A stretch of 64,000 nucleotides of DNA from Calcarisporiella thermophila CBS 279.70 (taxonomy: Eukaryota > Fungi > Calcarisporiellomycota): assembly GCF_041956535.1 (NCBI RefSeq), contig NW_027192196.1, positions 514,921 through 578,920 of the forward strand, given 5' to 3'. Numbering within the stretch: position 1 is the stretch's first letter; each line of letters opens with the position of its first letter. The notes under the pieces were generated by a model that saw only the letters and a program-made list of their open reading frames with translations, was not told the DNA's origin and ran no database searches. Below are positions 1 through 64,000 of the stretch, piece after piece. The translations under genes and the position numbers were made by a program.

Positions 1-701
1 CAACCTAGGTTACGCAATTTCAGAAACAGGCATCAGTTCGACAACGGCTGCGGTTCTGGTGGGGGTGATGTCGGGTGTGAACTCGGTTGCGCGCATTGTA
101 TTGGGCGGCATTGCTGATATCTAGTATGCAAGCTTGCATAGATGCCTTGTATTTGACCCCGTCCCTGACTGATTCTTTGTCATCATTCTATAGTGGTCGA
201 GTCAATATTCTTTTCCTCTCAGTTTTGGTCTCTGGACTCTCCATTCTACTACTTTGGGTATTTGCAAATTATTTTGGAGTCCTTGTGCTCTTTATTATAT
301 TCTATGGAGCCAGCTCAGGTATGCGAATTCAATCTTCAAGCACTTTATTACACTAGAGTTGTGATGATGCCTTATCTCTTCTACAGGAGGATTTATCAGC
401 TTGTTCCCAGTCATCGTGGCCGAGTTAGCCAAACCAGAAGACATCCCTGTGGCGATTGGCTTTGCCTTCTTTGCATTTGCCGTTGGAAGCTTTCTCGGTC
501 CTGGTTTTACGATTCTATTGCGATCTGCCGGCGGCAATTTAGCTGGAATTATATTTGCAGGATGGTATGTAGTTGATTATTATTGAGTCTATTTTGGGCC
601 TTCAAGAATTAACCTGTCCCAATAGTGTCACCCTCGTCGCTGCGTTGTTTTCCGTCTGGCTGCGATACCTCCTGGACAAACGAATTTTTGCAAAAGTGTA
701 A
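1..701 (+). CDS. MFS monocarboxylate-transporter-like (MCT/Mch) protein, 3' part (5' end outside window)
   Basis: Spliced reading ...NSVARIVLGGIADIYGRVNILFLSVLVSGLSILLLWVFA...GGFISLFPVIVAEL...WLRYLLDKRIFAKV*. Three GT-AG introns, MFS G-x3-D-x2-GR loop motif, multiple TM helices. Confidence 0.8.
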
Positions 702-1806
702 ATGATTTTAATCTTTCCATTACCAATTCGAGTGCATAGACATGTTGAATTTACCATTACATAATAAAGAATGCTATTGAAGATATCAAACGGCCTAAAC
801 AATAACCATCTTTATGAGCCATAATAGGCTAATTCAAACTGGTTCAGAGCCTCATCCCCAGCAGGGAGGAGTTTAGTAAAGCAGGAATGCTGGATTGAAT
901 AGAGGGGAGCCGGCTTTTAACGTTCATATCACCCAGCCCATTTACACGAGCTAACCGCCGTGAGGCTTGTATGGGATTCATTCGGTTTAAAATACTCCAC
1001 TCTTGCATTATCTCGGCGACATTGTCTTACGAAAACGCCTATTCTGGGTGAATTGAGTGTTGTTGGGTGTCAAGTCCTTATGAAGGAAAACACTAAACTT
1101 TAACATCCAGTTTTGCACGGAGAGGCATTAATTGACAACCGGTTTGGTACAATCCATACCCCAGTTAGCGGAGTCATTGACCTTTCAGGATTATAGAAAT
1201 AGGAGGGTTGCAGCAATAGGATAATTTGTAGAGTATTTGGTGTAGTCGCAATAATAGAAGAGGTAGCAGACAGTTTCTTGACGATTCTGTACTCGGAGTG
1301 TGGAACAGGCAATGCTTTTGTGGAATTCATCACGATCTTGTTGTATTGCTTAATAAAATCATTATCCAATGTTTGCTTAGGCTGTTATTTTGGCTCGAAA
1401 AGTTTTCTTCAGTAGTTGAATGGAAATGCCCTCTACTCTGAGTTTTTGCCTATACTAGTAGCTGTCATGTCTGGATTCTTTGGACAATATTGCTCGCTAA
1501 ATCTATTAATAGAGGAACTATAGGAGGTTAAAAAAGCTAGCATATATACATAGCACAGGCCACTGCATGGAGGAACAAGGTTGCTACTCCAAGGAGCAAT
1601 GATCTTGATGTATTGTTGGCAATGCAAGGTTCGATATTTATAATTCTAATTCGTAATGGAGTATGGGATTCGGGGCTGCATTGGAGGGTTGTGTGACTGG
1701 CAATTTGCTATCACCCCCTTTTTTCTTCCCCACCTTTTTTTTTATTTTACTTCACCGAATTCTTTTCCCACTCTTCCCCCTTTTCATTTCATCCGCGGCT
1801 TCAGCC

Positions 1807-2731
1807 ATGTTATCTTCACTCTTCTACATATGGCGGGACTGGTTTTTTCTCCCCTCGGTGCGCTTGGGCGTTAATCTCTACTACCTCTTCTGGCCAGCAG
1901 GTATACTGTTTGATCCTGTAGGTTGGCTGGGGATACCGGAACTACTAGGTGTACAGCGCCCTTATTATGCCGACGCCAAGAAACCAGCGCCTTCAGAGAA
2001 AAACGATCAAAAGCAAGCCGAGCAGACGAGTCATGAGGATCCACCTGCGTATGAGGATATCCAGGGCCAGAAATGTTCGGAAGGAATCAAGAAATCGCCA
2101 AGTGATTTTCAGAATGGAAACTACACCGTACCTACCGAGTGAGTAGCTCGCTTCGGGCACACCTTATTTTCCAATCGGAAGGGTTTCCCATATATCAACC
2201 TATTTCCGACTCTAACCATTGTCCCTCCGTAGATTTCTGTGGAGACGCGGTGGCAACGAGGTTTTCGTAACTGGAACCTTTGATGACTGGAAGAGTGAGT
2301 GAGAGTTCTCCCGGGTGTGAGCCGTACCCTCTGCATAGGAAAGCTACTCATACGTCCTCGTTGGGGATACCATTTCATTTTCAATTCTAGAGACGCTGAA
2401 AATGGCCAAGAGCTCTGCCGGGAACCAGGTGGTCCACTATGCTTGCCCGAGTATTGACCGGTCGAGGCCGCAGCTCTTCAAGTTTGTCGTTGATGGAGAA
2501 TGGTGGGCTTTTTTTTTTCATTTTCTCTCGTTTTGTCGAACGAATCTAAGCTATTTATTCCTATTGCTTTCCTGTTCTCTTAGGCGGTGCGATCCAGACC
2601 TACCGATAGTAAGGGATGAGGGTAAGTTAAGAGTGTCTACACCGCCCGTGGCCTTGGCCAAACAGGAATCTCACTTCGAAGTGTCTCTAGGTGGAAACGA
2701 GAATCATCAGCTCCCCAAGATGGAAATGTGA
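1807..2731 (+). CDS. Protein with hydrophobic N-terminus and C-terminal AMPK-beta-type glycogen-binding module (AMPK1_CBM/CBM48)
   Basis: gccATG at 1807. Five exons join in frame to VPTEFLWRRGGNEVFVTGTFDDWK...FKFVVDGEWRCDPDLPIVRDEGGNENH, the classic AMPK-beta CBM signature. Confidence 0.85.
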
Positions 2732-3264
2732 CGAGCAGAAGAAACACCGCTTGATCCGTGTCGACCTCCGAAAAGGACCATCCAAATTAGGACATTATGC
2801 CAAAGCTCGTTGTATCCATGTTTATAGTTTGGTTTCTGATATGAATGAATCGTTTGCAGATATTGTTGTTTCATACCATTTAGTGTTGTTCTATTTTTGA
2901 AAGTGAAAGGAAATGTAACTTTTCTCCTTTTGTGTGCAATCTAAGGTTATACTATAAACCTGCTAGTGGAGAGGGGAGGGGTGTGCGAATGGATTTTCTA
3001 TTGAAAGAGGAAAGGGGGCTACCAGCTCGTGGCGTAAAACACTGAATTAAGATTTCCCAAGTCACGGCTCGCGTGGCCCGGGAAATAGGGACATGCATGA
3101 GGTTTCGGGCCACCTTTTTCACATCCTCCTCCATTCTATAGCATTCCTCGTACCAACTCGCTCCACTCCATCTCGCTTTCCAGGACAAAGCGGCCCAAAG
3201 CTTCACTCGTTTTCAGCCTGTGCATTCTCTAGGATCTTAATCACCGGTCGGCCAGCCTTCGACA

Positions 3265-4786
3265 ATGCCTTCCCCCGTGGCCATCGTCATTTACCTCTCG
3301 GTCATTGTCGGCATCATTGCATGCCAGCTCCTACTCTACTTCTTGCTCAACATGGTCGCCAAACGAACGGACAACATGCTCGATGACGATATCATCAAAT
3401 ATGCGTAGGTGTATTTCCTATCTCTATTTCATTTGGCTCCAGCTTGCCCCTTGAAGCAGCCTCTCTAACTTGACCATGGCATTAGTCGGTGGCCAACTCT
3501 CCTTCTATTCCCCACCATCGGCGCACTGGCCTCCACCTCCATCCTCCAGCTGGAAGAGTCCACCTACAACACCCTTCACCACGCCTTGGTTATCATCTTG
3601 ATTATTGCCCTGACCTGGCTGGTCATGAATCTGATCAAAATCATCACCCACTTTGTTGCGCGGAAGCACGATTGGACTAAGAAGGAGAATAACCTACGGT
3701 CGCGGCAGGCCATGACCCAGTCGGTTGTGATTATGCGGACATTGAGCGGGTTGGTGATCGTGGTGGGCATCGGAGCCGTAAGTACCATATGCCCAGGGGC
3801 GACCCACGCTGGTGCCAACGAGGGGAAGTCAGACCTAATCTTCTATTGGGTTTCGTCTAGATCGCGTTAACTTTCCCGCAGGTGTACACGGTGGGGGCAT
3901 CCCTTTTGGCATCTGCCGGTATCTTGTCACTGATCGTGGGTATGAGCGCGAAGCCGATCTTTGAAAACATGGTAGGTTGAGGATGGATTCAATCAAAATG
4001 AAGCACTGTGATCGACGCTGCAAATCTGATGACACAGGTTGCCTCCCTCCAAATTGCCCTCACCCAACCGATCACCCTCGACGATGAGGTGCTCATCGAC
4101 GGCGAATACGGTCGCATTGGTAAGTTCCGTGCCCATCTTTCTAGCATTGTGTGGTTCGGCCGTTGTAATACATTCCGCCCCTTGCAGAGGAGATCGGGTC
4201 TCTCTACGTGGTCGTCCGCACCTGGGATGAACGGCGACTCGTGATTCCCCTCTCGAGATTCCTGACGCAGACCTTCGAGAATTGGACCCTCAAGAGCCCC
4301 CAGAAACTGGGCTATGTATACCTCTACCTGGACTACAGCATACCCATCGACGAGATACGGGAGAAATTGCGGCAGTACTGCGAGGAGAGTATTTATTGGG
4401 ATGGCCGAGTGGCCCTTGTTCATGTAAGGATTCATTTTCTATAGGTGGTGCTGCTTCTCCTCTCCCCCTCAGCTTTGCATGGGGAGAGGGCCCGTGGGCT
4501 ATCATTGACGTGTCGCCTTGTAACGTAGGTTACCGATGCGACCGAAAAGTGTATCCAGGTTCGTCTCCTTGTTAGCGCCCGCACAGCGCCGCTCTGCACT
4601 GACCTTCGCAACGAGCTGCGAGAAAAAATGATCCGGTACGTGAACGAGAAATACCCAGAGGCTTTGCCCGTTCTTCGATGCCATATCCACAAGCATAGTG
4701 AGGAAGCGAAAGATGAGGGCACGGTCGACGGGGACCCGTTGGGTGCGTGGCGGATGGGGTTGCAGGAAAACGAAAAAACAGAATAA
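3265..4786 (+). CDS. Small-conductance mechanosensitive channel, MscS family (bacterial-type)
   Basis: Six exons. GASLLASAGILSLIVG pore helix, QIALTQPITLDDEVLIDGEYGRIEEI, VVVRTWDERRLVIP and FENWT MscS beta-domain motifs. Confidence 0.9.
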
Positions 4787-5199
4787 ACTGATCCCAATCC
4801 AAATAAGGCTTCCCCTGCGGATCCTGATCAAGCATCTGCGGGGAAAGGCTTCTTTTAAGGCACTTTCTCTTCCTACGTAGATTATTTCCATGTTCGCACG
4901 GCATTTACCCCTATTCCTATCGACCCTCCTTCTTGTGCATCATCTCTTTTTATCTAGGGCAATCCCTTTTGTATTTATTTATACTCTCTAAAAAAACACT
5001 TTGGGTGGTCCGAATTAGCACCCAACCTCCTGTTTAGATATTAGATGTTAGGTATTTTCATTTTCCTTGTGGCAATAGACTCAGTGGACCTTGGACATGA
5101 TTATGGGTTGAGATTGGACTCGAAAGGCGGTTATACTATATAAAGTATTTTCAAAAGTTTATTCCTTTACATGTATAGAATAAGAAAAAGTAGGAGGGA

Positions 5200-5250
5200 G
5201 AAAAAAAAGAGTAAAGAGAAAAGAAAAAGAAAAAGAAAAAGAAAAAAAAG
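5200..5250. repeat. (AAAAGA)n purine-rich microsatellite
   Basis: Visible tandem gaaaaa/aaaaga units downstream of the kinesin stop. Confidence 0.7.
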
Positions 5251-5545
5251 ACAGCTATAGGGTGGGAGGAAAGGTAGAAAAAAAGGTGTGAAATCACGTC
5301 AACACATCCTGATATTAAGGGGGGAAAATAAGTGCACTAAAGCATCCCACTTATTAGAGGTGGGACGGAGGATATGACAAGAATAAGAATAGAGGGGGAG
5401 GGGTGCAGGGAAATTGGGGGGGGGGGGGCAAGGGAAGAGGAGATCAGGGGAGAGTGATTATATAAAGGAAAAAGAAAAGAAACTATATCTTACTGTATCA
5501 TGGAATGATAGTCTAAAAACATCTTTTTTATGTGGGTTGTCAGCT

Positions 5546-8500
5546 TTAGATGCCTCCGTTTCTCCACGCCGAGATCCAAGAGGTGCGTTTATCCTGCTTA
5601 TTCACCGACGGCGAGCTGGAGGGGCCCAGTCCCGCCCCGTTGTTATTGAGGGTGGCTCCGGAGGAGGAGGGGGCGGCGCCTCCATCCACCAGCTGGGCGT
5701 TTCCGCTCATCTCCACCGCGGGCACTCCACCGCCACGAAGCGGTTTCGCAATCCGGCCAAAGTTGAGGGCCGTGAAGGCGGGGTTTTGCGACTTCTGCGT
5801 GCGCGCCTGCTCGAGTCGCTCCCGCACCGATTGCAGCTGTGTCTCGAACTTCTGGTTTTGCATCGTCAGCTTCTCCTGGGCCTCCTGCAGTAGCATTTCC
5901 AGATTCTGGATGCGTTCATTGCGGGTGGCGAGTTTGCGCTCCGCAATGGCAACCTCCTTCTTGAGGGTTGCGTTCTGTTCGACAAGCTGCTTCTGCACGT
6001 TGGTCAACTGCTCGAGATTGCGCTCGAGGAAGGCCATCTTCTTTTGCTGAGCCTTGTTGTTGTTTGTCTTGACCGCCTGGTTGTACTGCTCCCGCGTCTC
6101 ATCGAGCGACATTTCAAGCTCAACCACCTTCTCACAGCGGTTTTGGAGGTCACGCATCAGCGCCTTCTTCATCATCTCGAAGTCAGCAAGTTGCTGAGAC
6201 TATAGAGGAGTGGGCGAGGGGGGGGGGGGCACAGAGTTGAGGGTTGAGCCACATCAAGATACACAAAAAACGACCCTCTGCTTACCATAGTCTGACGGAT
6301 ACGCTCGATATCCTTTTCCTTCTCTGCAATTTCCTTCGAGTCCACGATCTTGGGCTGCTGGTGCACCACGGTCTGCAACTCATCGTTGGCCCTGCGCAAA
6401 TCGAGAACGGTCGCGTTCAACCGGTGCATGCCCTCGTTCTTCTTCTCAAGCTCCCGGCGCAACTCCTCGATTTCCTTTTCTTGCGCCTCGCGTTTCGAGC
6501 TGTATTGCGCCTCGAGCTTCGTCTTCAACTCCTGGATGGTCGCGGCAATATCCATGTCGGAGCGCGCCTCCTCCTCTGCTATTGTCTTGTCCAGCAGGTC
6601 CTCGTACTCTAGCTCCATGTTGTTGAGGCGTAGTTCGAGCTCGTCGCGCTTCCGCATCAAACCGTCATTCTCCCGGTGCAGCTCCTCGATGGTGCGAGTG
6701 TGTTGCTCCACAATGGCACGCAGCTCGCACACCTCCTTCCGCAGGGAAGCCAACTCTTCGCTTTGTGCGCCTGAATCCGCCTCGTGTTTGCTGAGGGTCT
6801 CCCGCATTTGGTTTGCGCGCTCAGAAAGCATGCCGGAAGGATCCAGGTCCGCCATGATCGCCGCCAGCTTCTCCTGCTTCCGCTTCTCCTTGTCTTCCTC
6901 GAACGGATCACGCTTGGCAAGGCGCAGCTCTAGAATGTTTTTCTACCAATTGGGGAAGGGGGAGATCGGGTTAAATCCTATGACGAAACAATGCATTCGA
7001 CGGTGGATTAAAAAAAAAAACCTTGAGCGATTCGATCTCGTTGGAGAGCTCCTGGTTGGCCTCGCGAAGACTGTCCATGGTGATGACGGCCTCCTTATTC
7101 TCATAGGAGACCTTTTGGAGCTGCAATCGTAGCTCGTTGACTTCCGACGACATTTGTTTGTGCTCCTACAACCCCATAATACAAACGAGGATTAAACTAG
7201 GGCTCAGTCAGATCCGACTGAATAGAGAGTTTACCGCTGTCATCTGGGAATCGTGCTCCTTGATGAAGTTGAGCTCATCTCGTAACGCCTGGGTTTCCTT
7301 TTCCTTCTCCTGCAGCTCTGTCTCCTTCTCTGCAAGCTGGTCGGTAAGTTCATTCTCCCGCTTCAGGAATTCCTCTCTTTCGTCCTTTTCAAGCGGAACA
7401 GACGCGGGCGTAGCTGGGCGAGACTCCTCCTGTTGTGCGATGGCTTTGACAGCCGGGTTGGCCGCCAGCTGCGTCGGAAGCGAGCCCGAGACCACCTTGT
7501 CCATGGTGATCCACTCCGACTCGGGCACTTGCTCTCCTGCGCGCCACTGGCTGATCTCACCCTCAAGGGCAGCAATGTATTGCTGATAGGTAACCGCCTC
7601 GGATTTGACCTTTTTGAGCAAGGCCTTGAGCTCGGCAGGGCTGAGCTCTTGGTTGATCTTGGCCTTGTTCTTGATGGTCTTGGCCCTACAGGACGGCAGA
7701 GATGAGATGACCTGTGATAAAATCAGCTATCCAACTTCAGGACAGGTGGACGTACCTCATACCGAACCGAAGCGTACTGATAGTTTCGGCATCGTTGAAA
7801 GATGAGGGCGAGCAGTTGATGATGAGGGTTGTACGCGAATTACCACCCAGCGACTCCTGCAGGATTCGGGTCAGTTTACTGTCACGATAAGGGATGTGGG
7901 TAGACTATAAAAGTTGAAACGGAAGCATAGAGGTTAGAAATCATCTCGACTTGCTTTTGAAGGCCTATTTTACTTTTCCATCCGTCAAGGCATTGATCAC
8001 CATGCCAAGCGCCGAGAGCGACTTGTTGATCTTTTTGGCCTCCTCCAGAGTCTGGCCCGAAGCGCCCGTCTTTCCAACTTTCTCTGAACCCGCTAGATCG
8101 ACCAGGAAGAGCCGACCCATCTTCACTTTGCCGTCCACGAGATTCTTTTGAGCAATGTTAATCACGAAAATGGAGTGACTACGTGAACTCTCCGCATTCA
8201 TGTCTATGTGGAAGGAGTGGGAAAAAAAAAAATCGAAAAAAATTATCAATCCTTGGTAACTTCTCCAATCTCATTTTGAGTGCTCCTACTTGTATAAGCG
8301 ACCACTCGAGCATTTCCTCCTCGTCGCATGACTTCGTACACCTCCTGAATGGAGCTTACATATACTTCTAAAAGGCCTTTTACATACACACCACGGTTCT
8401 TCTCTTCATGAATCGGAAGATTGTCCTGACTCGCTAGATGGATTGAATGGATTGGTGATAGAGAAAAAGGAGTCATTCAGTACCCAAATCGACAGACTAG

Positions 8501-9220
8501 CTCTGAAATTCAGGAGAAGGGGAGGGGGGGAGAGTACTTACGATTTAACAGATCCCGAATTCTCTCCATATAAATTTCCATGTATGAGACTTTGACGGTA
8601 TATTCCATGGTGGGGGGTGACGACATAATGCTAGCAAAAATCTGCTCGACAATTCGAGGAATGATTCCCTTCAAGTCATCGTCATCGATGTTTGCTCCCT
8701 TTCATCAAGAAATTGGGTGGATAGAAGGGGAGTGAGAAATGGAGAGCAATATCCCAAGGTTCATCCGATACTCTACCATCATTGTAAAAGTTTTACCAGA
8801 GCCAGTCTGGCCATAAGCAAAGACGGTGCCATTATAACCATTCATCACATCTATTCAAAGGTGAAAAAAAAATGGTCAATCTCAATGTCGATCTGGAAGA
8901 GGCAAAACCGCAAATACCTTCGACGATAGGCTTGATGGAATGCTCAAAGAGATCATTCTGCCTGGTTTCCATGCCAAAGACGCGGTCAAACGTAAACGAT
9001 CCAGGATATTCCTTGCTCTAAAACAGCGCGGCAAATGTAATGTCCGACATCTCAAGGTATGGCATGCAAGCAAAATCGGCACGATCTCCAACACACTTAC
9101 CTCTACTTTGACCGTTGTATGATCTTCATCGATATTTATGATTGGGACACCTCCCTCTTTTATTTCTCTCTGGTTTTGCGGCCGAAACCGGCACACAACC
9201 TTGATATTATTGCCAGACAT
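5546..9220 (-). CDS. kinA: Conventional kinesin-1 heavy chain
   Basis: [10 protein letters not shown] start, GQTGSGKT P-loop, [23 protein letters not shown], long coiled coil, and tail [10 protein letters not shown] autoinhibitory IAK motif. Multi-exon. Confidence 0.97.
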
Positions 9221-10174
9221 TGGAAGTCTATGCGGGGAATGTTCTTCTAATCACAGACACTTCTAGAATTTGTGTTCAAGTTTTGCATGCGGTAGAAAAC
9301 AATAAAAAGTCAGGCCCAGTCCGACCCAAGACAAACATCCAATTGCCTACCTAGTTGAAAGAAAACAGATGGATGACTGAGAGTGGTGCGGACAATATGC
9401 AAATTGTGTCAGCAAGCGTCCTTTTGCGGTGATGCGTCTCTCTTTCTCTAGCGCCTCCCAATCTCTTTTCTGATCTGACCTCTCGCTAAGCAATGTAAAT
9501 GATGTAGGGAGAAATATGAGATGAACTTGAAACTGCTGCTGCTGAAATTTGGGGAATGTATCGCATCACTCTCTGACGTCGACCCTAGATAACCAGAAAT
9601 TTTTATTATCGGGTGTGACGCTGATTTAGGAATTTTTGGCAGCCGAGTCCAGGGCGGCCCGGGGGCTCGCGTGTTTGGCCAGACTAGGGGGCGGGGACGA
9701 AGCCGCCCCCAGCCAGCGGCCAAAGGGAACATGCCCAGAGCGTGCATTGGAGTCGCGGGAGCAGCGGAAACCAAGTCACGGAAATTAGCGAAAAGCATTG
9801 TGCATAGGATTTCATGCTCGCCTCTGCTCAGATGATTTGAGGGGATTCAAAGGAGAAATTATGAGCGGATGGGGATGTCTGAATCCTATTTAATATGTCG
9901 AAGGGAGGAGGGGAAAAAACAATAAATATACAGTGTATTGCCAGAAAAGAGAGCCCGATATGCTATTTTAACAACAAAACAAACAGGGAAGAAAAATGAA
10001 ATAACACTCCAATGCGGTCCAAACAAAACATGACTCCTTTCTAAATGAAAAAAAAAAAGAAGAGTTCTGAGAAGATGGGATGAAGAGGGGAGTTGAGGGC
10101 AGGCATTAGCAGCAATGACGCAAGAATCGAAGAGGGGGAGTGGGTGGGTTGGATGCCGGAGGAAGGTGAGGTAG

Positions 10175-11013
10175 CTAATATTGGTGTGCGGAGTGCCCGA
10201 AGTTTCCTTGGGGCTGGGTATAGGGGTGCACCAGCATGACCACCTGAGGCTGCGTGTACGGGTAAACGGGCTGAACATAGCCGTATTGCGCAGGGGCCTG
10301 AGGCGTGTAGGGTGCGGGCTGTTCGTAGCTGTAGCCTTGGGTGTATCCTATATTAAACAAAGCGGGTTGAGCAAACTGGCCTGCGGGTTGGGTTGCTCTC
10401 TCACGGGGGAGTTACCGGGGGGAATATAGGTGATGCCAGGCGAGCCAACGACCAAGGCCGGCCGCGGGATATCCGGTTCTCCTATGACCGGCTGGCCGCC
10501 GGGCGCCGTGACTCTGCCCGCCTGCCAGCCTTTGGGCCCTTGCACCAAGTCGTATTCTACCTGAAACACAAGCAGAGTTAGAAGCAGGAAAGGGGCCGCC
10601 GCCAGACTGCGGATCCAGAATTCAGCTCAGACATTACTTCTTCGCCCTAGAAGAAAACACAAGCCCACCTGGCGTCAGTAACACACACACACACACACAC
10701 ATGCAAGCCAATGGAAATCTCAAGCCCACCTCAGCCAAACTTTTGTAGACGCCTGAGCTGTAGATAGCCGAATGGTGCACGAAGACTGCGAACAACAAGT
10801 TAGTAAAGAAGAGAAGCAGCATGGAGGGGGGAGGCGGGATTGCGGGATCACCTTCGGCATTTCTCTCCTGCGGATTGTTGGGTATAATGAAGCCGTAGCC
10901 CTTGGTGCTATTAAAGAACTGGCATGGGGAGGAGGGGTTAGCGGGCGGCGGGCCGGTGGGGCGTGGGGCTGGCAACCTACCTTGACGCGCCCCGTTCGAC
11001 GTAGCGAAGACAT
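10175..11013 (-). CDS. Cold-shock domain (CSD) nucleic-acid-binding protein with Y/Q/P-rich tail
   Basis: Spliced RTGRVKFFNSTKGYGFI (RNP1), VFVHHSAI (RNP2), KSLAE-GEE-VEYDLVQGPKGWQAGRVT. Includes a 9-nt exon at 10638-10646. Confidence 0.92.
10681..10701. repeat. (CA)n microsatellite inside a CSD gene intron
   Basis: acacacacacacacacacac. Confidence 0.9.
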
Positions 11014-12051
11014 GGTGGAGTCGCAGGCTGGAAAGCAACAGAGATCAGATGAGCGGGGTTAAATAGAAGAGGCGGGAAGCAGAGCAGAGAGCGAAGAGGC
11101 AGAAGACGCGCCAAAGCGGGACAGGGAAATCTGGCGCGACGCAAGGGGAAGGTGGAGCGGGCAGTTTAGTAAACCTGAGGGGAAAATTTTTTTAAGGATA
11201 AATGAAGGAAGCGTGGCTCTATATGAGCTTTGAGTTTGCCACTCCTTGCTCAATTACATAACCCAGTCAACCTAATCGTTTGTGCATCGCTTGCGCATCG
11301 CCAACCCCATGCAATGTACAATTATGTGTTGAACAGGTTTATTCGCCAGTGTCGCCCCGACTCCCCCCTCCCGCCGCGCTCGTCTGGCGCCCCCTTCCTC
11401 GTCCACCCCCTTAGCCGCCCTCATCGCCGGCGCCCTCCGCGCCCCCCTTTGGCGCGCCGCTGGGCGAGGGAAATGACGTGGCGAACCCAGTGCTGTGCGG
11501 CCCTGCATCCGGGGACCAGGTTTAAGCTATGGAGCTCTTCTCACTAGACGTTAGTAACCAGCAGAGCTTTCCATTTCTATCCTTATTAATTAAGCGCTTT
11601 CCACTTCTCCCAGCTTCACTCATCTCCTTGCAACATTCCCGATGGCCTTTCTTCATTTCGACAGCAAAGCGGCACCATCGCCTTGGCAATGAGGGGGAGG
11701 CTGGGACCCATGTCGGTTCGATGGTGTGCCCCAAACCACAGCGTCCTCTTGTCCTAATACTCTCCTATGGCTCCAGCACTCGGGCTGGGACCCTTGTCTG
11801 AAAAGATATCCAAAAACACTCCCTGTCTTTCCCCTAGCATTTCTTCCAACCTACGCGCACGTCCACGACATCGCTCCGCTTATGAAACAAGGCAGTCTTC
11901 TGATAATCCGATTGGTATATTCTACCGAAGTCTGCAAGCAACTTCGAACATGATTAAATGAGGCTCGGGTGACTGCTTTTCCTCAACCTTGAATGGTCGC
12001 TCGCCAAGGATCTCTGGAATTCAGCGAGGGATTATTTCTTGGGGCGAGAAA

Positions 12052-13321
12052 ATGGGGCGGCTCATCAAAGCGTTGGCCGTAGCGCTATTTATTCTATTTA
12101 TTTCGGGCACATCGCAAGTATACGTCTTATGGCCGTATTCTGAATGGGGTCTCAAATCTTTCGCCTTATACCTCTCCTTTAACGCATTGGTCATCTTGCT
12201 CTACGTCAATTTCTACCTTACCTACATAACGCCCTCCGGGCATCCCCCTGCTCAATGGGTAGGTCATCGCTATTGTGCAGTAGAGACGTCCGAAACGTGC
12301 ATGCTTAACTCAAATCTATGGCACAGAATCCTCATTGGACGGAGACCATTTCCTTAGCTACCCCGCGCCGAAAATTTCGATATTGCCGCACCTGTAATAG
12401 CTTTAAACCACCCCGAACTCATCACTGCCAGCACTGTAAGAAATGCATTCTCAAGATGGACCACCACTGTAACTAGATCTTTCTCTGTGTGACGGGGGCA
12501 ATCTCCGTGTCTAAGTTGTGTCATGCTTATGATGTAGGTCAGCTGATCGACAACTGCATCGGTTATCGAAATCTGGGGCACTTTGTTCGTTTCCTATTTT
12601 ACGCCGAGGTATCTTCCGTCTATTGCTTGGTTTTGATGGGCGCGTCGCTGTACGATACTCTCACAGGAATTAACAACCCAATGGTAACAACGGAGCTGCT
12701 TGGTTTCGAGAAGAGGCACCTCTTGACCCCTCCTCCTTAGAATCCTAGGATTCCTACATCCACGGCCCTGCTCTTTTCGGCCCTCAACTTCGCCCTGACT
12801 CTCTTCACCTCACTTTTAGCAGGAATGTTTCTTATTTCCCAGCTATTCTGTGTTCTTTCCAACACCACTACCATCGAATCGTGGGAGAAAGCCAAGGTGG
12901 ATAAATTAATCAGATCAAAGAGCATACCTCCGGTAATCAAAGCGCTCCTTGTCCCCTCTTTCAAAACATGCTTACCGCCTTCTTCTCGTAGACGAAATAT
13001 CCCTTCGATCTCGGAATTTACCGCAATCTCTGCTCGTTGCTTGGCCCTTCCCCCCTTTTTTGGTTGTTTCCCCAGCCGATGCTCGGGGACGGCCTCGCTT
13101 TCGGGTATGTGGACGGCACGGATCCATATGGATGGCCGCCCCGAAACCCGGAGGACCCGTCTCCGAGTTGGAGGGTCTATCGCGAGGATGGAGAGAGTTC
13201 GGATGACGAGGAAGAGAGGGAGGTGCTTGATTCGGAGCATGGCCCCATATCGGTCGTGGTGGTTCCCGAGAATGGATTTGGATTGAGAAAGGGGCGAGAG
13301 GGAAGGGCCAACGATGGCTGA
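12052..13321 (+). CDS. DHHC palmitoyl acyltransferase (Pfa4-like)
   Basis: Four TM segments, [31 protein letters not shown]...[21 protein letters not shown] (TTxE) and [11 protein letters not shown] (PaCCT). Confidence 0.9.
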
Positions 13322-14529
13322 GATTCTTTGTAGTTCTTTCCCTATTTCATATTTCCAGTATACCCTGTTGTTTCTTTTATTTATTTGGAAAGAATGCCAT
13401 GGCTTGCCATTCAAGCGATAATATTATCTGCCTACGACAAGGGCGATATGCGTGGATCAGTCTACGATAAGGGCCGAAATGTTTTGACTTAGATCCATGC
13501 CCTTATCATTTGCATACACAATCAGGCTTATACCTCTCGTAATCTTAACACAGGGAGGAGCATCCAAATATTCAGGTCGGATATAGGGCGGTAACCGGTA
13601 GCTTCCCAACCTTTGCAGGGCGTTGCAAAGAGACGCAGCCATGGAGCAGGGAACTAAATCTGCATCGACCGATCTGCTTCCTGATAACCTTATATTCAGG
13701 AAAAACCCATCTTGGCCATGGATGCACGTGAAAAGAATAAAAGCAGCAGCCATAATGGGGGTATTGCGACCAGGGAAACAGGCGAGGGAGGAAGAGAGGG
13801 TGAAGGCGCCGGTTCTCATGCAATGGCTCCAAAATGGAATGGATGAAACCGTCTCCAATCCTCCGTCCTGTTATGAGAAAACGGCCTTCCCACTTGCGAC
13901 CTCTAGGGAAGGCGAATAAGATTTAATAGTTTTCTTGCTTAGATGAAGATGCAGGCGCTAGCTGAAATTCACGGTGCCCCTATTCCGTGTATATTGTGAA
14001 GACAGGGCGAGAACTGGTTTTTTTTTTTTTCATCCCGGCGACTTTGATCTTGTGATGCGCTAGCGTCTAGCCGTAAACCCTCCTTCTTGCCCTTGGCTAT
14101 TTTTAATCCGGAGTGATGGATTTCTACAAAGGGGCAGGCTTAAGACGGGTGATACCTCGCATGTGAAGCAGGTCTTGATCTCGGATAACGAGAACCGTTG
14201 AGGCATGACCTGCAACCCTTTTGATTGAGCAAGCCTCAATCGCACACCAGGAATTTTTGGGAAAAAAAAAAGCTTTCTTTTTATTTTTTCGTGCCCCTTC
14301 TTCACCATCCTCAACATTCTTGTTTCCTCCCCTTTGTTCCAAGTTCCCATGTGAGTATGCATTGCTGGACTAATCCCTCCCGCGTTCCTCTGCAGCAACT
14401 CTATCGCGCTACCCTGACGCGACTCTATCTAGTTGCTTACCGATTTAGACCCAATCTTCGTTATTAGTGCTAACTGTGGCAACTTACCTTTTTGGATAGT
14501 GTAATGTTCCAGGCACCTAACGCTACAGA

Positions 14530-17500
14530 ATGACCGGTCAGCCTACCCGCGATCCGACCACCTGGTCTGGTCAACTACTCTCCGATGATCTCGCATTGAA
14601 TGGGGGCGATGGATTCGATAATTACATGTTTGACTCAGGATTGATTTCAGTTATGATTCCTACGAAAGACAACGCTTCTGCCGAATGGCACCAGCTCGAA
14701 TGCCCCTTGGGCATGTCTCCCACTGCGACATCCTTCCTCCAGCAGCCCCCTCTCCATCTTCATCAGCAGCAGCAGAACCCGCAACAGCACCTCCACCACC
14801 AGCACCCGCAACAAATACTACACCAGCAACCATCTCAGCAAAAACTGCATCACCCTCAAGCGCAACCCCAAGAACAACAACAAAAGCAACCACAGCAGCA
14901 GCAGTCACAACAACAGCAACCATTTGTTGAAATGGGAGAGCCGTTCCGACAGCCGTTGCATCCCGCAAGCCAATTGCAGCCGCACCAGGAGGCGACAGAA
15001 GGGGATGAACGTAGCCAACTTCCACCGAAACAAACGGAAAAGCGGCGCCGACTGAACGTGCCATCGCGCGAGATAGCGGACGCGACCTTGCAAAGTGCAT
15101 CCACGGCCTCATCTTCATCGACAACCCTAGGCGGCTACGGAGGTTCGCCTCCTAACCCTCGCGGGAACATGAACCACTTACGCCTTACACTCCAGGATGC
15201 TCTTATGAGCATGGGGGTGCATGGGAACGGCTACCCGGTCTCGCCCCGCCGCTCCTCGCTGCCATATGCCACTCACCACACCTCGCTCATGGGTGCTCTG
15301 TCGGGCACGGCTCAGATGCCAACCTCCCCCACCTCGATCTGGTCGCCCCGAAACTTCACTCCAGTCGTGAGTCCTCTACAAACCCCGCTCGAAACCCCCC
15401 AGCAGACCCCCCTCCACACCCCTGGACATACCCCATGCGCCACGCCGCCACAGCAGCTCTCGCCCCGCCTTCAGCCCATTTCGATCCCCTCAACTAGCTC
15501 GTCCGCTGGCCCATCGACCCCCAGCAACAGCCTTCCAAACAGCTTGCCGAGCGGAAGTCTTAGCGAGCTCTCCATCAGTGATACTCTCGCGGGGACCTCG
15601 CTGATGCCGAGTGGAGGCGGGAACATGGCGGCTGCGGCGAATGAGGATCTGCACCCTCGCTCTGATGATCCGCTGACTTGCGATGACGAGTTGGCGGCAA
15701 TGCATGCGCAGACGCCTATTTGCATTGGGATGATCTCCACCAACATTATTGGGGTGCAGAAGGTGCGCTTCAAGTTTGACGAAGGTAATGAGCCACTTAT
15801 TCTGCGATTCGATGGGTTTGGGCGAGGGAATGAAAACTATAGTGAGTGTGTTTTTTATAAGTCTTTGTGATCCTATTTTTTTTTCCTTTGAGTGGCCTAT
15901 GTTAACCTGGACGCCCGATCCCTCGTCTTAGCCATTCGGGTGTTCACCAAGGCTGGGAAGCAATTTGGATACGTCCCTTGGAATCCGGTTTCGAATACCC
16001 TCGGGCCCTTATACGATTCAGGGCTGGTGGTTCAATGGGACGCGTTCACGCCTAGAAACCGCCAAAATGTGAGAAACTTGATCTCCTTTTTCCGACCCCA
16101 ACGACACAAGCATAACCCCCTCTCTCTTCATTTTTCCCTTTTTCCCAACCTCCCCAGTGCACCGAGCCGCCTCTTAACCTGATCTTGGGCTGCCTGCCAG
16201 CCAATGTCGAAACGGTGGGCAATATTCTCGCCGAGAAAAGCTTGTACCTTCGAGACCCTCCCGTGAACGAGTTCCGGATGCGTTACCAAAACCCCCACAC
16301 CAATATTGCGCCCGTCCCGCGGCGCAACACCTTCAACTACGGCGCCACCTCTTGGATCCGTACGCCGCAACAGATGCAGCAAGACATCCAAGATTTGCTG
16401 AAGAGCGTCCCGTCCGAGCCAGTCGAGGTCTTCGATTCGTCCGAGATCAACACGAAAGATTTGCTTGTGCAGCTGCTTCCACACCAGCGTATGGGCGTAT
16501 CGTGGATGCTGGATCGGGAGAAGAAGTACTCTGGAGGGATCTTGGCTGACGATATGGGGCTCGGGAAGACGATCCAAACCATTGCCCTCGTTCTGTCGAA
16601 GCATGCGGAAAATGAAAGTCGCAGGACGACTCTGGTCATCGGGCCCCTCTCGCTGATGAAGCAATGGCAGAATGAGTTTGTGACCAAGGTCAAGCGCGGA
16701 ACCATCAAGGTCTACGTGCATCACGGCGCGAACCGACACAAAGGTAGGTGCTCGCTCTTTCTTCATTCAGATTGATAGAGGAGGCAATGAAACGTGTGAA
16801 ATTTTGCTTTCTGTTCCCCTCCCCCCCCCCCCCCTTCCCCTCATTCACCAAGACCCCGCTAAGCTGGCCCAGTATGACGTCGTCATCACCACCTACCAGG
16901 TGGTGTGTTCCGAGTGTCCCGAGGTTGCGGAGAAGAAAAAGCCCTCGAAAGACCGAGAGGTGCAAGCAAGCGAACTGGAAACCGGCGACACGGCTGGGGG
17001 CGAATTGGCTTCGGCGGATGGGCTTGGTCCACTGTTTAAAGTGAAATGGCATCGGGTCGTGCTTGGTATTCATGCTTGTTTTGTTTCTCCTGCGCTTTGA
17101 CGACTGATGGTTGATGTTTTGCGATTATGTCGGCAGATGAGGCGCATATGATTAAAAACCGCAACACGCGAGGAGCGATGGCTTGCCATGTGCTCGATGC
17201 GAAAATGCGATGGTGCCTGACGGGCACGCCAATTCAGGTAGAGTGGCAGCAAATAAACCTGCTAATTCATCTGCGATATGGAGGACTGACCGGGGCGTCT
17301 TTTCTTTTCCATCCCCCTGTAGAACAACGTCGAGGAGCTATACAGTTTATTCAAGTTCCTGCGGGCGAAGCCTTATGACGACTTCCACAAATTTAAGGAG
17401 ACCATCGCTCGTCCGATGCAAACAGGCAGTGCCCCGCAAGCGTTGGCGAAGCTCCAAGTGTTCCTCAAAACCCTCATGCTCCGCCGCACCAAGGCCGACG

Positions 17501-18760
17501 TCACCACTGCCGCCCCGGCCACCATGGCCACGGGGGGAACTCCCCAACCCTCCCTCCTCCACCTCACCCCCCGCAACATCGTCACCTGCACTGTGCGCTT
17601 TAGTACTCCAGAGCGCGAGTTTTATAATCTGCTGGAGCGCCGCACCCGAAGCACCCTCACCAGCTACCTCTCCACAGGCAAGGCAAACCACAACTATCTC
17701 AACATTTTGTGTCTGCTGCTGAGGCTGCGACAAGCGTGCAATCACCCACGCCTGGTACTCAAGGCGCTGGGCAGCGAGGACGACATCGACATCACCGTGG
17801 ACTCCACGTCCATCAATGGACTGTCACCCAACAGCCACTCGGTGCCGTCATTTTCGTTGGCAGAGCCCGGAGTCGGGGGCGGCGGAGCGGGCGCAGGAGC
17901 GGGAGCAGCCGTGGCGGATGTGGCCGTTGAGAAATTGCTGGGCAACACCAAGGTCAAGGGCTGTTCGATCTGCCTTGATCCACTGGCGGAGCCAACAATG
18001 CTCTATTGCCGAGAGTGCACGGACAAGTTTGTGAAATGGATCGGCAAATCCTCCTCGCTAGGGGCCAGTGATAAGATGGAGGCTGGAGGCGGGTTCCACA
18101 CCTCGACGAAGATCGAGAAAATGCTGGAGCTGTTGGATGAGACGCGGCGGCGGAGCCCTGGGGCAAAGACCATCGTATTTTCACAGGTAAGTTCTTGGTT
18201 GTGGCGGCATCCCATCCCCCTACTGACGTCTGATTTCCAACCCCTCAGTTCACTTCCATGCTCAACCTGCTCGAAGAGCCACTTACTTATCACGGATACA
18301 AGTTCTGTCGCTACGACGGAACCATGCCTAACCACCTCCGCGAGCGCAGCATAGAACTTCTGCAAACCGATCCCGACACGACCGTGATGCTCATTTCGCT
18401 CAAGTGCGGATCCCTAGGCCTAAATCTTAGCGCCGCCAACCACGTTATTCTTCTGGATGTCTGGTGGGTTGTCCTTTTCCTGGGCATGAAAGAGGCCATT
18501 AAGGCTGACCCGTGTGTGCTTTTGTTTTTCTCAGGTTCAATCCCGCCGTGGAGGATCAGGCCATCGATCGGGTGCACCGCATTGGCCAGACCCAGTCGGT
18601 GTTTGTCACCAAGCTGACCATCGAACACACCGTCGAGGACCGTATCAAGCTGTTGCAGGAACGCAAGCGCGAACTGATCAAGGGAGCTCTGGGCGAGAGC
18701 ACACAGTTGAAGCTTAACAAGCTTTCGCTGCAAGATATCCTCTATCTCTTCCGAGGCTGA
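14530..18760 (+). CDS. SNF2-family DNA-dependent ATPase, Rad5/Ris1(Uls1)-like, with polyQ N-terminus, HIRAN-like region and reduced RING
   Basis: GGILADDMGLGKT, DEAH, CLTGTPIQN, MLRRTK, LLRLRQACNHP, KTIVFSQF, GLNLSAANHV, QAIDRVHRIGQ. Multi-exon. Confidence 0.93.
14761..14919 (+). repeat. CAG/CAA-rich polyQ/H coding repeat
   Basis: HQQQQNPQQHLHHQHPQQ...QQQQSQQQQ. Confidence 0.85.
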
Positions 18761-19693
18761 AGGGGAGGGCGAGGACTTGCCTTCTCTCTCTCTTCTCTCA
18801 AGAGTAAATATAGGAATAAAGCAGAAAGTAAAAATGGGCCTATACATAGTATGGTTATCGGGTATTTCTATTTCATTTTCTTTAAGCGTGTATATTGATT
18901 TTATATCCAGGTTTTTTATTATATACTTCGTATATTTATATATATATATCCATTAGTTTATATCTTCCAAGTTTATTATATGATATCCCATATGCTTGAC
19001 ATTGTCAACTTTTATTTGTATTTTCTTTATTTCTCCCTTATGCTACGGACAATTTTTTATCTTCTCTTCTATGGCTGCGTATATTATGCATTATAAGTTT
19101 ATATATATAGTGTATCATTTCACATGGGATGCATAGCTTCTCTTCGATTCTTCTTCCTTCTACCTATATATATGCGTTCATAAAATTTACTCTTTAGCGT
19201 ATATAGCTATTTCTTTGATGAGTGATCGCTTTCTACTTTTATTCGTTTGCCCGTTTCGCTCTGAATTTTTTTTTCCTCCGTTTCTTTTAATAATATGGAA
19301 GATTATCATTACAGTAAGTGGGATTCTTTTCTTATTGTTAAAGATCGATGAAATAGGTTCCACTCGAGGTTAGAGAATAATAAAAAGGTTACAACATACA
19401 TTTTCAAAAAATGCAGCGGAAAGGTCCTGTCAAAGTGCCGGTCTTATCAAAGATCCTCACCAAGAGAAAAAAAAAAAAGGTCAAGAGGATACGCGGCACG
19501 AGAATAGCCGTGAGCTCCTAATAAATATTAGAAAGGTAAAAAAAAAACGAATATATATGTATATATTTGTATTTGTATTTATATAAATTTATATATATAT
19601 ATATTTGCATGTAGGTGTATGTAAAAAAATGCAAAAGGGCTAAAAACTTGAGATCGTAACTAACCATGAAAATAAAAAAGTAAATTAAAACAA

Positions 19694-22493
19694 TCACCGG
19701 CCCACACGCTGTAGAAAGACTTCTCCTGGATTTCTAGTCTGATTCTCTATTGTCTTAGTGGCGCGGACAGGCGAAGTGTGGGTGCCCGGAATGGCCGCAA
19801 TTTGGTCAAAAGTGGAGAGGGGGGTGGAATTGGCAGAGGTGGTGGAGGGTGGGGAAAAATGGGTTCTATGCTCCATGGACACGGCAGAGGAGGTAGAAGG
19901 CTGTCTAGGATACTGGTAGGGGGAGGCGGAATTAGGGTATTGCGCAGAGTTGGTTGAGCCGGAGATTGGAGGCTTCCTTGAGTCTATGTGCTGGGCATTG
20001 ACAGTGTTCAGTAAATTTTGGCGGCTATAAGGGGCCGACGTGGAGGGTGTGGCAGGAGATGCAGACATCGAGCGCTCTAATTCTTCTGGACTTGGATATT
20101 TACGATGAAACGAATCCAGCGAGGAGGTTGGGGCAGCCATCTTGGCCATGCGTGTGAGGTCGCTAAAATCGACGGCGGGTCTGATCAGGTTATCGGTGGA
20201 ACGCAATCGCGGAGGTTTCACCGGGGGGACGGGTTTGCTCTTGGGAGGCTCTCTAAAGGAAGAGCCGATAGCAGGATTGTGGAGTGAAGAGGCAGGGGAA
20301 GACGGGCTGGGCCAGGTGAAATCGTCAAAAATATCCTTCGAGGGGGGGTTGGGAGGCGGGGCTCTAAAGTGGGCCGGGCCATTCAGTGGATTGAAAGCAT
20401 CCGATGAGGTGGAGCCGACCGTAGAAAGGGTTGCGTGTTGCGAGACTGGAGCCGTGAAGACTTCCGATGAGGTGGCCGAATACGGTGGTATAGGGGTGTC
20501 TGTGACAGAGGACTGGGATGGTGACGCTGCATTCGAGATTGAGGATGAGGACGTGGGGAATATCGCGGGGGCAGGGGAGGGCTCGGAAAACTCGTCACCC
20601 TGTAGTGACACTCTTTTCTGGTTGCGCGGGAGTGTGATTTTTATCTTAGGCTGGGCGGAATCCTCGGTGCACAGCGTCGAGAACGCAGAGGTAAGCAAAG
20701 TTGTGTCGACGGGCTTGTTGGCGGCCTGAGCTGATTTTGCACCCGTGGTTTGGCCAGAATGATCGGATTCCAACGCGCCAAATTCAACCGAGCCGAAAAG
20801 GTCTAAATTGGCCGACTTCTCTCTGTCCTGCCGTGTAGGTCGACCGCGGCGCATAGGCGGGATTTGGTTTGAAGTCTGAGGAAAAGCAGCGTGCTGCTGT
20901 AGGCCAATCGGCTGGTGTGTCCCGACTGACTGAGGCTGGCCATTCGCGATGGGCGTAAAGGAAATGATGGAGGCGCTGTCGGTTTGTTGAGTCTCCGGGG
21001 AATAGTTTTGATAAATCTGAGAGGAGCCATTAAAAATCGATAATGGGTATAGATGTTCTGTCTAGCAAAACAGCTCCAAATACTTACATTGTAGAGTGGA
21101 CATTCCAACCCGCGTAGCTTGAAAACATAGTTGGCAACCTCGTAAATTGTTGGGCGCCGTGCCCCGTCCTCACTCAGCATCCATACTGTACCGGTGGAAG
21201 CGGAGGTTATTAGCCAAGTGGATTCAGAAGAAAAAAAATTGCCAAGTATACCTATTAGCCGCAGTAGCTCCTTAGAGTAAGAGGGACCATCCGGAATAGT
21301 ATATCTAGCATTGAGAATAGCTAGCTGCCCTTGATCCTCGAATGGAGTTGTGTAGAAACATAGTTTATAGAGAAGCACGCCGAGGGCCCATATGTCTAAT
21401 TTGGGGGGGGGTCAAGCTAAAGCTTTACAGGGCACACGATCAAAACCAATCACCTGCTTTCTCGTTGATAGGCTTCTTCATGCAAAGGTCAACCATTTCC
21501 GGGGAACGATATTGCAAAGTTGTATGCTTTTGGATGTCTTCTTCCATGAGTTGTATGTCACGCAACGAACGAGAAACATTCGTTTGAGGGTTGATTGTAA
21601 TGCACGACCCGAAATCACAGAGTTTGTAGGTATCATTATGCCCTATAAGAATATTTTCGACCTGGAAAGAGAATGAGGAAGAAGCTTTAGAATGAGCATA
21701 AAAACTGGGCTATACCTTTAGGTCTCGGTGAAGAATAGGCGGATTGCAGTAGTGCATATGCGCGACAGCCTAGAACCGTCCAAAATAAAAAGTTTAGCAA
21801 ATAGGCGATAGGAAAAGTTACACGCAACATACTTCGCAAATATCCGAGAATATCTTTAATATCATTTGCTCTGTAAGACGTGCCTGAAGCCGACTGTTCA
21901 TGAGATCGATAACTCCACCTCCTTTTGATATAAATATACAGTTGAGTATAGGGGCACGGGCTATAAAATTATAATAAACACGCGAGTAAAACATTATAAA
22001 GAGACATTACCGGGACAAAACTCCATAAGAATGAATGCGACATATCCATTATGCATTGGCATGACTTGAGAATCAATATATGTTACAATGTTCTTATGTC
22101 CATTAAGTTGCTTCTGTAAAATGATTGGATCGGGTGTTAGAGCGACATCCAAACTGTTTGAATGAGCATATACGCAGGATTGAGAAAATTACCATAATAG
22201 AAATTTCTTTTTCCACATTCGCAAGTCCCTCAGCATCTCCTACAGCTATCCGCTTCAAAACTGCTTCTCTCATGGAACCATCCTCGAGATATACATGATA
22301 CACGTGGGCAAATCCACCTGGCATTTCATTTGGATGAGCGGGATTATCGATTTATTATCCATTTCACTTGACATTTTGGCCATGGACACTTACCTTCTGC
22401 TAGGTATCTCGAGATGGATACTCTATACTTGCCGATCCTGAGTTGGGTTCCAATGGTTAAATTCCCCAATGGAACAGAATTTGAAGCGTCCAT
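19694..22493 (-). CDS. NAK-family Ser/Thr kinase (Ark1/Prk1/AAK1-like)
   Basis: YLAEGGFAHVY, AVLKR, HRDLKVENIL, DFGS, TTLQYRSPEM, LLYKLCFYTTPFE. Long S/P-rich tail with PVPPVKP SH3 ligand. Confidence 0.92.
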
Positions 22494-23509
22494 TTGTACA
22501 AATGAAGAAGCTTTGGAATACAAAATTGTATATAATATAGATGTTAAATAAAGCTGGTGAAGAAAGTGACTTAAATCTGCCTCCTCCCAGATGCAGGAGA
22601 ATCTAGTTGAAGGCTAAGAAGTGGAGATATAGAATACCAAGATAGAATTTCTCCTAAAAGAGTGAAGCGATTCTGATGCGCCACAAGGGGATGTTGAAAG
22701 CACTTTTATATTGAGCAGTATAAGCTGCAAGAGAGGTCCGGTGAGTATCTCGGAAACGATCCAACGCCATGTTTGTGGTTATGTCTATTTTATGAGTAGT
22801 AGAGCATATATGACTGCAGTTATTGAGATACTATCGTGCAGTTACAAGCCCATACACGCTTCAAGCTGATATCCAGTATTTTTTTTCCAAGTTTTGGCTC
22901 CAAGTGAATGCAAAAAGCTCAATGCGCAGAAGTATTGGATTAGAACCTTCTCTTCTGGAAAATGGGCATTTATTCTGATGCACATTGGATGCATGGTAAT
23001 CGCATTTGAAGAAGGCCAATCTACTTGGGTAGGATCACCAGCAGCTGACGGTGGTGTGAGATATTCTTGGATAGGAAAGCCATGGTTGTAGTGAGCCCAA
23101 ATGGGTGATGCCAAGAAATTCAATTTGGGTGAAAATTCACGCACGTTTTGTTTCTCCATATACTTTCTCCTCTGAACAAATGATTGTATACTCGCCAAAA
23201 CAAAGCGCTTTGCTTTATCAGTTTCTTTCTCCATGCATCCTCAAAGGATCATGAGGTCTCTACTTGCAAATTGCATTGGCTCCCTTGCGCTAAGGAAGCA
23301 GTTTGTTCCCCTCAAAACTTTTAATGCTGACTGTTGAACATTAGAAATATAGAATTATATTGATTTGGATGAAAAATTTGACAACATTTTAAAAATATAA
23401 CACAATTTGCATTCAATCATGAACCATAAGATTATATACAAGTCTCCGCGCGCTATATGACAATAAATAAAAAAAATTTATATTACAAAAAAAATTTTTT
23501 TTCAGACAC

Positions 23510-26158
23510 TTAGATTTCCATATCCTCGTCTTCAACCATGTCCTCGTCCGCCCATGGTGCAGGACTTTCGATCCCGTGGTTGCGGATGACGATAATCTCT
23601 CCCTCTTGATCAACCGTGACCTTGGCAATCTCACCTGGGCGAACTCCGCCGTCAAGCAAGAGACGCGAGAGTTGGGTGAGCAGGGCATGCTGGATTAGGC
23701 GGTTGAGCGGACGTGCCCCGTAGACTGGGTCGAAACCTTGCTGCGCAAGCAAATCCTTGGCCTTGTCGTCGACATCCAGGGTGATTTGCTTCTCGTCCAG
23801 CCGCTCCTGGACCTCCTTCAGACGAACGTCCACGATCTTGCGAATGTTGGACGGGGTAAGGCGGTTGAACACGATCAGCTCGTCAATCCGATTGATGAAC
23901 TCGTTCGCGAAATGCCGTCGTGCCGTCGCCAGCACCGCGTTCTTGGTCGCTTGGCTCACCTTGTCGCCCTCATCGAGTTCAAACAAGTCCGCGCCCAAAT
24001 TTGAAGTCATCACGATGATGGTATTCTTGAAGTCCACACGACGGCCCTTCGAATCAGTGCAGTGTCCATCATCCAAGATCTGTAGGAGAAGGTTGGACAC
24101 GTCTTTGTGTGCCTTCTCCATTTCGTCGAAGAGCACCACCGTATATGGACGACGGCGTACGGCCTCGGTAAGCTGACCGCCTTCGTCATGGCCGATGTAT
24201 CCGGGAGGTGCTCCCACTAGACGCGATACCGCGTGCTTTTCCATGTACTCGCTCATGTCAATGCGCACGATGGCTCCGGGGTCGTTGAACAGGAACGCAG
24301 CCAGCTCCTTTACACAGAGCGTCTTACCGCATCCAGTCGGCCCCAGGAAAAGGAACGAAGCGAGAGGGCGATTCCGGTTTTGAAGACCAGTGCGGGAAAG
24401 GCGGATGGCGTCGCAGATGGCCTTGATCGCCTCGTCCTGCCCCACAACATGCTGCTTCATGTATTCCTCCATGTGGAGCAGCTTTTCTTTCTCGCTCCGC
24501 TGCAGGTTGGAAACGGGAATACCCGTCCAGCGCGAGACCACCTCCATGATCTGATCCGGACCAACCACCTCAGCTAAAAGCCCGTCCGCGCGCTCAGCAT
24601 CGGCCTGCGACTTTTCGGCCTGGAGCTGAGCCAGCCGTTTCTCCAGGTCGGGGATGGCGTAGTAGCGAATGTCCGCAGCTCGGGCGAGATCGTATCGGCG
24701 CTCCGCATCCTCAGCCTTCGCCTTGAGCTCATCGAGGCGTTGCGACAAATTGCGTATCTCGTCCAGTCGGCCCTTCTCGCTCTCGTACTTCATCTTGAGG
24801 GGCCGAAGTTCCTCTTGGATCCGAGCCATCTCCGCACGCACTTCCTGGAGCCGCTGTTTTGATGCCGCATCCTTCTCCTTCTCCAACGCAGTCGCCTCGA
24901 CTTCCAATTGAAGGTGGCGGCGTTCGAGCTTATCGATGGCTTCGGGCTGCGAGTCAAGCTGCACGCGGGTATTGGCACACGCTTCGTCAATTAAATCGAT
25001 GGCCTTGTCGGGCATGAAACGCTGCGTGATGTACCGGGCGGCCAATTGCGCGGCGGCGACGATAGCGGCATCGGCGATACGGACACCATGGTGCGTCTCG
25101 TATCGCTCCTTGAGCCCACGCAAGATAGAGATGGTATCGGTGACGCTCGGCTCCTCCACCATAACTAGCTGGAAACGGCGTTCGAAAGCGGGATCCTTTT
25201 CGACGTACTGGCGGTACTCGGTAAGCGTGGTAGCGCCAATGCATCGAAGCTCGCCACGCGCAAGCATGGGTTTGAGCAGATTGGCCGCGTCAATGGCTCC
25301 CTCTGATTTGCCCGCGCCCAGTACAGTGTGTATCTCGTCGATGAACACGATTGCCTGTGCCTCCTTCAGCTCCTTCAGCACGGCCTTTAGGCGCTCTTCA
25401 AACTCACCTCGATATTTTGCACCAGCAAGCAAACTTCCAATGTCGAGACTATACACCTTTTTCTGAAGCGACGATGGGATATCGCCCTTCACGATGCGGT
25501 TGGCTAGCCCTTCTGCAATCGCAGTCTTGCCCACGCCTGGCTCTCCAACTAAGCAGGGGTTGTTCTTGGTACGTCTCGATAATACACGAATGACCCGCGA
25601 AATAATCTCATCCCGCCCAATAACAGGATCTAATTTGCCGGAAGCCGCGAGCTCGGTTAGGTCTATACAGTATTTGGACAGGGCCTCGTACGCCTCCTCT
25701 GCGCTCTTGCTTTCCACGCGTCGGTTCCCGCGCACGTGTGTCACGGCATTCTCAAGCGACTTCTTCGTCACACCACCCTCTTTCAGTACTTGCGCCATTG
25801 AGGGAAGGTCCGCGAGAGCGAGTATTAAATGGTCTTGCGCTATATAAAGGTCACGTTGCTTCTTCATGTGCTCATGGGCGTAATGCAACAACTTGGCAAG
25901 CTCTGGAGAATGGCCCATTTCGGTCGGGGGTGGATCTTGGGATGGCTGGCGGACCATGATTTTCTTGAATCCGCGTTCGATAGATACCACGTCCCCTCCG
26001 GCCTTTTCGAGAATGGAGCGAAACAAACTGTTCTCCTCGTCTAACATGACCACGGCCACATGAGAAGGGTGTAGTTGTACGTGTGAATTTTCGGCGGCGT
26101 ATTTCGCCGCCGCATTGAGTGTTTCTGTTGCTTTGTCTGTGAATTGCATAGATGACAT
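23510..26158 (-). CDS. HSP104: Hsp104/ClpB disaggregase, intronless
   Basis: 882-aa ORF with two AAA+ modules ([16 protein letters not shown]), GAKYRG and GYIG pore loops, coiled-coil middle domain and acidic C-terminus. Confidence 0.99.
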
Positions 26159-26206
26159 TGCTGGGTATAACTAATTTTGCACTGCACTTTGCCGCCCGCC
26201 CCGCCC

Positions 26207-26296
26207 TTTAAATAGTTTATGGGGAATTTTGTCCGAATTCTACAAATTGCTTCAGATTGCGAGCAGTCACTAGATCCTTCGGCAAGGTTCCAAAAG
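26207..26296 (-). promoter_or_regulatory. HSP104 promoter: TATA-like box and degenerate heat-shock element
   Basis: TATTTAAA at 26207-26214 (minus strand). Alternating 5-bp-phased units GAt/TTC/cAA/TTC/aAA at 26273-26295. Confidence 0.5.
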
Positions 26297-26632
26297 AGAC
26301 TAAACGAAAATGGTACAAGAGTCATTTATTACGCCCACCAGGGTTTAAAAAGCTATCATCAAGTTTAATAAAGAAATAAAAGCAAATAGGAAAATAGGAA
26401 AGAAAGAGAGAGAAGAAAGACATGCAAAATAGAATAAAAGATAGTAGACTAAGTTCTGTACAAAAACACAAGAGAGAAGAATGGGAAATAAAGCAAACGT
26501 TTTGAAAACACAAATAAAGCATAAGACAAAAAAAAAAGAAAGAGGAAATGAATATCTAATATTAAAATGTCCCTTGTATTTCTTCGTTTTAGAAAGAAAA
26601 AAAAAAATGCTCCAAATATAACATAGAAATCG

Positions 26633-28188
26633 CTACAGTATTCCAGAATCCTTGAGTGCGTTCTGCAGTAAAGTTTCCTTTACAGCAGCAAATACGAGCC
26701 GAATCTAACAAAGACGAATAGGGGACGGTTAGCACTGACAACCGAAATTACCGACAACACGAGTCCATAAGCATGGACAACTAGTAGCAGAGATGAATAT
26801 GAACTTACGTTAGAAGTGTCGGTTGCTGTGGTGAGATGCGGGTATATATTTAGGCGAGCACGGTTGGTTGATGTGAACCGCCAGGCAATATACTTGATAG
26901 CCTTGTTAATGTCGGATCCACCTAGAAGAAAAACAGAAAAAGGAATCGTGTTAAAACTTGAGGCCCGCACACATCCATTATCCCACACTTGCCATAATAA
27001 TCTGGGAAATAGTTCTCCAGAGGGACCTTTGGCAGCTTGGCTTTGAATAGATCGAATTTGTTCAAGAATAGTATGATACTTGAGCGCAAGAACCAGCGAC
27101 TATTGATCACCGACTCAAACAACACCAAGCTCTCCACCATTCTATTTTGCCCGCTCTCCTCTAATAGTTGCTGGGAGAAAGAAAAAAATTAGTGAACTTT
27201 GAAATCCAAGTGGCGAGTTCGCGTCAATGTATCCACCTGATCGTATTCCGACAATGCGACGCAAAATATGATGGAGGTTACTGCTTCGAAGCAATGGATC
27301 CACTTCTTACGCTCCGAGCGCTGGCCACCCACATCAAAAAGGTGTATACTTAGCTGGCCCATTGTGAACCGCGTTTCAGAAATACCGGTAGTTTTGAGTC
27401 GTGCTCGGAGCACATCGTCTTGCGTTGGAATATAGTCGGAACTTTTTATCCTTTTTATATTGTCAAAGAAGCTACAGAGAAAATTAAACAGGTGAGAAAA
27501 CCCGTCAAGCAAACCAAGAAAAAGTCAACCTACTATGGGGCCGAGTCCATTAGATAAAATTCGATATGCCCACGATCCAGCATCTTTTGGACCACTGGGT
27601 CATGCCAGACCGCATACAGGGCATCCGAGATCTCACTTGATAATCGATAATCGGGCGAGTTCTGGACTTGGTAGGCCATAATTAGGTCTGCTCGAGACTT
27701 TTTTACCCAAGTTGTAAAAAAACAGGTGTTAGAGTCGAAAGGAAATCAATTAGAAGCCCAGCGATTAACCCTACTCTGTTCTCAGTCATCTCAAACTCTA
27801 GTTCTAGTTTCTCCAGCGAAGCAATCAGTGTCTGAGCGGATTCTACCAAATTTTTGTACACAATCGTACGCCACCACTCAAGCTCTGCTTTGTTATACCC
27901 ATTCTGATGGATAATCTTCATCTGTTTGACGATGGTTGATTTGCCTGACTCGCCGCTTCCTGTATAACGAGCATCGCGAGTGAGTAAAATTTGGGTTGAG
28001 GGTAGAGGGAGGAGAAGAGAGGGGCGGGGGAGTGACGAATTGACTAATAGCATCGAGATTATTGGCTTACCTAGTAGCAAGATTTTGCATTCCTTATTAA
28101 ATTTGTTTCTATCCTCCTCAATCTGCCGGTCGATTGCCAGACTTCTTTGCCTCTCCTCTTTCTCCTCCGACGACATACATAACCCCAT
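26633..28188 (-). CDS. Heterotrimeric G protein alpha subunit, fungal group III (cAMP-linked)
   Basis: MGLCMS myristoylation/palmitoylation N-terminus, [28 protein letters not shown]-terminus [11 protein letters not shown]. Confidence 0.96.
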
Positions 28189-29026
28189 GGCGAAGGGTAT
28201 TTTAAATACTTAGTGATCAGAGAACGATTCAACAAAAGTCAAGCGAGCGAAATTAATGGCGATGGAAACAACTCGAAAGATCGCGGGAAAAATAAACACC
28301 TCAAAGACTGGTTACATTAAAGGGCGAGGGGCAGGCAAGGCTTCTAGCGACAGTGAGGATGGGTGAGAAGAATAGATCAACGAGCAATAGCTTTGAGAAA
28401 CTTTCTCTATTTCAAGTCAAATTCTGAAATCTTTCTAATCAGTTGCCTTATGCTGATTGGACGGAGAGGTAAACATTTCATTTTGGAGGGAAAACACGTT
28501 GCGGGAGATTTCTAAGTTATGAAATGGAACATCTCTGTATCTCACAAAAACAAAGCTGGAACCGCAAAATAAAAACCCGTTTTCACGAGATTCTCGGCGT
28601 TGAACTCTTAAGCTTCTGATTTTAGCTCGGAGTTCATCAAGGTGGAGGCATTAACTTTAAAGAGACAAACTACCGATAACTGACTCTCCTTCTCGAGTTG
28701 CAAAAAAGGGCCATCATGCAATGCTCAGCCATGGCTTATATCACCGTACTTTCTCCCTCCATTCTCCTCTTTGGCAGATACATCGCGGTCGATTCCCTAT
28801 TTGAGAGTCGCCCCTGCATGAGACAAGCATATTCTAGATATGGTTACATGTCTCTATTTAATCCTTAGATTTTATTCCCTAAATCAAGGAACAGGCCATA
28901 GGAATAGGACACGACGGATGACAAATGCAATCATGGTATTTTCAATAGCATGTTAAATAACAAGAGATAGGGTTAAATAAGGGGGAACAAAATAGATTAA
29001 TGAACAGTTAATTAAGGAGAGAAATA

Positions 29027-32000
29027 TCAAATGGAAAAAACAAGCTCGGTCGGCTTTGGCGGGTTCTTTTGTCTTCGAAGCGACGCAGTTTTCCTGAGAA
29101 GCGAGGTTTTCCTTGAGAAGAGTGAGCCTGAAGTAGAAGAGGACGGGTTCGGTGGGTTGGAGTGAGGAGTAGACGCCAGCGTCGACTTTGTATTTATATC
29201 TTCTTTTTCTGGAGGCGCGGGAGACATTTTTCCCTTGGAGGGATGCAGATCTTCAGAGAAGAGTTCGGTCGCGTGCTGTACAAGAAACTCTACAACTAGA
29301 TTCGCTTGGGAAAGAGCAGTTAGGTCTAGTTGATTAGCATGATCCCCCATAAGGGTTGGACCAAACACTACGGAGAGATTCCTTGCGGGCATTAGGTTCT
29401 TGTCACTTCGATTTTGGATCCTTTAATTAGAAAGAAGATGTTTTTTTTAAAAAAAATGTGGTCCTGGCACTAGGGGAACACACAACACGTTACCGGTCTA
29501 GGTGAAGCATTAAATATTTCAGGATAACATAGTTCGGATAGGGAAGCTGTGACAACCCCCGCTTGAACCCATCTATCCTCTTACTCTCTTCAACCAAACC
29601 TGCACAAATTAAAATGTTGGAAGTTAGCATTAATGCGTCGCCTCAGATGAGCGATTCGTCAAGGGGAAAAATTAAATAGCATACCTAGCGCATCAATCCA
29701 TTTATCATGCAATTCCGGAGGTAAGAGCGGCTGTGGTAATCCCCTTAAGTACATCTTTAGCACACTTGCAACCGCGTGGATGTCCAGGTCGGACTCTTCC
29801 AAGCCGTGCCCTTCGGTGAGTAGCTGCTGAACCAGACGAGCCGTTGATGTGGCACCTGTCTTTCTATAGATGCCTTCGGCATCCATACCACGACGCTCGA
29901 CTTCCGAGACTAATTGACGGAGGAGATATGGCGGATGATCATCTTCCAACTTTAGTTCTCGGCCGAAATCTAAACACGGGACAACAGAACAATCAATACG
30001 GCCAAAAAAATCGGGAAGAGTCCAAGAAGACAATAAAAATCTTACATTTTCTGTTAGCTTCACCGTGGCACCACGAGGGAACCTTGGCCAAGCATCTCAT
30101 ATGCGAGATCATACCGCAGTCTATAATTCGAAAGCATGCTCAACTCAGCTATCCTTCGACGGGGCAATAAGCATGGGAACTTACCAGAGCATCGAACTTC
30201 GCCGCGTCCCCATATTTTTTCCCCGCACATTTCACATTTTACCGGTTTAAGGAAATTGTTAGAATTGAAGCAATGTTGGCCGTGCCGTATCTCCTCCAGC
30301 ATCCTCGGACTAGCGCTGCGAGAAATCGCTTTTTTCCAGTCGAGCTTTTTAGGCGGCTGGATATCGGCATGGATCGCGTGGACGGTGCCGATGCTAACGG
30401 GCGATTCGATTCGTTTGAGGTCGGTGCTAAGGTTATCCACTTCTATGTTATGGGACAAAAATGTTAGACCAGAGGATCGAGGAAATAAAACGGGGAATGC
30501 GGTATATACCGGAAAGCGAGGACTCCTCCCTGGCCTTCTCCTCTGATTCTTTCTCTTTTTCCTCTTTGCTTGCAGCTTTAGCAGCTACTTGCCGTGATCT
30601 CATCTCCTCGATTTCCAGCACCAATGCATCCCTTGTTTTGCGTAGTTTCTCCACCTCTTCCTCGAGTGCCTTATGCTCAAAGTCCAGCTTTGAGAGTCCG
30701 CACTTACAACAGGCTTGTTCCTCGACTTCGCCCAATCTGCCCGCTATCAAAGCGTCAGATGGGGGCGATGGTTGATTTGTAGTATCTACGTGGAGACCAG
30801 CTCCATGAATTTCGTTGGATTTATAGGTGTGGGTGGTGGCGGTGGTAAGGGCCTTGTATATCTCGAGCTCACGTTGTAAATGTGCAACCGTTTCCTCTGC
30901 TTGTTGACGAAGTACGGCCTCATTGGCAAATTCCTGCTTGGCACTTTGGAACTCCTCGACTGCCCTCCTTCCCACATCCTAGTATACAAATCAACGGTAG
31001 AATAAGTCAGCGAGTCAATCAAAGGAGATCCAGATATTTGAGTGTTACGCACCCGAATCTCCTCTAGGTTCGCTTCAATATCCGCAAGTTTTCCCAGCAG
31101 CGTCTGAAGTTCCTGCCTCAAAACAGCCACCTCCTCCACACTCGGGGGGAGGACTTCTGCTGTGCCACTCTCGACTTCAGCCATGACCACCGTCTGTTTG
31201 AGAATAGCCGAGGTATCGATTGCTTTATCTAAGCTTTGATCGTTGCCTCCGAAGGTTCTGCGGTTTCCAGCCTCGCTCTCTATGCCACTGGCATGGTGCA
31301 CGCGTAAAGTGGAGCTATTGGGGATACCCAGCAGCAAAATCTGGCTCAAACGATCGACGGCACTGGGCTTTTCTTCCAACGAGGATCCCCATGTCAGTCT
31401 TTCCGATGGTGTCTTTATTTCACCAGAAGTGCCACCTTGCTCCATCGCGGTGAAGTACGAGTCCACAAAGGAATCGATGTGGGAGGACTTCTTGGGTCGG
31501 GGCAATGCAATGAAAGGTTGTACCGGCGAGGGAGATAATTCGATTGGAACATCGAGTGAAGTTCGTGGGTATGCTACGGATAAGTTCGATTCATTCCCAG
31601 ACCCTGCCGCAATCCATTTTTGACTCCCATTTCCACGTCGGTTTGGACGGCGGGACAAGAAGTCTCCCGGGCCATCCATTGCTGTCTCCTCGCTTGGTCC
31701 TCGCTGCGTTTCGCCATGTGTTTCCTGCCTACCAAAAGTGTTGTTCGGGAATTTGGAGCTAGAGTGTAGAAGTGGCCAGGGTAATACGGAGTTGTTTGCA
31801 CGATGCGATGAGGTGGATGAAGAAAAGGGATGAGGGGATTGTTTGCGGCTAGTTAGCTGAGAAATATTCGGCAGTGTTTTATCACGCATCTTCTCAAATA
31901 GCGAGGGTTTACGGCCAAGCGGAGCCGACTTGGATGACTTAGAAGATTTACGGCGTTGATAGCATTCAGGACAGAAGACACCCTTTTGTCCAACATCAAT

Positions 32001-32574
32001 ATAATGAACAGAATGTAGAATTATTTTGGGAAAAAATTGGCCTACTCACTTTTGATGTCTGAATAAATGTCAAATCGCTAATCCTCTTCTGGCATGATGT
32101 GCACCGAAAGCATTCCTCATGATAGGCATCATTCGGCTCTAGCGAAATGGAAACCAAAACCAATAAAATGAAGGGATTCTGAGTGAGTCAGCTTATAAAA
32201 GAGCACAGCAATCCATGGCTGTGGATGGAAAATGAAAAGTTTTAATTACTCACCCGCCAAAATCGCCTTATCGGTGATGGCGTGACCGCATATCTTGCAT
32301 TTATATGAGCAATTCTGGCAGATGGGCAGCCCGCTTGACAATAGAAGAAGCTTAGAGTCGCAGTCGACAAGAGAATGGCATTTTGCACATTTGAAACTAT
32401 AATCCAGACAATTAGAACAAGCCAATTTGAGCAGCAAAAGTTAAATGAAACAGAGGGGAGCACTTACCATTCAATATGCCAGATGTTCCCGCCAAAAGAG
32501 ACCACCGCACCCTCCTCAATCTCTCGATTGCAGCCTAAACATGTGGCTTCGACATCTTCCAAAACATCTTCCAT
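29027..32574 (-). CDS. LIM-domain RhoGAP (Rga-like) with coiled coil and C1 domain
   Basis: N-terminal CLGC...WHIECFKCAKC LIM domains, HCF...CEMC...CSDC C1 finger, GIYRKTG Arg finger and NLSVVFGPTL. Confidence 0.92.
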
Positions 32575-33051
32575 TTCAATAGAGGGGAATAGATAAGTAG
32601 AAACGGGAGTGAAAGGAGGAGAGGAATGGGATAAAAAGAATGTGAGGATTTAAAGAGTGACTAAACCGCCGATGAAGATAATATTGTAAGAAATGAGTGT
32701 CGAACGAGTGGAGCAATGTATGAAAGTTGGTGATGAGGAACAAGCAAATGGATATAAGCTCTGTTCCACATATTTGGCGATCTTAGCTCCGACGTCAGAA
32801 CAGATGGGGTTACTTGTGCCCTTATTACACGAGCTACCAGGATAGGCCGCGGAGCATTCTAACATTTTGCGATTCTTGATAATATTAAAAGGTTCAAAAT
32901 GGGAAAATAAAAGACAAAAAAAAAGTGTTGATTCATTTTAATTTCCATAATCTCCGGCAAGCTCATTTGGAATATTTATATCCCGTGGACCTGATACCGT
33001 CTGGCCCTTTTACCGTACCGTTTATTTCATCGCGCTTGACGCCATTGTGAA

Positions 33052-33849
33052 ATGACCAAAACTCACCCTACCCATTGCATCTACCCGCACCCCTGGGATG
33101 TGGTCGTTCGCGCCTATCTCCGTCGCTATCCAACTCACCCACGCGTTCCAGTGCTTCTCTCCTCCGAGGTCTTGTCCGATGAGCTGCTCCTCCCATCCAT
33201 GCCGCCAACCCCTTATCCCCAGCATGCTGGCCACGATATCCCAGTCCGAGGGACAAGACGCATCGTTCGCCGGTGCCGAGTCGCCATCGAGATGCCTACG
33301 CTGGTGAAAAAAACCTTTGGGGTGACGGACGGCATCTTCCTGCACACCACCTTGATCGACGCGGACAACAAAGAGATGCGGGTTGAGTCGCAGAATCAGA
33401 GTTGGGCGGAGAAAATCACAATAGGAGACGTGACGGTGTTCCGTGCGTGTCCGCCCGGCACGTCCGCACCGGTGCTTCCTCTGCCGCACAACTTCGATCA
33501 GCAAAGGCGCAACGCACCCACGCTGCAGGGGTTGGCCGCCGTCAAAGTCACGGAGGCGTGCGACTACACCGAATTTGAACAGCAGGCCTTTCTTGAGCTG
33601 CCCAAAATCCCCCTCGCCAAGACGATTGAGAAGCACTGCCTGCAGATCTACATGAAGAACACAATGTGCGCTCGAATGCTCGATATGCTCTTCTGCGATG
33701 ATGTGTTACGAGAACAGTTAGACCTGCCTAAACTTCCCTCCGTAGCCCCGTTTCCCGGGGAACAAAATGACGGCGGTGAAACCAAGAAATTGATCCGAGC
33801 CGAGAGTGAGCCTGCCATTACGCAGCAAGCCTTGATCCCATCGGCGTGA
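33052..33849 (+). CDS. PRELI/MSF1-domain lipid-transfer protein, intronless
   Basis: IYPHPWDVVVRAYLRRYP...RRCRV...ESQNQSW...TEFEQQA PRELI pattern. Confidence 0.8.
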   Translation: MTKTHPTHCIYPHPWDVVVRAYLRRYPTHPRVPVLLSSEVLSDELLLPSMPPTPYPQHAGHDIPVRGTRRIVRRCRVAIEMPTLVKKTFGVTDGIFLHTTLIDADNKEMRVESQNQSWAEKITIGDVTVFRACPPGTSAPVLPLPHNFDQQRRNAPTLQGLAAVKVTEACDYTEFEQQAFLELPKIPLAKTIEKHCLQIYMKNTMCARMLDMLFCDDVLREQLDLPKLPSVAPFPGEQNDGGETKKLIRAESEPAITQQALIPSA

Positions 33850-34287
33850 AACGAGAAGCCTTTTTTGTTTGTTCTTTCCTGATTTCAGGGATCGATGTAT
33901 ATAAATTGATATAATATTACACATGCGGATTCTGTTTTGTAAACTCGATAGCTTCACTTGTATTAAGAGCGCCCTCTTTTTTTTTTTAGATTAGCTTCCA
34001 TAATTGAGATAGTTGATATTTTCATTCATTATCCAGCACACATACACACACATACACACGTACCCATACAAAATATGATTCCCGCGTCCTAATTACCCGA
34101 TAAAAACAAAAGAGGAACAAATTCAAATTAAAAGTACACTAAAGGAAGAATATAGTAAAGTATAACGAGTAGATAAGGAATATTAAAAGCACACACACAC
34201 TTGAAACAGAATAGCCAAGAGGGGAAAGGGGGTAGGGGGAAGAAAAAAAAACAAGTATATACAGACTGAAAATGCATAACGCCTCGC

Positions 34288-35622
34288 TTACGCAGCCTTT
34301 TTCCGAAAGAGCATGGCGAGAGCAGCTACGGCCTCCTGCTCGCACTTTTCCGTCAGCCCCTCCTCAGGGATGGGTGCCATTGCTCTCTCACCAAGCATTG
34401 GCATGTCCTCCTCGTCGATAGGCTTTGTTGTTCTGTAGGCAGAGAGCGGCGGCGTTCGCAGAGCATGTCGCGCAGCTAAATCATTCGCAGGTGAGCTGGG
34501 GGGTGGGCGGCGGTAGTAGGGGTGATAATAGGGGGGGCCTGCGATGGAATGCCTGCGAAATTTGGCCGCTACACGCCGTGGGCCCAACTCTCGCCAGTTC
34601 TCCTCCTCTGTCGCGGAAGAATCTTCGCCCTCGGACCTCCTCTCCTCCAAACAGGGATCCGCGTCCACATCCACATGATTGCCACTCAGCCAGTACCTTC
34701 CTCGCCCCATTTTGCGGAACCTTGTCCCATTCAGCGCTGCAACAACATCTCTCTCCCAGTCCGATGCTGCACATGCCGGATAGTTCTCTCTGATGTACAC
34801 AAATATCTCACGCAATGTCTTCTGTTTCTTCTGCGTATGGAACATGTCGACGAGCAGGCGAGCCCATCCTTCAGGTGACATACGGGGCCATATGGAAGAA
34901 TGGAGGGAGTGAGCCCGCCGGTATCGAAAAGTATCCGCCTCCTCCATAAAATTGTCTTCGGGCTCGGTGGCGCTCTCGTCCGGCTCTCCCTCCTCCTCCA
35001 CCTCCGCTTCTTCTCCTAGTTCTTCCTCTTCCTCCTCCTCCTCCTTCTCCACTTGCATCATTGCTCGTAGCTGTTTTCCGGTTGAAATTTCAGGGGAGGA
35101 TGAGGTTCTCGGAGGTGATGGCATCCCTTTCTCAATCCTGCCTTCGCCCAAATCCTCTACCTCAATCTCCTCATCCTCACCTTCCTCGGCTTTTGCCAAC
35201 TTCACGACGTCTCCCCCGGCTGCAACCGCCCGCGGGACTCGGGCTTGCTCTTCTTTCTCAGGTACATGATTCACTAGTGGCAATTTCTCATCTCGCTTCA
35301 CGTCCGCCGTGACCTTTTTCGACATCCCCTTCTTCGCCCAACCTCTTCCTCGGAGCATGGTGTCCACCATCTTTCGAGGGCGCCGCTTGAAGCAGGGATA
35401 GGCACTGAGGACCCATCTTAGCAACTCCTCTTCAGTACGAGGTAGAGCACGTGCAAGAAATGATGGCCACACATCGGACGGCTTGCTTCTGGAAACAGGC
35501 TTGGAGGACCGTATGACATGAGGGTGGCTCCGTGGCTTCAGCCGACGATGGTGATGAGGAGTCAGGTGATAATGGGGAGGGCGATGACGTCCATGCATGC
35601 GGTAGAGGCGTTTAAGAGCCAT
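34288..35622 (-). CDS. Intronless nuclear protein with a divergent forkhead/winged-helix-like domain
   Basis: 444-aa ORF. WARLLVDMF..TLREIFVYIRENYP...W.....ALNG.RFRK.GRGRYW follows forkhead helix and wing spacing. Acidic tracts, basic N-terminus. Confidence 0.6.
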   Translation of the reverse strand: MALKRLYRMHGRHRPPHYHLTPHHHRRLKPRSHPHVIRSSKPVSRSKPSDVWPSFLARALPRTEEELLRWVLSAYPCFKRRPRKMVDTMLRGRGWAKKGMSKKVTADVKRDEKLPLVNHVPEKEEQARVPRAVAAGGDVVKLAKAEEGEDEEIEVEDLGEGRIEKGMPSPPRTSSSPEISTGKQLRAMMQVEKEEEEEEEELGEEAEVEEEGEPDESATEPEDNFMEEADTFRYRRAHSLHSSIWPRMSPEGWARLLVDMFHTQKKQKTLREIFVYIRENYPACAASDWERDVVAALNGTRFRKMGRGRYWLSGNHVDVDADPCLEERRSEGEDSSATEEENWRELGPRRVAAKFRRHSIAGPPYYHPYYRRPPPSSPANDLAARHALRTPPLSAYRTTKPIDEEDMPMLGERAMAPIPEEGLTEKCEQEAVAALAMLFRKKAA

Positions 35623-36423
35623 GGTGTGCCTTGTGTGTACGAGAGATTGCCAGTTCCTTCTTCAAAAGAAGAGAAGCTATGGGTGTTAATGAGAGAATAA
35701 AATGGTCGTTGGTTTCGTGGAAGAAAAGAAAATGTAAGAAAATGCAAAAGAGAGATGAGGGAAAGAAGCTCAAATAGCTGAGGGGGAGACGAGAGCTTCT
35801 GCGGCTTGGGTCGTATAAAAAAAGGGCGGGGAAATCCACGGCTGCACAAATCGAAGGACGCCATGGCCAACACGCGCGATTTTTCTCTTGGATGGGCCAT
35901 GTCGGGGTTATGATGGCCGTAAAAAAAAATCCGTGATATCACTTCTCTATCATGTTATTGCACGAGCGATAAGCTTGCGATAGTCGGCCATTCTTGCGAA
36001 ACGAATTCGGATCCTATTCAGAATGACCAATATTTTATTTGAGCCCGTCTTCCTCCCCCTCTTTTGGCTTGCAACATATTCGTTTGCATCCAACGGACTC
36101 TCTTTGTTTATCAATCATGGGCAAAATCTACAACAAGCTGATGAAATTTTCTCTCGTCCATCACCGAAATAAGCTCCGAATATGCCTCTATTTGACACGG
36201 CAAACTAGACACAAGAATATGGCAAGAAATGGGTGAAGAGGCAGAATCAAAACAAACAAAACGATAGGAAAATATATAACGCATTGATTGGAAGATAAAA
36301 ACCCTTTAAATAGGTAGAGATATACACACATACATACATATATATATATATATCCTATTAAGTCATACAAAAAAGTAGATGGCCGCATTTATTAGCTGGA
36401 TCGAATCCAGATTTTTTTTTCTT

Positions 36424-38134
36424 TCAACTATTTTGTTTAGACCCATTTGTGACTGCAACCATCACAAACCCAATAAACACCAGACATGCTCCCGTAAAGT
36501 AGCTAAGATCAAGGGGGACTTCTTTGTACATGATATCACCGAACAAAGCAACGGGAATCTAGTAAAATAAAGAGTGGAAAAAAACAACCATCAATCATCT
36601 CCCAATCATTCAATAGCATTGTTATTACGAGCTCTTACCGTCAAGGAGAGGCCGAGAGTTGCAACTAGAGGAGAGGTCATGAGCATCGATACAACCCACA
36701 GATAGTCCGACCTAGGCGCAGATGCATTCAAATTAGTGATTTCTAAAAGCATCATGAAGGACAAAGTGGAAGAGATATTTACAAAAAGTTTCCGAGCACT
36801 GCATTCAACCCCAACATACACCACACATATCCAGACGACGGCAGTTCGAATTTTTCGATACCCGTCCAGTCCAAAATAAAGAAACAGGGCCAAAGCAACA
36901 GCACATTGAAGAGGCCGAGTAGTCCAAAAAAGAGCGGCATATGCACGCGGGACTCATCACCCATGCGCCGTTTGATAAGAACCATATAAGCCCCATACAA
37001 AAATGCGCCCGTGATGGAGAGAAAATCACCCAAAATAGGAGCAGCAGGCTGTTGGGGACCGGTAGTCGTGGAAGAATTCAAAGGCTTGGGATCACTCATG
37101 GACAATGAAATCAGCATAACTCCAAGAATACTAACGGGGTTTGTAAAAAAAAAATTAATAGGAATATATGCAGTATACGTCAATGGCTGATCATTTTTTT
37201 AACGAAACAAAAGTAGAGAGGTTGCTCTCTCGGATGAATACCTTGCACAAACAGCGGAGGAATTTGCCAGCGTGAATCGCTCAATTCCAAACATGACCCC
37301 GAGTACCAGCGTGAAGAGGGAAGACAGCGAGGAGATGATCGTGGTAGAGGCAACATTGGTGTAAGCCAGGCTAGCATTGATAGCATAATTGGCAGAGAAC
37401 CAAAGTGTGCAAAACAGCAAGCTTAGTCGCGCGGTCTATTTCAATCAGATAGACGGTCAGTCGGATGGTTAATGGAGTGGGGACCCATGACAATGAACTT
37501 GCCTCACTGAAGGAGAGCTTCGCTTGGTCTCCCTCGTTTTGAAGCAGCGGGTAAACATCAGGAGCCGATTGGTATAAGTATCGCCTCTCTGTGTGATGGT
37601 AGGCAAAGGGAAAACTCTCCATGGAAGACTGGTAGCTTGGCTGAATAACCTGGAATGAAAAGAATACATCGTTAGCTTATCTACTGTTGATTGCAGAATC
37701 CAATCTATCATCTCACAGTTGAATACGAACATGTACGAGAATACCCCCCATATCTACCAAAGCAAGAACACATGATGAGCCCTCCTAATGCACTAATCCA
37801 AAAGCCTCAGTACCTGAGCCTTCTGTTCCAAATCCCCTTCACGGCCTCCATCGCCAAATATATCGTAAACGAAGAGGTAGCCACATAGGTGGTCAAGAAA
37901 GGCTTATTATAGTCTCCAGAGGCCACATTCTAACCGCACACTTTCTTAACTTGATCATGCGCAATGGAAAGGCAAAAAGCAGAGGGAGCTTACACTGACG
38001 ATGAAGCTTGAGCTAACCCACAAGACGACCACAAAAGCCAAAATCACGAGCCCCCCTAGATATCGCCTGGAGAGATGGGATGGTGGTAGAGTTGGACTGC
38101 ATGGTTGCCAAGGAATAGCGATGTCTTGGGACAT
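36424..38134 (-). CDS. EamA/DMT transporter, SLC35F5/Thi74-like
   Basis: VVVLWVSSSF, YNKPFLTTY, FCTLWFSANYAINASLAYTNVASTTIISSLSS, GDFLSITGAFLYGAY, SDYLW...TSPLVATLGLSLTIP. Confidence 0.9.
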
Positions 38135-38775
38135 ACAATGGGCTGCTGCTGTGGATTATGGGATGTGGCTTCGGGTGAATGTATGTCTATGTGTGTATGT
38201 ATATAGGGGTGGGCTCGAAGTAAGTGGAGAGGGGGGAATGGTGCGAGAGACAAAAAGTTGACCTGAAAAATGACCAAGGAATCTAATCAAGCATTTAAAT
38301 TGATTTTACACGAGACAAATAGCTCACATCTCGATCCGCATTAATTTTGCGGCAATTTTTTTTTTTTATTTTCTCATTAAACTATCGAGCTAGAAACTAT
38401 GCCAAATAGCTCCATCATTTCGGTTTGTCAGATAGATCTAGTTGAGTGCTTTTCTCGAACCCTGATGTGTTTACTTTGTTTGTCCTCAGCCTCGTGCGCG
38501 AAAATCGCTATCAAATTTCCTACGTTTCATTTGAGGGAAAAAAAATCCTTCCCCAGACTCTCGATCGAGGCCAAAAAATAAAACGAACAAAAATGAGAAT
38601 AATAAACAAAGTTCCCTAATAATTATATTACAGAATACAATAAAAAATCCCAAGAGAGAACAAGAGGTTGGGGGGAGGGGCGGAAGAAGTCAGCGCAAAA
38701 AAAAACATATGAAAAGACAAGAGGGAAACAAAAAGAGAGAGAGAAACGCAGGGATTTCAACACTAGTTGCCATAA

Positions 38776-39482
38776 TCATACTACCCAAAAATCCACTAAA
38801 TCAGCCCCCTCGTCCTCGTCCGTCGCCACCGCAGCCGGCGGGCAACTTCGTCGATACAGCGGGTGCTGCTTCACCAAATTCACATAGTACTGCTGTAATA
38901 GCCTTCCGGGGCAGCTTAGTCTCCAGTCGATGAGCGTGACAAATTCCAGCTCCAGCGTGTTCAGCTCGCCCATGGATATCCCGCCAACTCGCGCGTAGTG
39001 TGTGTTCGTACAGTACGAGTCACACAGAGCCTTTGCCCCCACCGTTGCGGCGGTTATTAGGAATCGATGGACAGTGAGGGAGGAGATGGTGAAGCTTTTG
39101 TTTCGCTCGCAGATGCGGTCGATGTAGACGAGTAAGAGCAGAAGACATGCACGCTCGATGGATGTGTATTTGACAATGCGGCGGAGATAATCATATACAG
39201 AAATGGAAGGAGGAGCTCGCGAGTGAAACCGAGTGAGCATCGCAGGAGTTAGGGGAATTTGATCATTATGGGAGGTTAGTCTTCCCAGCATGTCGGCTAC
39301 ACATACATCAGGCCGTCAGAGGAAGGGTTAGGAGGAGATGGAGAGGCCACAAGAAAATTGCTCCACTTACAGATCATGTGGGTTAAGTAATTAATATCAC
39401 ACTCATGAAAGTATTCAGGCACCTCGATAATCGCCGCCGCCGCCGCCGTATTAGATATTGAATTTGAACTCTCCTCTGCCAT
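38776..39482 (-). CDS. Pho80/Pcl-family cyclin
   Basis: LTRFHSRAPPSISVYDYLRRI, VYIDR, TVHRFLI, NTHYARVGGI..ELNTLELEF. One intron. Confidence 0.93.
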
Positions 39483-41410
39483 GAATGTTATGGGATCTAA
39501 CCAACATGTAGGAACAGTACAAAACTAGAAGGTATTGAAGGGAAATGAATTCTATAAACGGGAGAGAAGCGGATAACAAAACGGAGAAAAAGGTTCCAGA
39601 GAGGGGATCGATGCCCCACACAGCCCCACTAGTTACTTGACGGTTCTTCTTCGCAACACAAGGATTTAGAGCGTATAAATAACATCCACTATGAAGTAAT
39701 TCTACACGCGCTTGACGATCAAGTAGGAAAGGAGTAAAAAAAAGGATTGAGCGAGTTGACGGCACACGACTACCGCAATGCACCAATGAAAGAGAGCCAC
39801 TGTGACTAGCATTTTTCGTTCAAAGCACTTGTAAATATGGGCCTGAGCCGATGACTCGGTAACGCATCCTTGTGGAGACGGCGAACCACAGGCGCCCCAT
39901 TGATCGGAGAAGAGCGATGGATCCATCATACAAAACAAACAACGAGCGCTCAGTTCTACAAACGAGAAAGTGCAATTTTTGTCTGACACTAAATTCCAAT
40001 ATCCTGTTGAATTCCCGCCAGAGGCGTGAATCACACATCTGGCTGAAGGGCGCCTCTTTCGCCCCTCAACAACGCCTCCAATTTCACCAAATGGCTTGTT
40101 CTTTCGAGTTTGTGCTCGGAGACAGCTTGTTTATCGCCATGCAATGGAAATCTTTACAAAACCTAGATTGATGGTGGATTCGCGAATATTTCCAGGGCGG
40201 AATACTTTTACCGCTAAGCTTGGCTTATGTCTTCTCTCCTCTCTAAGTTCGGAAACCTAGTTGTGGTGGTAGATTTGGTTCTAACTCAGCCAAGGGCTCT
40301 TCCAATTACGACGTCACTAAGCAACGCTCATGATCGCTCAAACACCTAATCTCGGTATTGTTTGCCAGAGCTTCAGAGCTAGATGCCAGGGATGTCAATT
40401 GCGTCGAACCCTATCCATTCTCCAACATGTTAATTGCATCGTCTGTGCACAGGGCCCCATACCGAAAATAGGCTCCCAGAAACTTCACCGCGGCCTGAAC
40501 GACAGACTGTCAGCCCACCGATGCATTCCTCAAGTATGTGAAGCAGCAGTCATGTAGAAACTTAAGCCCGTGCTGTGGCTTTGATTGACCATTTCCGCCC
40601 TGGAGCCACGAGGGCTTGAAGCAACAAAATAGGCTCGCCACGCCCAGCGGCCATGTCATCCGTAGGAAACATACCCCGTTTCATACTGAATATGAACCGC
40701 TTTCAACGAGCTCTCTCCTGATCTCTCATGGCTTGCTATGCCTGACGGTGGGGGGGGGAGAGAGAGGATGGTTTATCTACATATATACATGTATAGATGT
40801 TATTATTTATCAAACTGCATAGACCCTGTTGCTTGAGGATTTTGATCGATTGTCACACCATTTGCTAGAGAATCGATGTGCTCACGACTCTCACCTATTT
40901 TTAGTTCAATACGAGCTAAGGAATTGGCGGAGTGAGGTGGGTGAGTATAACGCACACCTTTCACTCTTAGCGCTAGCTCCTGCATTACACAGGGAGATGC
41001 CAAGAACTTACAGGCGGCTCCGTGATTCTCTCCTAGAATGTCCCTATGTTCCTGACGCATCGATATTTTGACATAATCTTATAGTAGAGCTGATGATGGC
41101 AGGTTTAAAAAAGGCCCTTTCCACTTGGGTGGTTCTGTCTTTCTATCCATCTGGCCGTTCGTTGATTTATATGTGCATGCACGTGCGTATAGTTTTGCAC
41201 GAGAATGGAACGCTTATCCTAATTCATAAATACTTTCTCTTGGATATCAACGCCCACTTGGAAAATCCCCGCAACCCCGCAGGACATTTTGTGGCTTGAC
41301 TCTTTATAAAATTATGTTATGAAATTGGCGTGACAGCGGGGAAGAGCTGCAGTCTCTCCGTTCAATATTGATTATAAAGCACTCCTGTTCAGCCCAATTG
41401 CCTCTACGAG

Positions 41411-43029
41411 ATGAACAGCGGATTCGTGGCCGTTGCCCTTTCAGCTGTCCAGGTTGGGGCCTTGTTTTTTCACCCTTGTTCCCACTCTTCGAAATTTTCA
41501 TGAGTCAATTCTTCCTGAGTTAACTAACGACGAGAATGAACTGTCATTACCTTTATAGTCAACTGCACAGGTGCTGTTCATTTGTAGCGTCGGATATTTG
41601 CTTGCTCAACGGTTCGAGGTGTTTCGCTATGGGGCTGCTCGAAAGGTAATGGCAAAGAATGAATGAGCATCTTTTGCTTATTCATATTGATGTTCTCGTT
41701 ACCAGGGTCTTCAAGTGCTCCTCATCAACTGCTTAATCCCCTGCTTGCTCTTCTCGAAAGTTGGAAAGTCTGTACTCTAGCAATATATGCTGTTTAAATC
41801 GGCCAACTCATTGGTCTCGTCTCCAATTTAGAGCGGTGGACCTTCAAAAACTACTGGAATGGTGGCCACTTCCGGTATTTTTCTTCATCTACTTCGTGCT
41901 GAGCGCACTCCTCGGCTGGATAGGATCTTGGCTCTTCGGATGGAAGGGCTCGCTACGGAAGTTCGTGTGTGCATCTATCATAGTAATATCCCCTTCGCTT
42001 TATCCAAGATTCGTCGTCGTGTCGACTCATTTTTTCCATTTTTAAGTTCCAAAATACCACCAGCTTACCACTCGCCCTGGTTCAGTCTCTGGGCGATACA
42101 CCGGCCATTCGCTATTTGATGAAGCGAGAGGATGACGAACCACAAGAAGCAGTGTCTCGAGGGATAGCGTTCATCTTGTTCTGCACCCTTTTTGCGCACT
42201 TGACAAGGCGAGCAGAACCAGTTTATTAGAGTGGGATCCAAATGGCTGACCCCTCCTGCTTGAATATTAGGTGGAGTGTGGGAACATGGATGCTTGCTCC
42301 GCCGAGTGATGACGGCAAACTTCCTATCTCAGTGGATGCCAGCGATCACCACCATAGTCAGGGCGGCTCAGATGAACATACGCCTCTTCTTCCCGCGGTA
42401 AACCCACGCAGCGGCCCATGCGGGTTGATTTGGCGTATCTGGGCGGGATTCGTCAATCTTATGAACCCCCCGCTGGTCGCTGCCCTTGTGGCTATTATCG
42501 TCGGAATAACCCCGCTCAGACATCACTTTTTCGATCCCTCCGGCGTGTTTCGACACAACCTCGTCGCTGCTATCGAAACTTGTGGAGCAGCCTCCGTTCC
42601 ACTCGTGATGATAACCCTTGGCATTCAAGTAACTCTTAACATACCCGCTTGATGAAGGACGAAAACTGATACAATACTTGTTTTTTTATTCCTCCCCATA
42701 CTCAACAGCTTTATCACCTTCCACGAAGCGAAAACTGCACCAAATCCATCCTGAGCTGGGTGATTTGCTCCCGTTTCCTCCTTCTCCCCCTCATCTCCAC
42801 CGCTATGGTTCTTGGCCTCCGCCACTGGATCTCCACCGACCCCATGATGCTCTTTGTGCTGTTGCTGATGGGCAGCGGTCCCACGGCCATCAACATGATC
42901 AACATGTCGCAGTTGGTGGGCGCACACGAGGGCGAGACTGCCACCATGCTCTTTTATTCCTACCTAATGGTTGTACCCCTGACGACGATGTTTGTTGCTT
43001 GTATTTTAATGCTATTTGAGCATCTTTAG
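41411..43029 (+). CDS. Auxin-efflux-carrier-like (PILS/Mem_trans) transporter
   Basis: Multi-exon. IPCLLFSKVG, NTTSLPLALVQSL, MNPPLVAALVAIIVG, CGAASVPLVMITLG, GPTAINM. Confidence 0.85.
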
Positions 43030-43170
43030 TGGGAGGATGACTTGAATGGGCTATTTACTACAATGTTTATGTCTCCACACATGCAAACTCTCTCCTCGCT
43101 TAATTGTGAGGGAGTTTTTATTAAATAAAATGATAGACGTCTAGACGCGGCCGCCGCTCCCACTTCCTCT

Positions 43171-43652
43171 TTACAATTTCGAAGGGAGCAGTGCATCCCC
43201 ATCCCTTAACACACAGGGTCCTCCATAGATGACTTTCATTTTTTGCTCGCGTGCAAATCGCACGCATTGCTCATCTTCGCTTCCGGGCTGGAGCCACACA
43301 TAGGGAATGCCCAGTTGGTTAGCCTCTTGGAGGAGCTGAAGGGTCACTTTGGGCGGAGTGACAACCGAAAGGGAGGTGTGAGCAGCATCGGGGAGGTGAG
43401 AGAGAGCCGGAACGCATGAGATGGATTCAATGGTGGCCGATGTCTAGATTATGTATAATGTGAGAAGCGCCGATCATTCGCAACGAATGCCTTTAAGAAT
43501 CTTACTGGATTGATCGGGGTGACGGGCAATTTCCGCTCAATGTACCATCGCATGAGCTTGTTCCCGAATTTGTGCGGGGCAGAACTTGCGCCTGCAACCG
43601 CGAATCGTGCTGAAGTAAAGAATTCGCGCATCAAAGGTTCGAAACTCGCCAT
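43171..43652 (-). CDS. CoA-binding domain protein (YccU-like)
   Basis: FAVAGASSAPHKFGNK, PINP, VVTPP, VWLQPGSE, GPCVL. One intron. Confidence 0.9.
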
Positions 43653-43992
43653 TGTGTTTGTTCACCGGATGAGTAAGAAATTTTCTCTGGTGGCAATTTA
43701 TGAATAAATCGGGTCCGCTCATCCACTACGGGCTCCCAACTCTATTGAATAGCATCATAGGAACAAACAACAATGTCAAGAGTGAATAAGAAAAGAACAG
43801 ACAAGGGTAACAAGAAGTCCTCAAAGCCAGCAATAATATTCGATACACAGTGGAAACAAGCCGAGCAAAAGCAAACAACATGAACTAAAAGAAGAAAGAA
43901 CCAGGACGGAGGAGAATGGCAAGAAATAGGATATGGTTACCAACTTAAATAAGGAGGCCATTGTAGAGGGAGAAGGGGAGGATACGGTTCTC

Positions 43993-45448
43993 TCAGCCCT
44001 CGCTAATCGTTAATGAACAGGAGGAGTTCGTCCTCGAGGGTTGGAGATTGGTTTTACACATGGGGCAGAATGGAGAAGAGTAGAGCCAAGGGTCTACGCA
44101 GTATCTATTCATGGGGGGGAGAGTTAGTTACTTCTGGAGGATGGGGTGAGCCACGTAAGATGTCTACAACCTGTGGAACTCATGTGCGCATGGAAGCAGC
44201 ACTCGAACTTCGTCACCCTGTTTATAGGCATCCAGACATATTGGGCAAACAAACTCCTCCGACGACCTTTTTCTAGTATTGGTTTCCAGCTGGAGCAGCT
44301 CCACTCCCGCGGAATCTTCAACGGCGCCATGCTCTGAGAGTTGCAGGGCACGCTCGGGCTTTCTTGGCAACACCACAGGTGAATACTCAGCCTGACTTTG
44401 GGGTTGGAGCTCGCTCCCTTCCTCCTTCTCGGGAAACCCCGACCCGCTTTCCTTCCACTTCCCTTTCTCCCCCTCCTCCTCTTTCTCCGTACAATGGCTT
44501 GTTACATCTCCTTCGCTGGGCATTGCAAACACTCGGACCGGGAAGGTGGCCAATACCAAAGGCGAGAGGCCGGGAAGTTTGGGCCCAAGCTCTGCCGGCG
44601 ACGGTTCGAAACCATAGTGATTAAGCTGTTGCCGTCGGCGTATTCGGCGAAGATACTCAAAAATCAGAATCAAGATGAAGAGGGCAGCGAGCCCCGCCAC
44701 ACAATACGCAAGGATGAAAACGCCATGCTGAGACGTCATACTGTTGGTTCTCATGTCTGGCGGCACCGCAGGAGGATTCGTGACACTTGTCGAGTTGGCG
44801 CTGCCGTCCACGGTGGCGTAGAGGGCACTGGCGTGGGTGGCATTATCAGGGCCGCTAAATATGGAGAGGATTTTGGAGAAAGTGCGCCCCGAGTACACAT
44901 TCGTGATGCCGAGCACGGGGAATTGGTTGGCGAGGGACTGCGGAATCCCGGACGGAAATGCACATCGATCAAGGCGGGTGGAGTAGAGAACAACTGACTT
45001 TGAGCTGCTCTGCCAGGCGGTGCGCACGTAGACATCATAGAGTGGGTCGTCACAGCCTATGGCGGCCACCCATGGATCATTCTGCGTGCTAGCATTGGAT
45101 TGTTTCCACCTAATCAGCATTCCCTAGTACCGAGATTGGGGTCAACCATGGAATGGCCGGCGTCTCCTAGGGCAAAAGGAACTCAAAAGAGGGATGGCCA
45201 TGACTTACCTCGACGTCCAGCGAGTTGACCCACACTGGATTCAAGAGAGTGAGATTCCAGTGAAGAGTGCCCGGATTTTCGGGCTTGCTGTGGTCGCTCA
45301 GTTTCTCCAATTCATCGCTCCACGTCTCAACGCTGACATTGAGAACACAGGAGGATTCCTGCAAGCGCCCCCGCGACACTACAGAGAGCAGGACGAGCAA
45401 GAAGATCCAGCAAGAGGAGGGAGGGATAAGTAGGCGTGGTAGCTTCAT
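43993..45448 (-). CDS. Signal peptide / lumenal PA-like domain / TM / RING-H2 E3 ubiquitin ligase
   Basis: Hydrophobic N-terminus, TM segment VFILAYCVAGLAALFILILIF, spliced CPICLD...LPCAHEFHRYCVDPWL....CPMCK. Confidence 0.88.
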
Positions 45449-46944
45449 GGCCTCCTTTATCTCGCCATAAAACGGATCGTAGAAAATGGTAGCGCAGAAT
45501 GGGAAAATGTCTGTTACGTCAAGAGCCTTTGTAAGACTGCAAGTGTGAACACACGAAAATTGCCTCCATATTTTTTTTCTACCGAAAGAGGCGAAGTTCC
45601 CGTACCAGGTTGCACTGACATGATTCAAACAAAGGTTTCTCTTTCCACGATCAAAAACCTTGGATCCTCCTTCACAGCTATCCCTTCCCCCCTTTGCCCG
45701 ACGGCCTTCCCTTGCCTTCGAGGTTTCTCCCGCCCTGCTCCCCCTTCGGCCTAGTTGTTTTCCTGCTCTCTTTCTGCTGTGTTCTCGTCCCGACCATGGA
45801 AAATACCACGAATCAGCCGTGGGGCTTCCCGAATCTTTCATGCACCTCTAGCAACAATAATGGACGAGTATAGACAATGGGCGGTGATACTACGCTTGTG
45901 TTTGTTTCTACATCGGAGACACATACGATGATTCACCAGCCGACCGCAGATTCGGCGGTATTTGGTGCCTCATGAACTTCAGAGCAGGGTAAGCGGGCCG
46001 GCCTGCGCTCTCCTACCAGCTTCTCTTGGGGAGCGACATCAAGAACGATGGAATGCCCTTCACCCTCGAGGAAACAATCCAATAAAGTGGACTCGGGTGG
46101 AAGGGTCGTGTGAGCAAGATGCAGGCAACTAGGTCGCAAAAAGGCTAGGCCGGCCTTTGGGTGTAAATTAAAGATGAACAAGGTGCAGAAGGGCTTCATG
46201 CAGAGGAAATCCTCTCTCCAGCAGCTCATTAGCCCTGAATCATATTCATCTTGGCGTGGGCCAGAAATGACCTCAAGGCTAAGTGTCGGAGGCTGTTCCT
46301 TCCGACTAAACCTTTCCGGGCTGATTCGCCTTTTGTGCACCAACAGCCTAGAAATCCATAGGCAGCCCATTCCCCTACCCAACTCTTTCTGTCCGATTCT
46401 GGCCTTCATTCTTCGAAAATCGTCCATGTTTTGGTAATGTCTTATTGCGGATAACTCTTCCCCAATATTCAAGTTGTTGCTTTCCCGTTCAAATACGAAA
46501 ATAGCCTACCCCTATTTCTGGCTGTAGATTTCAGCTAGACGCAAAATGTATTCGGTCATATTTTCACTCTTCTGACCGTAGACTGCAGCCAAACGCAAAA
46601 TTTATTTCACAAGATTGACACTACAAAAGATAAATCTCCAGAAGTTGGCTTGGTTCGATCCCAAGTTAGTGTAGCAAGGGGGTTTGTAGTTGGAGAGGAA
46701 GATTTAACTCCCTATGATTTATTACAATCTCTTATGTACGTATAAATTATTTCATATAAAAGGTGACGTAGCTACATGGGCACAGAGATTAAGAAGATCT
46801 GATACTAACATATGTAACAATTAGAATATTTTGACAGCGGAGCCTAAAATTGGGCCATCTATTTGAAAAATTGGGCCTCTGATCATTGCCATCCTCCCCG
46901 AATTTTCGACCCAAGTTTACTTGTAGTACTTCTTACGGGGAGTA

Positions 46945-48331
46945 TTAACGACCGGACAGCTGCAAAGTATGAGAATCAAATCGCTCACCGCTTATCTCAG
47001 CAGATTCTATGTACTTATCTCATTCAGTTCGGGGCGGTTTAATTTCACATTCACTGCACCCTACAATTAATAACGCGTTTAAAGAAAGCCAATGGCTGCA
47101 TAGTCAACCAATACAGTTATTTACCGAATTCTCTTCTAAACGAGCAATACGACGTGTTCCTGGAATAGGGATGATGAGATTGTCCTATATAAAGTTGAGG
47201 TTGATGAGGGGTGTTGAAAGTAAATCCGGCAAACCAAGATATACTTGAGCTAAAGCCCACGCGATGCAGAGCCGGGCAGGTGTACAGTTCTTCTTGTTTG
47301 CCATCTCCTGTAATTTCTCTGCCAATTTCAAGTTGTTTTGGAAATTCTCTCCCTGAAACCATGGTTGGGTAAAACGGCGGTCATTCGGGTCGAGATCACT
47401 AGGGCTCTTTATCGCTCAAGTAAGGAAGCCTTGGCCGAGGGGAGAAAAGGTCACCACAGATACCCCAAGCTCGCGACATGTGTCCAGCATGCCATTTTTC
47501 TCGATAGCAATTGTCCACGGAGCTATTATTACACACGTAGCGTTACATACGATGAACCGCTTTATATCTGCTCTAGAAATTTCTTAAAATATTCCATTTG
47601 GACAGCATCAATCGAGTGCACTTTGTGCGCTCTTCGAAGAGTGTCGGGACTACACTCTGATAGGCCAAGATATCGTACTTTTCCTTCCTTCACAAGTTGT
47701 GCCATTGTGCCCACCGTCTCTTCAATCGGCCTAGGGTTTAGAAGAATTTAGCAAGGGCAATAAATTAAATCGCAAAATAAGAAAACTCGGGCCCTAATGC
47801 TACATACACGCTTGGATCTACCCGATGGAGATAATACAAATCGATATAATCCGTCCCCAATCTTTCTAATGATTCCTGGCAGGCCTTTCTAACGGTCTCC
47901 GGCTTGCTGCACACACCCAGCTGCTGCTTTTGAATATCGAAGATTAATCCAAATTTAGTGCATAGAAACACCTCATTGCGGCGTTGTTTGAGGACTTGTG
48001 ATACAAGCCCTTCATTGTGGCCCATGCCATAAACATCCGAAATGGCAACCAACAAAAGAGTTAAAGAAGTTCCTCTATATGGATTTCGGTGAACCCACTT
48101 GCAGTATCCCAAAAAATTGATTCCCAAATCAAGGGCCCGATGGAGAGTTTTCACACTTTGTTCTTCGTCAACCTCTTTGCTATATACGAGAGACATCGTC
48201 ATACAACCAAGGCCTAATCAATACAAAATAAATTAAGAAGGCGCATGTGTTTAGAGTCCAATACACTACTTCTTACCAATAGCTGACATTTTCTCATTGG
48301 TATTACCAAGTGTACGTTTCTCGGAAATCAT
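46945..48331 (-). pseudogene. Aldo-keto reductase (YakC/pyridoxal-reductase-like) pseudogene
   Basis: AKR motifs ([49 protein letters not shown]). Lesions: in-frame TGA at 47416-47418, GT>TT donor at 47587, missing intron-2 acceptor and frameshifts. Confidence 0.85.
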
Positions 48332-48835
48332 TTTTCAGTTTGTTTTTTGAAGCTCAATTTGATGCCTATGGGTAATAGAGTGGTCGTAGTCTGATTCGCA
48401 TGAAGAATCAAACCATCTCGATGACAGCGGGAGATCTATTTATTTATACTCGAGGAAGAATTGCTTGCAGTGAAATACTCAGGTATTAGCCAGGGTTCAT
48501 ATAACAAATCCCGCAGGGTTCTCCAGACTAAACACCTTAGGATATTAAGCATTTTCAAGGATGGAGATCTAGATAAATCAAGATTTATTCCCACAAACGT
48601 ATCATTCAAAGAGAGCTGCGTGCTGAAAGGATTAAATAGACTGGAAGCCATAGAGATATCGCGTTTTATATTATTCAGCTTTATGTTTCGTAAATAAAAC
48701 ATATCTGTCGTTGACATGACATAATGGACTCTCTGCACTTTTTATGTCTCTCGGTTAGACTGTAGGGTGACAGGCCTTGGGGGCGCATGTTAGCTAGACC
48801 TTGTCCTCGACATTATCCAAGACCCTATTTCCCTA

Positions 48836-49582
48836 CACTCGACTAAAAAATTGATCATGTTTTGTATTTTTATTTTTATTTTTTTCGTCTTATATCTCCA
48901 AAATGAGGTACAAGTTACGTTACGTACAGCAACTATAAATACCTTTGCTAGATCATCCCATCTATATGCCCTTGTAAATAACCTTTTTTCTTGGAAATTA
49001 TCCATCTAACTTCGACAACCCCTATAAAAAGCCATATTTTTTTTTATAAAAATATTTCAATATCTTGTATTATCATCCTTTGCCTTCATCACTGCCTCTA
49101 TATGTCGTGGCATAGTCCCTATAATTTTAGCACACACTATTGGTTCTATCTTCTCCCACTCTTCCTGCAGAATACCCCAAAGTGACTGGGCATTAATCGG
49201 CTGCTGCTCATGATCTTCGAACCTGTCTAACTTCTGTCTAACTCATCACACGTGAACTCAATAGGATTTAAATCAGGAGATTGAGCTGGCCATTTTAGTA
49301 TGGTAATATCGTGGTTTGCTAGCCATTCCGCTGTACTACGCGTGGTATGTTTAGGATCGTTATGGTGGAAAATGATTTGATCCTTTTGTCTAGATCATAC
49401 CAATCGAGTGTTCTCAATAATGCATCTCCTAAAATATTCTGGTACAGTTGTGCATAGTAATTTATTTACAGCAAGGGTAGAGTTATCTTCGTTGTGTATC
49501 GCCAATTGATATTTTTTGAGTAAAGATTATGAGAATTAATAGTCAAGTATATACCATCGTGGGCTTAATTTTTAGTCGAGTG
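48836..49582 (-). mobile_element. Internally deleted Tc1/mariner DNA transposon (non-autonomous relic)
   Basis: TIRs CACTCGACTAAAAA (48836-48849) and TTTTTAGTCGAGTG (49569-49582), each flanked by TA. Frameshifted transposase C-terminus NDPKHT...WPAQSPDLNPIE...MPRHIEAVMKAKDDNTRY* at about 49057-49457. Confidence 0.9.
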
Positions 49583-49916
49583 TAAATGGTGCAAAATTTG
49601 GGCCCGAGAGAGCTAGAAAAACGAGTTTGGTTGAAAATCAATCAGTACTTTCGTAGTAAGTTCAAGAATAGCTTTATAAGTGTATCCTTTAGTGCTCTCT
49701 GCGATGTCAATGTTTTCTTTCATGAACTCAAACTCTCCTGCCGGCGTGGTCTAAGAGCTTTCCCAGTTTCAGCGGAGCTCCAAATTGGGTCACGAAATAT
49801 CGGCCTGTTGATTTTGTATCTTGATACTCCACAGAGTATTCCATAATCACCCTCCCCCCCCGCTCTTTTGGCCGGCTTTCTGCACTTCCTTTTCCAGAGA
49901 GCTCTCCTATACCATA

Positions 49917-51240
49917 ATGGCCGATGATCCAAAGACTTCTGAGCTGGAATCTGGGGTACATGAAGAAGACGATTGGGGAGAGATTGAAGGAGGCGAGGAC
50001 GGGTTTGGTGACTTTGGAGATTTCGGCGGTGGGGAGGATAACTTTGATGAATTTACTGATTTTGCTGAGCCAACCATCCATGAAACGCCAGATCCCGTAT
50101 TTGTACAGCCACTACCAGCAGCCAAAGTATTCCTGAGCCATGCACATTAATCCACTGTTTCCGTTACTAAATGGATCTTTCGGTTTTTTTTTTGGATAGC
50201 ACCTCGATTTTCAGCTGGGTGCACGCGATATTGCACTCGAATTTGTCGATGCCTTGGAATCGATATTTCCAGAAACAACGCAAATGGCACCGAGTCTATC
50301 TGAGATGAGAGAAACTCGGTCAGAACTCGCAGCAGCACGTCATCACATACTCTGCACAGATGCAGCTCGCAACCTGTGGGAGCGGTTTTCGGCAGACACC
50401 GTGTTTTATAACCCCCTTTCACACACTCGAGGTCAATTCCGATGGCAGCGCTCTCATATCCAAAAGGCCTATCTGGAGGCGCTGGATGTTAGAGTCCAAT
50501 GGAAAGAGGTCAGATATATTTGATCTGGTCTATAGCATTTTGCATGTTGTAATCAATACGGATTCAAACAGAAGCCCAAGCTGGACTCCCCGACAGAAAA
50601 GCAGCAGCAAAGCCCATTGCTCCCATCCGAGAGCACTTTGCCAAAGGAAACGGCCAAGCAAGTCGTGGCCTCACCAACCATGGTTACTCGTGAATCTGAC
50701 AAGGACATCGATCTGGCAGAGGCGAAGCAATTGTGTGAGCTTTCGAGAGGTACCATTAGAATCTGAAGTTGTGCACGAGTGGGCTTCCCTCTAATTTCTT
50801 TTTGTTCGTCTTCCCCCTCTATGCTAGATGAGCTTAAGCAAAAATCGCTCCAAGAGCTCACCGAAATTCGTGACGCCATGCTTGACTGGACACGCCGGAT
50901 CAACGATTCTCTCACCTACTGGCTGGATCAGCGCGAGCAGGCCACTATGGACTCCGAGACCTACAACCACCTGATCGGATGTATTCTTGGCCACGCACAG
51001 AAGCGTGTCAGCCGTAAGAGTGGGGAGAATTGGGACGCGGGCATATCAAGTGCGATACGGCGGAAAAAGAATGGTTCGTCGGTGCTGGGGCTGTCCGGGT
51101 GGAGAAAGGGGACGTCATCGGGGAGTAGCACGGGGGGCAGGACATCCCCGCTGCCGGCCTCGAACAGCGGCTCGATGGCCCCCACTTCTCCGAGTCCTGC
51201 CGCAGAGGCCGACGATGCTACACGTCGACTTTCGATGTGA
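49917..51240 (+). CDS. Aftiphilin/Laa2-like AP-1 accessory protein (DUF5102-like)
   Basis: Acidic N-terminus with DWGEI, DGFGDFGDF and NFDEF GAE-binding motifs. FRWQRSHIQKAYLEALDV segment and C-terminal YWLDQREQATMDSETYN helix. Confidence 0.65.
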
Positions 51241-51923
51241 TAGCGCTCTATGTTTTTGCATCACGCTGATGAGGACAATCCTATTTTGTGTTAATGAATT
51301 CTAGACGGGGGACTGGGTTTCGATCTGGTTGGACTTTCTTTTGCTTGGGAACGCTTGTGTTTGGTTCTCTTTTTCTTGTCATGTTACTCTCCTGATTCCT
51401 TAATTTTCTGTGTCGTCATCCCTCAATCCGCAATCATAATGGTTACCTAATCTCTTCACGGCAATCCATGCAGGCCCTCTGAGTTTTGCTTTTGCCGGAG
51501 CCCTGGCACAAGCGTCTCCAATCGGGAAAAGCCAGAAAATGCTAGATGCCTGCGCACAGGAGGCAGGGGATGGGCCGCGAGCGGGTGGTGTGTCGGGAGG
51601 AATTTCCGTTTGTAACAGGCTCTTTCCAAAATCCATGGAGGATGGGTTCGCTTGTTGTTCGGACCGCGCCAGTGTCTCTGGGCGGACGGGTGCAGGCACT
51701 TGTCTGACGACAACATTGTCAAAAATTGGTGTGACCTAATTTCATAATAAAAGGTAGTTTAATTTAACATATGGCAATGATTGGTGGGAACGGGGAGGGG
51801 GATCCTCTTTTTTCTGAGCGTGGATCGTCTCTATCGCCGTCCCCTCCTATTCCTGCTCCCGTTTTCTTTTGGTTTCGTATTGGCAAGCCTGATCCCATCA
51901 TTCCTCTCCTTAGATCTCAGAAC

Positions 51924-53648
51924 ATGGTAACGGTGACGGAGCCTTATTCATCCCATTCGGAGTACTACTTCACCCGAAATGCCGGCATGCTAAGCCGGTC
52001 TCCCGATGAAGCAGAGGACAGCATTACAAAGTACATGGAGGAAGTGAAGGAGGGGCTCGCTCGTCTCTCCGAGACGGCCTCTCGTCCCAGCGCAAGCCCT
52101 GCGTCCAGCTTTTCCTCGCTCGACTCCGCCTACACCCCCACCACTCCTCCCCGCTCCCTCCAGTTCGAGGGGGAGAAAATCGAGGAGCTGGAGGAGGTCC
52201 CGCTGGGGGTGGACAGCGCGGCGGTGCGGGTGCCATTGCGTGTGGACACCAGCGTCAACGCCCTGAAGCGAAATAAGCGGGCCTCGTTTATGGAGCGAGC
52301 ACGCGACTCCTCCATCGCTCTAGTCTCCACGCTAGGCCTGACACGCTCGCGAACGGCAAGCCCTATAGTGGAGAAAGAGGAGGAGCAGGAGGAGGAGAAG
52401 GAGCCGCTCCAGCCACTAGGGGTAAGCGAAGAGGACGTGGACTGGGAGTTATGGGGCCACATCGTCTCGGACTATGACGCCATTGCAAAGCGGCAGCCTG
52501 CCAAGCTCGCATGGGCCTATTGGTCCGGAGTCCCTCCAACCCTTCGCGGCATGGCGTGGCAGGTGTTTGCGAAGTGCAAGGATGCTTCCCTGGAGGCATC
52601 CTTTGCCAAACTCCTAAAAGGCCGGAGTGCGTACGAAGAGGCCATCGCCACTGATCTGAAGCACTACAGCAGGTTTCTTCGAGAGGAGGACCATACAAGC
52701 GCCTTCAACGTGCTGAAGGCCTACTCGCTGCAGGATGAAGAGGTGGGGCATCAACAGGCCCTAGTCTTCATTACTGCGACCTTGCTTGTAAACGTAAGTG
52801 TCCACGGAACTAGAAAAGTCCCCTCTCCCCTTCCCGTGCCCTAACCTGTTTGAATTTCCACTGACCCGCCGTAGATGCCGGAAGAGGAGGCATTCTGTCT
52901 CTTAGTGCGCCTCATGGCCAACTACGGCCTCCGAGGGTGGTTCGTTGCGCAGGATCTGCAACTCACCCTCTTCCAGTTCGATCGTCTCCTTGAAGAACGC
53001 GCCCCCCGTATCCATATGCACCTCACTCGCAACCGCGTGCTGCCTGTTCACTATGCTGCCGAGTGGTTCACCACCCTCTTCGCGCAGCATCTGCGGCCCG
53101 AAGCACGCCTCCGCCTTTTCGACGTGTTCCTCGCGGAAGGAATCCCGGCGTTATTCCGATTCGCGCTAGCCTTGCTGCAGCGTTACGAGCTCTATATTGT
53201 GAGGATGGAGGGAGAGGAGCTCACGGAGTTTGTCCAGCGTGGCGTGTTCAAGCCGTTGGAGAAGGATCCGCTCCACCTTCAGTACTGGATCGAGCTCGCC
53301 TACGCCACTCCGGTCTCCTCCGCCCACCTGGACAAGCTCGCGAAAGCCCCGCCTTCGACCGAGGCCCTTGCCCGGGAGAACAGCCGGCTGCAGAAGATGC
53401 TCAAGGACCAGAGGAGTCGGCACGGGGACGCGTCCCGGCAGTTGATGAGTCAAAAGTCGGAGCTGGACCGGGTTCGAGAGGAACGGGATGAGCTCAAGGG
53501 GAAAGCCGAGCAGTTGGAGGATCGAGTGAAGCGGCTGGAGATGATGCTGGCGGAGACACGGCTCAAATATGCCGAGAGCGAGTCGAAGCGAGAGTCCCTG
53601 GAGGATACCCTCGCCGATCTCCAGCACACCATGAAGATCAGCGTGTAA
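51924..53648 (+). CDS. TBC-domain Rab-GAP-like protein (Gyp5/Evi5 family) with C-terminal coiled coil
   Basis: GVPPTLRGMAWQ, FNVLKAYSLQDEEVG, MPEEEAFCLLVRLM, YAAEWFTTLF, LRLFDVFLAEG. One intron. Confidence 0.9.
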
Positions 53649-54160
53649 CATATTCAGGAACTTTTTCATGTTTGTTTTGCTATTGTATATTATGACTGTA
53701 TAGCCTCTCTCGTATCCCCCTCCCCCCCCCCCCCCACCTTCATCCCTGTGCTTTTCATGCTATGTTATGTATTTTTATTTAGTCTCCATCGCATGGATTT
53801 CAGCTAGTGAAATATCCTTTATATATATATAAAAATAAACGTCAGCCAAAAAGAAGCTGCCGATAAACCTGTAAAATAGACCAACAAGAAAAGACGAGAA
53901 AACACGATCCATGGGGGAAAAGAGACGAGGAAACTCATTAAAAAGAAGAAAGAGGTAGGAACCATGAAAACATCGCACAGAGGAATAAAAAAAATGAAAG
54001 TTGTAGTAGCGGAAAATAAAAGCAATTAAGAAAGACAAAAAAAATGAGTACAGCCCGAAAATAAAGAACTAAATAAAGCACATATCCTGCGTCAAGCTTC
54101 TTGACAAAGGCGAAAGATGTCTTTTCTAAGCAACGTCTCCACCTCTCCCCAGCTCGTTCT

Positions 54161-54858
54161 TTAGAAGCTCTCTAGCGTCATCTGCTTGGCCACATCGGTG
54201 TTCTCCACCACCGCCAAAAACTCCTCGAAACTAATGCGTCCATCCTGATCTTTGTCTGCCTCCATAATGGTCTTGTCCACTATCTGCTGCAGCTGCTGGT
54301 CTCGCAAGTTGTTCCCGACCATCATTTTAAGCACTAGGAAAAGCTCCCCATTTGAAATGTAACCATCCCGATCCATGTCGTAGACCTTAAATGCAACTAT
54401 ACAACCCCACCCACATCCACAAGAGAAGCAAACATGGTGGAGGGATGAACGATCCATAACAATCAGCCAGGGTCATAGGTCAAACTTACATCGGAGCTTC
54501 TCCGTCTTATTTCCTTTGGCGCTGAAGATGGAGAGTCCCGTAATGAATTCCTTGAAATCGACGTCACCACCACCATCCTCATCAAAGATGTCAATCATGC
54601 GGGACGCGAGAGGATTGTTCGCGACCTGAGGGATGGACAGGAATTCATCCTTGTCGATGGTGCCCGAGCCGTCCTTGTCAAGCTTCATGAAGCGACGGTA
54701 GAGCCGCTGGATTTCTTCAGCAGTGACTTTTGATCGCGAGTCAAATAGAGAGAGATGAGCGACGTCCAATATCAGAAAATCGCATAAAAAATCGCCTGCC
54801 ACTTACAGTTGGTGGTGTTCACCATATCCTCGAGAGGTTGTGATCCGGCTTGTCCCAT
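54161..54858 (-). CDS. CNB1: Calcineurin regulatory B subunit
   Basis: MGQAGS myristoylation site, four EF-hands, [41 protein letters not shown]. Three exons. Confidence 0.98.
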
Positions 54859-55584
54859 TGTTCTTTGTCAATCTGATCAGGGAAAAAAACAATTCCAGGG
54901 TTAATCAAGAAAAAAATGGGAGGATTCAAACTATAAGCAGTGGCGGAGTCATAAACTCCAGAACAGCTGCGGACTCGCCCAAAAGGGGATGGTGGTTTAT
55001 TTCACGATGCCAATGATCGATTCTTTATAGCGCGATGATGGTGGATACTCCTCTACTAGCATGGAATGAAGAGCGTTTGCTCTATCACCATGCCTATGAC
55101 ACCGAATCTCGCGTCGTTCTAACTAGACTGTCGATAGTCTTAGTAGGTGAATTTTATTTTATATCCCAACTCCAAATTTCATCGACATTAGTGACTCTTT
55201 CAGTCCTCTGCCAGCATATACTACGCCGGTCCAACCTACCGGCCAGCTAACTCCTCCTGCTCCTTGCGGCCCTATCGATCCTAGTAGATAGGGTTTCAAT
55301 CCACTCGCAGCTGACAAATTTTAGGGGAGAGTAGAAGCAAGTGCTTCCCCAGCTGGACTGTGGAGCAGTAAACATGGATCCAGTTCAATCGATAATTTAT
55401 TCTAAAGATTATCAAGTTAGTTCACACACATTCAAGTATAAAAGCACATACAGAATGAAATAGGATAAATAAAGATTCCGTCATTAATGAATGAAAAAAA
55501 AACATCCCATAAAAATATAGTGTGAGGGACGAGTGCGTGAAATGGAGAGGGGCTCGGGCAGCGTTTGAATGTTTGACGAACCAT

Positions 55585-55819
55585 TTACGCGTCTATTGAA
55601 AATAAATAACCCATTACTAGACTGTCAGTTATTATTCTTTCACGTATCAACGGGCTTACCGTTTGCCTCCTTCAGGGTTTCGCCCCAGCCGTGGCAGGCT
55701 GGAGAGGGATTATAGCAGAATGCACGTTTATCCACGTTCTCTTTGGAGGGTACAGGCGCGGCGAACACGACCATGCTAAGCACAGTCATGAGGAAGGCGG
55801 TATAGATGAAGCGAGCCAT
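55585..55819 (-). CDS. Small secreted prepropeptide (about 55 aa) with a Kex2 KR site and a two-Cys mature peptide
   Basis: MARFIYTAFLMTVLSMVVFA-APVPSKENVDKR-AFCYNPSPACHGWGETLKEANDA*. GTAAGC...CTGAC...TAG intron at 55593-55659. TATAAAA at 55947-55953 and a CT-rich leader. Confidence 0.75.
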
Positions 55820-56637
55820 GATCGTATGGAGCCGATGAAGGAAGAGAAGGAGGGGAATTCAAGGGGGGAGGTGAAAACGCGGGGCAATCGAATGCAAGGC
55901 AAAGCTAAGGAGACGCTGGTTGCTTTTGTTGGCACGGCTTCCACGTTTTTATAATAGACAAGACGGGATAAAAATAAGTTTGGAAAAGAAACCGGTTTCC
56001 TTTCCGTTTTCTTAAATTTTGTTTATTCTTGTATGACATTAGTTCATTAGGCTTGTTATGGAGAGGGCGGCTGAACAACAAATCGATTCGGGCGAGGAGA
56101 GCGCGTCTCATTTGTTCTCTGGGCTTGAGGGCAAACCGGAAACCTTGGTGGAGGCGTCCCCGAAATGGGGTACGGGAGGGAGGCAATGTTTGCGGGTGAA
56201 CTAAACATTGTAACGAAAGGACTCAGACACTAATGACGAGAGGAAACTGCCCAATGGATGGATGCGAGACCAATATGTGGCATGCCGGGGGAGGTCCTAT
56301 CCCAAAGCCGGCTGCAGAAATAACGGGAGTTGACCTTTGGCCGGCCTGCAATCTTTGGAATTTCGACGCAGAATCCTCCCAGATTCAACGGATCCTGGAG
56401 AAGTTTGAAATGGACGCTTCGACCAAGCTACGCGCATTTTCAATTTTTAAAGGGCGGCTTTAACCCCAAGGAGAAAGAGACAAGTGGCGCAGCGGTTGGC
56501 ATAATTCCCACGACGGCCTCGGTACTTTATTGCTTGCCTTTTGTTCCTACTGTTGCTTTTTTCTTCGTTTCGACCTCATTCCCCTCGATCGAAGGCTTCG
56601 TGAAGAAAAAAAAAAAATACAAAAACCTTAAACAAGT

Positions 56638-56958
56638 ATGAGCACGCCGATCAAACTCACCGAGGAAGAGCGCAGAGTTGAGCTCCAGCCTCTGCTTGCT
56701 TGCAAGTGGGCCATGGTCGAGGGCCGCGATGCGATCAAGAAGACGTTCTTATTTAAAAACTTCAACGAGGCATTCGGATTCATGACGCGCATTGCTCTTG
56801 CCGCCGATAAATGCGACCACCATCCCGAATGGTTCAACGTATATAATCGCGTGGAGGTGACGTGGTCGACCCATGACTGCTCGGGCTTAAGCATGCGCGA
56901 CGTGGAGAGTGCTCGGTTCTGTGATCAGGTCTACTCAACATTGGTTAATTCGCAATAA
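56638..56958 (+). CDS. PCBD: Pterin-4-alpha-carbinolamine dehydratase (PCD/DCoH)
   Basis: [47 protein letters not shown]. Confidence 0.96.
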
Positions 56959-58530
56959 ACTTGGTCATCGCGGATAAAACATAGCCTCTTCTCTAGTTGT
57001 GTTCATTGTGCTTTTTTGTGTGCTTTGCCTGCTTTTCTCTTCGTCCATATGGTTGGATAGAGTTTGAGAGTTTGAAATTTCTACTTTCCCACTACATAAA
57101 GAGATTTCATATCAGATGCATAAGAGTCAGTCTTTCTAGAGCAGGGTGTGAAGAGAGGCCACCTTCGCCACGCTGCCTCCCCACCCTAACATGAGCCATA
57201 CAAGTCTATTTTGGAATGCGCAAATCCCATCCCTGGATAAGGGCCTATAAATGGAACGTCCCAATTTCTCTTTCGAAACTACCAATTTTCTGGCCAGAAA
57301 AAAGGATTGCCGCGGCCTACAAGAGAAAGGGTAGCCGCGCTAATCCCTTGAAGATACTGCGATCCGTAGTAATGATATTCTGGGGCTCCTCCTCGGATCC
57401 GCCGTACCATTGGTCGCAGTACCATTGAAGCTATCGCTCTTAACCTAGCACAAGAGCGTCCCAGTTCCGGTATGCGCCCGGTGGTTTGTTTTGAAAAGTT
57501 AACAACAAGATTCCCTCCGGCCAAAGGATGTTTAAGCATCCCCCCAAACTGATTGGTGATGGAATGCAGATGATATGCAGAGCACCACTCGACCAAGGCC
57601 CGCATGGAAAGCGAGGGAGGAGTGACAGCGAACAAATAAGCGATCCCAGCATGCATGCCGATGGCTGTATAACAGGTGGGGATACATCATGAAGATGGGC
57701 GAGTCCCTGGGGGAGAAGCTGTGGTCAAAGGGCCTAGTCGACACCGGCCCGGTGGATCGAGTGGGCATATTCTTCGCTAATACAACGATGGTCTTAGGAT
57801 AGAGAGGCGCTAATAGAGGGTTGCCGTGCGGCGAAGAGGGCCTGTTGTATGGGGGGATTTCCACTGGGGAGGAGAGGGGGGATCGGCTCTGGCCGGGACG
57901 GCCATTCAGAGCGAGAGGCCTTTCATAGGCCGCTCCTCTTATAGACACATGAAGGCCTTGCAAAGAGGTTCTATTTTTTCCATTGCATTGCAGCTTAGAT
58001 TCGGCCGATTCCCCCCCGAGCTAAGTTGCAATTGCAACCCAGCCGGCAAATGGGGAGCCAAGCCTCCTCCAGACGAGCCCATTATTTGTTTGTTGTTTCA
58101 AAGGCTCCACTGATATTAAATTAAAACCTTTCTCATCTCTGCTGGGTGCGGGCGGGCGGGCGTGCCAAAAAAGGCGCGAATGCCGCCTGTTTAGAATAGT
58201 CATATTGGGCGCGATCGCAGCTCACAGGGGGGGCCGCGATGACACTGCCCTGGGGCAAGCGGCCTGATTTAGGGAGGATTCTGCTCGTGTGGACACCTTG
58301 TTCCGCTTTCAATAGGTCGGGGCCCCTCCTGAGTATACAAAGTTTTAGCTTTGTAACACCCATTGTTTTTTCGATTGTCTTTTTCCAATTTTCTTTTTCT
58401 CACTCTCTCTTTGTTTATTCTCCTTCTGCTCCCTTCCCGATTGCCCTCGCTTGCTTCCTGCCTGCCCATCCCTGCCCTGTCGCCTCTGATTGCACACCGC
58501 CTCCTCTTGGATTGACCCAGGGATTTTGCC

Positions 58531-59993
58531 ATGAACATTAGCGGGCAATCCCGATCATCGCTCGACCTCTCGTCTCAACTGAATCGCCTCTCATCCGCCG
58601 TCCCCTCGCCTATGATTTCGCCCACATCTCCCTTCACCCTCAATTCCCCCTGTCTCGAGCCTGAATTTATTGGACTGGGGACTAATCTGCAGACCTACTC
58701 ATCCATGAACGCCCACCAGAACGGGAATAGCAACAATAACAAGATGAACACCAACACCTTTGTCCACAAGCTCTACAAGTATGTCTCTTGATGATGACAA
58801 ACGCGTGTCCAGCCCATGGTTGCTGACGGCATCTTGCCCTTTATTTTATTAGCATGGTTATCGATAAAAAACACCAGCATCTCATTTGCTGGAATTACAC
58901 CGGCACCAGCTTCATAGTCGCCAACATTGTGTAAGCTCCCTCTCTCTTTCTCAGCTTGTATTAGGCTTGTTTTCCCTGTCTTCCCCAACTGAACCCATCT
59001 TCTGCTTGCCTTTAAAGCGAATTTGCGAGCGAGGTCCTCCCTATCCATTTCAAGCACAACAACTTCTCAAGCTTTGTGCGCCAGCTGAACATGTATGGAT
59101 TCCACAAGGTGAATCGTTCTCCGCGCGGCCACCGAGCCAGCAGCGAGAACCAGATCTGGGAGTTCTCGCATCCCAAATTTCTTCGCGGCCGCCCCGACCT
59201 CCTCTTTGACATCAAGCGCAAAGCCCTCGACGCCGACTCCCTGCGAAGAGACGCAGGCGATTTACAGGGGATCGTGTCGATGATGCAAGTGGCTCAGTCG
59301 GACATGCTACAGCAGTTAACCGTGTTGCAGGACAACTTTAATGAGGTAGTAAGAGAGTTGGGGGAGACCCGCCGGCGGCAGGCCTTGCAGCAGCAGATGA
59401 TCAAGGACCTCACGGAATTTGTTTCCCAACACCATGGTAACTCATCCTCCATCTCCCCTCCTAGCGGAGGAGGTTGTAGAGAGGGCTTGAAACACTAATA
59501 ACCGTGCTCTATGTTCTCATCAGGTTCCGTTCCCCCGGAGCTTTCGTTCGAACACTACGAGATCAAGCAAGAGGTCGCCCGCCCGTCCACTCTCGGCCAT
59601 TTCGAGAGTGGCGCCGCTTCCGGCCCCGGCCACCCCTTGCCTTTTGAATTCGGGTCAACCGCCGAATCTTGCGAAAAATTCGCCCCCAGTTCAGCCGACG
59701 CGCTTCACCTACAGATCAATGATGCCCCCAAGGCCAACCAGAATCACTTACAGTGGGAGCAGTTGGCCCATGGGTTCCACCAGAGCTTTGCCTCCATCTC
59801 TGGGACTGGCGGCGAGATGCATTCCGCCGCCGAGGGCACCGATGTCATGGAAGAAGGAGGCGGGGGAGGCGGTGGCGGCGGCAGTGGCGGTGATGAGGGG
59901 AAAGTGAAGCAAGGTCACGTGGCGAGCGCGGCCAACGGACTCCTCGAGCACGCTGTATTCTCCTTCCCCCATGACACATCGAATAATACATAG
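58531..59993 (+). CDS. HSF-type DNA-binding transcription factor
   Basis: [38 protein letters not shown] and an HR-A/B-like coiled coil. Multi-exon. Confidence 0.93.
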
Positions 59994-60566
59994 TCGGCAT
60001 GAGGGAGTTACAATCGTATATCAAGATATATAAGGATAACCTAGAGTTTTTTTTTGTGTATGCTATTCTTTGCCGTCACCTTCCCCCTTCTCTCTGCTCC
60101 TCCTCCTCCTCCTCCTCTTCGACTTCTTCTCTGCCAAATCCTTGCTATTATATATCATACATGTTGCTAAACGCTATGATATATTTTTAATCATTATCTT
60201 TTTCTTTTTGTGTTGCGTCCCAAGCAAAAATTTACGGTCGAGAATTCTTTATATTTTTTCCAATGTACTTCCAATTGCTGTTTTCTCCTCATCTTTCTTC
60301 TTGAGTTTCCGAGTCTCTTTTTTCCTTTTCCTTTTTCTTTTTTCTTTTCTTTTTTGTTTTATATGATCACAGTCAGTATAAAGTAGCTTTTTGTTACATT
60401 TATGCGTGGGTTGAAGAAACTCTTCGGGTCTGAATGTCACTGATTTGGATTCATTTCTTTAATGAGTTCACGTGGAATTTTCAAGAATCCGGAGTCGCGT
60501 TTTTCATACGCCCTCGATCCACTTTTTCCCTTTCACTCCCCATCGAGTGCTAAGACGGCCCGCAGC

Positions 60567-62500
60567 ATGCAGCAGCAGTGCCAACTCAAACTGACACACA
60601 GCTTCCGCGAATCCTCGGCCTATGCCCACGTGGACGGTAGTTGGCAACGATTGTTGGGATCTAACCCAGGCTGGGTGGCAAATGCTAATTCCACATTTAT
60701 CGTTGGATTTTAGTAAGCGAGCTGACCTACCGAGGGCTTGTAGACGCATTTAGACGGGTGTTTGAAGATTTTGATGAGTCCTCCTGTCAATTGCAGTGGA
60801 AAGACTACGATGGAGACTGGGTCTGCCTCTCACCAAGTAATTCACCCTTTTTTGCAACTGCTTTGTTTTGAAACATTTAAGTAACGCAATGATGTCATCC
60901 ATTGGGTAATCCAGATGAGGAAGGACTCGATCTCCTGCGAGAGCACAGCAAAAACTCTGGGCACAAACTCCATGTACGATGCAATGCAAGCATTAGAGAG
61001 GTGAGAATAGATTCTTCGTCGACAATCGATCTGCCTATGGCTGCTGATTAATACTTGAATGCGTGGATGTCTTGTGTAGGCGGTGAATCGAGACACCCTC
61101 TCCGTTCCTATGAGCCTGGATAATCTACTAAAATTGTAAGCATCTACCGGAGGATTTTGGCGAAGTCTCCTCTACCTCTGCATCTCACCCCCTCTTTCAA
61201 TCCCCTCATTACCTAGATATTCCTGTAGCATCGACGAAACCTACGATCTCGATCATGCAGTCGTCCGCCTTGGGACCATGGACCGCGTTTTGCTAGCCAC
61301 CAAACCAGGCGAGCCTCAGCTTGTCACCTACACTCGAGAGACGGCCCAATGGCTCCTTGAGACGTTTAGCCACCTCCATGTCTATGTTGCGGATGTCATC
61401 ATCAACAAACCGAAATTTCAACGGGAAAAGTTGCCCAAAGACATTGGGTCACGGCTGCACATGTGGTCGCAGTACAGCTTTCCACAGAACATCGACCTGG
61501 TCATTGTGTTGGGGGGCGATGGCACTGTTCTCTTCGCTTCATGGATGCTGCAAGATCAGATCGTTCCTATCATTGCCTTTAATCTCGGATCTCTCGGGTG
61601 CGCACCAGTTTTTTTTTTTTTCTTTTTATTTCTTTATGACACGAAACGATACCTCTAAAATATGTCAAGCACGGATCTAACTTATGGATTTTTTTTTTTT
61701 TTAGATTTTTGACCATATTCGATTACGATAATCACCGTGAGGTACTCCGCGACATCATTGAAGAACGAAAGACCCGTATGAATGTGCGGATGCGCATCCA
61801 TTGCTCCATTTTTAAGTTGGAGGATAAGCTGGACCAGAAGCAGGCGGTGCTGGATGACATCGACAATAGCCTCAATGGCCCAGGTACATCCAATGGCGAC
61901 GCAGCCGGCGATGCCGCCGGTGCTGATCAAAACTTCGACCACGATTGTACCCCTACAGCCCAATTCCATGTGCTGAATGAGGTTGTGATTGATAGGGGTG
62001 CCTCCCCCAGCATGCTGCAGTTCCATATCTGCATCGATGAGATTCTAGCTGCCTCCATCCTTGCCGACGGCCTGGTACTTGGTGAGTTTCGTGTGGCGAT
62101 GGCAGAGTAGGTAGAATCTTCCGCCTTGCTAAACTCTGCTTGTCTTTTAGCGACCCCCACCGGCTCAACTGCATATTCACTCTCTGCGGGCGGTCCCGTC
62201 GTCCACTCTGGGTTTTCCGTCATCGTTACCCCAATTGCCCCCCACTCTCTCACCTCTCGGCCCATGATTGTTCCCGGCAACAAACGCATCCGAGTGTATG
62301 TCGCCGAGTCCAGCCGCGGGTCTGGCTGGGTGAGCTTTGACGGGCGGAACCGTACTTCGCTGCAGAAGGGCGACTGGCTCGAGATTCGGCCCAGCCATTA
62401 TCCCGTGCTGACGGTGAGTCGGGACGGGCCGAGCCAGGACTGGATCAACAGCCTGAACTCGCAGTTCCATTGGAACAGCCGACGAGAGCAAAAGTTGTAG
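60567..62500 (+). CDS. NAD kinase (Utr1/Yef1-like) with an N-terminal PB1 domain
   Basis: NADK motifs LGGDGT, FNLGSLGFL, LNEVVIDRG, TPTGSTAYSLSAGG and SFDGRNR. Four upstream exons splice in frame and encode a PB1 fold with WKDYDGDWVCL. An alternative in-frame ATG lies at 60462. Confidence 0.85.
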
Positions 62501-63015
62501 ACTGATTTTATTAAAGTTTTTGTGCTTTTCTTTTTTTTTTTCCATTTTGATCCATTTCCCCCCCCCCCCCCACTTTTGATATCGATTTCGTCTTGCTTTG
62601 CCATTGAAGGCGTTCGTTATTTATTTTATGTTATACTACACACACATATAAACAAGTCGATGTATTTTATTTCGCGCGGCCGAAGTAGGTTTCATTGGTC
62701 GGCGAGAGGAGAAGGAAATAATGGGCAGCGCTTGAATATCGGGTAGTAGAAACAAATAGCAGACAAAAAACAGCACAAGAAGAGAGGAAGCGACATCACA
62801 TGCAAAAGAGGGGAAAAACCGTGGTGGATTAAGGGAAAAGAGGGAAACGAAGGAAAAAACGAAGAGCAACATTAAATAAGTCGAGAGATAAAGAATATAA
62901 AAAAAAGAGTCTGACTAGATAGTAAAAGAGAAAAACATTGATCCAACCAAAAACTGAGAAAAAAAAAAATAAAAGTGTCTATGATGGGGACGATACAAAG
63001 TCCGTTGTGAAGGGT

Positions 63016-64000
63016 TTATTTCCTCTCATACTCCACTCGAATCTTCACAAACAGAGTGCTGAACAAGCATCGCTCCCCGTTGGCGTCGTAAAGCGGGAGG
63101 TGGCGATATCCCTCGGGAATCCCCACCAGCGGCATGCAACACCACGCCACCACGTCGTTCATCTTGAGGTCCCGGTCCATCACGTGGAACCGCAGCATCA
63201 AAAGCTCGGGGAGCTCGACGTCGTTCAGAGTGAACTGCACCACCTCATTCCAGGTCGGGTTGAATCCATTGTCCGTCACGGACTTGGACTGATACCGCAA
63301 CGCCACCCCATGTCCAAAGATCTCAATGGAACAAAAGGGGTCGATGACATCGGACGTGCTCACGTCCACAGGACGAGGCAGCTGCTGCGCCGATATCAGG
63401 TGAATCTCCACATGGCGCGGGCATGGTGCTTCCCATGGAGTTTCCTCCTCGGACGGCTCTGGCACCTCGCTTTTGGCTCTCAGAGCCTTGGGCTTGAGCA
63501 CGTACCCCGTTTTCCCGTTCTTCCGAAACATGGCTCGGTTGATTTGCATCCCGCGGTCGAACGTCTGGTAGTTCAACGCGACAAACTGGCATCCCACCGC
63601 CCACAGCGGCAGAGGATCGTAGTTCGACGAGTTGATGCGCAAACCTCCTGGGTATACCCGCGAGAGATATCGTCTGTTGTATTGCACGAAAGCCTCACGA
63701 TTCGACTTGGCCAGACGGAGTGCGGTGCGTTCCGAAAACGAGGAGATCTGGAACTCGTCCTTAACCACTACGAAGGAAGGAGAGAGAGAGAAAAAAAAGG
63801 GGGGAGGGGGGGGGGATCGGTGAGTTTGGCATGGTCTACAGATGGATAGGCGCTCGCAGGGAGCATGGGGGACTCGCGACCTACTTTGAAAGCCTTTGAA
63901 TTTCTTGGCCTTGCAGTACACGACCACGTTCGACAGGGCCTTGGAGATCTTTTGCTCGCCCTTCTCCTCCTTGCTGGACCGCCTCTTCTTCGCCGACTCA
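63016..64000 (-). CDS. PLC1: Phosphoinositide phospholipase C, 3' part (Y-box and C2 domain)
   Basis: LSRVYPGGLRINSSNYDP, GCQFVALNYQTFD, GYVLKP, C2 domain ISAQQLP...DNGFNPTWNE, GYRHLPL. Confidence 0.95.
   Translation of the reverse strand, partial: ESAKKRRSSKEEKGEQKISKALSNVVVYCKAKKFKGFQSRSRVPHAPCERLSICRPCQTHRSPPPPPFFFSLSPSFVVVKDEFQISSFSERTALRLAKSNREAFVQYNRRYLSRVYPGGLRINSSNYDPLPLWAVGCQFVALNYQTFDRGMQINRAMFRKNGKTGYVLKPKALRAKSEVPEPSEEETPWEAPCPRHVEIHLISAQQLPRPVDVSTSDVIDPFCSIEIFGHGVALRYQSKSVTDNGFNPTWNEVVQFTLNDVELPELLMLRFHVMDRDLKMNDVVAWCCMPLVGIPEGYRHLPLYDANGERCLFSTLFVKIRVEYERK

What the first reader, a model, noticed from the sequence alone, without database searches (positions are those of the whole stretch)
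60567..62500. PB1 domain fused to an NAD kinase: a possible scaffold-docked or polymerising NADP(H) supply module
Seen: four exons upstream of the NADK ORF join in frame through about 80-nt GT-AG introns (about 60637-60713, 60837-60914, 61001-61079, 61136-61216). They give MQQQCQLKLTHSFRESSAYAHVDVSELTYRGLVDAFRRVFEDFDESSCQLQWKDYDGDWVCLSPNEEGLDLLREHSKNSGHKLHVRC, continuing into ...GTMDRVLLATK of the kinase. Established: this matches the PB1 ubiquitin-like fold, with the beta1 Lys (QLK) and the acidic OPCA motif (D-x-D-G-D). PB1 domains carrying both faces (p62, aPKC) can self-polymerise head to tail. In fungi, PB1 domains link the NADPH oxidase regulator NoxR with Bem1 and Cdc24. The NAD kinases I know (Utr1, Yef1, Pos5, human NADK) have no PB1. 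Inference: the enzyme may be recruited to the polarity/Nox complex to feed NADP(H) locally for ROS production, or may form regulated filaments.
Basis: partly seen in the sequence, partly recalled or inferred. Interest (0 to 1): 0.88.

Follow-up and report, generated by a model that had tools for sequence, protein, structure and literature searches.

The report
PB1 domain fused to NAD kinase
This fungal gene really does join a PB1 protein-docking domain to an apparently active NAD kinase, and the same unreported fusion is conserved across early-diverging fungi, which hints that NADP production there is controlled by protein assembly or docking.

Summary
Seven exons at window 60567-62500 (+), joined through six GT-AG introns of 69-107 nt, give a 480-aa product. 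It is identical to residues 36-515 of the public protein VTP21DRAFT_9954 of Calcarisporiella thermophila, which is named only "uncharacterized protein".

Residues 1-89 are a PB1 domain:
- Pfam PF00564 scores 17-20 bits, below its 23.6 cut-off.
- A family profile hits solved PB1 domains (Cdc24, aPKC, NBR1, MEK5, p40phox).
- hhalign against the genome's own canonical PB1s gives 97% probability, E 7e-11.
- The AF2 model (pLDDT 87) has the PB1 strand-helix order, and its top Foldseek matches are PB1 structures.

The beta1 Lys and the acidic OPCA motif are both conserved, so this is a type A+B PB1. All NAD kinase catalytic motifs are intact.

The fusion defines a well-supported NADK paralogue clade found in Glomeromycotina, Mortierellomycotina, Basidiobolus and chytrids. 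It was not seen among the Mucorales or Dikarya hits. Public annotations label these proteins only as NADK or hypothetical, and no paper I could search mentions the architecture.

The function of the PB1 is untested. No RNA runs were listed, and the self-pairing co-fold gave no verdict.

Verdict: real, a new variant of a known kind, moderately interesting.

The parts
60567..60636 (+). Exon 1: start codon favoured by homologues (MQQQ...), PB1 strands beta1-beta2. The conserved beta1 Lys (K8) is codon 60588-60590.
   Evidence: The public model P0001 instead starts at ATG 60462, adding 35 non-conserved residues.
60637..60713 (+). Intron 1, 77 nt, GT..AG, with a GCTAAT branch-like site
60714..60836 (+). 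Exon 2: PB1 helix alpha1 and strands beta3-beta4. The OPCA motif W-K-D54-Y-D56-G-D58-W lies at 60797-60820.
   Evidence: Pfam PB1 hit on this exon alone, E 0.0014. The OPCA motif aligns to that of canonical PB1s.
60837..60914 (+). Intron 2, 78 nt, GT..AG
60915..61000 (+). Exon 3: acidic turn, PB1 helix alpha2 and strand beta5 (end of the PB1 fold)
61001..61079 (+). Intron 3, 79 nt, GT..AG
61080..61135 (+). Exon 4: flexible hinge and first half of the conserved linker helix
   Evidence: Hinge pLDDT below 50 and helix at residues 106-116 in the full-length model. The linker motif is conserved in homologues.
61136..61216 (+). Intron 4, 81 nt, GT..AG
61217..61597 (+). Exon 5: second half of the linker helix and the NAD kinase N-terminal domain, with the GGDGT motif
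   Evidence: PF01513 E 1.4e-17. GGDGT is invariant in the family.
61598..61704 (+). Intron 5, 107 nt, GT..AG, splitting the GSLG|FL motif
61705..62081 (+). Exon 6: end of the N-terminal domain, a low-complexity species-specific loop, and the start of NAD_kinase_C (LNEVVIDRG, ADGL)
   Evidence: The loop has pLDDT below 50.
62082..62150 (+). Intron 6, 69 nt, GT..AG, with a TGCTAAAC branch-like site
62151..62500 (+). Exon 7: NAD_kinase_C domain (TPTGSTAYSLSAGGP), the conserved C-terminal tail (DW..L...WN.R..QK) and the TAG stop
   Evidence: PF20143 E 8e-25

Best explanation
The gene encodes one polypeptide. A canonical PB1 domain (residues 1-89 from the MQQQ start) is tethered by a flexible hinge and a conserved helix to a catalytically competent, cytosolic-type NAD kinase. 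It belongs to an old NADK paralogue clade of fungi that carries this PB1.

Shown:
- The fusion is real at the sequence level, and the PB1 fold is supported.
- Both PB1 interaction faces are conserved: the beta1 Lys and the acidic OPCA motif.
- The kinase motifs are intact.
- The clade and its spread across early-diverging fungi are supported.

Inferred: the PB1 works as PB1 domains do elsewhere, through electrostatic front-to-back PB1-PB1 contacts (my odds about 0.7). This would set the assembly state or location of the enzyme, and so where and when NAD+ is turned into NADP+.

Both faces are kept, and NAD kinases are themselves dimers or tetramers. The single most likely mode is therefore head-to-tail self-association, linking NADK oligomers into chains, rings or a network (about 0.4). 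Docking onto other PB1 scaffolds is the main alternative (about 0.3).
For: Gene model:
- The frame and splice sites check out, and the translation is identical to the public protein.
- Homologues are colinear, and a conserved linker motif spans the exon 4/5 join.

PB1 identity:
- Sub-threshold but repeated Pfam PB1 hits on exon 2, P0001, P0003 and P0005.
- The family profile against the PDB returns 13 PB1 chains among 15 hits, best Cdc24 PB1 at E 0.0015.
- hhalign against ten canonical PB1s of the same genome gives 97.1% probability, E 6.8e-11, with Lys and OPCA in register.
- The AF2 model has pLDDT 86.9 and the order strand-strand-helix-strand-strand-helix-strand.
- Foldseek's top hits are NBR1, aPKC, p62/PKCzeta, MEK5, Cdc24 and p40/p67phox PB1s, TM 0.75/0.81.
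- In the ESM Atlas, 28 of 30 feature hits are PB1.

Both faces conserved: K8 is K in 10 of 11 sequences and R in 1. D54 is kept in 10/11, D/E56 in 9/11 and D58 in 9/11.

Kinase: PF01513 and PF20143 score above cut-off. GGDGT, NE..DRG, ADGL and T.TGSTAYSLS.GG are invariant or nearly invariant (90% or more), and the C-terminal tail is kept.

Clade:
- PB1-bearing NADKs form one group with 100% SH-aLRT support on kinase columns.
- The inner branching roughly follows the fungal tree.
- Conventional NADKs of chytrids and Mortierella fall in the other group.
- The genome has three NADK loci.

Tether: the hinge at residues 91-99 has pLDDT below 50.

Precedent for N-terminal control of NADK: the N-terminal tail of the human NADK tetramer is inhibitory (PMC11759006).
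Against: - No RNA evidence: no run was listed, so splicing and the start site rest on comparative evidence and the public annotation.
- Pfam's own PB1 cut-off is not reached (18.4 against 23.6 bits).
- No binding of any kind is shown. The two-copy PB1 co-fold gave no verdict.
- Some A+B-type PB1 domains, such as aPKC, do not self-polymerise (established knowledge).
- Several clade members have predicted proteins without a PB1: Thamnocephalis, and some Rhizophagus irregularis models of 328 and 375 aa. The PB1 may therefore be lost, or skipped by alternative starts, in some cases.
- The Calcarisporiella sequence sits on a long branch.
Confidence: 0.62

Rival explanations
1. Heterotypic docking. 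The PB1 plugs the kinase into the cell's PB1 network, which includes NoxR/p67phox-like regulators, Cdc24- and Bem1-like polarity proteins, and possibly p62/NBR1-like receptors. NADP+ would then be made next to NADPH oxidase or at growth sites.
For: - The genome holds at least 21 PB1-matching places.
- They include Cdc24-like PH_10+PB1 genes and several closely related p67phox/NoxR-like PB1 genes.
- There are NOX2-like oxidase genes at four or five loci.
- First-stage notes report Bem1-like, PX+PB1, p62-like and NBR1 genes in the same genome; these are unchecked.
- Precedent for a regulated NAD kinase sustaining an oxidative burst: the plant calmodulin-dependent NAD+ kinase (bioRxiv 10.1101/521658, listed).
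Against: - No interaction was tested.
- With at least 21 PB1 domains, the prior for any single partner is low.
- A heterodimer needs only one face, yet both are conserved.
- NADPH oxidase recycles NADP+ rather than consuming the pool, so local NADK is not an obvious requirement (inference).
- Dikarya run Nox/NoxR (own knowledge), but no PB1-NADK appeared among their NADK hits.
Confidence: 0.28
2. Cis-regulation. The PB1 (or the PB1 plus linker helix) folds back on the kinase tetramer as an autoinhibitory or allosteric lid. It would be released by a signal, like the inhibitory N-terminal tail of human NADK, and PB1-PB1 contacts would not be the point.
For: - The human NADK N-terminal region is inhibitory (PMC11759006).
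- A conserved helix lies between the PB1 and the kinase.
- The hinge would allow docking and release.
Against: - The residues that are conserved are exactly the ones PB1 domains use for PB1-PB1 contacts.
- The full-length model gives no confident docking: pTM 0.65 and a low-confidence hinge.
Confidence: 0.12
3. Annotation artefact. The PB1 exons and the kinase exons belong to two adjacent genes, or the PB1-like exons are not coding.
For: - There is no RNA evidence.
- Some R. irregularis gene models omit the PB1 part.
- An internal ATG at 61278 could start a PB1-less product.
Against: - All six junctions are in frame with GT-AG introns of 69-107 nt.
- The same colinear architecture is predicted independently in at least 12 species from four fungal lineages.
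- The linker motif is conserved across the exon 4/5 join.
- The PB1 residues show protein-level conservation.
- No stop codon or start context separates the two parts.
Confidence: 0.03
4. The domain is a generic ubiquitin-like beta-grasp, not a working PB1. The Lys and acidic residues would be coincidental.
For: - The Pfam PB1 score is below the gathering threshold.
- Foldseek also lists FERM-F1 and TBCE ubiquitin-like domains at slightly weaker E-values.
Against: - The ten best structural matches are all PB1 domains.
- The profile hits are PB1 only, apart from tektin.
- hhalign gives 97% probability with Lys and OPCA in register.
- The OPCA motif is kept from chytrids to Glomeromycotina.
Confidence: 0.04

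Closest known systems
PB1 domains of p62/SQSTM1, plant NBR1, TFG and Aux/IAA-ARF (type A+B, self-assembling)
   Same: Same ubiquitin-like fold with strand-strand-helix-strand-strand-helix-strand order. One domain carries both a beta1 Lys and an OPCA acidic motif.
   Different: Those domains sit on autophagy receptors, a secretion factor or transcription regulators, not on a metabolic enzyme. Self-assembly is not shown here (one search gave no verdict). Sequence identity to solved PB1s is only 12-21%.
PB1 heterodimer modules of the NADPH oxidase and polarity systems (p67phox-p40phox, NoxR-Bem1-Cdc24, aPKC-Par6, MEK5-MEKK2/3)
   Same: The best sequence-profile hit is the Cdc24 PB1, and the structural hits include p40/p67phox, aPKC and MEK5. 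The same genome encodes NoxR-like, Cdc24-like and NOX2-like genes.
   Different: No evidence that the kinase joins these complexes. The attached enzyme is an NAD kinase rather than a protein kinase, GEF or oxidase organiser.
Fungal NAD kinases Utr1/Yef1 (cytosolic) and Pos5 (mitochondrial)
   Same: Same two-domain catalytic core, PF01513 plus PF20143, with GGDG, NE/D and Gly-rich motifs.
   Different: Those have no PB1. In the trees the PB1-bearing enzymes form their own clade, apart from the conventional fungal NADKs that include Dikarya and Mucorales sequences. Identity over exon 5 to any non-self representative is at most about 44%.
Human NADK with a regulatory N-terminal tail; plant and sea-urchin calmodulin-regulated NAD kinases
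   Same: An N-terminal extension ahead of the catalytic core acts as the place where regulation enters (PMC11759006; PMC9763689 and PMC6593290, listed).
   Different: Those extensions are disordered tails, or calmodulin-, phosphorylation- or palmitoylation-controlled segments. None is a folded PB1 docking domain.

Membership tests
PB1 domain (Pfam PF00564; CAD & PB1 superfamily) | Score at or above Pfam's gathering threshold (23.6 bits) | tested here: not met
   Exon 2 scores 19.0 bits, P0001 18.4, P0003 17.1 and P0005 20.3. P0010 and P0018 give no hit.
PB1 domain (Pfam PF00564; CAD & PB1 superfamily) | Profile-level homology to bona fide PB1 domains | tested here: met
   hhalign of the family alignment A3 against ten canonical PB1s of the same genome (A4): probability 97.1%, E 6.8e-11. 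A profile search of the PDB gave 13 PB1 chains among 15 hits.
PB1 domain (Pfam PF00564; CAD & PB1 superfamily) | Ubiquitin-like beta-grasp fold with strand-strand-helix-strand-strand-helix-strand order | tested here: met
   AF2 model with pLDDT 86.9. Foldseek ranks 1-10 are all PB1 structures; NBR1 2bkf has E 1.9e-5 and TM 0.75/0.81. Atlas structure hits are all PB1 proteins. This rests on a predicted model, not a solved structure.
PB1 domain (Pfam PF00564; CAD & PB1 superfamily) | Type B face: conserved Lys on strand beta1 | tested here: met
   K8 lies in beta1, is K in 10/11 and R in 1/11 family members, and aligns to the canonical Lys.
PB1 domain (Pfam PF00564; CAD & PB1 superfamily) | Type A face: OPCA acidic motif (D-x-D/E-G-D followed by acidic residues) | tested here: met
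   The W-K-D54-Y-D56-G-D58-W motif and following acidic turn are conserved (D54 10/11, D/E56 9/11, D58 9/11). They align to the 'YQDEDGDFV' segment of Cdc24.
PB1 domain (Pfam PF00564; CAD & PB1 superfamily) | Forms front-to-back PB1-PB1 dimers or polymers | tested here: inconclusive
   The two-copy co-fold returned 'no answer', which is neither for nor against. Biochemistry is needed.
NAD kinase (PF01513 + PF20143) | Both Pfam domains above gathering threshold | tested here: met
   P0001: NAD_kinase 84.3 bits and NAD_kinase_C 118.4 bits. The exons score individually as well.
NAD kinase (PF01513 + PF20143) | Catalytic and substrate motifs: GGDG, NE..DRG, and the Gly-rich T.TGSTAYSLSAGG | tested here: met
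   All are present in the window's protein and invariant or nearly invariant (90% or more) across the clade.
NAD kinase (PF01513 + PF20143) | ATP-dependent phosphorylation of NAD(H) | not testable with these tools
   Needs an enzyme assay.

The most novel reading that the evidence does not exclude
PB1-NADK is a previously unrecognised, ancient way of regulating NADP(H) supply in fungi. Its two-faced PB1 would either polymerise NADK tetramers into switchable filaments or condensates, or wire the enzyme into the NoxR/Cdc24/Bem1 PB1 network at growing tips. NADP+ synthesis would then be spatially coupled to NADPH oxidase and polarity signalling. The system would have been lost in Dikarya and Mucorales.
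Probability: 0.25. Interest if true: 0.8.

Novelty: new variant of a known kind. Interest (0 to 1): 0.58.

Why it matters
NAD kinase is the only route to NADP(H), and how cells control it in space and time is still being worked out; so far that is through calmodulin, phosphorylation, palmitoylation and inhibitory tails. PB1 domains are dedicated docking and polymerising modules, known on kinases, scaffolds, autophagy receptors and plant transcription factors.

A PB1 fixed to NADK, with both faces conserved from chytrids to arbuscular mycorrhizal fungi, would be a new regulatory logic for a core redox enzyme. It gives a simple, testable handle: Lys and OPCA point mutants, and a PB1 deletion.

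It also marks a distinct NADK paralogue clade of early-diverging fungi that the published NADK phylogeny I read does not describe (PMC6675116). The clade includes the oil producer Mortierella alpina and the mycorrhizal Rhizophagus, where NADPH supply matters for lipid synthesis.

Current annotation misses the PB1 because it falls just under Pfam's threshold.

Tried and rejected
- RNA evidence: the look-up of sequencing runs on window 60400-62600 listed no run. Splicing, the start site and any PB1-less isoform remain untested.
- Co-fold of two copies of the PB1: score 0.00, verdict 'no answer', controls not run. This is not evidence for or against self-association.
- Region-limited word search with P0001 residues 30-135 found only the protein itself. 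This reflects a sensitivity limit, not absence of relatives.
- The profile search with full-length family alignment A1 was swamped by conventional NADKs. Only 8000 candidates were scored, and several family members used in the query did not even reappear. It therefore cannot define the taxonomic range.
- 'Logan' proteins in the Rhizophagus cluster looked like possible transcript evidence. They proved to be single-exon ORF calls on genomic contigs.
- I looked for a single exon spanning PB1 and kinase in the Synchytrium and Geranomyces genes. Both genes are split by introns. Some exons do bridge the PB1 end and the linker, but none covers both domains cleanly.
- Literature searches for PB1 together with NAD kinase, NADK or Mortierella terms found no relevant paper. 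The search for NoxR in early-diverging fungi returned nothing holding 'NoxR'.
- The Drosophila willistoni hit that ranked high is a tandem double NADK, not a PB1 fusion.
- Joined step left out: I did not hand a hand-joined spliced sequence to any search tool. Exons were searched by reference. After that I used the database's own protein P0001, which a local check showed to be identical to the spliced product.
Full report
**What is in the sequence**

The stretch 60567-62500 on the + strand reads as a fungal-type gene of seven exons:
- 60567-60636
- 60714-60836
- 60915-61000
- 61080-61135
- 61217-61597
- 61705-62081
- 62151-62500

The six introns are 69-107 nt. Each begins with GT and ends with AG, and most have a CTAAC-, CTAAT- or CTGAT-like branch site near the 3' end.

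The joined translation is 480 aa. It is identical to residues 36-515 of a public protein, P0001. P0001 turned up as the 100%-identity hit when exon 5 alone was searched against 1.84 billion representatives. Its source name is 'uncharacterized protein VTP21DRAFT_9954 [Calcarisporiella thermophila]'. The window therefore comes from that thermophilic early-diverging mucoromycete. The genome held here is 28 Mb in 116 contigs.

The public model starts 35 codons further upstream, at ATG 60462. I favour 60567, but only RNA can decide. No public RNA run was listed for this stretch, so splicing rests on comparative evidence.

**Is the N-terminus a PB1 domain?**

Pfam alone says 'nearly':
- Exon 2 by itself hits PF00564 at E 0.0014 (19 bits, cut-off 23.6).
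- Whole P0001 scores 18.4 bits, and two orthologues score 17.1 and 20.3.

Four stronger tests agree that it is:
- A profile of eleven family N-termini (A3), searched against all PDB sequences, returned 15 hits. Thirteen are PB1 domains: Cdc24 at E 0.0015, then aPKC-iota, NBR1, MEK5 and p40phox.
- Profile-profile comparison of A3 with ten canonical PB1 domains taken from this same genome (A4; each over Pfam's cut-off) gave 97.1% probability and E 6.8e-11. The beta1 Lys and the acidic motif are in register.
- An AlphaFold2 model of residues 1-93 has mean pLDDT 86.9 and the strand-strand-helix-strand-strand-helix-strand order. Its ten best Foldseek matches in the PDB are all PB1 domains; NBR1 2bkf has E 1.9e-5 and TM 0.75/0.81, followed by aPKC, p62/PKC-zeta, MEK5 and Cdc24, with p40/p67phox a few ranks lower.
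- In the ESM Atlas, 28 of 30 language-model neighbours are PB1 clusters. The structural neighbours are the PB1s of NLP, NBR1, p62, Cdc24, aPKC and NCF2.

The Lys on beta1 (K8, codon 60588-60590) is K in 10 of 11 family members and R in the other. The OPCA core D54-x-D56-G-D58 (60803-60817) is kept in 9-10 of 11, and an acidic turn follows it. By sequence this is a two-faced (type A+B) PB1.

**Is the kinase a real kinase?**

Exons 5-7 hit NAD_kinase and NAD_kinase_C far above threshold. The motifs GGDGT, LNE..DRG, ADGL and TPTGSTAYSLSAGG, and the C-terminal DW..L..WN.R..QK tail, are invariant or nearly invariant (90% or more) across the family.

The full-length model shows:
- a well-formed core;
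- a low-confidence hinge at residues 91-99;
- a short conserved helix at 106-116, ahead of the first kinase strand;
- a disordered species-specific loop at 294-319.

Nothing suggests a dead enzyme, but activity is untested.

**Is the fusion conserved?**

Yes. The same N-terminal domain followed by the same linker and NADK core was found in these species:
- Rhizophagus irregularis, R. diaphanus and R. clarus
- Funneliformis caledonium
- Mortierella alpina
- Lunasporangiospora selenospora
- Modicella reniformis
- Basidiobolus ranarum
- Synchytrium microbalum
- Geranomyces variabilis
- Rhizophlyctis rosea
- one unnamed assembly

A linker motif (L-x-x-x-Y...) is conserved across the window's exon 4/5 junction. 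That is direct support for joining the PB1 exons to the kinase exons.

On kinase columns only, the PB1-bearing enzymes form one group with 100% SH-aLRT support. Inside it, chytrids separate from Basidiobolus, Mortierella and (Calcarisporiella + Glomeromycotina), roughly as in the fungal tree. Conventional NADKs of chytrids, Mortierella, Mucorales and Dikarya form the other group.

With more representatives, a 100%-supported clade of 15 holds all nine PB1 rows. It also holds six short or PB1-less models, among them Thamnocephalis. The PB1 has therefore been lost, or missed by gene prediction, in some members.

M. alpina has both kinds of NADK, and this genome has three NADK loci. Together this points to an old paralogue inherited vertically and not seen among Mucorales or Dikarya hits. 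'Not seen' is not proof of absence, because the word-based search was saturated and the root is not fixed.

**How it most likely works**

Three things are shown: a folded PB1 with both canonical faces conserved, a flexible tether, and an intact NADK. The rest is inference. PB1 domains are known only as modules for front-to-back PB1-PB1 contacts, so I put about 0.7 on that being the job here.

Both faces are conserved over the whole clade, and NADKs are themselves oligomers; human NADK is a tetramer (PMC11759006). The single most likely mode is therefore self-association that links NADK oligomers head to tail (about 0.4). The main rival is docking onto other PB1 proteins (about 0.3). A cis-inhibitory role like the human N-terminal tail comes third (about 0.1).

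The parts exist:
- The genome has at least 21 PB1-matching places.
- These include Cdc24-like PH_10+PB1 genes.
- They also include a set of closely related PB1s. At least one of these lies on a p67phox/NoxR-like protein, which matches NCF2 residues 175-250 at E 3.4e-6.
- There are four or five NOX2-like oxidase loci; one open frame matches cytochrome b-245 heavy chain at E 2.4e-80.
- Unchecked first-stage notes add Bem1-like, PX+PB1, p62-like and NBR1 genes.

A regulated NAD kinase sustaining an oxidative burst has a plant precedent (10.1101/521658, listed).

Against the idea, no contact was tested, and Nox recycles rather than consumes NADP. Dikarya also run Nox/NoxR (my own knowledge), and no PB1-NADK appeared among their hits. 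The idea stays open at roughly one in four.

**Novelty**

The proteins are in public databases but are named only ATP-NAD kinase, NAD+ kinase, Yef1p, hypothetical or uncharacterized. Their precomputed Pfam domains list only the two NADK domains.

Full-text searches for PB1 or 'Phox and Bem1' together with NAD kinase or NADK found no paper. The eukaryotic NADK phylogeny paper does not mention PB1 or these taxa (PMC6675116). I could not query InterPro, where more sensitive PB1 signatures may already flag some members.

I rate it a new variant of a known kind: two well-known domains in an undescribed, conserved combination that defines an unrecognised NADK paralogue clade.

- Exons were searched by reference.
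- No hand-joined sequence was sent to a search tool. The identical database protein P0001 was used instead.

Noticed in passing
window 60462-60566: The public gene model starts at ATG 60462, adding 35 residues (MSSRGIF...). No homologue shares them, and all orthologues begin a few residues before the PB1 beta1 strand. ATG 60567 is therefore the likelier start.
   Followed up: partly
window 63016-63927 (-), continuing beyond 63927: The convergent downstream neighbour is a phosphoinositide-specific phospholipase C. The open frame has a PI-PLC-Y domain (E 4e-40) and a C2 domain (E 2.4e-14). The gene continues upstream past a probable intron near 63780-63850 that holds a long G-run.
   Followed up: partly
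G000 genome-wide; loci L001-L012: The PB1 repertoire is unusually large, with at least 21 matching places. It includes about four Cdc24-like PH+PB1 genes (L001, L002, L010, L011). It also has about six very similar PB1s (L003-L007, L012), at least two of which (L005, L012) follow a p67phox/NoxR-like activation segment.
   Followed up: partly
G000 C21:238391-238926, C26:292398-292935, C22:314633-315092, C11:482369-482854, C12:284268-284612 (L017-L024): There are four or five NOX2/gp91phox-like NADPH oxidase loci, in two or three sequence types. One open frame matches human cytochrome b-245 heavy chain at E 2.4e-80. This looks like an expanded Nox system for a 28-Mb fungus.
   Followed up: partly
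P0013 (Modicella reniformis KAF9930082.1, 698 aa): The model seems to be a mis-fusion. About 340 residues of a multi-pass membrane-like protein precede a PB1 that lacks its first strands, and the product is cut short in the kinase.
   Followed up: no
Rhizophagus irregularis cluster (P0151-P0156): Different isolates and annotations give 454-aa models with the PB1, and 328- or 375-aa models of the same gene that begin inside the linker or late in the PB1. The PB1 exons are inconsistently annotated in public records.
   Followed up: partly
P0171 (Drosophila willistoni LOC6640738 isoform X3, 860 aa): This protein carries two tandem NAD kinase cores; both Pfam domains match twice. That is why it ranked near the top of the profile search. 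It has no PB1.
   Followed up: partly
window 61609-61625, 61690-61702, 62566-62579, 63796-63815: There are long homopolymer runs: T runs inside intron 5, a C run in the 3' flank, and a G run in the PLC gene's probable intron. The intergenic stretch 59950-60550 is AT-rich (32-39% G+C) with CT-rich tracts.
   Followed up: no
L009 (G000:C2:1047298-1050519): A long run of N (withheld or unassembled sequence) lies inside the open frame upstream of one PB1 domain, so that gene cannot be read in full.
   Followed up: no
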